Assembly: GCA_976551045.1 (NCBI GenBank)
Contig: CDPCPM010000281.1
Coordinates: 9,672,001-9,736,000, forward strand
Source of the DNA: Glaucostegus cemiculus
Taxonomy: Eukaryota
Direction of reading: 5' to 3'
Length of the DNA: 64,000 bases
Positions 1 to 64,000 of the stretch are shown here, piece by piece. Each line of letters begins with the position of its first letter. Position 1 is the first letter of the stretch. The position numbers and the translations under genes are program-made. The notes under the pieces were generated by a model. It saw only the letters and a program-made list of their open reading frames with translations, was not told the origin of the DNA and did not search any database.

Positions 1-1551
1 ATCAGTTTTCACTTATTCTGTGATTTCTACTGAAGTGAACATATCCACCAGCAAAGCTGTTACAAAAATGTTTAAATTGTTGAAAAAACATATTGAGCAG
101 ATAAAGTTGTTCAAAATCCAGAAACCAGTCAGGACCAATATAACTTTTACGTTCAAGCACATGAAAAGAGTTTCATGGAAGTAGTAAATGGACATAATTT
201 TGAGAAACTTCTTATCAGTTGTTAGGGAGCGATCACCCCTTTCAAGATAGCTTGAAGAAATGGATCTGGCTGATCTGGGTAACAATAAAGCCTGATGTTT
301 ACAAAGCTCTGCTGGTTTACTGTAGCTAAATTGGTTTTAAGTGCTTGATGTAAAAAGTTGGCTCTTGATTCTGAATCCTTTCATAGAAATCTATTGTCTC
401 TTTAGTGTTTGCCATTTCATTATCCAGGAAGTGGTACTTCAGTGAAGGAAGAGTAAGGGCCTATCTGTCTGTCAGATAACCTGATAACATGCTGTAGGGG
501 GCTTTCAAAGTCTTGCTTTTCACAGTAAAGGCATTAACCCACTGATAACAATCTTGTCTAAGTGTGGCTGATACCCACCATCAGCTTCAACTGATGGGTG
601 ATCTTATCATTGCCTAGAGTCCCATTTGTGTTTTCTTTTTAATTTAAAAGTCACCATTTGTTTATTTACTGTTCTGCCATTGTAATTGCATCTGAAAAAA
701 ATCGCACCTCCTGGTGCACCCCTCAATCTTCTAAACCATAGTCTATTTTGACATTTCAGGTGAGATGTGTGATTATATTTTCCACTTCCATTTAATATTT
801 ATAAACAAACCATAGTGAAATCTGGTCCTAACTTTTTACTAGTGTCATTTGATTAAATGCATCTAATTCAAGATAAAAACGAATTACAAAAGCTCTGTCA
901 TCTGAGACAGAGCTCTTTCCCCAGCATGCTGTTTGTATTTGCATCAATTGTCAGTGGGAGATGAAAATATTTCTATTTGAAGATGGCTCTGTTTTACATT
1001 ATCCTGGTTGCCATCTTTGAAAGTGAAAGCCTTGTTTGTTTGTAACAGAAATATTCTGCTAGCAATCAAGAAAAAGTTAACACTGGGTCAGAAGGTGGTG
1101 AGATGTTAACCAAACTAAAAGCAAATAGCTTTGTATGGTTTACTCTTTCTTTGTCATACTGCAATCCAGCTGTAAATTGATAATGAAAGCTAACCTGTGG
1201 TTGTAAAGCGAGCAGTTATCTCTGTGTTCGTTAAGGCAAATCTAATCATTTAAAAGTGATGCCTTGTGTTAGTGAAAAGACCAAGGCTTCATGTTGAACA
1301 CAAGGAACTGTCTATTTTTTTACAACACTGTAGGCAGCCAGAGTGGAAATGATAGGGTGAGTTCATTGTCAATCACACTTGGTGAGCACACAGCTGTAAG
1401 TGACTGAGATTGATTTTAGGTGCAGAATTTATTTGTAGTTATTCTCCAATGTGCATTTTTCTGGAGAAATTATTCAGATTCTACTGGGATAAGTTGTAGT
1501 TCGTTTCCTCTACTCTTTAAAAAGATTACTGAACAGGACATGATTGAAAAG

Positions 1552-1700
1552 AAAAACATGGCAGATGCTGGAAAACTGAAATAGAACACAAAGGAGGAAA
1601 TGCTCAAATGGTGAGGCAGCATCTGTGGAGAGGGAGAAAAGATAGCTAATGTTGCATCTATTTATTTCTATTTCCTGGCCTGCTGAATATTTTTGTGGGC
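1552..1700. mobile_element. Short Penelope-like (PLE)-derived inverted-repeat element, decayed
   Basis: Carries 'gcagatgctggaaaactgaaatagaa...gcagcatctgtggagag', shared with the better-preserved copy at 30503-30708. Confidence 0.5.
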
Positions 1701-2709
1701 TTTTTTTTGTTGACTGATCAAATTGACTTTACTGAATAGTGGACTATTTGCTTTGAATTGTATGTTCTTCCTCACCTTCCAGTTCATTGGTTTATATGGT
1801 TCTGGTAATGAACGTGCCTGCCTAGCAATTAGATTGCATCCCCTAAAGAACATTGCAAAATTGGCAAATAAAATGAGTTAGAAACAACATTAGGGTGTTT
1901 TTCAGCCAGAACTGTGCACTAAAAATGGATCTGCACAGTTTCTGACAGGATCGTATTCCGTTGCCAAACTGAAAAGGGTGTGTTCCCAATGGCAGGCAGG
2001 CAGTAGTGATACAACTTATGATGCAGGGGAGGAGAGAGGGTGAAAGAGAAGCTGCAGGAGAGTGGGTGCAAATCCCTAAACTTGGTGAAAGGGACTGGTC
2101 ATTCACATCAATTAGGTAAATGGCAGGAGAGAGGCCCTTTACACCACAGGTAAAAGGAGACTTACTCGGGCCAGCAGAGCCAGTATCTGGAAGGAATTGA
2201 CTCCAGGTGTCTTCTCCAGGTGTGATAATCCCCACTTCTTCATGCTACACTATAGTAACTTGAATGTTGTCAGGGTGAGCTGCACACATCTGAAACTGCT
2301 TATAGGAAGTCATTTCAGATTGGGATTCATTGATGTGTCATGATCAAAGGAGGGTGTGAGGGGTTATTATGTGTCATCTGGGCTCTTTTGGCTGAGTACT
2401 GGTGAACTGTCTTGTATTAATGATTGGAGTGTGGAGAGGTCACTTTGTCTACTTTGGGGACTATGATTTATCAGGTTGCTTATGAAAAGGTTCTGTCTTG
2501 GAAACCCTTTTTACCTATATAGTCATTGCCTCTCCTCCATTCTGCTGGTAGATTCCACAGATAGTGTTCTGCTAGGAGTTTCCTCTTAATGCCCTTCTTC
2601 ATTCTCCAGTAGCCTTCTTCGTCTCCCAGCTTCTCTTGCTCATCTGGTCTTCAGCCTGGGTGTTTGGTCCTTCAGGCATCAGGCCCACATGCTCCTCTTC
2701 ACCTTCGCC

Positions 2710-3223
2710 AGATAAGGTATCTTTATCAGTCACTCGTACAGTGGAATGCATCTTTGCGTAGTGTTCTGGGGACAGCCTGCAAGTGTTCCCACGCTTCTGG
2801 CGCCATTGTAGAACATAGAACACTACAGCACAGTACAGGGCCTTCGGCCCACAATGTTGTACTGGCATTTTATCCTGCTCTAATATCTATCTAACCCTTC
2901 CCTCCCACATAGCCCTCCATTTCTCTATCATTCATGTGGTGATCTAAGAGACTAATCTGTCTGCCCCCACAACCTCTGATGGCAGTGCGTTCCACACACC
3001 CACCACACTCTGTGTTAAAAAAAAAACACCTCTGACACGTAGCATGTCCACAACTTCCTCATCCGTACATCTTTGGAACATGGGAGGAAACCAGAGCACC
3101 TGGAGGAAACCCATGCAGACACGGGGAGAACGTACAAACTCCTCACAGACAGCAGCCAGAATTGAACCCAGGTCGCTGGTGCTGTAATAGTGTCAAGCTA
3201 ACCGCTACCCTAACATGCCTGCC
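2710..3223 (-). mobile_element. tRNA-derived V-SINE (family B, Rex1-like tail), split by a CR1 fragment
   Basis: Minus strand reads a tRNA-like head, the V-core 'gagtttgtacgttctccccgtgtctgcatgggtttcctccaggtgctctggtttcctccca' and the family-B tail. The sequence breaks at 'cgcca' (2805) and resumes at 'acgtagcatg' (3037). Homologous to 5831-6117 and 36105-36372. Confidence 0.85.
2809..3036 (-). mobile_element. CR1 LINE 3' end nested inside the SINE
   Basis: Short 'tagaacatagaaca' tail repeat, 'gggccttcggcccacaatg' and 'gcgttccacacacccaccacactctgtg', typical antisense CR1 3' sequence. Confidence 0.75.
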
Positions 3224-5374
3224 ATGGTGTTGTCTTCAAGTTACTAAAGCACCCAGCAGACAACTGTGAAGTCTCCTCATCTGCATGTACAGCAGGGCCC
3301 TTTGGACTAATGTAGACACAAGAACTTTGTTCTCAGAAGAGTAATGGCAGTTGCCACAATGATTCTGGAGCTTGTATGGCCCTCATTGCAACAACACCTA
3401 ACAGCTGTGGGAGGACTATGAATTGCAGGGAGGAAACTGGGAAATAGTCGCTCAGGAATCATCCATCTGGGCAGTGCTGGCCATCCAAAGTCTCCAACAA
3501 CTTGGTCTTCCCAAGCACAAATGCATTATGTGTTTCCCAGAATGATACTGCCCCATCAGGAAGACCATCACATGATCCAATCTTTCCTCATAACTTCAAC
3601 TTTGTTCCAGCGGTGCTAAATTGAATAGATATCATTGGACGCTCAATCTCAACAAGAAAATTCAGAAATAACAAAGGGCTGTGACATTTTGTTTCTACAT
3701 TTCTGATTTCAGGACGGGGTAATTGGTAAGCTTTGGACTGAGCCCAGTGATGTGATGGGGGTGGGGGTGCGTAATTTGATGATATACCACTTTGTTTTCC
3801 TGAATTGATGTTCTTCACTTCAAGTATAGATCTCCCGAACATTTCCTGAATAAACTGCAATCCTGCCCTAAAAGCTGAACCGTTCTAAGGAAGAATATGC
3901 ACACCTCTGCTCAGATGGAAAAAAAATAAGCTTAAGAAGCTGGTGTAAAAGTAGACAGGCAAATCCGATACAGTTTGTGGCATGCTGGCACAGGTTGAGG
4001 TGGTGAGGTTTGAAGAACGATGATGGAATCAGATTTGCTGAGGCCCCCATACACATCATGCTCTCAAAATAGACATTGAAAGATAAAATCAGATGAGGGA
4101 AGCTTTATTAATGAAAATCGAACTAATTAGAATTAGCAAGTTAGTCACTGCATGTTAGATAACTGTTTCACATTCACTCTCGGGATGATTTAAAAATAGA
4201 TAGATTTAAAATGAATTTGGCACCTTTGATGGCTTAATCAGTTCACCAGTGTAACCGTGGGCTACGAGTTAAGGCATTTGCACATTAATTGATTGGAATT
4301 GCACTTATATGCTGGAAGGCAATTGCTAATTGCAGCAGGTAAATGTCCCAGATCGAAGAGGGATATAATAAATAATTATGAAGTTCTGAAAAGATGGCAA
4401 GAAATGAGCAGCAATTTAAGCTGGGAATTAGCAATTGATAAAACCACCTACTGAGGCCAGCTCTGTTGCCTTAAATTGCCTTTAAAAGTCTTAATTTCCC
4501 AAAGCAAATAGCTTCTGCACTGAAGGATGATGGCAAGGATTAGACATGCATCCAGTTGACATTTGCTGTGGGTGTCTTTTCAGAATGAAATTGCCGACCT
4601 TTGAGCTGCCAAGAATGAGGAGGTGTTACAATCTTAAAAGTGGCTGCATCTCAGCACTATTCAACGTTGAAAGACAGGCTAGCTAACATTTTCGCCAACA
4701 TTTGTCTTCCAAATTGTATAATGTAAAATATTTATAAAACACGTGGAAGTGAATTTAAAAGACATATTAAAGTCACTGCTTAAATTATTCATATTTATGT
4801 AAATTCAGAAACATGGAGATGAAGACAAGTGGGCAATTGTTGATGATTCTGGAATTTCTCTGGTGGAATGTAAGGGTTGTACAGTGAACCCTATTTGTGT
4901 ACTTCCCTTTACAGATTCAGATTTCTTTTATAGGTTCAATGCTGAATGGGACTTGATGGTGAACGATGAACAATAGACTTTTCGAATTGTGTTGGTTTGG
5001 TCTTGGTGTTTGCTGGGAGTGCAAGGCAGGATACCTGGACTTGCAGGTATCCAGGTACCTAACAATAGCAGGGGAAGTGTCAGGTGTTGTGTATTAAGCA
5101 GCTTTACAGATATAAGCACCAGTCTCTGTAGCCAATGAACAGTACTGTTTGATAATTTTGAATCAATTTCTTTTTTATACAGAAGCTGTTCTATTTTGTA
5201 AGTTTTCTGCTTTCCTACAGTAATATTTCATATTTAATGTGATGATTTTCTGAAGGAAGCAGAAGATTTTGCAGGGTGGTATTTAAAATGTTACACTACA
5301 CTCAGCTTATCCTGAATTTATTTACAAACATCATTGCTTGATCTTTTAAAAATTCAACAATTGTCATGAGTGAT

Positions 5375-6490
5375 GCCCTTCAGCCCCTGTGTCTGTGCTT
5401 GTTGATAAAGAGTTACCCAGACTATCCTCAAATTCCGGCATCAGGTGCTTAATGCTGCAGGTCATAGTTCTTCAAGAGGACAGCCAGGTCCTTTTAACCT
5501 GAGACGAGGATTTCTGCCTCTACCACCCTTTCAGGCAGTGAGTTCCAGACCCCTACAACCCTCTGGGTGAAAAATCCCTTCCAATCTATCTACCTTACAT
5601 TAGATCTGTTGCTCCAGTTTTTTGACCCCTATACTGACGGAGATAGGTCCTTCCTGTTTCCTCTACCTAGGTCTCTTATGATTTTATTCACCTCAATTTT
5701 GTCTCCTCTCAGCCTATTTTGTTCCGAAGAAAACTGCCCTAGCTGAGCCAATCTTTCATCATAGGTACAATTGGCCAGTCCCAACAACATCCTCATAAAT
5801 TTTGTCTGCACCCTCTGATGCAACCTCATTTTAAGATTAAGATTTCTTTACTAGTCTCATGTACATCAAAACACACAGTGAAATGCATCTTTACCTAGAA
5901 TGTTCTGGGGCCAGCCCACAAGTGTCGCCATGCTTCTGGTGCCAACATAGCATGCCCACAGTTTCCTAACCTGTACATCTTTGGAATGTAGGAGGAAAAG
6001 GAGCACCTGGAGGAAACCCACGCAGTCACGGGGGGAGTGTACAAACTCCCTACAGACAGCGGCCGGTTGCTGTCAATATAATAGCATTACGCTAACCGCT
6101 ACACTACTGTGTCTGCCTACTACAATGCCCACTACTCAAGCTGTAGTTTAACTTGTGTTGTACACAGCTCTACATCTCTGCACTCAAATTCTGCTCCACA
6201 GCCAAGGAAGGAAAGTAGCCATGTCTCTGTTAATTCAGTCAAATGACTTGCCCTGCCATCTTTAAGGATCTACAAATGTACACACCAAGGTTCCCTTGTT
6301 CCTCTACAACAATTGCTGTCTTCTCATTTTCCATAGATTCCCTTGCTCTGTTTCATCTTTCCAATGCATTACCTCACACTGCACTGGATTAAATCCACTT
6401 GCCACTTCGTTGTCCAATTGATCAGACCATTTAAATCTTCCTCTAATCTAAAGCTTTCCTTCTCATTGTCAACTATCCAGTCACTTTATG
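5375..6490 (-). mobile_element. Old CR1 LINE fragment (RT C-terminus and 3' UTR), interrupted by a SINE
   Basis: ORF 5629-5829(-) RVQTKFMRMLLGLANCTYDERLAQLGQFSSEQNRLRGDKIEVNKII matches the CR1 ORF2 C-terminal motif (RVQRRFTR...SYEERL..LGLFSLE.RRLRGDLIEVYKI). Decayed RT sequence continues after 6118. Confidence 0.8.
5831..6117 (-). mobile_element. V-SINE family B, near full length
   Basis: Minus strand: head 'ggcagacacagtagtgtagcggttagcgtaatgcta', V-core, tail 'atttcactgtgtgttttgatgtacatgagactagtaaagaaatcttaatcttaa'. Confidence 0.85.
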
Positions 6491-7009
6491 TGAATCATTA
6501 ATATCAACTCATTTTTACCTGAAAATAGATGTCAATGACATCATTGAAATGTGTTTTTTTTAATCTTGGGTAATTTTTACTCAGAGTAAAGGGAATGTTA
6601 ATCTTTGGCTGACTGGGGAACCACACAGTGACCACCCTTCACTCCCAGAAGACAAATTTGTGAACAGCTGAAAAGCCACATTGACTGAGGACATGGACAA
6701 GCAGAAGTTCATACATTTTTTGACAAACTTTTGTAACCATTTGGTGACAGATTTAGACATCCTTGCATTGGAGACTTCCTTTATGTAGTGATGCCATGAG
6801 ACCTTTGACCCTTTCAGATAGATCTTGTATGTCTGATGCATTATGAACTTTGTGATATTAATCATAACTTGCCTGGGTATTTGAAGATCTGAGACTGAAT
6901 TCAGAGATATGTGTTCGTTTTCAGATCTTCCTATCATTTTCTGTCTTAATTTATTTAGTTTCAGCCATTGAAATGGCTGCTAGCTGCAGGCTCGACAGGG
7001 TAAATGTTG

Positions 7010-7345
7010 AGTTGCTCTCATGAGTGGGAGAGTCACGAACAAGGGGACATAGCTACAAAGTAATGGGCCAATCAATTGAAACTGAGGTGTGTAGAAATTT
7101 CTTCTCTCAGAGGGTGGTATATCTCTGGAGTTGTCTGCCCCCAAGGGTGGTGGACACCAAATCATTAGAAGCTGGATCATTAGATATACCTAAGGCAGAG
7201 ATAGATAATTATTGGAAAAACTGAGGAGTTAAGGGTTATGGGGAACCCCACACAGAAGAGGAATTGAGGCTAGCATAGATCAGCCATTATCATAATAAAA
7301 GAGGGGCAGACTTGAAGGGTTTGGGGGCCTCCTCCTCCTCTTGTG
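7010..7345 (+). mobile_element. CR1 LINE 3' fragment
   Basis: ORF 7024-7224 GESRTRGHSYKV...RNFFSQRVVYLWSCLP is the CR1 ORF2 terminus, followed by a CR1 3' UTR. Confidence 0.85.
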
Positions 7346-7640
7346 CACACTGAATGAGAAACGGGGAAAACGATGTAATCTTGGGTTATCCAGTGTATCC
7401 TTTGCAATTGAAGTACTGTATGGGTCTTGAAAGCAGAGGTACAGCTGGTCACTTTTGCATGATATAATGTTGCACAAACAAATCATCACAGACACATTTT
7501 CTGCTACCTTTAAGCCATATAGAAACTGCTATTCTCTGATAATTTGGGAGAATTCTGCCCAATATCGGTTGATTACAGTTCAGTGTATTGTAACTGGAAA
7601 GAAGATTGTGGATAAGCTGGAGACACCAAGTGATAAGAAT

Positions 7641-9092
7641 GTGGGGAAGATACTAGAATCGATCCTCAAGGACGAGATGATGGGATACTTGGAGGTGCAA
7701 GGCAAGATAGGTCCTAGTCAACATGGGTTCGTGAAGGGAAGATCCTGCCTGACCAATTTATTGGAGTTTTTTTAAGGAATCTCAGGCAGGGTGGACAAGG
7801 GAGAGGCCTGTATTTAGACTTTCAGAAGGCATTCGACAAGGTGCCGCACAAAAGACTAATTAGTAAGATGAGAGATCACGGAGTAACAGGCAGGATAACA
7901 GAATGGGTGGAGCGTTGGCTGGATGGCAGGAAACAGAGGGTGGGAATAAAAGTTTCCTGTTCTGGTTGGCTGCCGGTTACTAGTGGTGTTCCGCAGGGGT
8001 CGGTGTTGGGGCCCCTTCTTTTTACCTTGTATATTAATGACTTAGACAAAGGAGTTAATGGATTTGTGGCCAAGTTTGCGGATGACACTAAGATTGGGGG
8101 GGGAGTGGAGAGTAGTGAGGAGACAGGAAAGTTACAGAGAGACTTGGATAGTCTAGGAGAATGGGCGAAAAAATGGCAGATGAGGTTCAACGTGGAAAAA
8201 TGTGCAGTTGTACACTTCGGAAGTAGAAATAAACGGGCAGACTATTATCTAGAAGGAGATAAAATTGGAAGCACAGAAGTACAAAGGGACTTAGGGGTGC
8301 TCGTACAGGATAAACTAAAGGTTAACCGCCAGGTTGGATCGGCGGTAAGGAAAGCGAATGCTATGTTGGCATTTATTTTGAGGGGTATAGTATATAAAAG
8401 CAAGGAAGTGTTGATGAGGCTATACGGGGCACTGGTGAGGCCTCACTTGGAGTACTGTGTGCAGTTTTGGGCCCCATACCTTAGGAAGGATGTGCTGATG
8501 TTGGAGAGGGATTCCTGGGATGAAAAAGCTTGCATATGATGAGCGACTGTTGTCACTTGGACTGTACTCGTTGGAGTACAGAAGAATGAGAGGGGACCTA
8601 ATAGAAACGTACAAGATGTTGAAAGGAATGGACAAAGTGAATGTGGTCAAGCTGTTTCCCTTGGTGGGGGAGTCCAGGACTAGAGGACACAACCTCTAGT
8701 CCTGCATTGTCAACATAGTCAGCATTGAAACAACATTCTAATAAATTCTCTGGGGTTCTGCATTCCATAAGTTTATGAAGAATTTGGGAACATTAGAGGA
8801 AGCAGGTTCAAAACAGAGATAAGGAGGAATTTCTTTAGCCAGAGGGTGGTGAACCTGTGGAACTCCTTACCACAGAAAGCAGTGAAAGCCAGATCATTGG
8901 GGATATTCAGGAAGGAAATAGATAGATATCTAATTGGTCAAGGTATCAAGGGATATGGAGATAAGGCGGGGATTTGGACTTAGAATAGGTTTTTTTTCCT
9001 CTTATCCTCTTTTTCCCCACCCTCCCTTCCCTTTGGAGCAGACTCAATGGGCCGACTGGCCTGCTTCTGCTCCATTATCTTGTGATCTTGTG
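7641..9092 (+). mobile_element. Relatively young 5'-truncated CR1 (HER1-like) LINE with disrupted reverse transcriptase
   Basis: RT motifs SQHGFVKGRSCLTNL, GVPQGSVLGPLLF, KFADDTK and RPHLEYCVQFW. Stop/frameshift at about 7773, small deletions near 7808 and 8510, internal insertion at 8697-8796, terminal (atcttgtg)2 at 9077-9092. Confidence 0.95.
8713..8796 (+). repeat. 84-bp direct copy of 9414-9497 inserted into CR1 ORF2
   Basis: 83 of 84 nt identical to 9414-9497 by direct reading ('ctgcattcc' versus 'ctgctttcc'). Confidence 0.95.
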
Positions 9093-9413
9093 AATATTTT
9101 ATCATAATTTTTAAAGCTTTATTCTTTGTATTCAATCCAGGGTATGGATGTTACTGCCAAAGTCAGCAATTAATGCTCTTCCTTTTATAGCAATTGAAAA
9201 GGCTGTGGTATGATACATAAATTGGACAATTGTTTCAGAAAATAGCCTTACTTGAATGACTAATTCAATCTTACATTCTTAAATATCTTAAATATTTTTT
9301 TCAAGTAAATGTTTATTCCTCTTTAAAAGACTTTTAGGTGTTTAACTACAATTCTTTAGGTAATATGGTATAAATATGTTATAAGCTGTTGTTATATTTA
9401 GACTACTGTGGGG

Positions 9414-9497
9414 ACATAGTCAGCATTGAAACAACATTCTAATAAATTCTCTGGGGTTCTGCTTTCCATAAGTTTATGAAGAATTTGGGAACATTAG
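9414..9497 (+). repeat. Donor copy of the 84-bp duplicated segment (flanking DNA)
   Basis: 'acatagtcagcattgaaac...tttgggaacattag' also occurs at 8713-8796. Confidence 0.95.
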
Positions 9498-10789
9498 TCA
9501 GTAGGTAGATGACATCTATTGAAGTTGGACTGTGTTGGTAGAGTGTAAAGTGCCAATGTATTACTGAGGGAAGCTTCGCTGAAGCCAGTGAGCTCAGTAG
9601 TTTCCTAGTGGTACGTTTTTAAAGTTAGTTTTTCCTTGATACCTTCTCACACTAAAACAATGAAATGAAACATTTTGCTTCAGACTAGACTTATACTACG
9701 TGGGTTGATTTTTAAGTGTGATCTCAGTAAACAGGAGTGGTCCATTATATTATGCTTTTCTTTTTTAAAGATGACTTAGATCCCAAGTCATTCAAGTCTT
9801 TCGTGACATTGAGCACCTGATGTTGCTCTGCATTGGTGTAAGGGAGGCAGCATTATAATCATAAAGGTGTGTAACCGATTATATTTTGACCGGGAGGGTG
9901 GGAGGTTGGACAGTAGGACATGGCATGATGTTAGCTTGTTGGGAGGTAAAAGGGTGCAACAGCAGATTATCTGTTCAGCCAGGGACACAAGTTCCCTTCT
10001 AGTCTCCATCATCATTGCTGAAGAAAGTGAGATTTGTCGCTCTCGCAGCTGTTTGTCATCCTTCATTCACTAACAACCTTGTGTAAAAAATATTTTCTGC
10101 AATAAACAGATTTAATTCAGATTCAGCTCCATCATGAATAATTAAGTGGGCTGATGTGCAACCTCACAAACTGGTCGTTTTTTTTATGAAGCTGTCTCTA
10201 GAAATCCTGATCCAAGCATATTTTCTGGCAAGTATACCATGCCTTCATCAGAATTGTGCTGAATAAAGTGGGGAGGAAAATGTTGCTACATCCAGTTGTT
10301 TTTTTCATTTCTCACACAGGGGACTGACCCAAAGGTGGAAAATTAGCATTTGATTCCATGGCCCATTTCTGAGTAACATTGAGCTTTGCTTTTTCTTTAA
10401 AAGTGAATTTTGATTAGGCTGGCATGTAGAGTGCTTCCTAACTAGTAAAGATTCTCGTACAACCCAGATGAATACATTTACTGGCAACTTATAACCTTTG
10501 GACATGCCTGGGCTCAACCCATCTTCAGTACCACTGAGAAACCCTTGATGCAGGGGATCCTGGGGAGAACTTAGTCCTCTGTTGTATACTCAGGATTGTG
10601 TGGATGACATGGTAACTTTTGCCCAATGAAATTCGTTTCTAAAATTTAGTTTCAATAAAGTCAAAAGGAATGAATTTTGGAAGTGGAGATAAATGCTCAA
10701 ACATTACAATACATAAAGTCAGGGCACATTTTTGATTTTTTTCTTCACTCCACTACCCCGCTCCATCCACAATGGGATAATGGAGTGAA

Positions 10790-10965
10790 GCAAAGGGGGG
10801 TGGGGAACAGAGGGGACTAGTTACTGGAAGTTAGAGAAATTGATGTTTATGCCATCAGGTTGGAGACTGACAAGGCGGAAGATGAGGTTCTGTTCCTCTA
10901 ATCTGTGCATAACTCCAACTTAGCTGTAGAGGAGGCTGTGGACAGATACGTTGTTGTGCGAGTTC
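10790..10965 (-). mobile_element. Penelope-like element fragment (GIY-YIG endonuclease C-terminus)
   Basis: 10910-10821(-) translates as MHRLEEQNLIFRLVSLQPDGININFSNFQ*, matching the E..LIFRL.TL.P.G.N ending of PLE proteins. Confidence 0.8.
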
Positions 10966-12344
10966 TAATTATAATAGTTCTAACTATAGAACAATGATAT
11001 GCTAAATCAAGGAGTTGTTCCCAAATTGCAGGGCATGTGGACTTTATATAACCACATTACACAAATACCAAAGCAAGTTAGCAACATTGATTTAAGACCA
11101 TTATTACAAGAGTGTTGAAAGAATAAGGATTATCTGCAAAGGTATAAGCCTCCCTGATTTTTTAGGGTGTTATTTGGTATAGTTATTGGAATTTATTGGA
11201 ACTAGCCATAAGAGTAATGTGCTTCATCACTCCAGCTTTCTTTCATTTCCAAATTTTGCTGATTCCATAAGTAACTTGAAAGACTAAATCAAAGTAGTTT
11301 TTGAGTATAGATATGGGAATTCAATTGTATCACTGAAGCATCCTCCATCTCCATGCACAGTTAATGAAATTAAACTTAAACAAAGTGAATCCAACATCCC
11401 CTAAAAACATGTTCCATTTGAGGAAAGTAGCAAATATTTAGAAATTGGATCTTATATGTACACCATTTTAAAGGGCCCTTACGAAAGTGCGCACACATTA
11501 TTAAGATGTTCAGGGAAATAAAGACTCTGAAGTGTGTGCACTCCAGTGATGGAGGATAGGAATGGATGATTGATTTCAGGTCTGCCCTCCAACTAAATGG
11601 TTCTCACAGGCCTCTTTCCCATTCTGCAAAAATAAATGATTGGATGGTACTGATACCTGCCAAGGCCGGTGGGAAAAGAGTGGAGTTTGATGGTTGATGA
11701 GTACGTATTTAAAATTGACAATTATTCAGCAATAGTTCATGTGCTTTTTATTTTATTTGATAAATCATATCTTATTTTCCTTTCATTTGAAGAACATTTC
11801 CATTGAGCATGAAAAACATTCCCCTTGGGAAGGTAGAGTAATTTCAATCTCCTGGCTTGCGCACAGTTCAGATCCCAGTGAACTCCCTGTGAAGTCTCCT
11901 AGTTTGATTCCAGCAAGCTGACCTTTTAACAGCTTGTAGAACAAAATGATTAGTCTGTAGCTCAGCACAGTGTGGTTTGGTCACATCTGTTTGAGATGAC
12001 AAAGAGAGCACTTGACAGCTATTTAGCTGGAAATGTTTCAGGTTCCCAAGTTGGTCTGAGAGAGTAATTTCATTGATGATGGATTTGGACAATGTAAATG
12101 GGTGGATGGATGGGTCAAGAAGGAAAGCACCAGCAGGTGAAGTTAATCCCTTTAAAAACATAAGTAAGTAGTCCAGAAATTAAGTCATTCCAGTCTTTGA
12201 CCAATATAGATTCCAATATAAAATCAAATAACCCAAAACTAAGAAGTAGCAAATACATATGACTTTCGATTTTAATTGGATGGGTTATGGTTGGAAACCC
12301 AGGGCGTGTTTGTAGGAAGGCAAGAAAAAACTATATATAATGAA

Positions 12345-12445
12345 AAGCTGAAATAACAACAGAGAATGCTGGAAAAACTCAGCAGGTCAGGCAGCATCTG
12401 TGATGAAATAAATGAGTTAATGTTTCAAGTATTTCCATCAGAATA
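12345..12445. mobile_element. PLE-derived short fragment
   Basis: 'gaatgctggaaaaactcagcaggtcaggcagcatctgtg' matches the arm of the 30503 copy. Confidence 0.6.
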
Positions 12446-14113
12446 CAGTATTTCTGTAAATCTCTTTTTATCTCAGTTTCTGTGGAAGTATAGTTAAATA
12501 TTTAATTGGAATTTTTATGTTGTGTCTGCAGTCAAGACATTCATTTGTGTTGGATGTAAACAGGCAAACTTTAGTGCAAGGTTTAAGCTGTTAGTGATGA
12601 TGCTCTGATGTGTACTTCATTTATTTTATTAGCATCAGCCAGTGTCAGAAGCATAAAACTTGAATATTTGGAACGTAGAATAACGTAGCAATCACCCTTT
12701 AGGCCAGTGTAAGATAAATCAGTATCCTCCTCAAATGTTGAATGATGTAAATTTGAAGCATCAATGACACATGACACAGGAATGGAAGAGTTTTTCAGAA
12801 GCTGATAACATGCTATCACACCTCAAATAACACCACCCCCTAACTTCCACTTTTAACAGAGATGAACAGATGTTCTAAAAGAAATGAGAGTTACCCACCA
12901 AATGTGCCATAACTGTGCAAAATAAGATATTTAGCTTGGAGCTTGTTTATTCAAGCTGCTTTCCTGATACCGGTATTGGCAGTTAACAGGTTCAGGAGTC
13001 ACCACAGCATTTGATAGAGGCATGGATGTGGTTGGAGGGCAAGTGAAATGAGGTTGTAGTAATTATTGACAGCCAATCGGTTAACTAGTGTGCAGTTAGT
13101 GATGCTGAAGTAGCTGATGTAGAAAGGCTCCGCCTTACAGATACAAACACAATAGACCCCTTTGCTAGATATCAGTGAGTGAATTTGATGGTGAATGTGG
13201 AAATCCTATTCTTCAAGTAACTAATACATCTGACAGTGCTTGTCTTTCTCTCACTTTCTTCTTCTCCAGGTGTTTTTTTTGCACCACTGTGCTATCATCT
13301 CTCTTGCTTTGTGTCTCTTGGCTTGTGCGCTTCCTTCTGCACATCACTCTCCCACCTCCCCCAGCTCTCTCAAGCTTTCCCCATCTCTCTGACACACACA
13401 GCATTCCTACTAATCATGTTCCCATTTTCTTTCTCCATCTGCCATTCTCTTACTGGATCATTTCTTACTGGAACATTATTTGAGCCTGGCTACAAGTGTT
13501 GGCTTTGGGTTGCCTCCATGTGCTACCAAAGGATGGTCGTGGTGAGAAAGTCACTCAGCCAGGGAGAAAGCCAGCAACCTGACCCGGGATGGGAGGGTGA
13601 TGTTTGTGTTTCAATTTCACTCTTGACTCGGTATCGGTGCCAAGTTGTTTCTGCTTGGCGAGGGAGTCGTGAGTTGGGAAGCACTTTCCTGAGCATCGGC
13701 TTCAAGCTCACCTCGGTGCCACGGTCACGTAGTGGATGATGAGCTTCACCCAGACGTGGAGTGCCTTTGCAGGCAGGTATCTGACCTACATCTGGGCACA
13801 ATGTTCAGTAAATTCCTTGGGGTCATCTTGAGTAAAATAAAAATGTCCAGGCCTGGAGCGTGTTCCAATGCTTCACAGTAAAGATAGAGTCAGGTCTTCG
13901 TACCCAAGCAGACCCCCAATAAGTAGTGAGGTTTGGAACCAAAAGAGGCAGCGGTCAGAAGAAGGTGGAAGTATACATGGCCGGTTGTTGACATATAACA
14001 GGGAATGGAGTGAGAAGGAGAATAAGCGACGCTAAAAATTCAGCACCTGTCATTGGCTGAGGTCAGTGACTCACCAGTGATAAGCTAAAGTCAATGATGT
14101 AGCAGGCAAGTAG

Positions 14114-14466
14114 TCTGGAGCCAATGGAAGAGCAAAGAGACTGGGCTATAGCCAATGGGGAAAGTGCAGGGAGTGGGCTATAGCCAATGGGGGAGCACAG
14201 AGAGTGGGCTATTAGCCAATGGGGGAGTGCAGAGAGAGGGCTGTAGCCAATGGGGGAGTGCAAAGAGTGGGCTGTAGTCGATGGGGGAGTGCAGAGAGTG
14301 GGCTGGAGCCAATGGGGGAGTGCAGAGAGTGGGCTGGAGCCAATGGGGGAGTGCAGAGAGTGGGCTGTAGCCAATGGGGGAGTGCAGAGAGTGGGCTGTA
14401 GCCAATGGGGGAGTGCAGAGAGTGGGCTGGAGCCAATGGGGGAGCGCTGAGTATGGGCTGTAGTCT
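14114..14466. repeat. 31-bp minisatellite, about 11 units, consensus GCCAATGGGGGAGTGCAGAGAGTGGGCTGTA (or ...CTGGA)
   Basis: CCAAT starts at 14121, 14152, 14184, 14216, 14247, 14309, 14340, 14371, 14402 and 14433, with one mutated unit (tcgat) at 14278. Confidence 0.97.
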
Positions 14467-15042
14467 ATTAAGTGACACTCATTTTAAGCCAAGGTCAATG
14501 CAATGGTGAGGAGAGTAGGCTCAGATCAATGATGCACAGAGTGGGTTGGAACCGTTGAGGTGCTAAGAGTGGTAGGACACAGACAAGAGTTTCTGATGGA
14601 GTACATAAACTGGGAATATTAGACTCTTTTTGCTGATGTGGCACACTCAGAGCAAGTGAATTCGTCTGAGGTAACTGAAATAGCATGAAGTATAGGGGAG
14701 TTGTGCAAAGGTTGGTGGCAGTTGGGGTGGGGAGTGAAGGGTTGTTGATCACCTTAACAGAGATCACCACACACAAAAAAAAATGGTCATTTTAGAGGCC
14801 CAGTACTTGGTGCTGCCTGTGAATTGTAATCTGCTGTGCCGGAAGCAGACTCCTGTGGATTCACATTTTGTTAGTTTACTCGAGCCTCACATTAGTTCTC
14901 TGAAGAAAAAAGCAGAGATGTTGCAGAGTTGATTCTTTTTTCTTTCTTCAGTGCTGATTTTTTCCCCTTTTTTTGTTATTCAGTGGAACATGTTTGAGGC
15001 AGGAAGTAAAATCAGAGAAGTGTACTTTTCCAGAATGTACTT

Positions 15043-15963
15043 GGAGCAGCGTAGTGGTGTAGCGAGTAGAGCTGCTGCCTCAAGGCTCCAGGTACCTGAG
15101 TTCAGTCCTGACCTCTGGTGTTTTCTAGTGCAGTTTGCACATTGTCCCTCTGATGCTGTGGGTATCTCCCAGGTGGGGTCCAGTTTCTTCCCAAGTCCCA
15201 AAGTAGATTGGCGTAAGTGCTGTAAATTGTCCCTACTGATGCACCATAGAAAGCATCCTATCTGGATGTATCATGGCTTAGTACAGCAACAGCTCTGCCC
15301 AGGACTGCAAGAAACTGCAGCGAGTTGTGGACTCAGCCCAGTGCATCATGGACACCAGTCTCCCCTCCTTGGACTCTGTCTTTACCTCTTGCTGTCTTGG
15401 TGAAGCAGCCAGCATAATAAAAGACCCCACCCACCCAGGACATTCTCTCTTCTCTCCTCTTCATCAGGTAGAAGATACAGGAGCCTGAGGGCACATACTA
15501 CCAGACTTAAGGACAGCTTCTCCCCCACTGTGAAAAGACTATTGATCGGATCCCTTATACAATGAGATGGACTATGACTTCATGATCTACTTTGTTGTGA
15601 CCTTATTGCACTGCATTTTCTCTGTAGCTGTGACACTTTACTCTGTACTGTTATTGTTTTTACCTGTACTACCTCAGTGCACTCTGTACTAACCCAATGT
15701 AACTGCACTGTGTAATGAACTGACCTGTACAATCTGTATGCAAGGCAAGTTTTTCACTGTACCTCGGTACAAGTGACAATAATAAACCAATACCAATAAT
15801 GTGTACATGAGTGATAGAATCTGAGGCGAGTTGATGGGCGAGTAGGGGAGGGGGGAATAAAATAGGAATAAATCTAGTATTAGTGTAAATGTGTGATTGA
15901 TGGTCAGCACAGACTCACTGGGCCAAAGGGTCTGTTTCTGTGCTATATCTCTCTCTGATTCTC
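15043..15963 (+). mobile_element. HE1-type V-SINE (CR1-derived tail) split by a Rex1 insertion
   Basis: tRNA-like head 'ggagcagcgtagtggtgtagcgagtagagctgctgcctca' and V-core. Breaks at 'tgtaaattgtcccta' (15235), resumes at 15799 and ends 'gggccaaagggtctgtttctgtgctatatctc'. Confidence 0.85.
15236..15798 (+). mobile_element. Rex1/Babar LINE 3' fragment
   Basis: From 15240 translates as CTIESILSGCIMA*YSNSSAQDCKKLQRVVDSAQCI...IIKDPTHPGHSLF, the Rex1 ORF terminus. The 3' UTR ends 'aataaaccaataccaata'. Confidence 0.9.
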
Positions 15964-17454
15964 TAACTCCAAAAGATACAAAACAATAAAATGGCAAGGA
16001 GAAAACAGTGAAAAGAAACAAAATGAATCCTTTGATTTGCACAATGCAGGTGATTAACTTGAGGGACCTTTGAATGAGTTGCTATAAAGTGTGATAGTTT
16101 AACTTCAACAAGAGTCAAACCAGTGTTTGCCACAATGGCTTGATGTTTCTGCCTGGAGGCTAATCATAAAATTTCTTTGATAAAAGGTGATTCAGAGACT
16201 TGGGTCCAGACTCTTCCATCCTTCATCTGGCAGGAACATCGGTTGCATTGATAAAATCTTAAGGGGAAAAAGAAAGCCAAAAAGAAATGCCTTTGGGAGG
16301 GCTTACTTTTACTTCACTGCATTTGCTATGGAGCTTTGAACCTGGTGTGAAACGTGGTTGCAATGTTCAACCACCAGAAACTCCCCGCAGAGTTCATTCT
16401 GTCAGACTTGCGAGGAGGGGAGCCTTATGAATGTGTTTAAGTGACAAAACTGAGACATTGTTGATGGTTCTCCACAGGGACTGGAGATGGCACAGGACTT
16501 CAAAGCCTGCAGACATCCAGATCTGGGAGTTCTTTTCCTTTCAGGTCCAACCCTGTCAGGCTCTAGGGGGAGCTTGGGGGAGGGAGGTGATTCGGATTGT
16601 ATTTCACAGAGATTGGACAAGTAATGACTTGTTTCCGCTGAAGTAACTGGCCCTTTGAGGAAGATTTAAGTAGAAGTTTGGTACGTGGAACGGAGATTTT
16701 AGCCAACTTTAGCAGACAGTGGAGGAATGCAGAAACCTTACCAAATGAAAGCAGGCCCAGTACATTTTAACCCATTGTTTGTCAGTTCAATAATGGTTTA
16801 CAACAAAGTTTGTAGAACATATAAACAGAGAATATTTCTGAATTATTATATTAAATATATACTTGCAAGGAGCAGAAATTAAAATTTAACATTCAGTGCA
16901 GGAGACATGAATTGTAATTTTTAGATTAATATATTTTTGCCAATTTCTTTCTGTTCATCAACACTTTTGGATAACCAAGAGATTTTACATGGAAAGCAAG
17001 AGTCAGATTTCTTGGAAGGAACTGACCTCTGGCTCCGTCATCTGAACTCTGAGGCAAGTTGAGTGCCCATCAGGAAAATCTTGAAGCATATCACTGGATC
17101 TGGGCACAACTAAAGATATGATTACTTTTGCCCTGAGGCAGAAGTGAAATTATGAACCATTGGTAATTGTGTTTTGATTGTATTGAAAGATATTTAAATC
17201 TGCACTGAACTTGAACCAATCTAAAACATAGTACAAGTCCCTACAGGGACTCCAACCTAATTTTGACTTGGATTTGGGTTATCTGAATACAGCCATGCTG
17301 CACAAAACTAATTATCGGTGATGGTAGTTAATGGGGCATGTCTATTTTCAAGTTGCCTGATGTGTATATCTAAAAGCTGCAAATTAAGCGTTGTCCCTCT
17401 GAGCTTCCAAACATGTGGCCGAGCTCAGTTTATAATTCCTGTGGTCTGACTGAT

Positions 17455-17830
17455 CCTTCATCTCATTAATCTACAAGGCATTTTGTTGCACACACAGTGC
17501 CTGCTGCACTTACCCATACAACAGACACTCCTGTACTTTTCAGATTATTTTATTGTAGGTGATGTGTTTTGAGGAAGCCATGTGTAGGTTATCTGGACAG
17601 GACATTTAAAAATAAATAAACTTCCTCTTCATTCTATTTAATCCTGATCAGGAAAGAGAGAAAAGGTTGCATTTATGTATAAGTTTGCCGGACTTCCCAA
17701 AGCGCTCCACAGCCAGTGAAGTACTTTAGGGAATGTTGCATGCAATGTGCAATCCAGTTTGAACGTCGTTCTCACAAAAAATTGACTTGATAAATATTTT
17801 CCAAGACTCTATGAATGATCAAAAAAACTG
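17455..17830. mobile_element. Two decayed Deu-domain SINE fragments in opposite orientation
   Basis: + strand 'cttacccatacaacagacactcctgtacttttcag' (about 17510-17545) and minus-strand tail 'ttcccaaagcgctccacagccagtgaagtacttt' (about 17694-17728) resemble the Deu/L2-type tail at 29900-30027. Confidence 0.5.
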
Positions 17831-17834
17831 GACA

Positions 17835-17985
17835 TCTAGAATGAAAACCGAAATTGTTGGAAATGTTCAGCAGGACAAGCTGCATCTGTGGGAAAGGGAA
17901 ATGGTGCCTTGACCCAAAATATTGGCTGTTTCTCTCCCTACAGATGCAACCTGACTTATTGAGTATTTCCAATGTTTTTGATATC
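17835..17985. mobile_element. PLE-derived inverted-repeat element
   Basis: Arms 'ggaaatgttcagcaggacaagctgcatctgt' and 'acagatgcaacctgacttattgagtatttcc' are degenerate inverted repeats. Confidence 0.65.
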
Positions 17986-19074
17986 ACCATGCAGTGGAAT
18001 CTTTTTACATTCTGTTCAGGGAACAGATGGGACCTTGGTTTAAAGGCTCATCTGAAATGCAGGGTTGGGTCATTGTAAATTTTTATCCTCAAATCTCTGA
18101 TGTGCAAATTGGAAATATCATGAATGTCATGTTGTTCCATTTTAATGACTATGAGCTGCCTGGAAATGCCAATTATCAGGGCATTTTGGAACTGAACAGC
18201 ACTTTTCCTATGTTAGCAAAGATTGGCCTAAAAAATCCTGATGTTGACTGGTGTGTTTGTCTAGCAATGATGCTGGAGCGTTGTCTGTTTTGACTTCACT
18301 CTAAAATATTCACAGAATTGGGGCCTTCATGTAAAGCAAAGTTCTCTGAATTTTTCAGATAGTGAGTTCTCAAGCAGTAGTTCTTAACCATTCCTGGATT
18401 GAACCTGTCAGCCGCCATCTTCAATGAGTTACTTCTGTGAGTAACATGACCCTCATAAACTGAACGTTTGTCAGCAAGGATTTCTTTCTTCCAAGCCAGT
18501 AATCCTTGTTGATGCCTCTGCTTTTAAAGCATTGTGTAGGGAGAAAATAGTGAAATAACTGCGTTAGATTTCAGTGAATTTCTTGAAGGCATTTTTCAAA
18601 TATCATCACAGGATGCATGTTGGACTGTTTCAGGTTTCCTGTCTGTCAGCTACACTGGCCTGTGGACCAGAACATGAAATCAGGTGAATAGAGCAGGAGG
18701 GTGTAAATACCTTTGAGGTTTCAAGCCAAAGAACAGCTGATAATATCTTTTGTAAAGACAAACCTTTTCAAAGTTCATCTTGGTAATTTCCATGACTAAG
18801 TGTTTTCTCCTTTCTTTTCTTGATCACTAATACCTTTTGACAGCCCAACCACTAGGGTAAACGTACATTCCCTCCCCCCACTGCCACACTGTGGCTGCAA
18901 GGGTTCCATCCACAGGATGTGCTACAACCTCTCCACAAGTCACCTTCTGAATCTTTTAAGTCTGACGTCATTGCTCCCCGGAAGAATAAGGACAAAAGCA
19001 GTGATATCTAGAAGTGGCTGAGTACACTTGGACCAACAATACTTGGACAATATTTCAACATTTAGGTATGGACA

Positions 19075-19490
19075 AGTTTGTGAGAGGAAATTAAACAGAG
19101 TAGACTTAGTGTCTGAAGTTCAGAAGAATGATGTGATCTCATTGAAACATACAAAATTATAACTGGGCTTGACAGGGTAGGTGCAGAGTTGATGCTTTTC
19201 CTAGCCAGGGTCTCTAGAGTTGAATGACAATATCAGAATAAGAGGAAAGCCATTTAGGACTGGGCTGAAAAGAAATTTTTTAATTCACGTGGTAGAAAAT
19301 CTTCAGAATTGTACACCCAAGAAGGCTGTGGAGACTTAGTGTTTGGATGTATTTTGGAGAGAGGTTGATAGATATTTGAATATTAAGGAATGGATATTAA
19401 GGATATGGTGTTAGTTCAAGAAAGTGGTGCTGAGGTGTGAGATCTGGAATGATCTTATTGAATAGTGGAGCAGGTGTAAGGAGTCAAACA
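19075..19490 (+). mobile_element. Old CR1 3' fragment
   Basis: 'gatctcattgaaacatacaaaatt', 'ccatttaggactgggctgaaaagaaatt' and 'gatcttattgaatagtggagcagg' follow the CR1 3' layout seen at 8590-9070. Confidence 0.8.
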
Positions 19491-19957
19491 GATTTCAAAA
19501 TAAATCATGATTCCTTCCTAGCTATTGGTTTGGAATCCTGGAACTCCTTGCTTAACCATGAGGGCATTGGTATAATTTGAATTGCAGAGATTTAAGACTG
19601 CAGATCACCCCAGGCAATTAGGAATGGGTAATGAAGGAGGGAATTGTCAGAATGCGAATGAATTTAAGTAAACACATTACAGCTGGGGATCTTGGATTCA
19701 ACAGATCTTCACAGATAGAATGTCATTGGATGTGTTAGATCAAACTACCAATTTCTTCAATATCTTAAGTGCACAGAATTGATGAAATATTGCCGATCTT
19801 TAAACAAATTACTCTCAAAGAGTGGGTGTGTAAAATGCGGTCTTCTGAGGATCTTACTAATTATGTTTTCAAAGCAATGCTGGTTTTAAAAGGTGTGTTG
19901 CTTCATTTGCCACAGTATTAAGCTACCCAGTCAGGCAGAGGTTAATGAAAATTTTAA

Positions 19958-20107
19958 AAACAGCAGATGCTGAAAATCTGAAATAAAAATAGAAAATAGT
20001 CAAGGGTTCTGACAAACGGTCTCTGACCTGAAACTATGATTCTTTCTCTTAATACAGATTTAGTCTGATTTGCTGAGTGTTTCCAGCATTTCCTGCTTCC
20101 ATTTCAG
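19958..20107. mobile_element. PLE-derived element with degenerate hammerhead core
   Basis: 'cagcagatgctgaaaatctgaaat' ... 'ctgacaaacggtctctgacctgaaac' (20009-20034) ... 'tgctgagtgtttccagcatt'. Confidence 0.7.
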
Positions 20108-21239
20108 GCTGAAGTTTAGACGTTACTGAGTTAGAGTTATGGGAAACGTGTGCCCAATGTGACACCGTGTGCACATAGCTCCTGCCTCTTTGATGGAAGC
20201 ATATATATACTGGAGTCTAGCTGTGAATTGGTGGGATGGATGATTAACATGTTTCAGGGGAGCCTGCTATTCAAATTCACCATGAGCCACAGTTGTTGGC
20301 CACTGACCTGAACTCTACCAGAGAAAGTCAGCTGGGGACTGCCAACCCCACAAGGTGTATACTTGTTTCAGCTGACCTTGTGGGTAGGAGTGGTTCCCCA
20401 CCACGCACACAGCTGTAGCAGCTTCATGTTACTGCTGTTGGGGACTTGATATTTTTTCACCTCACCTGCATGCTGTCCACTTCCCTGTAATTAGTGGGGC
20501 CTATCTGCCTCTCAATGCATAATTAGCACTGCAGTATTTTGCTTTTGTAACACTTAATCAAGTCAATTTAACAACATGTTTTCAGTAAATCTTACAAGAA
20601 CTTGCATCAGAAAACATTGCACAGATGCTCAAACTGCATAATCTTGACCTGTTCATCTGTAGTTTAATGTACCAAAGATATTTCTTTTAACTTAGCTTTA
20701 AAATATTTCACAACATCTTCTCATTTTTAATGTTTATTTACAAGTTCGTTGGTACTCATTTTGACATAAAGTTTAATTTTATAAGAATGATTTTCAAATA
20801 TATTAACAATCCAAAATTGATATTGTGAAAATAAAATATTGATCTCACCAATAGCTCCTTCAGAAATGGGGTGTATTTTCACACTGCCACTGCATTGATT
20901 TCCTAAACTAATCGGCTTGCAATAGCAGTCTGGTAATTTGTGGTTTACAGATTTCCTGTGACTGTGCATTTAGTTTGTGTTTTGATTTTCCAATCCATTC
21001 TATTGATTTTTTTTATTGCGGAGTGACAGTTTTGTCGGCTTGCGTTCATGATGTTAGGTGGAGGTGGGGGAGGGGGTGGTGTTGGACGGCTTTACATGTT
21101 TCAGAAAATGTCTTCCTTGTTCCAAGGGGGGAAAGGAATGTATCCTTAACTTGAAAGGAGTTGACTCCAAAATGTGTTCACTTCAAAGTGATATTTGTTT
21201 CTTGTGCATCTACTTGGAGCCCTGGGTGACTGGAGTTAT

Positions 21240-21670
21240 TCCAAACCAATCCGTGTAGATCTTGCCTTGATCTGTGCACTCATTGCCCATGTGCAAGCTG
21301 CTTTATGCTGGTTTCTGTTGCAGCAACTCCTCGATTATTCAAAAAAAATTCTTCCCTGTTTTCAAATGTGGCTCCATTTCTCTCCTTGCTCTGTGACTTC
21401 CTTCAGCCTTCAAACTGCTTAAGATCTCGACATTCCTCCAATTCTGGCCTCTACCATAACTCCGACATTAATTGGTGCCAATGGCTTCAAGTTGGTCCCT
21501 GAGCCCTGGACTTCCCACCTCTAAACTCTCCACCTCAGTTTAAAACTATCAGTCTGAGCAACCTTTTGTCATTGTTTCTAATCATCGTCTTTCATGGCTC
21601 AGTGTCAAGTTTTATATCCAAGCATACTCCAGTGAAGCACTTTGGTATGCTAAATGCTTTAAATAACAGG
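21240..21670 (+). mobile_element. Old L2 LINE 3' fragment
   Basis: 'ttcctccaattctggcctct', 'ccctgagccctggacttccc' and terminal 'ctccagtgaagcactttggtatg' follow the L2 3'-end pattern. Confidence 0.6.
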
Positions 21671-22204
21671 AAGGGTATTACACAAACACAGGTTATCAAT
21701 TTTTTTCGCTAGCTTAAAAGAAGGTTACTGAACCCAGTGGTTGTGCTTTCACTGCTGCCTTGGCTCATGTCAGCCAGCTTCATGTTTTAAACCAGGGAAT
21801 CCTCCTTGTGTCTATTGTTCAGTTTTATGTTGTTCTTCCTTTTAAAATCTTAAGGCCACATGTCATATTTTTTCCTCAGCATCACAGTGTGGTTGAATTT
21901 GTGCATGAGCTGTGTGAAGTGGGAATTGCAAATGCAAATTTGGATCTTGGGAATTTCTTTCCTCTTTTGAAAGATTCAGTGTTGTCAAAATATTCTGTCT
22001 GAGAGGAGCCAGTTCTGAGGAGAACAGAAACCAACAAGATCAACTGTCAATAATGCAAATTATTCATTTGTCAGTTTAAAGGCAATCATTAACCTTTCAG
22101 TATTAATGAAACCAGCAAACAGTTCTCAAAACATCCATTTCATACAAAGAACAGTAAATTGGAACTCGCTTTGCCTGAATGTTTCTGTGTTCTCAGCCAA
22201 TTGG

Positions 22205-22360
22205 AGCTTCTGAGACCAAGATTGATCAATTTTTGTGAGTTACAGGTTATCAAGGGACACGAAACAGAAGCAGGAAAATAGAGTTGAGGCCGCCTATCTC
22301 ATCACATGATAGAACAAGACCAAGGGGTGGAAAGGCCTCTTCCTGTTCCTCATCTCCTTC
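22205..22360 (+). mobile_element. CR1 3' UTR remnant
   Basis: 'tatcaaggga...gagttgaggc...aaggggtggaaaggcctcttcctgttcct'. Confidence 0.55.
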
Positions 22361-22459
22361 AATCACTTCACATGAAATTAAAAATGACTGAAAATAGACT
22401 CTGATTATCCAATCAGGAACATTTTCTGTTGAAACAATTGACACTGGGGTTTACTGTAC

Positions 22460-22705
22460 AATCTGAGCTCAGAAACTTATCCAGGCCAGGGTGATTTTCC
22501 CAGTGAGACCATGTGTCCTGTGTCTTGATCATTTGTTGGTTTACCATCAAAAAGAGCAATGACATACTTGAGTTTGTTATGCTTTTGGTGAGTCAGATAT
22601 GGAAAAGGTTAAAGGTACTGGGGCTTGGACTGGGTTAAGATGGTTGTGGTTGGGTCAGGTCAGGTTTGGGTCAAATACTCATTTTTATACCCAAGCAGAC
22701 CTTTA
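22460..22705. mobile_element. Decayed putative DNA-transposon end (hAT-like)
   Basis: (gggtca/gggttg)-rich tract ending 'tatacccaagcagaccttta'. Similar ends at 13890-13917 and 40540-40604. Confidence 0.4.
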
Positions 22706-24449
22706 ACAGGAAGGCCTTGTGTTTATTTCTTGTGCCTCAGCAAATGATGAGCTGCTACCTCCTGATGTGGGAAAGAGGAAAGATAAATAAGAGTTGCATC
22801 AGCTAATCTCTTCAAGCCAGGGTGCAGCTGTGATGTCTACTGTGAGACACAGGCTGCTGTCTCTCACTGTCCAGCATCACACAAAAGAGAACAGTAACAC
22901 GACTGAGGTTCCATCAGGCTGCTACTGCTTCTTGGGTTCCTGTAATACAGCAACAAAGGACTAGCTGCTGGTAGCTTCAAGTTCTGAGTACAGTCTACTT
23001 CCATTTACTCAAAGTACTGATCTGTTAATGAACTCATAGTGGAAGGAAGTCTGTTTGTGTCACTGCGATTTAATGAGAGCTTAAAACTATTGAAATCCAG
23101 GTCCTCAGTTGAGTAAACTATTGACACTTAGGTTTTTAAAGATTAAAGCTGAATTTGACTCAGTTGGTCAGGTTGCAGAGGGAGACAGGGACATGTCGAA
23201 CCATTGACCAGTCACGATTCAGGAGAGGAGGAGGAAAGGAGAAATCGGCATATAAAGATAAAACATTAGGGTTGAGATGATTGCATTCAAACCAAGGCAG
23301 ATCTGCATTCTCAGGCGATCACACTGACACAGGAACAATCTCCACGGATGTGAAGTGAGTTGGTACTTGGCACAGACAGGCCTTGACACTAGCCACATTT
23401 TGATTTGAGTGTGATTGCACTGTGCAAAACCAAGGTATAGCTGAAATTAGGTGTTGTCAGTAAATCAGTGAATAGCACTTCTATTAGACTATGTCTTTTC
23501 CCTTTCAAGAAGAGGAATCAGATTTCGATTGCCATCGTAGTCAATTGTGCATGTAATTGAACACTATTCACAGCAGGTTTAATATTCCTTTACCTTTAAC
23601 CTTGAGAAGCCATTCTACCTGTTAAGGCATCACAAGGCCAATAAGTAATACATGAGTTTTTGTTTGAGTTGCGTCTGGCTTCTCATTCCCTGCCTCAATT
23701 TTTCATCTGCGGGGTGGGGTATTTTTCTTTCCTTCTTTCATATATTCTGACTGACAGATTAACTTATGTTTTAGAAGGCAAAAAGAAAACGAGGGTGCTG
23801 TCAGATTTGCTTGTTCGAAAATTAGATTAAATGCCATTGTCACTTGCAAAGGATTGCAGTGTTCAAGCGATAAGGTTACATTTAATGAGAGGAAAGAGCC
23901 TCCTCGCAGGGGATGATGATTTTCCTCTGTCAGGTTGGTGCTTTATCACAGAACCTGATACTGCTGCACCCTGGCAGCTGCTGATAATGGATGATCAAGA
24001 ACAGTGTACCACTTCAATCGCCGCTCTGCTCTAAGAGACAACTTATCGCCCATTTCAACTGTGGGGACTGGGAAATAATTAGCAGCTAACATGTGTCTTG
24101 TGAGCGGCAGTGCATCACCCGCTGCCAAGCTCTTCCACTGTTCCTTCCTTCCTGCCAGGCCGTCTCAGTCTTTGCCTCGACAGAAGGCTCGAGTTCAGAA
24201 GGTTCAGTTACCCACATGAATGTAATGACTTCTTTAGTTAAACCAGGAGAGTATTAGCCTCTGAGCAATCCTTTAATGATTGGGATGGAGAGAAAGGTGA
24301 AAACTGAGCACAGATGAAAATTCTTGTGTCGACTAATAACCAGGCTGCAGAAAATCTCGTGCTGAGAAATGATGTTTTGCCTAATTTTGGTACATAAATT
24401 CATTGTTATGCTTAACTCTGATTTGGACCCCCTCAAAAAAAAAATGACA

Positions 24450-24860
24450 TGGTCCAAAAAGCCTTTGAAAAAGCAATAGGGTGTTTTGCTTCCAGAAAAA
24501 ATGTGCTAAAACGGGACATGCATCACCCCTTCGAGCCACACTCAGTTGAATATGGCTGTGCAGTAATCAAACGAGGTCAACATGCATTAAAGGCACACTT
24601 CCTTTGGAAGATGGACATCAACAACATAGATTATGGCTGCATAGGAGAGGGTACTACAGGGAAGGGAGGAAGAGCTCCAAATTTGGGAAGGGAGGGAGAG
24701 CTCCATATTTGGCTAAGGGATGTAGAAGTCGTGGTTAATGAAATCGTATGCCAAGAGGGTAGTCTTGTGTGCTGGAAAGTGACAACTGATCCTCTGGAGT
24801 TGCTGGTTACCAAAGTTGACTCCTGTGGGAGTCAAAATCCCTGGGCAATGATTTGTCAAG
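24450..24860 (+). mobile_element. Decayed LINE 3' region (CR1-superclade family also at 19510-19660, 50360-51770, 55025-55195)
   Basis: 'gggagtcaaaatccctgg' matches the shared tail motif. Very degenerate. Confidence 0.35.
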
Positions 24861-25014
24861 ACACATCAAGATGAGATGCACATTACTAACATGCAGACAC
24901 ACTAATGCACAGACCCCCCCCCCCCACACAGGTTGTTGCTCCATCCACACCCTCACTTTACCGTTGACCTTCTGCTCCCTCCACTCCCCACACAGATGTT
25001 GATCTTCCAAATGA

Positions 25015-25705
25015 GGGATAAAAATGAAGAGGACCAAGGGCACAAGTACACAGTTCCCTAAAAGTGGCAACACGAGTGGACAGGGTGGTGAAGAAGGCAT
25101 GCGGCGTGCTTGCCTTCATTGGTCGTGACATTTAGTGCAAGAGTTAAGATGCCATGTTACATCTGTACAAAATGTTGGTTGAGCCACACATGGAGTATTG
25201 TGTGCAGTTCTGGTAACCGTGCTTTGGGAAGGGTGTGATTAAGCTAGAGAGGGTACAGGGAAGATTCACAAGGCCGTTGCCTGGACTGGAGGGCTTGAGT
25301 TACAAGGAGAGATTGGATCAATTGGACTGCTTTCCCTGGAACGAAGGAGGCTGAGGGGGTGACCTGGAAATTTACAAAATCATGAGGGACATGGATAGGG
25401 TAGGTAGTGAGAGTCTTTTTTCCAGTGTAGTGGTGACTAAAGCTCAAGGGCATAGGTTTAAGGTGAGAGGGGAAAGCTTTAAAGGGGATCTGAGGGTGGG
25501 GTGGTGGTCGTATAGAATGAGCTGCCAAAGGAAGTGGTTGGGGCAGATGCAACATTTAAAATACATTTGGACAGGTTCATGGACAGGGATGGTTTAGAAG
25601 GGTATGGGCCAAAGGCAGGCAAATTGAACTAGCGTAGATAGGCACCTTGGTCAGCATGCACACTGGGCAAAAAGGGCCTGTTTCCATGCTGTATGACTCT
25701 ATCAC
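25015..25705 (+). mobile_element. CR1 LINE 3' fragment
   Basis: 'ccacacatggagtattgtgtgcagttctgg' (PHMEYCVQFW), 'gagagggtacagggaagattcacaagg' and 3' end 'agggcctgtttccatgctgtatgactctat'. Confidence 0.9.
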
Positions 25706-27175
25706 ACAGTAATCTTTACTTTATCTATTTACACTAACATAGCAAGAAATAAGAGGGAGATCACCCACATGGTGACAAGCCCTCATGTTCTGTACCTCAC
25801 TGAGCGATTGGCCTGCTCCTCATGGGCAGAGGGGCTACCAATGACCAGCACATGTTGAAGAACGAACAGAACTGCTTAGGAGACGCATGTCATATGGAGA
25901 ATCACCAGGTGTAGGGGGCTTGCTAGAAGATGGGTGCGTGCATCAGCACTGCCCTAAAGGACTCAGATCAGGATGTTTTCAAGTTGATGGAGGTGGGCGT
26001 TGAGATGGTTTGTAACCTGTTAGGTGTGCCTCAACAACTGCAGGGGATAACGAGGAGGCCATGGACATTTCCTTGTTGGGAATCAGCCACTGTCCTGTCA
26101 CACATTGCCTGTGGTTCAGGGGGTTGCTGTTGTGCAGGTGTAGATGGAAGCCACACCAAGTCTGGCTGCTTCCACACAGTCTCAACCTGATCCAGCTGGA
26201 GCTCTGGTGTCTGCCACACAGCAGCAGTCTGAAGTTCTGAGGGAGCAGTGTTATGCTGCCAGAGGGCAGCTTGATGTCTTCACTGAGCAGAGAGATTCCA
26301 TTCGTCAGCAGATAGCTGCTCACTGTGGAGATGGGGATGCAACCAATCAGCAGCTTGCAGTTCTGCAAGATCCAAGGACTGCTGACGTCAGTAGAGTGAT
26401 GCCACCTGTCATCAGATCACTGTCCAGAGGAGCAGCAGTATGGCACATGGGAATTCATCTCTTCTTCAGGAGCAGTAACACAGTCTGGCACCCAGACTCT
26501 CAGCTGCCTTCACCATGGGCATTCCTGTTCAGAGTGTGTAGAGCTTGAAGACAGCAGGGACTGGACTCCTGTGATTCAAGGTTTGCAACCAGGCTCAGCT
26601 CAGAGTCTGGAGATTGAAACTGATGGGACATGCCAGAAAGTTCTTCCATCATTATCTCCCCCCTCCCCTCCCACCCCACCCTCCCAGACAAGAGAATGTC
26701 TGGTGTGCAGATTCAGGAGGGGGCATCAATTTTTCACCCACCACAGCCCCTCAAACAACACGCTTGCCTGTGCCTGGATATCAACCACCCTAGATTGCTT
26801 CTATTGGCCCTGGGTAGCAGTCTGAAGCTGACCCACCTGGAGTGAGATATGGTGAAATTAAACATCTACTCTATTTTGCACCTTCTCTTGATGCATTTGA
26901 TTGCAAAATAAGACAGTAGGTGAGAAGTGATTGCTTGTACAGGAAAAGATGACAGTACCCCATTCAGATCCATCAGTGTGCTGACAGAAACACCATGTGC
27001 TGGAATGGCACTTTATGGAAGTCCAAATACACCACATCCACTGATTTGCCCTTTTCTACTAGATTCAGCGTCAAAGAACTTGAATTGACTTGCTTAATGT
27101 GCAGAGGCCGAATAGCCTATTACGGTTTCGACTTAGGGTCTTATGGTTTCCATTTCTCTGTTGACTCTGCCCTAG

Positions 27176-27290
27176 GGCAGACACTGTAGTGTAGCGGTCA
27201 GCGTAACGCCATGACAGCGCTAGCAACCTGGGTGCAATTCCAGAGTTTGTATGTTCTCCCAGCATCTGCGTGGGTTCCCTCCCACATTTC
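27176..27290 (+). mobile_element. V-SINE family B, 5' part only
   Basis: Head 'ggcagacactgtagtgtagcggtcagcgtaacgcc' plus a partly deleted V-core. Confidence 0.75.
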
Positions 27291-28160
27291 AGTCTATGGA
27301 AAGTATTCCAGAATATTTAGAGTTGTGGAAGTGCATCCGCGGTATTCTTTGCCAGCTCCCTCATAATCTTGGGTAAAGAAATATGTGCTGATCAGTCCAG
27401 TTTCTGCGCTCCTACCTCTTGTGCATGGCTGGCTTTCCCCAAATGTGCCTCACATAAAAGATCGTGTCCAGAAGTCCTGAGAGAGACCACTGAGGAGTTG
27501 GTTGAAAATGTGCTTTTGAAGCTAACTTCACTCTTTTGAACCATGCTTTAACTTTTTAATTGAGTAATCTGAGTTTATGTGGAAAATAAGTGCAGTTGGT
27601 GCTAATGAGGTCACCAAGCGCCACTAAGTTAAGTTTAAAGTGGTGTGGGAAGCATGGATGGAGTGATGAAACTAAAACCATATTACTTAGTCTATAAGCA
27701 GGTGTTGCAGCTTGCTTTGTGACTGGCATGCACAAAGTCTGCCCAGTTGATTGCAACTTGATGTTTTAATGAAAAGATTTGAGATGAAGGATGTATTAAA
27801 TGTGTACCGAATAAGGTAGAAAAATGGTGGAATTTGTGTCTCTGGGTGTGAAATCATTTGCTGGTCAATAGGACTTCCATGTCCAAAACCTTACATATTT
27901 ATGGAGATGTCCAAACAAAAAAAAGGTGGTCGGAAGTGTTGGAGTCACTAGTTAAAACAAAATATAACAAAATCATATTTTTACACTCCATGTTTGGACA
28001 TTGGTTTTGAGCACACATTTCAGATGTACGTATAAGATGTGACCTGCAAATAGAGTTTTTAAACAAATACTCTGGCTCTATCTTGTGGAGAGTTCAAGTA
28101 ACTACATTCTTTCATTTTTCGCTAAGATAGTAATGCTTCAGTTTCTTAAATTAAAATATA

Positions 28161-28187
28161 ACTTTTCCTCTTTATGTTCTGCCCTAG
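28161..28187 (+). promoter_or_regulatory. Splice acceptor (polypyrimidine tract and AG) of the AUTS2-family exon
   Basis: 'acttttcctctttatgttctgccctag' ends in AG at 28186-28187. Confidence 0.8.
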
Positions 28188-28236
28188 GTTTCGGATGCCA
28201 CTTCTGAGAAACTTTTCAATACAACCACAAGCAAAG
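28188..28236 (+). CDS. AUTS2: 49-nt internal coding exon of an AUTS2-family gene (best match AUTS2, equivalent of human exon 6; FBRSL1 not excluded)
   Basis: Flanked by ccctag| and |gtaggc, phase 0 in and phase 1 out. Translates VSDATSEKLFNTTTSK. From memory, human AUTS2 reads ASDASSEKLFNTVIVNK (SDAxSEKLFNT shared) and human FBRSL1 reads ASVGSEKLFAPGTDK. Isolation between very long introns fits AUTS2 architecture. Confidence 0.78.
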
Positions 28237-29676
28237 GTAGGCCCCATCCCATCTTCTCATCAGTTGTCTCCTGCACAGGCCTCCTGACCTTGGGCCGTAT
28301 GCAAAGTGCCACTTTTAAGCTGCTAATTGCAGTGAAAAGCTTTTAGCTTTGAGTATTCCATTTTGATTTGCAGCCAAAGAGGGCGACCAGCGAATCAACA
28401 TTCCTACTACATTGCTGGTAACCAGGGTGAAAGGCTCTTCAGTTGTAGAAGCAAAGGATGATTGATTAACAAAAGGCCTTTCCTCTTGCCCTGGCTTTCT
28501 TTCTGGATTTGAATGTATTTCCCACATTCTCATCTTTGTTTACTCATACAGTTTGATTTGTGCCATCCATTTAGTTGTGAATAGCCATGCTTGACAGAGG
28601 TTCTTTATCTCCTTGCAACTTTTTGAGGTGATTTAGTTCTTGTGATAGGATTAAGTTTTCTTTGTGAAGCCTTAAATCAACAGCAGCTTTTCATATATAA
28701 AAACATTGCCAGGAAACACAACACAAATAGTCCTTTGGTGTATTTCCCTCCATCCTCATTTCCATGAAAATAACTTCATTTTCTCTCCTCATGAGTGTTT
28801 TCTTCATGCCATATGTTAATTTGTGTTGCCAGCACGAGTGACAAGAGATAAATGTTAATGCAGGTGTTGGAGGCTTGGACACTTGGTATTTTTATTGGGA
28901 CGGGACGGGTAGGGGGAGGGGTGGGGAGATTAACGAATGTGCAGGAACTGTTGTTCTGGAGAATTTGCATTCACTCTCCCAAACATCGAAGAAATCCCCT
29001 TTGAAAGGAGTCTTTTGCTGAAGAACTAATCTGAATAGCTGCTTCGAGGCAGGTGCACGAGTGAACAGTGTTTTGTGGTTGGGGTCATTTTCTCAGATGC
29101 ACAATGTGTTTAAGCTTCTTGCAAATGTTAGGAATACTTTCTTGTATGATATTGTTTTGCTTAAAGATGTTTGTACTAGACTGCCATTAAATCTGTGACT
29201 TCCATTCAAAATTGTATGAAATATTATGACGTTCTCATTTTAAAATGCAGGAGTTGGGGGGGGGAGATCACATTTCCCAGTGATGTGATTAATCTTGATT
29301 CTACTTTAGAATGTGTCAATCTAATTCTAATGTTACATCCATTGGTGGTTGACTTTTCTTCCCGTTTTGTTTATAACTACTTATTTCCTTTTGGTTTCAC
29401 TGCGTCCAAACTATTTCATATTGGGAACTCAATAGAGGCATTTGGATGTCTCTGCTTTCAGTTTATATTCATTTGTCACAGTTGGGTACTAAGTTAATCA
29501 AAACTGGAATCTCAGTCCAAGTTCTATGTTAGCCCTTCTGCTGGAGGCAGGCTCTCATTCTCGGGCATTCCTTCGGAGTCACGTCCAAGTGACAGATGTT
29601 TGTGTGCAAGCTGAAACAGTAAGTATCTGAAGGCCATGTAGGCCTAAGAAGTGCCCCAGCCAAACTCGATTTATTG

Positions 29677-30027
29677 TCAGCTGTGGCTTAGTTTATCTTG
29701 CCCCTGAGTCAGAAGATTAAGAGTCCTTTCCATTCCAGAGAAACAAGTGTAAAAAAAACCTTGATGTTAAAATGAGGTCCTGCCTATCGCATTTTAGAAG
29801 GTCTTGTGGCACTTGTTTGAAGATGAATTAGGATATTCTGCCTGATGTTGCAGCAGTTTTTATTTCTCATCCAACATCACCGATGTGGATTATCTGTCAT
29901 TATCATGTTGGTTGTGGGATCCTACTAATTGCCTGTCACATATCCTAGCTAGTTACAATGACTACTTTTCAAAGTACATCATTGACTGCAAAGCATCTAG
30001 GATGTTCTGATATAAATGCAGGTCTTT
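29677..30027 (+). mobile_element. Deu-domain SINE (SacSINE1/AmnSINE1-related), near full length, old
   Basis: Head 'tcagctgtggcttagt...cctgagtcagaag', Deu-like 'attatctgtcattatcatgttggttgtgggatc' and L2-type tail 'actacttttcaaagtacatcattgactgcaaagcatctaggatgttctgatataaatgcaggtcttt'. Confidence 0.7.
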
Positions 30028-30502
30028 TTATTCAATGGATACCTGTAAGTGTACTCTTTCAGCATGGGTCACTGATGGTAATCATGGATGAGAACTTTGG
30101 GTTATTCTTTTAGCCCATGTGACAATACTTCATCCAATTGTGTCTTCACATAACCATGGCTCAGCACAATTAACCTAGCACAGTGTAAGATTAAAACAAT
30201 AGGACTTTGTGGCACTGTATAACTCACCATGACTTGCTCCCACACACACCACAACGAACAGGCGATTTCAGGGAGTCCTTCAAAATGCCAACAACTCTCA
30301 AACCCCCTGGGAAACAAAGAAATGTTTAGCAGATTGTAAAATAAATGTGGCAAAGTATGCATTTTGTTCAGGATTTTAACATCCATATTTCTGACTTAAG
30401 AAGATGGGGTTGCTATATCCAGTTGTTTTGTATACACCTCCACACAACCATCTGAACACGTCTGCAGTTCAGTCTGTGCTTCAAACAGTCTTTGTTCTCT
30501 GG

Positions 30503-30708
30503 AGACACAAGAGACTGCAAATGCTGGAATGTGGAGTAACAATCAGCTGGAGGAACTCAGTGGGTCGAGCAGCATCTGTGATGGTGGGGGAGAGGGGGAG
30601 GAAATTCTGAGCCCTGATGCACGGTTTCGACCTGAAACGTCAACGAGTCCTTTCCCCTAACAGATGCTACTTGACCTGCTGAGTTCCTCCAGCAGATTGT
30701 TCGTTAGT
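30503..30708 (+). mobile_element. PLE-derived inverted-repeat element with hammerhead-like core
   Basis: Inverted arms at 30538-30579 and 30660-30701 enclose 'ctgatgc-acggtttcgacct-gaaacgtc' (30614-30641). Confidence 0.8.
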
Positions 30709-30724
30709 CCTTGCTGTCTTCTCT

Positions 30725-30890
30725 CTTGGGCAGTCCCTCGGGATCGAGGATGACTTGTTGCCACTCTGGTTCTCAGGTGACTTGTGAGGCGAATGTGGGA
30801 ATCGGAAACTCTTCTACAGGTGGGGCAGGAGGTGCCTAAGAATCAGTGGGGACATTGCATTTTTCACAAGGAGGTCTTGAGCATAAGTGC
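30725..30890 (-). mobile_element. RTE LINE 3' end fragment
   Basis: 'ggcagtccctcgggatcgaggatgacttg...actcttctacaggtggggcagga' is homologous to the end of the RTE at 35087-35215. Confidence 0.65.
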
Positions 30891-32359
30891 CTTGAGATGG
30901 CTGCTTTTGCTATGTGTGTGTATACTGGCATCACTGCAATCTGCCCTTCCCAAGCTCATCGCTGTCCTGAAGCTTTTGACTGCCCAGCCACAAACATACA
31001 TGTCTGCTTTCCCTTCTCTACCATACCCCCCACCCAACACACCAGACCCCAACCAGCTCTTGCTATTATTGTTACAGTGACTATAAGCAGAGGTGATCTT
31101 GGGTGAACTGGACTGCAACATTCTAAGATGATTCTTCTAAAATAAAGTTTTTAAATTGTCCAAGCTTTAACTTAATTCACATTTTGAAGTAGCTTACTGC
31201 CTCAAATGCTGTTATTTCTTTGTCTGAATAACTGGTTACTTCTGCCTCTGATAAAGGGTTTTATCAGTTGACAGCTTTTTGCACACACTAATAAATTGCC
31301 CTGTAATGCCAATCTTGCAATACGAACACATTTTTAGAGTATGTGGCATTGGTAATACTTGCAAGAAGTGCAGAGGTATTTCAGCTGAAGTATTAGCAAG
31401 GCATTAAGGTCACAAGCTCAACAATCGTGCGAGTAAAGCATTCCACTGCATTAAAACAGTCAATACTTTTAAGCCAGTTACTGATGTGTAACTGTAGCTT
31501 GAGGACATATTAAAGGTTCAACCTGTTGGTTTGACCTTGATGATTTAAGTTTGTTTCATGCCCTATTTCAGATTGAGAGTCCTTTTTAAAAGGTCTTCTC
31601 AAGCCTTGCTTTCTTCATTGCAATAAAGGTCATCAAGCAATTAATCTGCCTTTGGCGGCAGATGGCAGTTGGAGAATTGACGCCTGCCAATGGGAGCCAT
31701 GCCATGTGCTGCGGTTAATTGTCAGATTCAGTCAGCCAGTTTAGTAATTAATATGTTTTAGCCAGAGGGGGATATTTGCTACTCCCTTAAATTCATCTTT
31801 TAAAATCATTTTCTTTTCCAAGGCAACGTCTGACTGAACAGTGTCTGAAGTATTGTTCTTCATGCCTTTTCTCATCACCCTTTAGATCAGCAAACTGTCG
31901 GTTGCATACACATTTACATGTTCTGTAAGAGTACCACATTAAGAATTTCTCAACTACTAACACAAGGCACACCTTGACGATGGCCCACATTTTGAAATTA
32001 TCCTCATTGGTCTAGGACTTTGGTTTGAATTTAGTTAAGTTCCCAGAATAATAGTCTCCTGATTCTCATTGTTATCAGGCTACATTCCTTTGCTCATGTA
32101 GTTGCCCAAACTCTAGAATGGTTCTGATTATTCCATTGCACTGTTTCAAATTGGCAACCATTTATTTTCCCCTTTAAAAAAAATTGTCTGATATATATTT
32201 GATCACCACAGATGACTTAATGTTATGGTACTGTGCAGCTCACCACCTTGTTGCTCATTGCACACTGGAATCCATGGGTTACGGCTGAGCTGGTATGGTC
32301 TGCCTTCAATCTGGAATAAACTGAGATGCTTAAATTATACTGAAATTTTGGAACAAAAT

Positions 32360-32505
32360 ACAAAGCTTGAAACAAAACCAGGAAATGATGGAAACACTCA
32401 GAAAGTTGGGCACAGCATCCATGGAGAAAACTCATAACACTCCAGGCGTAACATAACCCTTGAGCAGAACTGCCAGGTTTGATGAAAGGCCTTATCCAAC
32501 GTTAT
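32360..32505. mobile_element. PLE-derived fragment
   Basis: 'ggaaatgatggaaacactcagaaagttgggcacagcatccatggaga' and 'ttgatgaaaggcc'. Confidence 0.5.
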
Positions 32506-32994
32506 TCCATTAACTGGAATCCTTCCAGTTGCCATTGGAGCTACCATGTACCAAACATTCCCGACTTCAAATGCCAGAAACACAAAATGAAGCTGGCTTA
32601 AGTTTTTGGAGTTGGTTCTGATCAGGGAGGTTTGTATGCCAGTTTGTGTGGGATAAATGTTGTTTGTTGGTGGTGGGAGAGAGGAGGGAATGTGAATACT
32701 CCTTCCAGAAAGCTTGGTTTAAAAGCTGCCTGGAGGAAGACATGAGTAATGTATGTCTTTGATTGCCTTTGCTAGGGTAAGGCAAGCAGGTGGACATACT
32801 TGAGAAGTCACTCATCCCCCCCCCCCCTTTCTTTCTGGTCTTGATTCACAGTTTTTACACTTGTGTAAACAAATGCAAATGAGAGGACATAAATGGGAGT
32901 GCAAAGTGGAATTTCATTGAAACAAATACTCATTTGTCAAAATCACAAAATAAGCAGATTAAGAGAAGCAGAGATGTATGTATGCATATCCATG

Positions 32995-33850
32995 ACCCAA
33001 AGTGGGAATGTGAGTACTGATGGGACACAAAGATACTTGGAAGGGATATAAGTGAGCTAAGTACATCGGCAACAACATGGCAGTTGGAATACTAGGTGAA
33101 AAAATATGATGTTGTCCATGAGAAATGCTGAGTTTTTAAAATGGTGTGAGAGACTGGAAAATGTTGATCTTAAAAGGGACCTCAAGCCATTTAAAGCCAA
33201 TGTGCAGATGCAAAGGCAGTGAGGAAGGCAAGTAGTATATTGGCCTTTATTGCAAGAGGATTTGAGTACAAAAGTTAGGATGTCTTACTACACTTATGAG
33301 AGGCCTTGATGAGACCACACCTGGAGTACTCTGTGTAATCTTGGTTTGCTTTTCCAAGGAAGGATTTGTTTGCTACTGAGGGAGTGCACCAAAAATTCAC
33401 CGGGCTTATTCCTGGGATGGCACCTCTGTCATAATCAAAGTGACTAAGTCAGCTAAGGCCTGTATTCCCCAGATTCAGAATAAGGAGAGGTGACGTCTCT
33501 GAAATGAACACACTTGTTTTAGAGGACTCAACAGAGTAGAAGCGGGGAGCATGTTTCCCCTGACTGAGGAGTCTGGAACTTGGAATCACAGTCACTGAAT
33601 AAAGGACAGGTCATTTAGGACAGAGATAGGGAGATTTTTTTTTTCACTCAGCTGATTGTGAATCTTTGGAATTCCTGATCTCAGAAAATGGGAGAGACTT
33701 AGTCATTGATCGCTTTTATCTAATATTAAAGGAATTAGAGTATATAGGGATAAGGCAGAAAGATGGTACAGACAATCAGCCACAATTATGTTGAATGATG
33801 GAACAAGCTGAAGAGGTCAACTGGCCTACTCCTGCTCCTATTTCTTACAT
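32995..33850 (+). mobile_element. Old CR1 LINE fragment (RT C-terminal half and 3' UTR)
   Basis: 'gagaccacacctggagtac' (RPHLEY), 'ttcctgggatgg' and 3' end 'tggcctactcctgctcctatttctt'. Followed by an AT-rich low-complexity tract to about 33935. Confidence 0.85.
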
Positions 33851-35086
33851 TATATTCATAATATATCATTATACATATAAAATTATACATAATATTATAC
33901 ATATTATATAAAAGTCACATAATATTACATAATGTGAAAGCTTGGGATGTACACACGTGCAACTTAACAAGAGGAGGCAGTGAATCAACTGGTCTGTGAA
34001 ACTTCAAATTGCTAGCTAATTCTGCCAGCATAATTGCAGGTAATATTCATATGTAACTTTTTAGATTGAGGGAAGGGAGGAAGCTGTTAAAATGAGGTGA
34101 TATATTTGGGTACAGAGATTGATCGGCAGATGTAAAAAAGCACTGAGTTTCTTCTATCTGTTACTTCAAGTATTTGTTCTACACCCTAATTCCATGCATC
34201 TTCGGGCACAAATTCACAGAAAATTGCACTGCCAGATGCTTAGTCTACTCTACCCACCCCTCTGCCAGAGCAATCATAGTAATTATAACATCAACTAACA
34301 AACAGAGCCATGTCTTAAACATTCCCTTCATTGAGCTCAGTTGCTGACGTTGATGATATTGAACAGGCTGCCTTTTAGAAGCAGCGTTAAAACTAGCTAT
34401 TTAAAAATCAATCATTGTTTAGTTCTCTGTGCAACATCAAAAGCTTTTCTTCACATATTCAGATCACTGTTTAAATAACTAATTTTATTCAGCATTTTAG
34501 AGTATAGAGCATTCAATGAAACCTCCAATTAGCTAGTATTTATTTAGCATTAACAGTAATTATAGGCAGTAGTCTCTTGCCCACAGATGTGTCAACATTT
34601 GGCATCAAGTCTAATCATTCAATGAAATGGAGAAAGTTCAGTGAGCATCAATTAACAGATCAATTAGTATAAATGAAAAGTGTTGGGTAATCATTTGTTT
34701 GCTTAAATTACAATAACAAAAATGCAGCACCCTGTGTCGAAGGCTTGTATTCAATTAAGGATCATCAGACCTATACGGTCTGTAACCTGTTGAAGGCAAA
34801 GCCATTATTAATGTGATTGTATTGTCCTTTAATTTCCATTGCATTCAACCTGCATGTGTCCCAATGATACACCTGAACCCATGCCCTAAATCTAATAGGT
34901 TATGTATCTATAGGGTGCCTTCTGCCCTAATGTTATAGACCAGTAAATGGAATTTTGGGTGGGGGGGCATAAGAAAACCTCAGGTGGCTTGGTTACTAAT
35001 CCCAGTCATCAAACATGATGCAGACTAATGGTAATCTGTTTTTGTTTATTTTCTGCATGCTGAAAAATTCCTTTTGTAAATCTCTC

Positions 35087-35850
35087 TTAGCCAGTGCTCA
35101 GGATTGAGAATGACTTGCTACGACTCCAGTTCTGTGGATGCTGAGATAGCTGATGAGGCCAACCTCCACAGACTCTTCCACAGGTGGGCAGGATGAGTGG
35201 GCACCCCACCCCCACCCCCACCCCCACCACCAGTGCTTACACTGGGTTTCGTGTGCTCCAGATGAAGGAACTTGAGGTTTTCAGTTCCAAACCAAATGTT
35301 CCTCCTTCATTTTGGGTGGTCTCGGGTGAGAGATTCCCAAGAGTCAGTGGGGATGTTTTTCTATTTTCAAGGAGGCTTTGAAAATATCCACGAAACATTT
35401 CCTCTTTCTGCTTGGTCACCCTCTTTCTGCCTGGTAACCTCCTGCTGTGATGGAACTCGGAGTAGGGTGTCTGTTTTAGGAGACTGGTGTCAGGCATGCC
35501 CATCAGAGCTGACTGTGTGTCCTTAGGGCCTTAGTGCTGGGGATATTGGCCTAGGATAGGACAATGCCATTGATCTGCTCATTCTGCCATGGATTTGAGG
35601 ATTTTGCAGAGGCAATGTTGGTGGAAACTCTCCAGTGATCTGAGGTGGCTGCTATAGAGAGTTGATGTCTCAGAAGCATTCAGGAGGGCCAGATTACTGC
35701 TGCCCAGTTGACCATAAACTTTCATTCTTGATCTGGAAATGCTCGTTTTCTTAGATGTCCAAACACTGTGGTGGCTCACTGTCATGACGGTAAATGTTAT
35801 CATTGATGTCTGCCTTCATTGAGAGGCCATTGAAGAGGTTCCAAGAGGTA
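35087..35850 (-). mobile_element. RTE (BovB-like) LINE 3' fragment
   Basis: Minus-strand peptides YSSHLRSLESFHQHCLCKILK and MPDTSLLKQTPYSEFHHSRRLPGRKR match the RTE RT C-terminus (Y.RHL..LE.FHQRCLR.IL; MPD.RLPKQ.LYSEL..G.R..GG.RKR). Confidence 0.85.
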
Positions 35851-36104
35851 ACCTGCCCTATGACAGACTGTAGGGAAAACTTTCTGGGGTTACTGAAAAC
35901 AGATTTCTCCCCTTAATCGTGGATGGCCACAATTACTGCTTTTCTGATATCCAGGGGATGTGACCTCCTCTTCCCAGATATGGGAGAAGAGCATGTGAAT
36001 GAGTTCCTTTCTGCCCAGTTATGGAACTTCAGCAGGAATACGGTCTATTGCTAAGACCTTGTTGTTTCGCGGTTGGTGTATGGCATTTTTTACACTTTGC
36101 TAGT

Positions 36105-36372
36105 CAGGGGTGGTGGTGAGGCTGGATTACAGGGCCAACAGCCCGGCTTCAAATCTGGCCACTGTCTGTAAGGAGTTTGTACCTTCTCCCCATGTCTGTG
36201 TAGGTTCCCTCCGGGTGCTCCGGTTTCCAAAGGCGTACAGGTTAGGAAGTTGCATGCTATGTTGGTGCGGGAAATGTTGCGACACTTGCGGGCTGCCCCC
36301 CAGAACACTACGCAAAAAGATGCATTTCACTGTGTGTTTCAATGTACATGTGACTAATAAAGATATCTTATC
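36105..36372 (+). mobile_element. V-SINE family B
   Basis: V-core 'gagtttgtaccttctccccatgtctgtgtaggttccctccgggtgctccggtttcc' and tail 'atttcactgtgtgtttcaatgtacatgtgactaataaagatatcttatc'. Confidence 0.85.
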
Positions 36373-36386
36373 AGGTAGTTTGCTGT

Positions 36387-36757
36387 GAGATGGGGTCAAG
36401 AATACTTATATTAAGCAAAGATTCTCAGTTGAGAAGTTCTTTGAAAGGCTCAGTCAGGTGGGTTCTATCTAGCTCTCTGTCTTTGATAAATTCTATGTCC
36501 TGTTCTTGGCTCTTAGCAAGCTGAGCCATTGGGTGTTTGAGCTGCAGATGGTCTTAATGGTACTTCTCTGCTTTCACTACCGTCCACCCTGACCATCTGT
36601 GGCCCAAACACCCAAGGGCCATGCTCACAGAAAGCCAAAAACAGGGTAGAATTTATCAAAGGCAGAGAGAGATAGACTGCACCCACTGAAAGGAGCATTT
36701 CAAAGAACTCCTCAACTGAGAATCCATCCCTAACACAAGGATTCTCAACCTCATCTC
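36387..36757. repeat. 371-bp degenerate palindrome (arms about 167 bp, 37-bp spacer), probable MITE
   Basis: Collinear inverted matches: 'gattctcagttgagaagttctttgaaa'/'tttcaaagaactcctcaactgagaatc', 'ctttgataaattcta'/'tagaatttatcaaag', 'ttgggtgtttg'/'caaacacccaa', 'cagatggtc'/'gaccatctg'. Confidence 0.9.
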
Positions 36758-38639
36758 CATATATATCAATCGGTCAAAATAATTTCATAGCAATTATAAT
36801 GGAGAAGATATGTGCTCCCATTCTCTGAGGATATTGGCAATGAACTAGTGCACAAAAATGTGGGCAACCAATTTACTTGTATCTGCTGGATATTCGCCAC
36901 AGGCATTCTGTATTAATTGCTGTATAATTTGGCTACTCACTACTGTCAAGATAAAAGAGAACTGATCCTAGATTGGTAACAGCACAGAAGGAGACCATTT
37001 AGCTCTTCAAGTCCATGTCGGAGCAACGAGCCAAAGGAATAAATAATTAAGAGAGCTCTGAACGATGTTAACATCAGCCAAGCAGATCCAAGGTTGAGCA
37101 GCGCAATGTAGACAGTTGCAACTGTTTGCCAGTTCAATTTTCTGTGTGAAGTGTCGATTGCCAAGCAGTAAGGCAGAAACAAGTATTAAGCTACAAAGTA
37201 ATTAGAGAACTAGAAATATGCACCCTTTTTCTTTTAAGTTCCAGAACATATGCTTTGCTCTGCCTTCCCTACCTCTACTAAGACAATACTGACAATTGTA
37301 AAAGTCACATGGGCCCACTTTGCTAATGAGGTACTCTCCAAATCAACACAGTGGGAATCACAAAGCCAAAGTTTTGGCCATCTTGTATCAGAAAATGCAA
37401 AATATTTGTTAAAATGTTCCTTTGGCCTGCATTTTTCTCCAGTACTCTTTACTTTCACCAGGAAACACTTGGAGGAAATGATTCCTGCAAATTTTATTTG
37501 ATGAAAAATGGCTGGAGTTTGTAAGTTAAAAGGGTAGACTTGCAAGGTTTGCTTTCAATCCAGGATTGTGAAGTGGGCAGACCTGTAATACAGATAAATG
37601 TCCCAACCTTGTTCAGAGATGTTGATAAAAGTTGACAGATAGCCCAGGGTCTCTTCTGTTTCAGCAATTGCGCTTTTTCTGTGCAGTTCCCTTCAGCAAA
37701 CAGACAGTGATGTGTCAGTGTGGAAGCTGGCTTTATGATGCACCTTTGTTAAACAACATGAATAGTATTGGAAGAGCTGTCTGAGCACTTTGTGTACCTT
37801 TCTTTGGAGATTGCAAACAAAAGAATTGCTAAATCTTTTAAGGAGTTTCTTTTGAAGTGGTCAGTGTCTTTGAGAATAGATATTAATTGATTGTGAATGA
37901 AGCTGGATGTTCTATTTCATTGCACCTTATACAAATTTATTAATGTTCCCCAATGCTGCCCACAACATCTAGGTCAAGGAAGCTTGGCAATAGTTTGTTG
38001 TGGTTCCTGTTCCTAAATAATTGTGAGTCTTGTTTTACCTCTCTCCCACATTTTTCTCCTTCTTCCCTCCCCATCTTCTCACCAGCCCATGTGGCCTCCA
38101 ATACTGACTTGTGTTGAATGATTCATTCTTCATATATGAACCCTAATAGCAAGTACCAGAGGGTTGGTTGATTATAAAAGACATCATAGCCAAATAGAAG
38201 CCAGAAGTCATTGATGTTCACTCACCCCCACCCACTGACTCTCACTGTCACACTAATGCTCACTCACCCACTCTGCTGTTCTTGAGAAGACCTCCTGCCC
38301 ACAACCTGTTGACCATCAAGGCCAATTCTATCGACACCTCTGGTTAACTGGATGCACTCTCTATAACCAGGAGCCTCACAACATTTGGAGTCTTTTAGAG
38401 AGGGTTTTCCAAATATTCTTAAGACTTGTATTTAAGGCCACTTGCCAAACGCTAAAATCACAGTCAGATTATGTTCTGAGCTCCTGCATCATTGGTGCTA
38501 GACAACATCAGCTAGAGAAGTACTGCTGTTGGAAGAAGGTTAGGTGGTTCTATTTGTGTCAATAACATTGAATATGGGTCAATTTTATCATCCTTTTTAT
38601 ATGTAATTTAAGAAAAATGATGATGTGTAGTATCTGCCA

Positions 38640-38880
38640 ATGTTAAACTTATGTTGCCCCTGTATCGGTGTAGTGCTCCTTCAGGTCTGGCAAAATGGCC
38701 AACTTACCAAATGACGTACAAGTATTGTTTCCTTGTTGCTTAGCCAACACCAGCAAAGACCAATTAAATAGTCATTCATCTTGTTCAGCTGCAGAGGTTC
38801 TTGCCGTGCACTATTTGGGCACTATGTGTGTCCACCTTGAGAGGTTTCCAGGAGGTACAGAGTGCAAGTCCTTCTTTAAC
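38640..38880 (+). mobile_element. Decayed Deu-domain SINE fragment
   Basis: 'tagtcattcatcttgttcagctgcagaggttcttgccgtgcactatttgggcactatgtgtgtccac' resembles the Deu domain. Confidence 0.4.
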
Positions 38881-40299
38881 TGGTTTTATGTTGTCCTTAA
38901 ATAGAACATTTCAATGTTGCACTGTTAATTCCACTCTTGAGTAACACATCAAAGAAATGAATCTAAGGTTGGAAGTTTGAGCACTTATCAGTTAATTTTC
39001 CTGGCATCATAGATAGACTGCAAAGAGTAGAACATTGGCAGTGATGCCCCTTAAACAGGATTTTGTTTTCTGGTGGGTTAAATGCTATTACCTTTGAGTG
39101 TAAATGGTCATTATGCTGAAAACTGCTTTTTTGTTTCAACTAATTATTTAACAGGAACACCAGGTTCTGGATGAGACCACTTTACATGGCTGGCAGGCCT
39201 TTAAATTGCCATTGGCTCTTACCATGATCCCAAAACACTTTGCAGTTGCTAAGATCCTAGCACTTCAAGATGATGTGCTTGTAATGTTCTCATTTTAATT
39301 CCACAGTTTAACAGTAATTGATTTATCCCAATGTGAACCAAATGAAAATTCGTATTTTCTTTTAATTTAGTTGAGCAGATGAATTCAAGTTAGTTCACAT
39401 TCATGGGTTCCATTTTCCCCATGTTGAATACAAGGCCAAATAGTACAATTCGTGTCACTGTTAAAGTTGATCCTTTGGGACCTTTGGCGATTAGCTGGTA
39501 TGTCATTGGAAATGTGGCTTGAGGTTGGAAGTCCCTGATGTTGGCAGAGTAGAGCTAGAGGATAATCAGTGGTGTGATAGAGGAGCTTGCCTCTGAAGTG
39601 ACTTTAGTTTACAAGCCACCGAAGGAGTGAAGCATGGGAGTCCTTAAAATAGAAGATTGAAAAATGACAGTCAGGATCTGGAGCCACTCCAGTGGCTTTG
39701 CATTTGCTGCCTTCTGCAAATTCTCCTCAGCCAATGGGGAATAAGTGAGTTGCATTTTAAAACAACTGAACATGAGCAATTTGGCATCTAAATGTCAAAC
39801 TGAGAGCTGGGAAGTCATCCAGTATTGTCTTGGCAACTTGGTTGTTGACTGCTTTCATGCTTAAGATACTGCAGTTAGATGTGCGAGTCAGGAATATTAA
39901 ACTGGAGCACATTCTCAATTTAATTTTCCGTTGGCAACTTGAGCCCATCCTGTTCAGTTAGGACAAGGTCACAGGTGGGGTACTGCAGCCCATATTTTTC
40001 CTTAGTTCTTTGCTTCAATGCCAAACTCTAAAGAGTAGCCCTGCTGTACCAGGTTAATGGCTGTGTCTCTTTGAGTGACCATGCTGGCTAGTGCCAAATT
40101 TCTTGGTGCAGATCTTTACCGCCTATGAAATGTATGGAGGTAGCCCAAAGTTTTTTCATGTAAGATCTACCAATTAATGGAGAAGACATTCAACTCCACG
40201 GTCTAGGTCTCTGAAATAATAGCCTAGTTTGTCTATTGTGACACTCATTTAACAGTGACACTCATTTCAGTGCATGGGAAGTAAAAGTTGGCTACCCAA

Positions 40300-40604
40300 T
40301 GTGAGTTGATGAGATGAGAGTGTACGTGTCACGATTGGGTTGTGTGTATATTCTGATAAAACATTTGAATACAGGTTTGGCTGGGCTCTGCCATGTTGGG
40401 TCAGGCAGAACTGTGTTGGTTTGGCTGAGTTCATTATTCCAAGTCAGGGTGATTTACTGCATGCAATGAACATGTTTGAGAGACTGCTACATTTACAGCA
40501 ATGATTTGGTCAGTAATAGAAAAAATATAAGCACTTGGGCTTAGTTCTGTTCAGTTTGGCTGTGGTCAGGTTGTGTTTTAAATGTACATGCAAGTAGACG
40601 TCTA
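40300..40604. mobile_element. Decayed putative DNA-transposon end, same family as 22460-22705
   Basis: Shares 'tccaagtcagggtgattt' and (gggtca/ggtttg) tracts, and ends 'gcaagtagacgtcta'. Confidence 0.35.
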
Positions 40605-43600
40605 ATGCCTGGTTTCATAACATTTTTATTACATTCCTTTTCTTACATTTTGATGGATTTTGTTTTATATCAAAACACCCTATATGTGAAATTATGCATG
40701 TTTCTTAAGTACAGATGTTTATGAACTAAACCTTGCGTCCTTGGATGGAAGTTCAGTTAGCTGTAGTTCATTCTTATAACACATAAAGTTGGCAAAATTT
40801 GCTTCCAGCTGTCAGTTCTACACCTGTCTGTATTTTGCAATGGGGGACTCAAGATGTCCTGCGTTTTTATATGCATTTTATAAAATGACATAATAATACT
40901 AAGTTGTGCTAAGTCTATTTATTGGCCTTGGGTTGAGTTTGAAAATTTGAAGGGATACAGAGTGGTTAGGGCGAGGTTGATATTTTAGGGGGAATGGTTA
41001 ATGCTGACAGTTCGGGGAGTGGCAGTGCTAGGGGATGCACAGTGGAAGCTGGGCACTCCAAAGAGCCGTAAGCTGTTGCTTTGGATGTAAGGTTTGTCCT
41101 TCTCAATTATGCTGCTGTCAATCAGCAACGTTGCCTTTGGTTGGGGCTGTTTGGAGACGGCTGCCTAATGCGAGAAGATGGGTTAATAAGGCCCTCAGGT
41201 GAATGCCAAGCTGTCAGCTTGATCTTGATGTGCTGTTGAAAGGTCAGATGGAGGGAAATTCTGTCAGAGCAGCCAGGGAAGGGTTTAGATTACAGTTTGC
41301 ATACTTAGTGCAATTGCTGTTGGATTGATTGCGATGAGAAGCAACAGCAATTGCTCATAACATACATGGAAGGGAGTGTTTGTATTTAATATTGTGAAGG
41401 CAGCAGACATTTTGCATCAGGTATATTATGGAGTTTTCTAAATTTTAGTTGATTCCTAACTTTCGTGCTGGTCCTAAAATAAGTGAGGAAGGCAAAGATA
41501 ATTTTTACATGTATTTGTTTATGTTTTTTAATGTATTTTATTTCAAAGCACAGTTTTAAGAGAAACCAAGAAAGGAGAGCTCTTAATGGTGGCTGTGGTT
41601 TTCAACTATTTGTTTAGAAATGATTGCGCTATTAATTCAATTGATCAAGAGAAGATTGAGGGCCATGTTTACTTCAGTTAAACTGGTTAAAATTGTCCTC
41701 TAACATCAGATATGTTTAATTTATGAGCAGCAATTCACATCCTTAACAGGAAATCAGCTAGGTCCAGCTGATATTTAATTGCTTCAATTGGTACCAATCT
41801 GTGGCAGATATTTGAACTCTCAGACTAATATGAGTCACAGTTTGATTCGGATGCCGTTGCGAAACATGGTTATAATTGATCTTCCTAGTCGGCAGTCCAT
41901 TTATAGAGAGCAGTTAATTTGAAACAATAATATTGGCTGAACTACTTAGCATTGTATACATGGGAAAGGTTTAGGATTTTTGAAATAATTGTAAATTATT
42001 ACCTGCTTTAGTCCTCTCCTCGCCTGTCAGTGGGCAAATGCTCATGTGAAACAGCGATCTTATTTCTGTTCTAATGACAATGTAAGGAACAGAAAGGTGT
42101 CTTCTAGTTTTGTAAATTTGCCCTTTTTATAATTCAATTTAATTCTAAATTATTTAAATGCATTAAAACAAAATAAACTACATTCTTGAGTGTCTGATTT
42201 ACTTATAGTGCCTGTGACCTGTTTTACAATATAAAAATATTCCAGTATTTGCTACAAAGTGGAGAGAGATTTGTAATGTTGACTACTGAGTGCAGTGATT
42301 AGCTGTGTTCAATATGAACTTAAAATGGATTTCTACAGTTTGGATTGCTTTGGAGATGGAAGTTGGAGCCGACTACATGGCCCCTTGAGATCAATGTTAG
42401 CAACTACAAAACTTCCAGTAAGTTGCCTGAGGGCTGCTTGCTGGAATGATGAAGCGTGTTGCAGTATTTGACAAGGATCTCTTCTTGTAATTCTTCCATG
42501 TAGATGCTAGGTGGAGGCCGGGCCTTCTCCCTGAAGTCAAAAGCAGAATTGCATTTGTAACATAATTCTATTGCATGCTTCTCTTTTAAGAGTGCTCATT
42601 TCCTTGCTCTGAGAAATTTCCATAAATCTACCTCATGGCAGTAATCTTGTTGGAGAACAAGGAAGAGGAACCCTAACTCTTATCTGAGTGGCTGTAATTG
42701 GAAGGTCATCAATGGAAGCCCTATGTTCATGTGGTCACAAGGGAGACATGGTTGCATTGGTGTTTTGCCTTGATAGTCACCTTCCCTGGGTGAGCCCAGA
42801 TAGTAATTGTGGGTTTGAGTCCTTGGGGTATACCACAGTTACTCTTAATGTTGCCCTTACTCTGTATATGCACTCAGCAGGGATCAGTGAGTAATAAATC
42901 AGGACGGCTAACCCAGGCTGTTATGTATCACCCTCTTCACTTCTCTCTCAGTCCAGTGAATGGTGAAGCCAGTTGTAATGCACTGGGTGAGATCAGCGAA
43001 GTCTAAGGATGGAACTTGTGTCATTTTGATCTCTTTGGCTCAGAACAACCCACACCAACACACTCTTGCTCATCGACAGGGATTACTTTCAAAGGATTGG
43101 AGCATGGTCAGCCTGCTCGGGTTACTATTTTGGACAAAGGCCACAGGGCTTTCTGACTTGAATGACGTCAGGAGACAGCTTGTTCTAGCCCTAATGACCT
43201 CTGCTTGCTTAAACAGGCAATGTTGACTCACTGGGGAGAACAGAAAGGTGAACTAATACAGATGCAGCTTAGAGCAGCTGACTCTGAGCAATAGTAAAAG
43301 TAGGAATTCACTGTGCTGCCAGACAGCAAGTCTCTCACTAGCACTATTTCTGACTTGTTGGAGCTGTGCAATACTCAGCTGGAAGCTTCGGTGTTTAAAT
43401 GCTTTAAAAATACTGTTATTAAAAAAAGTTCTGACAGATCTCTGAGTATGCCAGTAGTGATGGACAAGGTGCGACAGGTGATTACATTTAGGAATTCCTG
43501 ACTTCCAAGGCATTAATTGCACCATCCTAGCAGTGCCTCTTGGAGAACCACATCACTCTAGTTCCAGATGGCACATAATTACATTTCGACAGCTTTCACT

Positions 43601-44459
43601 CACAACTCATGCTGTTACTCGCTTTTCAGGCAAGACTTTTTTTTCCTCTTTCTCCTTCATTATCATAAAACGATATGTTCACAAGAATAATGAGTGGTAA
43701 GATTTGAAATTGCTGTTTCTACATTAACCAAAGATGGCAGTTAAATTCTCACACATGGCACTGGTTACTTTTGGAGAATGGATGTATTTGTTGACCTTTA
43801 GTACCACTGCCAATAAATACTGCAATGCCTGTAGGGAGCTGGAGCATGCTTCATTGCGGAGAGGAGTAAGTGATGTTTGGCAGGCTTCTGTCTTTTAAAC
43901 TTCCCTGCTCTTTGTCATATATCTCCTAATTGCAAGTAACCACAGGCAAATTGCTTTGGCGGTGAATTGCTTTATGGACAGGCATTTATTTTTGAGCTGT
44001 ACATCAGCATGGACTCCACCTCGGGCATTATTTTTTAAAATAATGCTGCAATTTTCACTCCGACACTTGCCGTAAGCATTGCATAAAATTTTAAAATGCA
44101 TTTACATTTGAGTTGCATATTTCAGGTTTTTACTATCCATGCTTTACCTAACTGTGGACTTTGTATGCCATGTTGATAGTAGAAGGCAATGTAGCCAGTA
44201 AACCATGTTTATGCACTTGAGAGTTCAGCATTTCTCCATGCAAACACATCAACATTATGTCACCATAGAACATGGCTCAGATAATTGTATTGAAAAGTGT
44301 GCTGCTATTAAAACAAAAAGAAAGATGTATGGGTAGGTTAATTTGGGTTTAAAATAGGCAGCAAGGACTCGTTGGGCCAGAAGGGTCTGTTACCACGCTG
44401 TAAATAAAATTAAAAAAAAATTATAAAGAACTTGCATTTCTGTATCACATTGGATTTCC

Positions 44460-45020
44460 AGTGTAGAAACAGACTATTCACTCCAATCAACCTGCTCCAA
44501 TTTAATGCTTCATACCAGCCTCCTCGCCTCTGCTTCACCCTCGGTGTACGCGCTTTTATTCCTCCTTCCTCCCTCTTACCTAGCATTCTCTGAAGGCATC
44601 CATGCTATAACTAATTCTAATGGCAGCGGTTCTGCATTTTGTTTATTGCTGCATAAAGAACTGTTCACAATTTAAAAGTGAAAATGCTGGAAACACTCAG
44701 CAGGGCAGGCAGCCTCAATGGAAGGAGCTGTGTGAAAGGTCCTGCACTCAAACTGTTCACTTCTGCTTTCCACAGCTGCTGCCTGACCAGCTTAGCATTC
44801 CCAGCATTTTCTATTTCTTTTTAGATTTCCAACATCTGTAGTTTCTTTTGATCTTCTTTTGTTGTAAAACTGTATTTATTAATGACAAACAAATATCGCT
44901 TCTTCCACAAGTGGAAACATTTCTTTATCCATCCTTTCAAATAACTTCATAATTTTAAAGACTTAGATCTCCTTCAGTCTTCTCTTTCCCAGAAGAATGA
45001 GTGTCAGCCTGTCCAGTCTT
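44460..45020 (-). mobile_element. Old CR1 3' fragment interrupted by a PLE-derived element (44672-44850)
   Basis: 'ttagatctccttcagtcttctctttcccagaagaatgagtgtcagcctgtccagtct' is antisense CR1. The insert has inverted arms 'aaaatgctggaaacactcagcagggcaggcagc' and 'gctgcctgaccagcttagcattcccagcatttt'. Confidence 0.6.
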
Positions 45021-45174
45021 GTAACTTTTGCATCCACAGGAAATCCCCAAATTCTTCCCAGTTCTTGTGGTGACTGTTGTTTTGTGGGAAACATAGCAGA
45101 CAGTTTACACACACTCCCACAATAAATGACTTTGAGCAGCCAAATTAAATTAAATCTTGCAATTGTCTGCGTGT

Positions 45175-45715
45175 AAGGGCTTGGGTTCATTTCAAATTTC
45201 AGCGTTTGGTACATTGTGCAGGCTGAGTACTTAAGAGTTATCCCGAGGGAGGTCTGTGGTGCCGGAGGCAGTATCTTTCTTTGAGGCACATCTGTCTGTT
45301 CAGGTGGGTCCCTGGGCGGATTTTGTCTTTTTTGTGCCAGGGTGGTTAATAATTGTATGAACAGTAGGCATGGATTCTGAAGGAAGGGAATGAATTGCAT
45401 GTAAAGAAACCCATATAATCTTCTATTTATTAAAATTTTGGGCATTAAATTTAGTAGGCTCAGCTTTGTAGGGTCAACACTGATTATTCCAAAATGCGTG
45501 CTGCTCACTGAATACTAAATCGTCAAGCTGGGCATTGGCTGTGATCTGCCACCTCTCCAAATTCCAGTGACAATTAAAACTCCCAACTGCATTTGAAGAA
45601 TGAGCATCCAGTTCATTTGTTCTCTGTGGGGTCTTGCTGTGCACATTGGCCCTGTGTTTGCCCACATAACAGCAGCAACTATACCTGCAAAGGGCAATTC
45701 ATTGGTTAGTGGATA
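45175..45715 (+). mobile_element. Decayed Deu-domain SINE with an internal insertion
   Basis: 5' part 'ggaggcagtatctttctttgag' and Deu domain 'tgtggggtcttgctgtgcacattggccctgtgtttgcccacataacagcagcaactatac'. Confidence 0.55.
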
Positions 45716-47631
45716 TGGCCTCGGGTGTCTGTAAGAATCTGGTTACACCAACTTCCAGTGAGAGATCGGACACTTGTCTGCTCAGTTGTTGTAGAGTTGT
45801 CCAGAAAAGAGCACAAAAGAGAAAATCAAAAGGCAAAACATCCCATTGTTAAAGAAGAATTTCAAATACATTAGTCAGTAACCATGAAATACTAAGTTCA
45901 GAATCAAATAAAGTGAAGGTAAAAAATCAATCTTTTAAAACCCATCAGGAGAAGATTTCACTGGATATACAGGGGGCATTTGCATTGAAATTCTATTTCT
46001 TCAGCCCACATTTTTCTGCCTGTTAATGTTCCCAGTATTTGTTCTGGTGTGCAGGGAGTTACTGTACAGGAAATTTTCCCTGGCAGTTCCTCAGCAGTTA
46101 GAATAACAACTCCTAATCATGCACTCAGGATTCTCGGATTGAGTTTTTGGCTTTTCTGGTTCAGGATTTTCTCCAGCACAGCCCAGCGAGATGTTGGAAG
46201 GCACAGACTGGCCATCTTCCTTCCACATCGGAGTCTTTAGTATATACGTTCTTGGCTCCACATTCACAGAGAAACTCTTGTTTCTCTTTCATGACATTCT
46301 GAGTGAAAGTGCCACCTTGCGGACAGAGCGCAGGTGACAAACTCCACAAGGCTTTGTGTCATAGAGTACATTCCACCAGAAATTTAAAGGGTGAAAACTT
46401 TCTTCAAAGAGTTGCCCAGCGGTGTTACCATCACTGGGTGTAAAACCCTTTTTACAATGTCACCAATTCATTGCCTTGACCTTGCAGAAAGTAGAAATAA
46501 AAAGAAACGCGTTTCTACTGAAGGAACGCTAGGATCATGTGTTGTGGGATTTCAGCATTCATTTTAATGGAAAACGAAGCCAAAAACAACCAGCGATTTG
46601 AATTTACTTTTGGTGAAACATTAAAAAATTTCCATTTGATGGGGAAAAATATGGAGAAGCGGAAAACCAGAAAGTTTTAGCTCAAATATAGAGACGGCTG
46701 TAGACCCTCCATTTTGTTTGGCAGAAGCTTCAGACAGACTCCTTGCTTATTTATTACTCATTTCTACAATATGTCGCTGTTAATTACTCACAGCTGTGCA
46801 GTGAACCTTAGTTAACAAGATTTACTACCTCGCAGCTTGCCTCTGTACATTATGAATGCTAAATTTTAGGAGGATTGCTGTTACGATGTTTATTAGCGAA
46901 CATGATTTTTAAGCCAAATAGCAACTTAGCCATGTTGCTTTGTAGTTTAAGGTTAGGCATACCATTCCTCCAGTTCTAATTCAAAGCCAACTAATGCAAA
47001 ATTATCCCTTTTACACTTACAAAAGTAGTGTGTGTTCTAAAACAGCTGTAACTAAAATTGTCTGGGTGTGGACATGATAAATTCTCTTGGTGTAAAGTGA
47101 AAATTGGTGCAAAATAGTAGTTCTCTGTTAATTGCTCATGAAGAAGTGTACCAAGTTTGTCTGAAATTGAGGTCAAAATTTAACTCGTTGATTGAATCAA
47201 TGAATAGGAAGACATGGAAAACTTATTTTTCTGTGATAGTTCTACCTGGTCACTATATGCTGCAGTGCTACTTGTGTTCATCTGCATCAGTGCTATGTGG
47301 GATCTCTGTCTTTTGTAATGCTATCTCTGCTGTCTGTGACTTCTGTAAGTCAAGAAAAGCCTCCCACTCTGGCATCCAGCCAGTCAATCCTGTCAATGGC
47401 CATGTAGAGAAATGAGGTGCCTCCTACAACAGATATTAATGGGCAAGTTTAATACAATGTGTCTCATGATTTGGGATTCAGGGCACAATTGCATTTTGGG
47501 TCAATTGAGCATCTTCCATTTGGGGACCAGTTGGCCACAAAGAACATGGCCCATGCAGATTCTGTGGAGGGCTATCCACTGTCTTCAATGGAGATTGAAG
47601 TCAGGGACCTTGCTGTGGAGTCAGTGATGAG

Positions 47632-47905
47632 ACATAGTGGTCATCTTACTGGATTAGAAGCCACATTTTTGGGCAATTGATTCAACGGGATGAGTTCAAA
47701 TCCCATCATGTCAGGTGGAGAATTTAAATTCAACTAATTAAATAAATGTGGAATTAACTTGGTAATGATAGCCTTAAAATTATCTGATTGTTATAAAATC
47801 CCATCTTTTCCTAGCTTGACCGATATGTTATTCCAGACCCATCACTATGGTTGACTCTTAATGGCCACTTCAAGATCAGAGGCAATTAAGGATAGACAAT
47901 AAATT
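47632..47905 (+). mobile_element. tRNA-derived SINE (family C) with LINE-derived tail
   Basis: B-box-like 'gagttcaaatccca', body 'gaatttaaattcaactaattaaataaatgtggaatt' and tail 'ggcaattaaggatagacaataaat', which is shared with LINE ends at about 19613 and with 62120-62420(-). Confidence 0.65.
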
Positions 47906-48079
47906 TAAAAAAGATTCCCTTCATTGGAAATGTTTCATGGTTCTTTCCATTTGGAAAGTGAGTTGGTTGCCTGTGCCTGTGGTTTTGCCAAGTTTTCGTG
48001 AATGGGGAGGTTCGTGTTGTTCATGAGCTTTTGTGGAGGGAGTTGGAATTATGGCGAACAACAGGCAGGGCGACATGGG

Positions 48080-48480
48080 CCAGCACTCAGAAGAACTTAA
48101 TGTAGTAGGCTTCAGGGGATCCCTGGTCAGTGCCCTCTAGGTGGCATTTAGTTGTACATCTATTATCTCCATGTGGGATTCCCAAACATGGGCAGTATTC
48201 TGCAGCAGAGTGCACAAAGGCCCATGTTGTCACGTGATGTATTCTGGTTGTGGTGCCCCATGACACTCCAGCAAATACTCAATACAAGGTTCATCTTGAT
48301 TTAAGGTCTTGCTTGGTTTTTGGGTAGGTTTCTCTCCCAGCCTCACTTATCTTGTGTGACACCACCCCACCCCCCATCCCCAGGTATTTTGGATGAGGTT
48401 CATGGGGAGACTGTCTTACACACGAATTCTTTCCAGCATCCATGCTGTTGGACACTATTTTGCTTGTAGCCTATCTTGGT
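48080..48480 (-). mobile_element. Vingi/Ingi-like LINE RT remnant
   Basis: Minus-strand peptides in order PHPKYLG (48398-48379), FAGVSWGT (about 48275-48251) and AFVHSAAEYC (48221-48192) match the Vingi pattern PKYLG...LAGTTWGA...ALCYSVAEYCAPVW. Confidence 0.55.
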
Positions 48481-50359
48481 TATATTGTTGTTTACCTATT
48501 GTATTTCCAGCAGGAAGTGTTAGCTGAAAAACAGAATGTAAACCTGTATTCTATCACTCCCAGGGAGTGCAGCTCCCTGCTAGAATTATGGAATTAGCAC
48601 TTGAATGCTGCACTGACTATATTTGCCAGAGCCTTTTTTGGGCTCTGTAGCATCTGTTAAATTTAGTTGAATTAAACTGGAAAAGACTTCAGAGCTTCAA
48701 AATGTGCTGATTGCCAATTAGGAATTTCAACTGGGCTTTGTGTAGTTGTCAATCATACGTTCCAGACCAGGGGGAGCTGTGGAGGTTCTGTACTGAACTG
48801 AAGCTACAGAATTACACTAATAATCCATCTCTCGTCAAAAAAGGAAACAAGTTATCAGATGGAAAAGTCTCTATGCACTCATCCCAATCTTGAATGTTTA
48901 CCCAAGGTGACTGGTAATGTTTTTGCATGATTCTCCTACTCTTTGTTGAAGTAGTGTGGTTTCATCGGTAGTACTTTTGACCAGAGCTGTTCCATCACAG
49001 GGTCCTTGGGAAGTCTTAACTTACCATTCTGATGGTTTCAGAAAGCTGTGCATAACAACCAGCATCTTCCAAACAGTAAAAATAAATTGGCAGATTTATT
49101 CCATTACAGTCATTCCTAGCAAAACTGGCAAGACTCGTGCCTTGCATCTGCAAATGTGAATAGTTTTTTTTTGTAAGTGCAAGCAGAACATCATCTGTCG
49201 GTCAAAGTGAGCAGTAATTTTGTTTGAAGAATTTGTTAAGTGGCTTTGGCTCAATGCACAGGTGCACTTTATCATTCTTTTCATTACTGCTGCCACTGAA
49301 GCGGCCCCAGTCATTCAGCAGAACTTCCTATCAACAGGCTTAGCTTTGCTGAGTTTTCTCAGGTGGATAGTTTCTTGACTGCCAATTTTATAGATTGGAC
49401 CCTGGGGCCAATTTGAAGTCATAGAAAGCCACCTAATTTCCCCTCACCCTCGAAAATATCCAGACACTTTGCTGCTAATCCTCTTTAGTAGGTTTTGATG
49501 GACTATCCATCATTATCATCTCCTCCTGGATCAGTGTCAGGAAGTTGCCTATTTTGAATGACTGTAACACCTATAGAACTATTTGAAATGATGCTGGAAC
49601 ACTTGTATTTTTTTATGCTTAAATATCTCTCCTGTTTCTCTGCAGTTGAATCAGTTTTCAGTATTCAAGATGTGATCTGACAATAAAGTTTGATCATTGC
49701 TTCCCTTGCTTTTGCTGTATAGCTACAGATCTTATTGACTTTGTTGATCCCTGTCCTGTATTGACTGGACATTTAAATTTATCAAGCTTTCTTGGCCTCT
49801 TTTGGCTTCATCATTGGTACTGCTCATAAGCTAATGAAGTGGATCTATTGCATCTTGCCCTCTAAAACTGTGTGTTGTCTGCTTCATTACTGAGTCTGTC
49901 ATTAAAGAATTTGCCTGACTTTCTGAATCTGTCTTTTCCATGGACCCTCCTGGTGTGATATCAAATAAAAGTACTAACAATTTGGAATGAGCTTTAGGTA
50001 CTGATTTAAATTAGGAAATGTCCTGGTTACATGTTTAAGCCTGTGACATTCCACATCATCCCTCTAAGTTAAAGAGAATATAGTTTTGTCACCTTTGCAA
50101 TTTTCTCCTTAATGCTTAGAATTGGCTCTGAAATTTTTTTCAAATGTGTGGAATTTTATTGTTTGGAACTCAAGGTTCAGCACATTATAGGACTTAGTCT
50201 GACCTGCTTAAGGGTATCACTTCCTTGAAGAAGTCAAAGAGATATGCCAGATGTGATCTTTCCCTTGAAGTTCATGCCATCTGCTATAAACTTTAATACT
50301 GTCGTATAACCCCACCTTTAATCAAGGCCATTTCTTTCCTGGAAGAGAGGTTTGTCCAA

Positions 50360-51770
50360 TTCAGGCAGTGGTCAGACAGACAGCTAACAAGAGGAAGAGG
50401 TTTCATGAATGTTCCTGTCTCAACAGTGATGGAAGGACAAATGCAAAAGATAAAGCTGATCATTATATCAACAATATCAAGGGACAGCTCAGAGCTCTGG
50501 AGGCAGCACGGATCTCAAGAACAACCTGGCCCTGGTGCTTAACACTTGTGCTCCAGTAATTACCACAACAATGAGACATAGCTTATTGGCGTTCACTAAA
50601 TTATAATGGAAACTTGCCCATGTATGTAAAAGCAGGGAAAGATATACCTGTCAGTCATTTCTCTCTGAATAAAGTGGTGGAAGGGGGTGTCTAACAATAC
50701 CAACAACTCAGTGAAAATAACAAATTTCTTACCGATGTAGCAGTAACATTGCCAATTTAATGCGTTTATACTGATTGTGATGGTTACTCTCTTACGGGTA
50801 CACTGTACTGGTTTATTTTCCCCTCTATGCAAACTCGCCAATAAGCTGCACACCAATCTCAGTGGATTTTGTCAAAACCAATTGTCTCTGGACCTCAGTA
50901 CAATCTAAAAACAAACATGGATAAAAGAACAGGCTTCTTTTTAGGTGAGGTGGCAATGCTTGCCCCTGATGTCAAGCCAGCACTGAGTGTCATCAAAATT
51001 AGGAAGAAAATTGGCTCTTGGTGGGAGTCACACCTTACACTAGAGAAGGTAGTTGCGGTTGTTGGAAGTCAGTTATCTCAACCCAGGACACAGCTGATCA
51101 AGGCATCTTCCCAGGCCTAGGCATCAGCTGCTTCATCAATATCTGCTCTGTCCAAGTTTGAAGAGAGAAAGTTTGTGGATGGTTATTTCCAGTTTTATTC
51201 CAACATATTCATGAATGGGCTGATAAGCATCAAATACATTCCATGAAACAACCACCTCCAACAAGAAGGGAATCAAGCTACCTATTCTTGATGTTCAGCA
51301 ACATTTCCTTTGTTGAATCTCTTACCAGCAACATCCAAGGGTCACCACTGGTCAGGAACTTAAACTGTATCTGCCACATAAATAGGTCAGAGGCTAGATA
51401 TCTTGTAGAAAGTGAATTACCACAACCTAAAGATACAAAGTGGGAGTGCACTGGTACATCCTGCACTTGCCTGGATGAATGGTCAAAAACTCAGTTCTAC
51501 TCAGGATAAATTATCTCCCACCTCCCACTTTTAAATATTCACCCTCCCCACCAGCAGCATACCTTAGCTGTGTTGTGTACCTTCTGTGGGATATATTGTA
51601 GCAATTCAGTAAGAGTTATATGAGAACATCTTCCAAACCTCCTACCTCCACCAAGAAGTACAATGGTGACGGGTACCAGCAAGGTTCCCTCAAGTTCCAT
51701 TCTAACTTCCATATATGTTGCCAATCCTTTATTCTTGCAGGATCCAATTCCTGGTGTATTAGTACACAGA
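50360..51770 (+). mobile_element. Highly decayed CR1-superclade LINE (probable partner of SINE family C)
   Basis: Remnants 'aatgcaaaagataaagctga' (AKDKA), 'gtgcttaacacttgtgctccag' (VL.TCAP), 'ggtagttgcggttgttggaagtcagttatctcaacccaggaca' and 3' motif 'caggatccaattcctgg'. Confidence 0.55.
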
Positions 51771-51825
51771 ACACATTCCTATGTGTGTTTTCAAGCAAAG
51801 CTCAGCCATCACACCAAAAGTTCTT

Positions 51826-52300
51826 TCAGTCTGTCTCATCACAGTACTGCCCCTCATCTCCAACAAGCTTCCCACAGGAGGACACTTAATCTACAGGACA
51901 AATGGGAAACTGTTCAACCTATGTCACCTCCGGTCCAGACCCAGGCCCCCTGAGTTTCAGTCATTGAGCTGCAGTACACATCTGATGCTTGTGTATGTGC
52001 ACATTTGGAAGAGGTGCTACAAGTCGACTCACTTACACATATGAGAGAAAGGGCCTTAAGCTTAACATCTGCTAAACAAAGGTTGTCTAATAATCTGTCC
52101 CAGCAGTACTATCCTCCACCATGAGACCCAGCAAAACAGGAGTCTCTTTCCATACAACAGAAAGCACATCTCACTGATGAAATTCACCATTGCCTTCAGT
52201 GCACCAGCATAACCTTTGGCACTGTGAGGGAAAGAACGAATGGAGATTAAGACCATACCCGGCACAAAGCCCATAGACTATTGGACAGTTATGACTATAA
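51826..52300 (+). mobile_element. RTE (BovB-like) LINE RT fragment
   Basis: ORF 51781-52044 contains LISNKLPTGGHLIYRTNGKLFNLCHLRSRPR, matching RTE G..I.YRTDGKLFNLRRL. Confidence 0.8.
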
Positions 52301-52730
52301 ACTAGACTAGACCTGACAGCCACTTAAATACTACTTGATTTACTGATGCAAAAAATAATGATGAATGTAACTTTCCATCTATATTCATGCTCTAGCCTTG
52401 GTGTTTTATGACTGACAGCTGTACTTGTTGAAGTTGTGATTAATAAAGAGTTGTTGTGCCATCTCTCCCTGTGTTGCAGAGCTGTTTACTGCCCAGGTTT
52501 GCTGTATGTGCACTGTTGTGGTCATTGACAGCTGCATGTCAATCTGGCTGAGTGGGGTGAAATTTGTGCTGTACTAACCTGGCCTTCCAGGACTATGGCT
52601 GGGGGGAGCTGACCAATAAATTCCGCGAGTATGACCTGCATTACCCATTTCTTTTAAGAGCCTCCATTGATTTGTTTCTATTTATGGCAGAAAAATAACT
52701 GGATGGTTTATAAGGTGAAAGGTGGGGTCG

Positions 52731-52913
52731 NNNNNNNNNNNNNNNNNNNNNNNNNNNNNNNNNNNNNNNNNNNNNNNNNNNNNNNNNNNNNNNNNNNNNN
52801 NNNNNNNNNNNNNNNNNNNNNNNNNNNNNNNNNNNNNNNNNNNNNNNNNNNNNNNNNNNNNNNNNNNNNNNNNNNNNNNNNNNNNNNNNNNNNNNNNNNN
52901 NNNNNNNNNNNNN
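52731..52913. other. Assembly gap (183 N)
   Basis: Run of N characters. Confidence 1.
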
Positions 52914-53510
52914 GCAGGCTGACAATTGGCAGCTGCTATTTAATGTAGCTAAGTGTAAAGTCATGCTCTTAGGGATGTGAAATAAGCAGAGGGATTATAG
53001 GATTAATGAAAAAATACTGATAAGAGATGAAAGGGATCTGGAATCGGAGTAGATAGTTTGCTCAGCCATCAAATCAATGTTGGACAGCTGTCGAGGAAGC
53101 AATGTTAGTTATATGAAAAGTAGATTAGAGTGTAGATTGAGGGATTTTATCTTGCCACGGTGTAGACTCTTGGTCAGATCTCAACTGGAGCATTGAGTGC
53201 AGTCTTGGATCTCTTGCTGTAGAAAGATATAGCTGAACTAATTAAGGTGCAGGCGAAAGATACTGGAATAATATGAAAATTAAATATAAAGGTACACTGA
53301 CTCAAAATCAGGATGTACTCATTAGGAGGCAGAGATTGATTCAAACAATGCAGTTATAGCTAAGACAGGGTCAGTTAGGTGTGCTGAATTTAGTACTGGG
53401 TGGCAGAGTAAGGGGACAGGCATACATGCTAAAAAAGTGAGTTAATTGAAATGGAATATGAGAAACTAAAGTTTGCTGCAATGGTGGTTGGTTATTGCAT
53501 GAATTTACCA
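52914..53510 (+). mobile_element. Old CR1 fragment abutting the gap
   Basis: 'tggcagctgctatttaatgtagctaagtgtaaagtcatgc' (WQL.FNV.KCKVM) and 'ttggtcagatctcaactggagcattgagtgcagtcttgg'. Confidence 0.75.
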
Positions 53511-53774
53511 AGGAAGGATTATTCTGTGGCTAGCAGCTCATCCTTAGCTGTGTCAGCTCAGACAGTAAAGGTTAGATTTTGCAGGTACATCTAGTTTTAC
53601 CCCAACATTTAACTGTTTGAAGTAATTGGCTCTTACTATGTTAAAATAATGTTGATCAGAGTGCCTAGGCTTGAGTGTCGCTGGATATATTTGGCTTCCC
53701 AGGATTATATTAGCTGAGTTCAACCCTATTGCTGACAACCTCTCACTCCATCATATTTTCCAACAGAGCAAATA

Positions 53775-54115
53775 GGGTGACATGGTGACATAGCTGGTGG
53801 AGTTGCTGCCTCACAGCTCCAGCAACCCAGTTTCAATCCTGACCTGTGGGGCTGTCTGTGTGCAGTCTGTACATTCTTCCTGTGACTGTGTTGGTTTCCT
53901 TTGGGTGCTCTGGTTTCCTCTCACATCCCAAGGATCTGCAGGTTGGTAGGTTAGTTGGCCACTGCAAATTGCCCCTAGTACCTAGGGGTGTAGTAGAACC
54001 TGGGGGAAGTTGGTAGGAACATGGGAAGAATGAAATAGATTTAGTATGGAATTTGTGTAAATGGGTACATGATGACTGGTCAGGGCCAAAGGGCCTTTTT
54101 CTCTGCTGTGTGACT
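53775..54115 (+). mobile_element. HE1-type V-SINE, near full length
   Basis: Head 'gggtgacatggtgacatagctggtggagttgctgcctcacagctccagcaacccagtttcaatcctgacc', V-core and CR1-type tail 'gggccaaagggcctttttctctgctgtgtgact'. Confidence 0.85.
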
Positions 54116-55024
54116 GGTGTAGCTGTTTCTTGTAGATTCCCTCCAGTCTATCCTGGCCTGTTTACTTTCCTCTCTGTAACATAACTTTGGTCAGAAGCAT
54201 TGCAGGAGATCAGAACATTTTCAGATATATAGTGTTTGCTTCCTGGTCAATTGACCAAAAAAAAACAGGTGTTGAATTCTCTGGGTACATAAATAAATTC
54301 ATACAAATAGATGCAGAAAATCCCAGAAGTTAAAAAATGTTTTTTAAATCTGAAATTGTCACAAATAAGCAATGTCTAATGTTTCAAGTGTTCAATCACT
54401 CGAAGAATTTCCTTTCAACAGTCAGGGTGATGCTACTTTAATCTTTACTGTCTTTCTCTGAGTAATGGCCTCCTGAGCTTGCACCAGAATTTTTATGCAG
54501 GAAAATGTCAGACATATCAACATCATAATTGTTTGAAAATTATGCAAGCACTGTTAGGAAATATTTGCTGATGTATTTGATTCACCAAGAGTCCTGATGC
54601 ACAATGGAATACTTGGTTATGCACTTTCTTAAAGGACCTACAGTATAATTCACTGAAAGGAGGGTTTAAGGATATAGCCACCATGGAGCTGTAGGAGACA
54701 TTGGTGTATTCTTAGGAGTGAGAGACCAGAAGCTTTGAAGTAGTAAAGGGATTTATTTGGATGTTCACCTACACAGATAAACAACAAGAAGTAATCAAAA
54801 AAGACAAATGGTGTTTTTGTCGAAAAAGGGTTGGGGCATTCAAAAGTGAGGATGTGATGCATTGATTGTACACACTCTTGGTCAGACAGTTGGACACTGA
54901 ACTGATGAGGTTTGCAAGAAGTAATAAGGTTACCTTGTATGTTCCAGAGCTAAGAAGTTTCAGGGGTGCTGTAATTTTTAAAATATAGGAATAATCTGAG
55001 CTGACACAGATATGGTTCCAAGTT

Positions 55025-55830
55025 TCCCACCAAGTTGCACACCATCCTGTCTTAAAAGTTCATCAGTATTCTTTCATTGCTGCTGAGCAAAATCTTTGAA
55101 TTCCATGCCCAATAGCACTTTGGGTTTACCTTTATCACGTGGAGTCCAGCGTTCAAGAGAGCACCACCATCTCAAGGACCTTTGGGGATGACCAGTAATG
55201 AGGGAGCAGTGCCTGGTTGGAGGTGCCATCTTTTAGATGAGATGTTAAACAAAAGTCCTGTCTGCTCCAAGTTGGAAGTAAAAAAAACCCTGTTGCATCA
55301 TTTTCAAAGAGGAATGGAGTCATTCTCCATGCTCTGGTTATTTCATCTTATTTTAAAGAAAATCATACTGGAAGCACTGTACACCATACTGGTCAAGCTG
55401 CATCTGTGAAAAACGAAACAGAGTCGATGTTTCAGGTCAAAGACTCTTTGCCAGCATCTGCAGCTTTTTTTTTTGATTTAAAAAAACACAGGTGATATGT
55501 TCCCATCTCTCTGGGTAGTAGAGGCTGTGGGTTTTGGAGCTGATGTTGAAAAAGCCTTTGTGAATTGATTCAGTGTGCCCTACAGAAGGTACACACTCTG
55601 GCCATGGTGTCTCAATAAGGAAGACGAGATGTTTTGGTGGAGGGTTGACTGTCAATCGAGTGGGCCATTTTGCCTTGCAGGGTTTTTTTTAATTTAAAAA
55701 GAAATAACACCATCTTTTCATTTATAGATTTTGCAGTGTAAAATTTGGTTGTTATCTACATAACAACTGCAACTTCACTTTAAGAATACTTTGTTTTTAT
55801 AAAGCACTTTAGGACATCCTGTGAAGGGAT
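55025..55830. mobile_element. Repeat pile-up: LINE tail (+, to about 55195), then a Deu-domain SINE (+, about 55194-55830) interrupted by a PLE-derived piece and an antisense LINE fragment
   Basis: 'ggaggtgccatcttttagatgagatgttaaac' (SINE 5' part), 'gatgtttcaggtcaaagactctttgccagcatctgcag' (PLE) and 'aaagcactttaggacatcctgtgaagg' (SINE tail). Confidence 0.55.
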
Positions 55831-57479
55831 GTTAATGGAGCTTTTTAAGGACCAGTCTGTCTGTCTGAATGCAATGCACCTGCCACCCATATATGTACAC
55901 ATTCCAGCTGTAGTCACAAGGAACAATCTGGGGCTTCAGTGCAGGCTGCTTAATCCACTGTAATGGAGAGTGTTTCTCAACTATGGTCACCAGTTTAGTA
56001 TATTACAGGATGTTGAACCAGTTACCTTGTTGTTGTATATCACGTGTTCACATTGTGGTCAAACAGAGTTACCTGAGTTGGAAAAACTTCCAACAGGATC
56101 TCTGTTTTGTCACATTAAGTTTGTAAGGCATCAGTTGCTAAGGTAACATTTAGGTTCAGCATTAGTTAGCAGTCTGAACTAGATTCATATTGATGATTTA
56201 GTGTAGTAATTGCTTTGCAGAGGTAGGGTCATTGCATCCAAACTCCAATTTGGTGGACATAAGATTCACAGAGGAGCAAGTGTGATACCTCTTCTTCTTT
56301 CTTCCTATCGTTTTTTTTCTCTCTGCTGCATCTGAAGTTCCCTTGTAGCCTTATCCCCCCTTGTCTATAATGATCCTAACCACCAGTAAGTGACCATCTG
56401 ACTTTTGGAGGTGCAGGTATCGAGTTCTAGGCCCCATTAGAGCTCGAGTCTTTGGCGACTTTTTAGATTCAGAAGGCAATGGTTCAGCAATTTTGTTTAG
56501 GGACTAACACAGAAAGAAACTGCCTCCTTAAGGGGTAAAAGTGATGTAAGTTCCCTGTGCTTCCTCCATATGTTAACCTGTTTTTTTTCCATCCTAACTG
56601 CTGAACTTGCTGCTACATTTTAAACATTCTCATGTCTAGAATGTTGAAACACAAAACTAAAATTGGCTGGTGGTGGCGATGCACACAAACATTTCGCATG
56701 TTTGTAAGATATTTCTCTATTCATTGCTTTACCAGAGGTTTACTGTAAGTAGATTGTCTCCATGACTAAAATGTTAAATTGAGGAATGTCACATAAATGC
56801 ATTAATCTCCAAAGGGGTGGGAGAAAAACATTCCGCTGGAAGGCAAGCCATGATGCACACCGACCTCTCTTATAGGAATCATACTTATGCAATCCTTACT
56901 TGTAATTGTCCCATCAATTTCAATCGGATTCAGGCTTTGATACAAAGTACCTCACACTTTCCACCTACTGAACGCCCACTGTCATTGTTTATGTTCAAGG
57001 GTAAATGATGAATGTCAGTATGATTGACCACATGAGTTATAAATGACAAGACTGAGAGTATCTTGATCCAGTGTTCACACAGATACACACACTATGAGTG
57101 AACAGCATCAAACCCAGAGCACAGAACAAAGAGGAGCAATGAAATTTGCAGAGGCTTCCAAACATTGCCAACAGTGGGAAACCAACTGATGAAGAATCCA
57201 CACTTAGAAAGTGGAGAGAATTTTGATTCAGTGGCTGCAGATACTAATCCTTTGCCTGTTTATTTGCAATGGATGGACAGTGTCAGTGTATTTTACTTGG
57301 ATCTTCAGAAAATCCTTGAAATTTCCCACTTTACCGCAGAACCCAGGTGGTGAGAGTCTAAAGGAGGGTCTGGTTAAAGGGAGGTAGTGAGTGCTTGTTG
57401 GGGGATGGAGAGGGGAAGCAGTGAGTGGAATGGTTGCAGAGGACTGTACTGTTGGAAGTATTATTCAGTTAGTGACTTT

Positions 57480-58600
57480 TTTTCAAAGCTATACTTTTTT
57501 ACATACATTTGGGACATGACATTTTCTACATTCACTATGCCACACAATACATTCAGTGACAATTTATTAACATCCCAGTGTTTCATCCCCAAACATTGCA
57601 GCAGTGAATCATTTGAGAGGCTGTGACACAGGGCTCAGTCCCTCAGTGGCCAATAACAGCAGAACCCTAGGCTACGGTCTTTCCTCACCGAGCCTTTGCA
57701 ATGGATGCACCAAGCTTCAGTACGTCTTTCAGCATGTACTGCTGCACCTTAGGATATGCCAGTCACACCATTCAGTTGCAGGCATCTTCATACATTGGAA
57801 CACCAATGAGTGTCTGGCAGGCAAAGTGCATCTTTCTCTGGGCTAATGACCTTTCAGGAACAATTGGTGTTTGTCTCAGTATGTCCTTGAGAACAACCAG
57901 AGCACAGAATCATATGTTACACAGCAGTCTAGGATGAGCCTCAATAGAGGTCACTGCATCACTTCCCAAGCCTTGATCAACAGACAGTCCACATGGAGGC
58001 GCATGATGGTCTCGACCTCAAGGGTAGCGTGCAGTGGGATTGAGACTGGCTGTGCATGAAGGATCTGGCAGTGAGAGCAGTTCTTGCTTCAACACTGGGA
58101 GGTCTTGGTGCTTGCTTGACATTTCTGGTGAAGAGGCATTCTGCCGAATGGCTTTGACAGTATTTTCAGGGAACCATTTGACAGAATTCGTTGTTTCCTT
58201 CTCCCGTGGGACCACCAAGATATACCAGGCAGACCACTGCCTGATTGACAAGGTCAAAGTTATTTTTCCACAGAAATCTTTGCCCAAGGAGCAGATGGTA
58301 CAGCATAATCCAACTGAATGGAACACTGCATGGCAACGAGGCCAGGTCCATCCTTTACAATACTGGAGACAGGTAGAACCTCAGTGTCTAGGCACCATGC
58401 AGCCACACACAAAGATGACCATCAGGATGGGGGCCCTGCTGGGTACATTTTTCTCCCAACCACCCCCTCCGCCAGTTTTACCTGGGGCTTGCACATCATG
58501 TTGCTATGGACATCATTCATTCTGGATCTCCAAATGAAATGCAAAACCTGTTGCGGTGCTGGAGCAGGTTAGGACACACTTGTCATGTACAGTAACACAG
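57480..58600 (-). mobile_element. Tx1-clade (L1-like) LINE 3' fragment
   Basis: ORF 58018-58326(-) SIRQWSAW.IL..PREKET.NSVKWFPENTVKAIRQNASSPEMSSKHQDL resembles the Tx1 ORF2 C-terminal region (W.N.SSPEL.NKHQDL.W) before the zinc knuckle. Confidence 0.75.
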
Positions 58601-58710
58601 AGAGCACCTTGCATCTGATGACCAGGTTCTTTCTCTTGGTTAATCATTTAGAAATTCAGAGTGTGCTGGTTCAGCCTGTAGACTCTTACTCAAAGCACAC
58701 AAGTTGGAGG

Positions 58711-58829
58711 TAAGACAAGATATCTTTATTTGTCACATGAACATCGAAACACACAGTGAAATGCACCTTATGCGTGGAGTGTTCTGGGGGCAGCCTGCAA
58801 GTGTCGGCATGCTTCCAGCACCAACATAG
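58711..58829 (-). mobile_element. V-SINE family B, 5'-truncated (tail only)
   Basis: 'taagacaagatatctttatttgtcacatgaacatcgaaacacacagtgaaatgca...gttctgggggcagcctgcaagtgtcg'. Confidence 0.85.
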
Positions 58830-61800
58830 AATATCTTGGCAGTAAAAATGATCGATCATCCAGATAGGCTGGTTCAAGTGCCAGAATGAAAATACAATAA
58901 AGATGGACTGAAAAGCCAGCTTGACCTCCATCTAAGATGCTGTTATGACGTTATAACTTAGTGAATGTTTGGATAGGTATCACACATAGAAACTCCCATG
59001 GAGAACTTCAGTGCCTCTGGTCTCTAACTCAGCTGAAATAATCTGGCTCCATACAGTATGGTGTTGAATCTGGGTGATTTTTGTGTGGTTTAGTGCATGC
59101 CAGGGCAAGAAGAGGCAACAGCCAGAAGAGCTGTGATAATTTTGCAGAAGGGTGCACGAAAATGCCAAAAATACACATCTTTAAAAGTCATTGCTGTGGC
59201 AGATGATCTGTTTTCTGTAACCCAATCACATTCCAGCACTCAGTTGTGACTACACTTAGATCAGTCTGACCCCAGTAGTTGCAGCGACAAGATCTGCCTT
59301 GCAAAAATCTACTCTCAATACAGCAGCAAAGCCCCTTCACTGGGAATATCTGAGAGCTGGGAATTTGATCTTCATCAGAACAGTTCAAACTTAATGGTCT
59401 TGATGTTGTGAGGGAAAAATAAAACTGACTTCTTACCAGAGGCAAGAAGTTTGGAGCTGGCAACCAAAGACATCTCGCCATTGAAGGGTGGCCTCCCTTC
59501 CTTTGGGCAAAAATAATAGCATTTGCCTGCTGAACTCTGCAAAGAACTTTTGGCTCAAAAGATAAACTAAGCTTGACCCAAGGGCTGGATTAACAACCTG
59601 CCACTTGCAATATTGAAGACTAGGAGGACAGCTTTTAACAGACCCAATGGTATGTTATGGCAACAAAGAGAAAAGTGGTTCAACTTTAGTAAAAGGACAA
59701 AACCATTGCTTTCCCTGGATAGGGATCAAGGAAGCTGATGCACTGCCATGACTGTAATGCAATATCGACCCCATTCCGCGTCGAGCAAGCAGTCCAATTT
59801 AGAGCAGCACTCACACACTGGGGAAGTGTAAATCATCCCTGTTAGACTGACATAAGCGTGGATGTATGTCCAGACACCTCTTTTGGAGGAAATGGAGTAT
59901 AGTATAAGTATTGTTCTTATTGGTAACAGAATCCTTGTCTTGGGTCTGGAGGCTATTAAATTGCCTCAGTAGGGTCTAAAGAACACCAAGACAAGCCGAC
60001 TGTTTGCCATTCTCAGTGTAGTTAAAATAAACAGTTCTGAGCTGCAGAGACGAGGCGTCGTGTCCCACTGCAAATTGAGCAATCATTCAAAGAGTTGATT
60101 ATAGTCCCGCAGTCCATCAAGCTATGCACACCACAGCAGATTGCCATCTCCAATGACAGTCTTTAGAGGAAGGCCCTTGATGACTGTGTGAAATTCTAAT
60201 ACCGAGCAAAGCTTTTTATCTCATTTAGTTGAGGCTGTACCTCCAGCTTTTTAAATATCTTGGGCACAACAAGAAGCAAGAAACAGAAGCCAGTTAAAGC
60301 TGAGTTTTATCGGAGCATATTTTTTTCCGGATTGTTTGACAAGCTATGGTGTCAATGTGCTGGTTCAAGCTGTTACTGTGTTGATTGCAGCAAGTCAATT
60401 ATGCACACCTCCTAACTAAGCTGAAGATCAGATATACATTGATGCTGGCCTGGGGAATTTTTGGGATGTTATCCGACACCACATGGGAGGAAGGCAAACA
60501 ACTTAGGAAATGCTGTAAATTTCATGCCTGGAGCCTCATTTGAATTGAATAAACTCGCAGGACAAGATTTTTATGCTCTTAGGATTCTTACCAATGGAGC
60601 AGTGAAGACTAACACTGTGCCCACTGTGGAGTGATATTGGTTTCTGTAATGTGTGTGGTGCGCGGCAGAATGTTCACTGTGTTCTGAAGAAGTAAGTAAG
60701 CTTGTGCATTTACTTTTATACTTCCAACATGAGCCACTTAGCCAAGGCAACCGGGATCTATAGGTTGATGTATGAGTAAAGAATAGTGTTCTCCCTTGCA
60801 AAAAAATCTGGGTGCATGTAGTGTTTGGTACCTCACATAACTGAAATTTCAATTCATATTCCAAATGAACAGAAACATTTACTTAAGTATTAAAAAAATC
60901 TTAAGCCTTCCATTTTTAATATATTTAAATTTAGTTTTGAAATATCCCCAGATTGCCTGGCTACTTTCAAGTTCTTGTTCTGAAGAATCAATCCTTCTGT
61001 CAATTGCATTTATTGTGTAGAGAGGCATATTTTCTGATTGTGGAGTTCAGATCCTCTCACCAGGAAAGACGTTTACAAACGCTGCAGTGCTAAACATGTA
61101 TTGCCATTCCATCTAAGTTGTGGTTTTGTGCAGACACTGCACTGTTTGTGATGTGAGCAATTTTCTGATCTGAAAAACATGAAACATTTTAAATTGGAAG
61201 AACTACATTGTTCTCACCCAACTGTTGGCATTTTCTGTATTTGAAGCTGAATTAGTTTTCACAGATTGCTTTGATTGTTCTTTTTTCTCTGCCATGGCTG
61301 TTCACATAGTTGGTCTCTACTTGATAGAAAACCAAATAGTCAAAAATTTGATATCTGCTTTTCAACATTGATTCCTCTCTAACCATGTCTTTTTTAAGTA
61401 TTCAAATCCCCACAAGATACTTCGAGCCATCAGACTTAAGTAGTTCCAATAAATCATACTAGTCAGGTGGTCTATAATGAAGCCAAAACTGTTTTCTGTC
61501 TCATTCCAATTGATCAGGCCATGCAGAATTGTGCTGAGTTTGTACTTTCTAAGATGCCAGCACCGTTTCATCATTCATTAAGCTTTAAGTGTGTGCGTGC
61601 TGAAATGCTTCATTGTATCTGATTGCAACAAGTGGGGCAGTCCGTGAATTTGAGCTTAATTTGTAGTGCCAAGGCTACTGTTACATCTGATACTAGGACA
61701 GGCTGATCATTAGTAGTAAGTTGTTCCTTTTCAATGATTTTCCCTCGTTGCCCCTCCTGTTTTATTTTGGAACATGGTTGCTCTGTTTCTGTGGGTTGAC

Positions 61801-62119
61801 ATGCACGAGTGAGCTACAACACCCTGTGTAATTGTATATATTTTGACGAGTAGACAATCCTAGTCACATCAAGCAGTGAGAGCAGTTTTATTTATTGACT
61901 CGAGTTTGACGAGAGCATGTCCTTTTCACAGAATGAATGATAGAGAGTCATTTGTTGAGAGAATGCAGACACATTGTGTAAAACAAACTCAGCAGTCGTT
62001 ATATGATTGCTAGAAAAGTTGTGTTCAAGACTTTTGTTACAAGGGCTTTCAGTAAATTATTTTAGAAATTAAATCAGTGGAACCTTTCCATAAATGGCTT
62101 TATAATTCATTCAGTTTTT

Positions 62120-62420
62120 GAGACATGAATGTCATTGGCAAGACTGGCATTTAATTGTCCATCCTTAATTGCCCTTGAACAGTCTAGGCTGTTTCATAGG
62201 CCATTGGAGAGTCAATAACGTTGGTAATCTGGAGCCACATGTAGCCATACCCAAGCAGAATGGCCGATTTCATTAGTGAAGCAGACACTCCAGTATTATT
62301 AACCTGAAATTAAATTCAGCAGCTTCCATGGTGAGATTTGAACTTGGGTTTCCAGGTTGTTGGTCAGAGCTTCTTGGTTAGTCGTTGGATAATTTAACCA
62401 TTGAGCCATCACTATACCCA
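62120..62420 (-). mobile_element. tRNA-derived SINE family C
   Basis: 'ctggcatttaattgtccatccttaattgcccttgaac' (antisense tail) and 'ccatggtgagatttgaacttggg' (antisense B-box). Homologous to 47632-47905. Confidence 0.65.
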
Positions 62421-64000
62421 TAAGAGGTGTATTGTAGCATCTTTATTGCTGAATAGCTTAGACCCTCCAACTCAATAAGATCCACTCAGTGCATTTACCA
62501 AAAAAAATCTGTTGTGTATTGCTTTTAATATTTAAACAAATTAGACACTCCCCACCCTGCAGGGGGAAAGGAAGTGTATCACATTTGTGTTTTTAATATG
62601 GAAATTCTGTATCAGACCTCAACAGACTCAACTTTGAATCTCACAGCTTATAAGATTTGCTGTGATATTTTGATAGATCTCTTTCTTGTTCTGTGTTCTG
62701 AGGGCTGAAATGTCACCAGGGAAGAGATGAATATATTTCCCAGTGATGGCATAGTGCATCTCAAAGCTTTCTGGACTGGGAAACACCAATACTTTCAGCA
62801 ATGACAAACAAGTGAAGCTCCAAGACTGAGGGAGTCTCCTGCTGTGTGCTTGGCAATTTAGAGATTAACAACAACTCTGTATGCACTGACTGTAACAGTA
62901 CAAGGCTTCAAAGCCACAAAAGTAGGAAGCAGTCATTTAGCTGGCAATGAGTGAACTTGAGTATGTTATTTATGACAAACATATTCAAATTATATTTCTG
63001 AAAATCCAGTTTATCATTTGCTGGACAGATAATCAAATATCCCTTTATAAGTCAATGTCAACTTAAATAATATTCAGTTCAGCTAATCCATTAACTTGCT
63101 GCAAATAGTTTATTCTCCTCTGATATTATACATGTGGATTTAGTGACAAATGCAGTGTTTTGGAGAGGTGGGTAAAAAAGCAAGGACAGTCTGACAGTAG
63201 TCGAGTATACTGTATTTTTATATGTAATCCATTGGTCTGCCATGGAAGTGAAATACACAGGATCCAACTGTGTATAAGAATAGAAATATTACTAGAGCTG
63301 AAGGATAATGTAATTTAATTGATGTTGCCTTTGAGTGAGGCTATGGCATTTAAGTTAAGAAGGTCTCTTCTCATTATCTCATTCCACTCTTTGGTCCTTA
63401 TAAGGCAGTCTGTCTGAGATGTTACCTCAGTCTCCACCATAGAAAGGACTTTACTGTAGATACTTCTGAGGTTTCTCACAGAAGTTAATCTAAAGTGAAA
63501 CACTGTGGGATAATCAGTGGTGGTGTATTTTTCTCTGAAGATCTTAATGTTTCCAAAAATAACCGTCTGAGAAATTGTTTTGTTCTCTGTGTTCCCAAGT
63601 GCATTCCCCATCCCAAAACCAACCACTTGCCTCCAAATACCTCCTGCTTGGTAGATGTTTGGCATTGGGTCAGGACCCTTGCTGGAACGTGTGGTGTGAA
63701 TGTCTTGTTGTAGGTGTCTGGGGCTTGTTGTTCTTCCACCTATGTCGGCTCCTTTTTATGATCCTCTACTTAACCTTGGATAAGTCTGAGAGTCCCAGAG
63801 ATCATTGCCCCAGTACACATCTGGTCACCACCAATTCCACTTGTTATCAAGGAGAAGGAGTGACGGATATTGGAGAGTCAGTCAGGGAATGAAATAGATA
63901 AAATACATGAAAGAAGATGGATGTGTTACCAATGGATTACTAGGTTGAAAGGGCGCAAAATATAAAATAATGTGGAGTAGAATTTAGCCACTACGGAAAT

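What the first reader, a model, noticed from the sequence alone, without database searches (positions are those of the whole stretch)
8675..9497. CR1 scar: snap-back hairpin plus an 84-bp templated insertion copied from 701 bp downstream
Seen: CR1 ORF2 runs to '...caggactagaggacacaacctc' and then becomes the reverse complement of its own preceding bases, giving a perfect 12-bp stem (8675-8686 with 8693-8704, 6-nt loop). An 8-nt linker follows (8705-8712), then an 84-bp direct copy (8713-8796, 83/84 identical) of non-CR1 flank at 9414-9497. The sequence rejoins CR1 through 'attag', which ends the donor and plausibly also begins the resumed CR1 'attagaggaagcagg'. Known: fold-back synthesis, locally templated inserts and junction microhomology are hallmarks of polymerase theta-mediated end joining and related template switching. 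Inference: this is a recent multi-switch repair event, or reverse-transcriptase template jumping onto target DNA during insertion. The near identity of the two copies makes it young.
Basis: partly seen in the sequence, partly recalled or inferred. Interest (0 to 1): 0.7.

Follow-up and report, generated by a model that had tools for sequence, protein, structure and literature searches.

The report
DNA-repair scar inside a young retrotransposon
A 96-base patch in one dead copy of a jumping gene consists of a short backward copy of the adjacent DNA, eight linker bases and a forward copy of DNA about 600 bases away, most likely the scar of an error-prone chromosome-break repair of a kind already catalogued in vertebrate genomes.

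Summary
The structure is real. The 84-mer has 2 matches in the 2.85-Gb genome, and the hairpin junction has 1. Sister copies of the element define the lesion: 96 nt gained (8696-8791) and 4 nt lost. Three of the 12 stem pairs are native, so only 9 nt are fold-back product, and ATTAG is a true 5-nt microhomology. It meets 4 of the 5 criteria I took from Pace et al. 2009 for a proximal repair-mediated duplication, class 'microhomology + deletion + filler'; the fifth (orthologous empty site) is open. Its order (reverse copy, then forward copy) matches complex germline MMB-TIs in humans. Strand polarity argues against a first-strand reverse-transcriptase jump. 'Young' is unsupported: 1/84 cannot be told from the element's own age. 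One outgroup contig lacks the donor's T, so the insert likely keeps the ancestral base, which also argues against misassembly. No contig spanned the junctions (low depth, inconclusive). One oddity: this copy has two more private deletions, more than its sisters predict (P about 0.01). The scan has reported similar scars in other genomes. Verdict: ordinary, a new member of a known kind.

The parts
7641..9093 (+). 5'-truncated CR1-type LINE copy (3' part of ORF2, 3' UTR, short TCTTGTGA-type tail), broken by frameshifts; about 1.4% from the majority of 14 long sisters
7808..7809 (+). private 10-nt deletion junction in the element, no microhomology
   Evidence: exact 24-nt junction pattern has 1 match in the genome
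8509..8510 (+). private 23-nt deletion junction in the element, 1-nt microhomology
   Evidence: exact 24-nt junction pattern has 1 match in the genome
8675..8683 (+). native element bases that are the template of the fold-back arm
8684..8695 (+). native 3-bp stem (AGG/CCT) with 6-nt loop: the inferred fold-back primer; 8695 is the last native base left of the lesion
   Evidence: not the minimum-energy fold of the unextended end, so a transient pairing is inferred
8696..8704 (+). 9-nt fold-back product, reverse complement of 8675-8683
8705..8712 (+). 8-nt linker; 7 of 8 bases lie in 6-7-nt matches to the donor, possibly aborted rounds of copying
   Evidence: P=0.04 (same strand, donor +-10 nt, k=6), 0.05-0.67 under the other settings, so suggestive only
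8713..8791 (+). direct copy of donor 9414-9492; carries A at 8762 where the donor has T
8792..8796 (+). ATTAG, 5-nt microhomology shared by the donor end and the resumed element
9414..9497 (+). donor: single-copy host flank starting 321 nt beyond the element's 3' end; orthologous sequence in an outgroup run
   Evidence: X5 contig with donor flanks as loose ends

Best explanation
This is a single-copy 96-nt replacement inside a dead CR1-type element, made of a 9-nt reverse copy of adjacent DNA, an 8-nt linker and a 79-nt forward copy of host flank closed by a 5-nt microhomology, and it most likely arose by germline repair of a double-strand break after the element had inserted. Inferred order, all on the top strand 5' to 3': (1) a break near 8695 loses 4 nt (1 nt on an alternative parse). 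(2) The left 3' end folds back through the native 3-bp AGG/CCT pairing and is extended by 9 nt. (3) The end unpairs, perhaps makes one or two aborted copies from the donor (the linker), then anneals to the bottom strand of the flank about 620-700 nt to the right, either on the long-resected right end or on the sister chromatid, and copies 84 nt. (4) The new 3' ATTAG anneals to the element's ATTAG on the right end, and gaps are filled and ligated. Pol theta is the likely enzyme for step 2; step 3 may be an SDSA/MMBIR-type extension. The donor base 9463 likely changed A to T afterwards. The patch is predicted to be inert. Shown: structure, gained and lost bases, single copy, microhomology. Inferred: order, enzyme, timing.
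For: Lost and gained bases from 29 of 29 sisters. No insertion of 10 nt or more at this site in 80 distinct sisters; 77 of 81 copies reach the site and read the plain junction. The 84-mer has 2 genome matches and the hairpin junction 1. Values fit the commonest class of Pace et al. 2009 (microhomology 2-9, deletion 1-15, filler 1-68 nt, donor under 5 kb; 10 of 39 proximal breakpoints; PMC2671141): here 5, 4, 17 nt and a 618-nt gap. Pol theta extends stem-loops from 2 terminal pairs (PMC11292364 abstract). Hairpin-primed inverted plus trans-templated direct inserts are the two TMEJ classes, and longer inserts need several rounds (PMC7165422 passages). The same reverse-then-forward order occurs in human germline event FG-16 (PMC8421209 section 10). 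The outgroup contig shows no T at the mismatch (0 of depth 37).
Against: TMEJ templates are typically within 30 bp and first tracts rarely exceed 10 bp, so the 84-nt, 600-nt-distant piece is atypical for Pol theta alone. The linker parse is weak: P 0.04 at best, and 10 of 272 control templates covered 7 or 8 bases. The 3-bp primer hairpin is not the predicted minimum-energy fold. Two more private deletions in the same copy exceed the sister rate (P=0.008-0.013), which a single isolated break does not explain. No allele 'element without insert' was seen, so 'after insertion' is not shown. The outgroup base rests on one contig, and 4 of its 5 differences were not listed.
Confidence: 0.62

Rival explanations
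1. Replication-fork template switching (MMBIR/FoSTeS type) without a two-ended break: the nascent top strand stalled at 8695, folded back, jumped to single-stranded template about 620 nt ahead, copied 84 nt and returned via ATTAG.
For: Same polarity and the same product. Complex germline MMB-TIs with up to five templates are known (PMC8421209). The native sequence is a weak quasi-palindrome here (CTAGAGG...CCTTAG). A long tract and a distant template suit a replicative mechanism.
Against: The small 4-nt loss plus filler plus terminal microhomology is the usual end-joining pattern. Nothing in the sequence demands a fork. The perfected hairpin does not recur in other copies (1 exact match), so the quasi-palindrome is no hotspot.
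Confidence: 0.18
2. Host polymerases damaged and patched the element during integration (second-strand synthesis or repair of the RNA/cDNA intermediate), producing the insert and the two deletions in one episode.
For: Three private lesions of 10 nt or more in 1.39 kb, against 8 in 82,291 sister bases; P of 2 or more besides the ascertained one is 0.008. All three junctions are single-copy. The insert cannot be dated younger than the element (P=0.32). Second-strand synthesis has the required polarity. LINE junction filler copied from flanks is known (PMC4245944 passages).
Against: Known integration-linked templates sit at the 5' junction or within 15 bp of the insertion site; this one is internal and starts 321 nt beyond the 3' end. 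Lesions also cluster in a sister (L017 has 2 of the 8 events), so the Poisson test overstates the excess.
Confidence: 0.12
3. Assembly or consensus artefact (chimeric read or mis-join).
For: No contig of X1/X2 crossed either junction. In X1 the donor contig (9338-9575) runs through without a break.
Against: The insert carries A where the adjacent donor and a second haplotype carry T, and the outgroup lacks T; a copy made from this assembly's donor would carry T. The junctions have a coherent biochemical anatomy. The window lies 9.7 Mb into a contig. X1 is another haplotype at depth about 4, and contigs next to a very high-copy repeat drop rare paths.
Confidence: 0.05
4. The element's reverse transcriptase jumped from its RNA to flanking target DNA and back during first-strand synthesis.
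For: ATTAG could prime a jump from cDNA onto the donor's top strand. L1 templated insertions under 250 bp exist (22 instances reported, 10.1101/2024.08.27.596794 passages).
Against: cDNA is made right to left, so the fold-back arm would be written before its template (antisense 8675-8683) existed, and that template is not on the RNA (inference from sequence order). Those L1 templates lie within 15 bp of the insertion site.
Confidence: 0.03

Closest known systems
Proximal repair-mediated duplication (RD), class MH+Del+Filler; Pace, Sen, Batzer, Feschotte 2009, PMC2671141 (parts 1-4 of 8 of the text read plus passages; supplements not read)
   Same: Transposon interrupted by 50 bp or more of sequence found at one other place, under 5 kb away, with microhomology, small deletion and filler, no poly(A) and no target duplication. 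824 such cases in human, 80 in zebrafish, 6 in chicken.
   Different: Here more than half of the filler resolves as hairpin-primed synthesis. That paper invoked SDSA and surveyed no cartilaginous fish (host group here is my recall from repeat types, not a call). An outgroup polarises the donor/acceptor mismatch.
Complex germline MMB-TI (MMBIR-type templated insertion), e.g. FG-16; Osia et al. 2021, PMC8421209 (passages and section 10 part 1 of 2 read)
   Same: Reverse copy of an upstream template, then forward copies from further templates, microhomology at switches, return to the original template; 33 and 26 complex events in two people.
   Different: Their search looked about 100 bp around the site; this donor was about 626 nt away.
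Pol theta templated insertions (TINS, SD-MMEJ snap-back); PMC7165422 and PMC5068794 (passages), PMC11292364 (abstract and outline), PMC2943611 (search listing only)
   Same: Inverted insert from a hairpin with a 2-3-bp primer, direct insert from the other end, several rounds, final longer microhomology.
   Different: Typical TINS are 3-30 bp with templates within about 30 bp; the 84-nt tract from over 600 nt away is far in the tail.
LINE integration-associated templated insertions and 5' extra nucleotides; 10.1101/2024.08.27.596794 and PMC4245944 (passages; bioRxiv supplements closed)
   Same: Host flank sequence under 250 bp inside or at a LINE copy.
   Different: Those templates lie within about 15 bp of the insertion site or at the 5' junction. 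This is internal, 321 nt beyond the 3' end, and has the wrong polarity for first-strand synthesis.

Membership tests
Repair-mediated duplication (Pace 2009) | Insertion of 50 bp or more splitting one transposon whose halves are collinear within 30 bp | tested here: met
   96 nt gained, 4 nt lost, 29 of 29 sisters
Repair-mediated duplication (Pace 2009) | Inserted sequence at exactly one other place, over 50 bp and under 5 kb away on the same chromosome | tested here: met
   2 matches of 2 candidates genome-wide (the search skips very common words); 618-nt gap
Repair-mediated duplication (Pace 2009) | No poly(A/T) tail and no target-site duplication of retroposition | tested here: met
   sequence of 8696-8796 against sisters
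Repair-mediated duplication (Pace 2009) | Microhomology 2-9 nt, deletion 1-15 nt, filler 1-68 nt | tested here: met
   5, 4 and 17 nt against Table 1 ranges
Repair-mediated duplication (Pace 2009) | Orthologous pre-insertion site (element present, insert absent) in a relative | tested here: inconclusive
   No such allele seen; sister copies stand in, as that paper allowed where no close genome existed
Pol theta TINS / SD-MMEJ | Inverted repeat of 5 bp or more from an adjacent hairpin with a short primer | tested here: met
   9 nt, 3-bp native primer, 6-nt loop
Pol theta TINS / SD-MMEJ | Templates typically within 30 bp, first tracts rarely over 10 bp | tested here: not met
   84-nt tract, donor about 626 nt from the break (norm)
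Pol theta TINS / SD-MMEJ | Genetic dependence on POLQ | not testable with these tools
   fixed genomic scar
Complex MMB-TI | Two or more templates, reverse then forward, microhomology at resolvable switches, return to the original template | tested here: met
   3-nt and 5-nt microhomologies; entry into the donor not resolved
Complex MMB-TI | Origin from a stalled fork or interrupted break-induced replication | not testable with these tools
   sequence cannot show it
LINE reverse-transcriptase templated insertion | Template within about 15 bp of the insertion site, or at the 5' junction | tested here: not met
   internal lesion; donor starts 321 nt past the 3' end
LINE reverse-transcriptase templated insertion | Order of pieces compatible with first-strand synthesis | tested here: not met
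   the inverted arm precedes its template in cDNA direction (sequence; inference)
CR1-clade LINE (host element) | Non-LTR reverse transcriptase, 5' truncation, short 3' tandem tail, many near-identical copies | tested here: met
   RVT_1; ends; 1970 first-look candidates
CR1-clade LINE (host element) | Phylogenetic placement in CR1 rather than a related clade | not tested

The most novel reading that the evidence does not exclude
The insert and the two private deletions are one clustered episode in which host Pol theta-type synthesis attacked a CR1 integration intermediate and reached over 600 nt into target flank. Young CR1 families in this 2.85-Gb genome would then be thousands of identical natural reporters of integration-coupled, long-range templated mutagenesis in a vertebrate germline.
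Probability: 0.12. Interest if true: 0.45.

Novelty: new member of a known kind. Interest (0 to 1): 0.17.

Why it matters
Little on its own: one likely neutral scar in a dead retrotransposon, of a class counted in the hundreds in other vertebrate genomes. It is a clean teaching example, because near-identical sister copies give the pre-break sequence to the base and an outgroup polarises the one mismatch. It would matter more if a genome-wide count showed that hairpin-primed, long-range templated inserts cluster with other lesions at integration, which would link retrotransposition to Pol theta-type mutagenesis in the germline.

Tried and rejected
Read support: contigs of X1, X2, X3, X4 on 7400-9800 and X1, X2, X4, X5 on 8670-8822 gave no record across either junction; 8706-8711 had no cover in any of the 4 runs. 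These are contigs at flank depth about 4 (X1) beside a repeat of summed depth over 100,000, so this is no evidence either way. Hairpin as a recurrent hotspot or inherited from a master copy: rejected, 1 exact match (copies with a mismatch would be missed). Deletions inherited from a defective master: rejected, 1 exact match each. Donor as a dispersed repeat: rejected. Linker fully templated: not shown, P from 0.04 to 0.67 across the ancestral-donor settings, and the k=6 result is the same with the present donor base. Target-site duplication of the element: at most a 3-4-nt (G)AAT overlap, not resolvable without the empty site. The two deletions are also 701 nt apart in present coordinates; this equals the insert-donor spacing but vanishes in pre-event coordinates, so I treat it as coincidence. 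Host gene context: 8 of the window's 20 long ORFs were scanned against Pfam, none matched. Earlier notes near this place: none. Literature: a search needing all six LINE/CR1 junction terms gave 0 papers; shark + CR1 + 'repair-mediated duplication' showed that phrase in 0 of the 12 listed of 510, a weak search that supports no claim of absence.

Full report
Observation. The window is G000:C281:9672001-9736000 of a 2.85-Gb assembly in 1511 contigs. The 84-mer has only these 2 matches in the genome, and the exact hairpin junction has 1.

Host element. 7641-9093 is a 5'-truncated non-LTR retrotransposon copy with an RVT_1 domain (E=1.6e-24; 1 of 3 frames scanned matched) and a short tandem 3' tail. 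The family is large (1970 first-look candidates, 40 scored). Against the majority of 14 long sisters the copy has 22 substitutions in 1361 columns, 3 of them alignment artefacts at the junction, so about 1.4%; the sisters range from 0.93 to 1.94%. 'CR1' and a shark/ray-like host are recalled labels, not call results.

What was gained and lost. All 29 sisters read TTAGAATTAG before the resumed sequence. Native sequence therefore runs to 8695, four bases (TAGA) are missing, 8696-8791 (96 nt) is new, and ATTAG (8792-8796) belongs to both donor and element. Three of the 12 stem pairs (AGG/CCT) are native and can serve as primer; 9 nt are new fold-back sequence. An alternative parse counts TAG at 8697-8699 as native, which makes the start a quasi-palindrome correction and the loss 1 nt. 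None of 80 distinct sisters has an insertion of 10 nt or more at this site. 77 of 81 copies reach the site and read the plain junction (that filter could not itself see an insert, could).

Polarity. Read 5' to 3' on the top strand the pieces fall in a workable order: fold-back on the strand just made, linker, forward copy using the bottom strand of the flank, then annealing at ATTAG. First-strand reverse transcription runs the other way and would have to write the inverted arm before its template existed, so a simple reverse-transcriptase jump fails. This is inference from the sequence. Published L1 templated insertions use templates within 15 bp of the site (10.1101/2024.08.27.596794, passages) and LINE filler sits at 5' junctions (PMC4245944, passages); this donor starts 321 nt beyond the element's 3' end.

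Linker. CTGCATT (8702-8708), GCATTG (8704-8709) and CAACAT (8711-8716) all occur in the donor, the first only if the donor had A at 9463. That suggests aborted rounds of copying followed by a slip back through ACAT. Enumerating all 8-mers gives P=0.04 (same strand, donor +-10 nt, k=6) and 0.05-0.67 under the other ancestral-donor settings, and 10 of 272 control templates did as well. It is suggestive, not shown.

Age. If the event were as old as the element copy, 2.35 differences would be expected, and 1 or fewer has P=0.32; the 95% interval for 1/84 is 0.03-6.5%. Run X1 holds a different haplotype (3 other letters and a 3-nt gap in four flank contigs of about 815 laid bases) and has T in the donor. 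One contig of X5, another organism, aligns over 75 nt with 5 differences, has the donor's flanks as loose ends, and shows no T at the mismatch (0 of depth 37, no other row at that place). The insert therefore likely keeps the ancestral A and the donor changed later, or a homologue bearing A was copied. Caveat: one contig, and 4 of its 5 differences were not listed. This argues against 'very recent' and against an artefact copied from this assembly's donor. The X5 contig extends 724 nt upstream of the match, further than the roughly 330 nt of flank before the element, so the element is likely absent there (inferred, not read).

Reads. No contig crossed a junction. With contigs only and flank depth about 4, this is inconclusive.

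Background and an oddity. In 80 distinct sisters (82,291 aligned bases) there were 17 indels of 10 nt or more. I dropped 6 homopolymer-run expansions and 3 events within 40 nt of the 5' end of the alignment, leaving 8: 7 deletions and 1 tandem duplication, and no non-tandem templated insert. Sisters were chosen by similarity at the 3' end, which biases against lesions there. This copy has three lesions in 1.39 kb, each junction single-copy; two or more besides the ascertained one has Poisson P=0.008, or 0.013 with 10 events. L017 carries 2 of the 8, so lesions are overdispersed and the excess is weaker than it looks. It leaves room for one clustered episode, perhaps at integration.

Comparison with what is known. 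Pace et al. 2009 (PMC2671141; parts 1-4 of 8 and passages read; supplements not read) used interrupted transposons to find exactly this: inserts of 50 bp or more with a single donor under 5 kb away, 824 in human, 80 in zebrafish, 6 in chicken. 'Microhomology + deletion + filler' was the commonest breakpoint class (10 of 39). Four of the five criteria I drew from it are met here; the orthologous empty site is untested. Osia et al. 2021 (PMC8421209; passages and section 10 part 1) describe human germline events that copy first in reverse and then forward. Pol theta extends stem-loops from two pairs (PMC11292364, abstract) and makes both inverted and direct inserts, though typically 3-30 bp from within 30 bp (PMC7165422, passages; PMC5068794, passages). 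So it works like Pol theta snap-back at its start, but the long distant tract fails the typical TINS range, and I file it as a repair-mediated duplication, not as a proven TMEJ product. The scan has noted similar scars in other genomes; those notes are unchecked leads.

Verdict. Real, likely inert, a new member of a known kind. Interest 0.17.

Noticed in passing
L017:876-945 (G000:C46): A sister element copy carries a 40-nt nested tandem duplication (a 30-nt unit repeated, then its last 10 nt again) and a 12-nt deletion about 165 nt further on: a second multi-lesion copy.
   Followed up: partly
window:7808-7809 and 8509-8510: Two private deletions (10 and 23 nt) in the same element copy, 701 nt apart in present coordinates, the same number as the insert-donor spacing; likely coincidence.
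   Followed up: partly
window:30538-30701: 42-nt inverted repeat (88%) with an 81-nt spacer; resembles a palindromic MITE-like repeat common in cartilaginous fishes (recalled, not tested).
   Followed up: no
window:14115-14463: Minisatellite, 31-nt unit, 11.2 copies, 88% matches.
   Followed up: no
window:7020-7330: An older, more diverged fragment resembling the 3' end of a related LINE lies about 300 nt upstream of the young copy, same strand (by eye; 21-nt 81% match).
   Followed up: no
window:8085-8095 and sisters L005, L072, L074, L089: A G-run in the element is expanded by 11-16 nt in 4 of 80 sisters, a slippage hotspot.
   Followed up: no
window:1-64000: GC skew is positive in 26 of 32 two-kb bins (cumulative +2.0), as in a long transcribed intron; no host exon was identified (8 of 20 long ORFs scanned).
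   Followed up: partly
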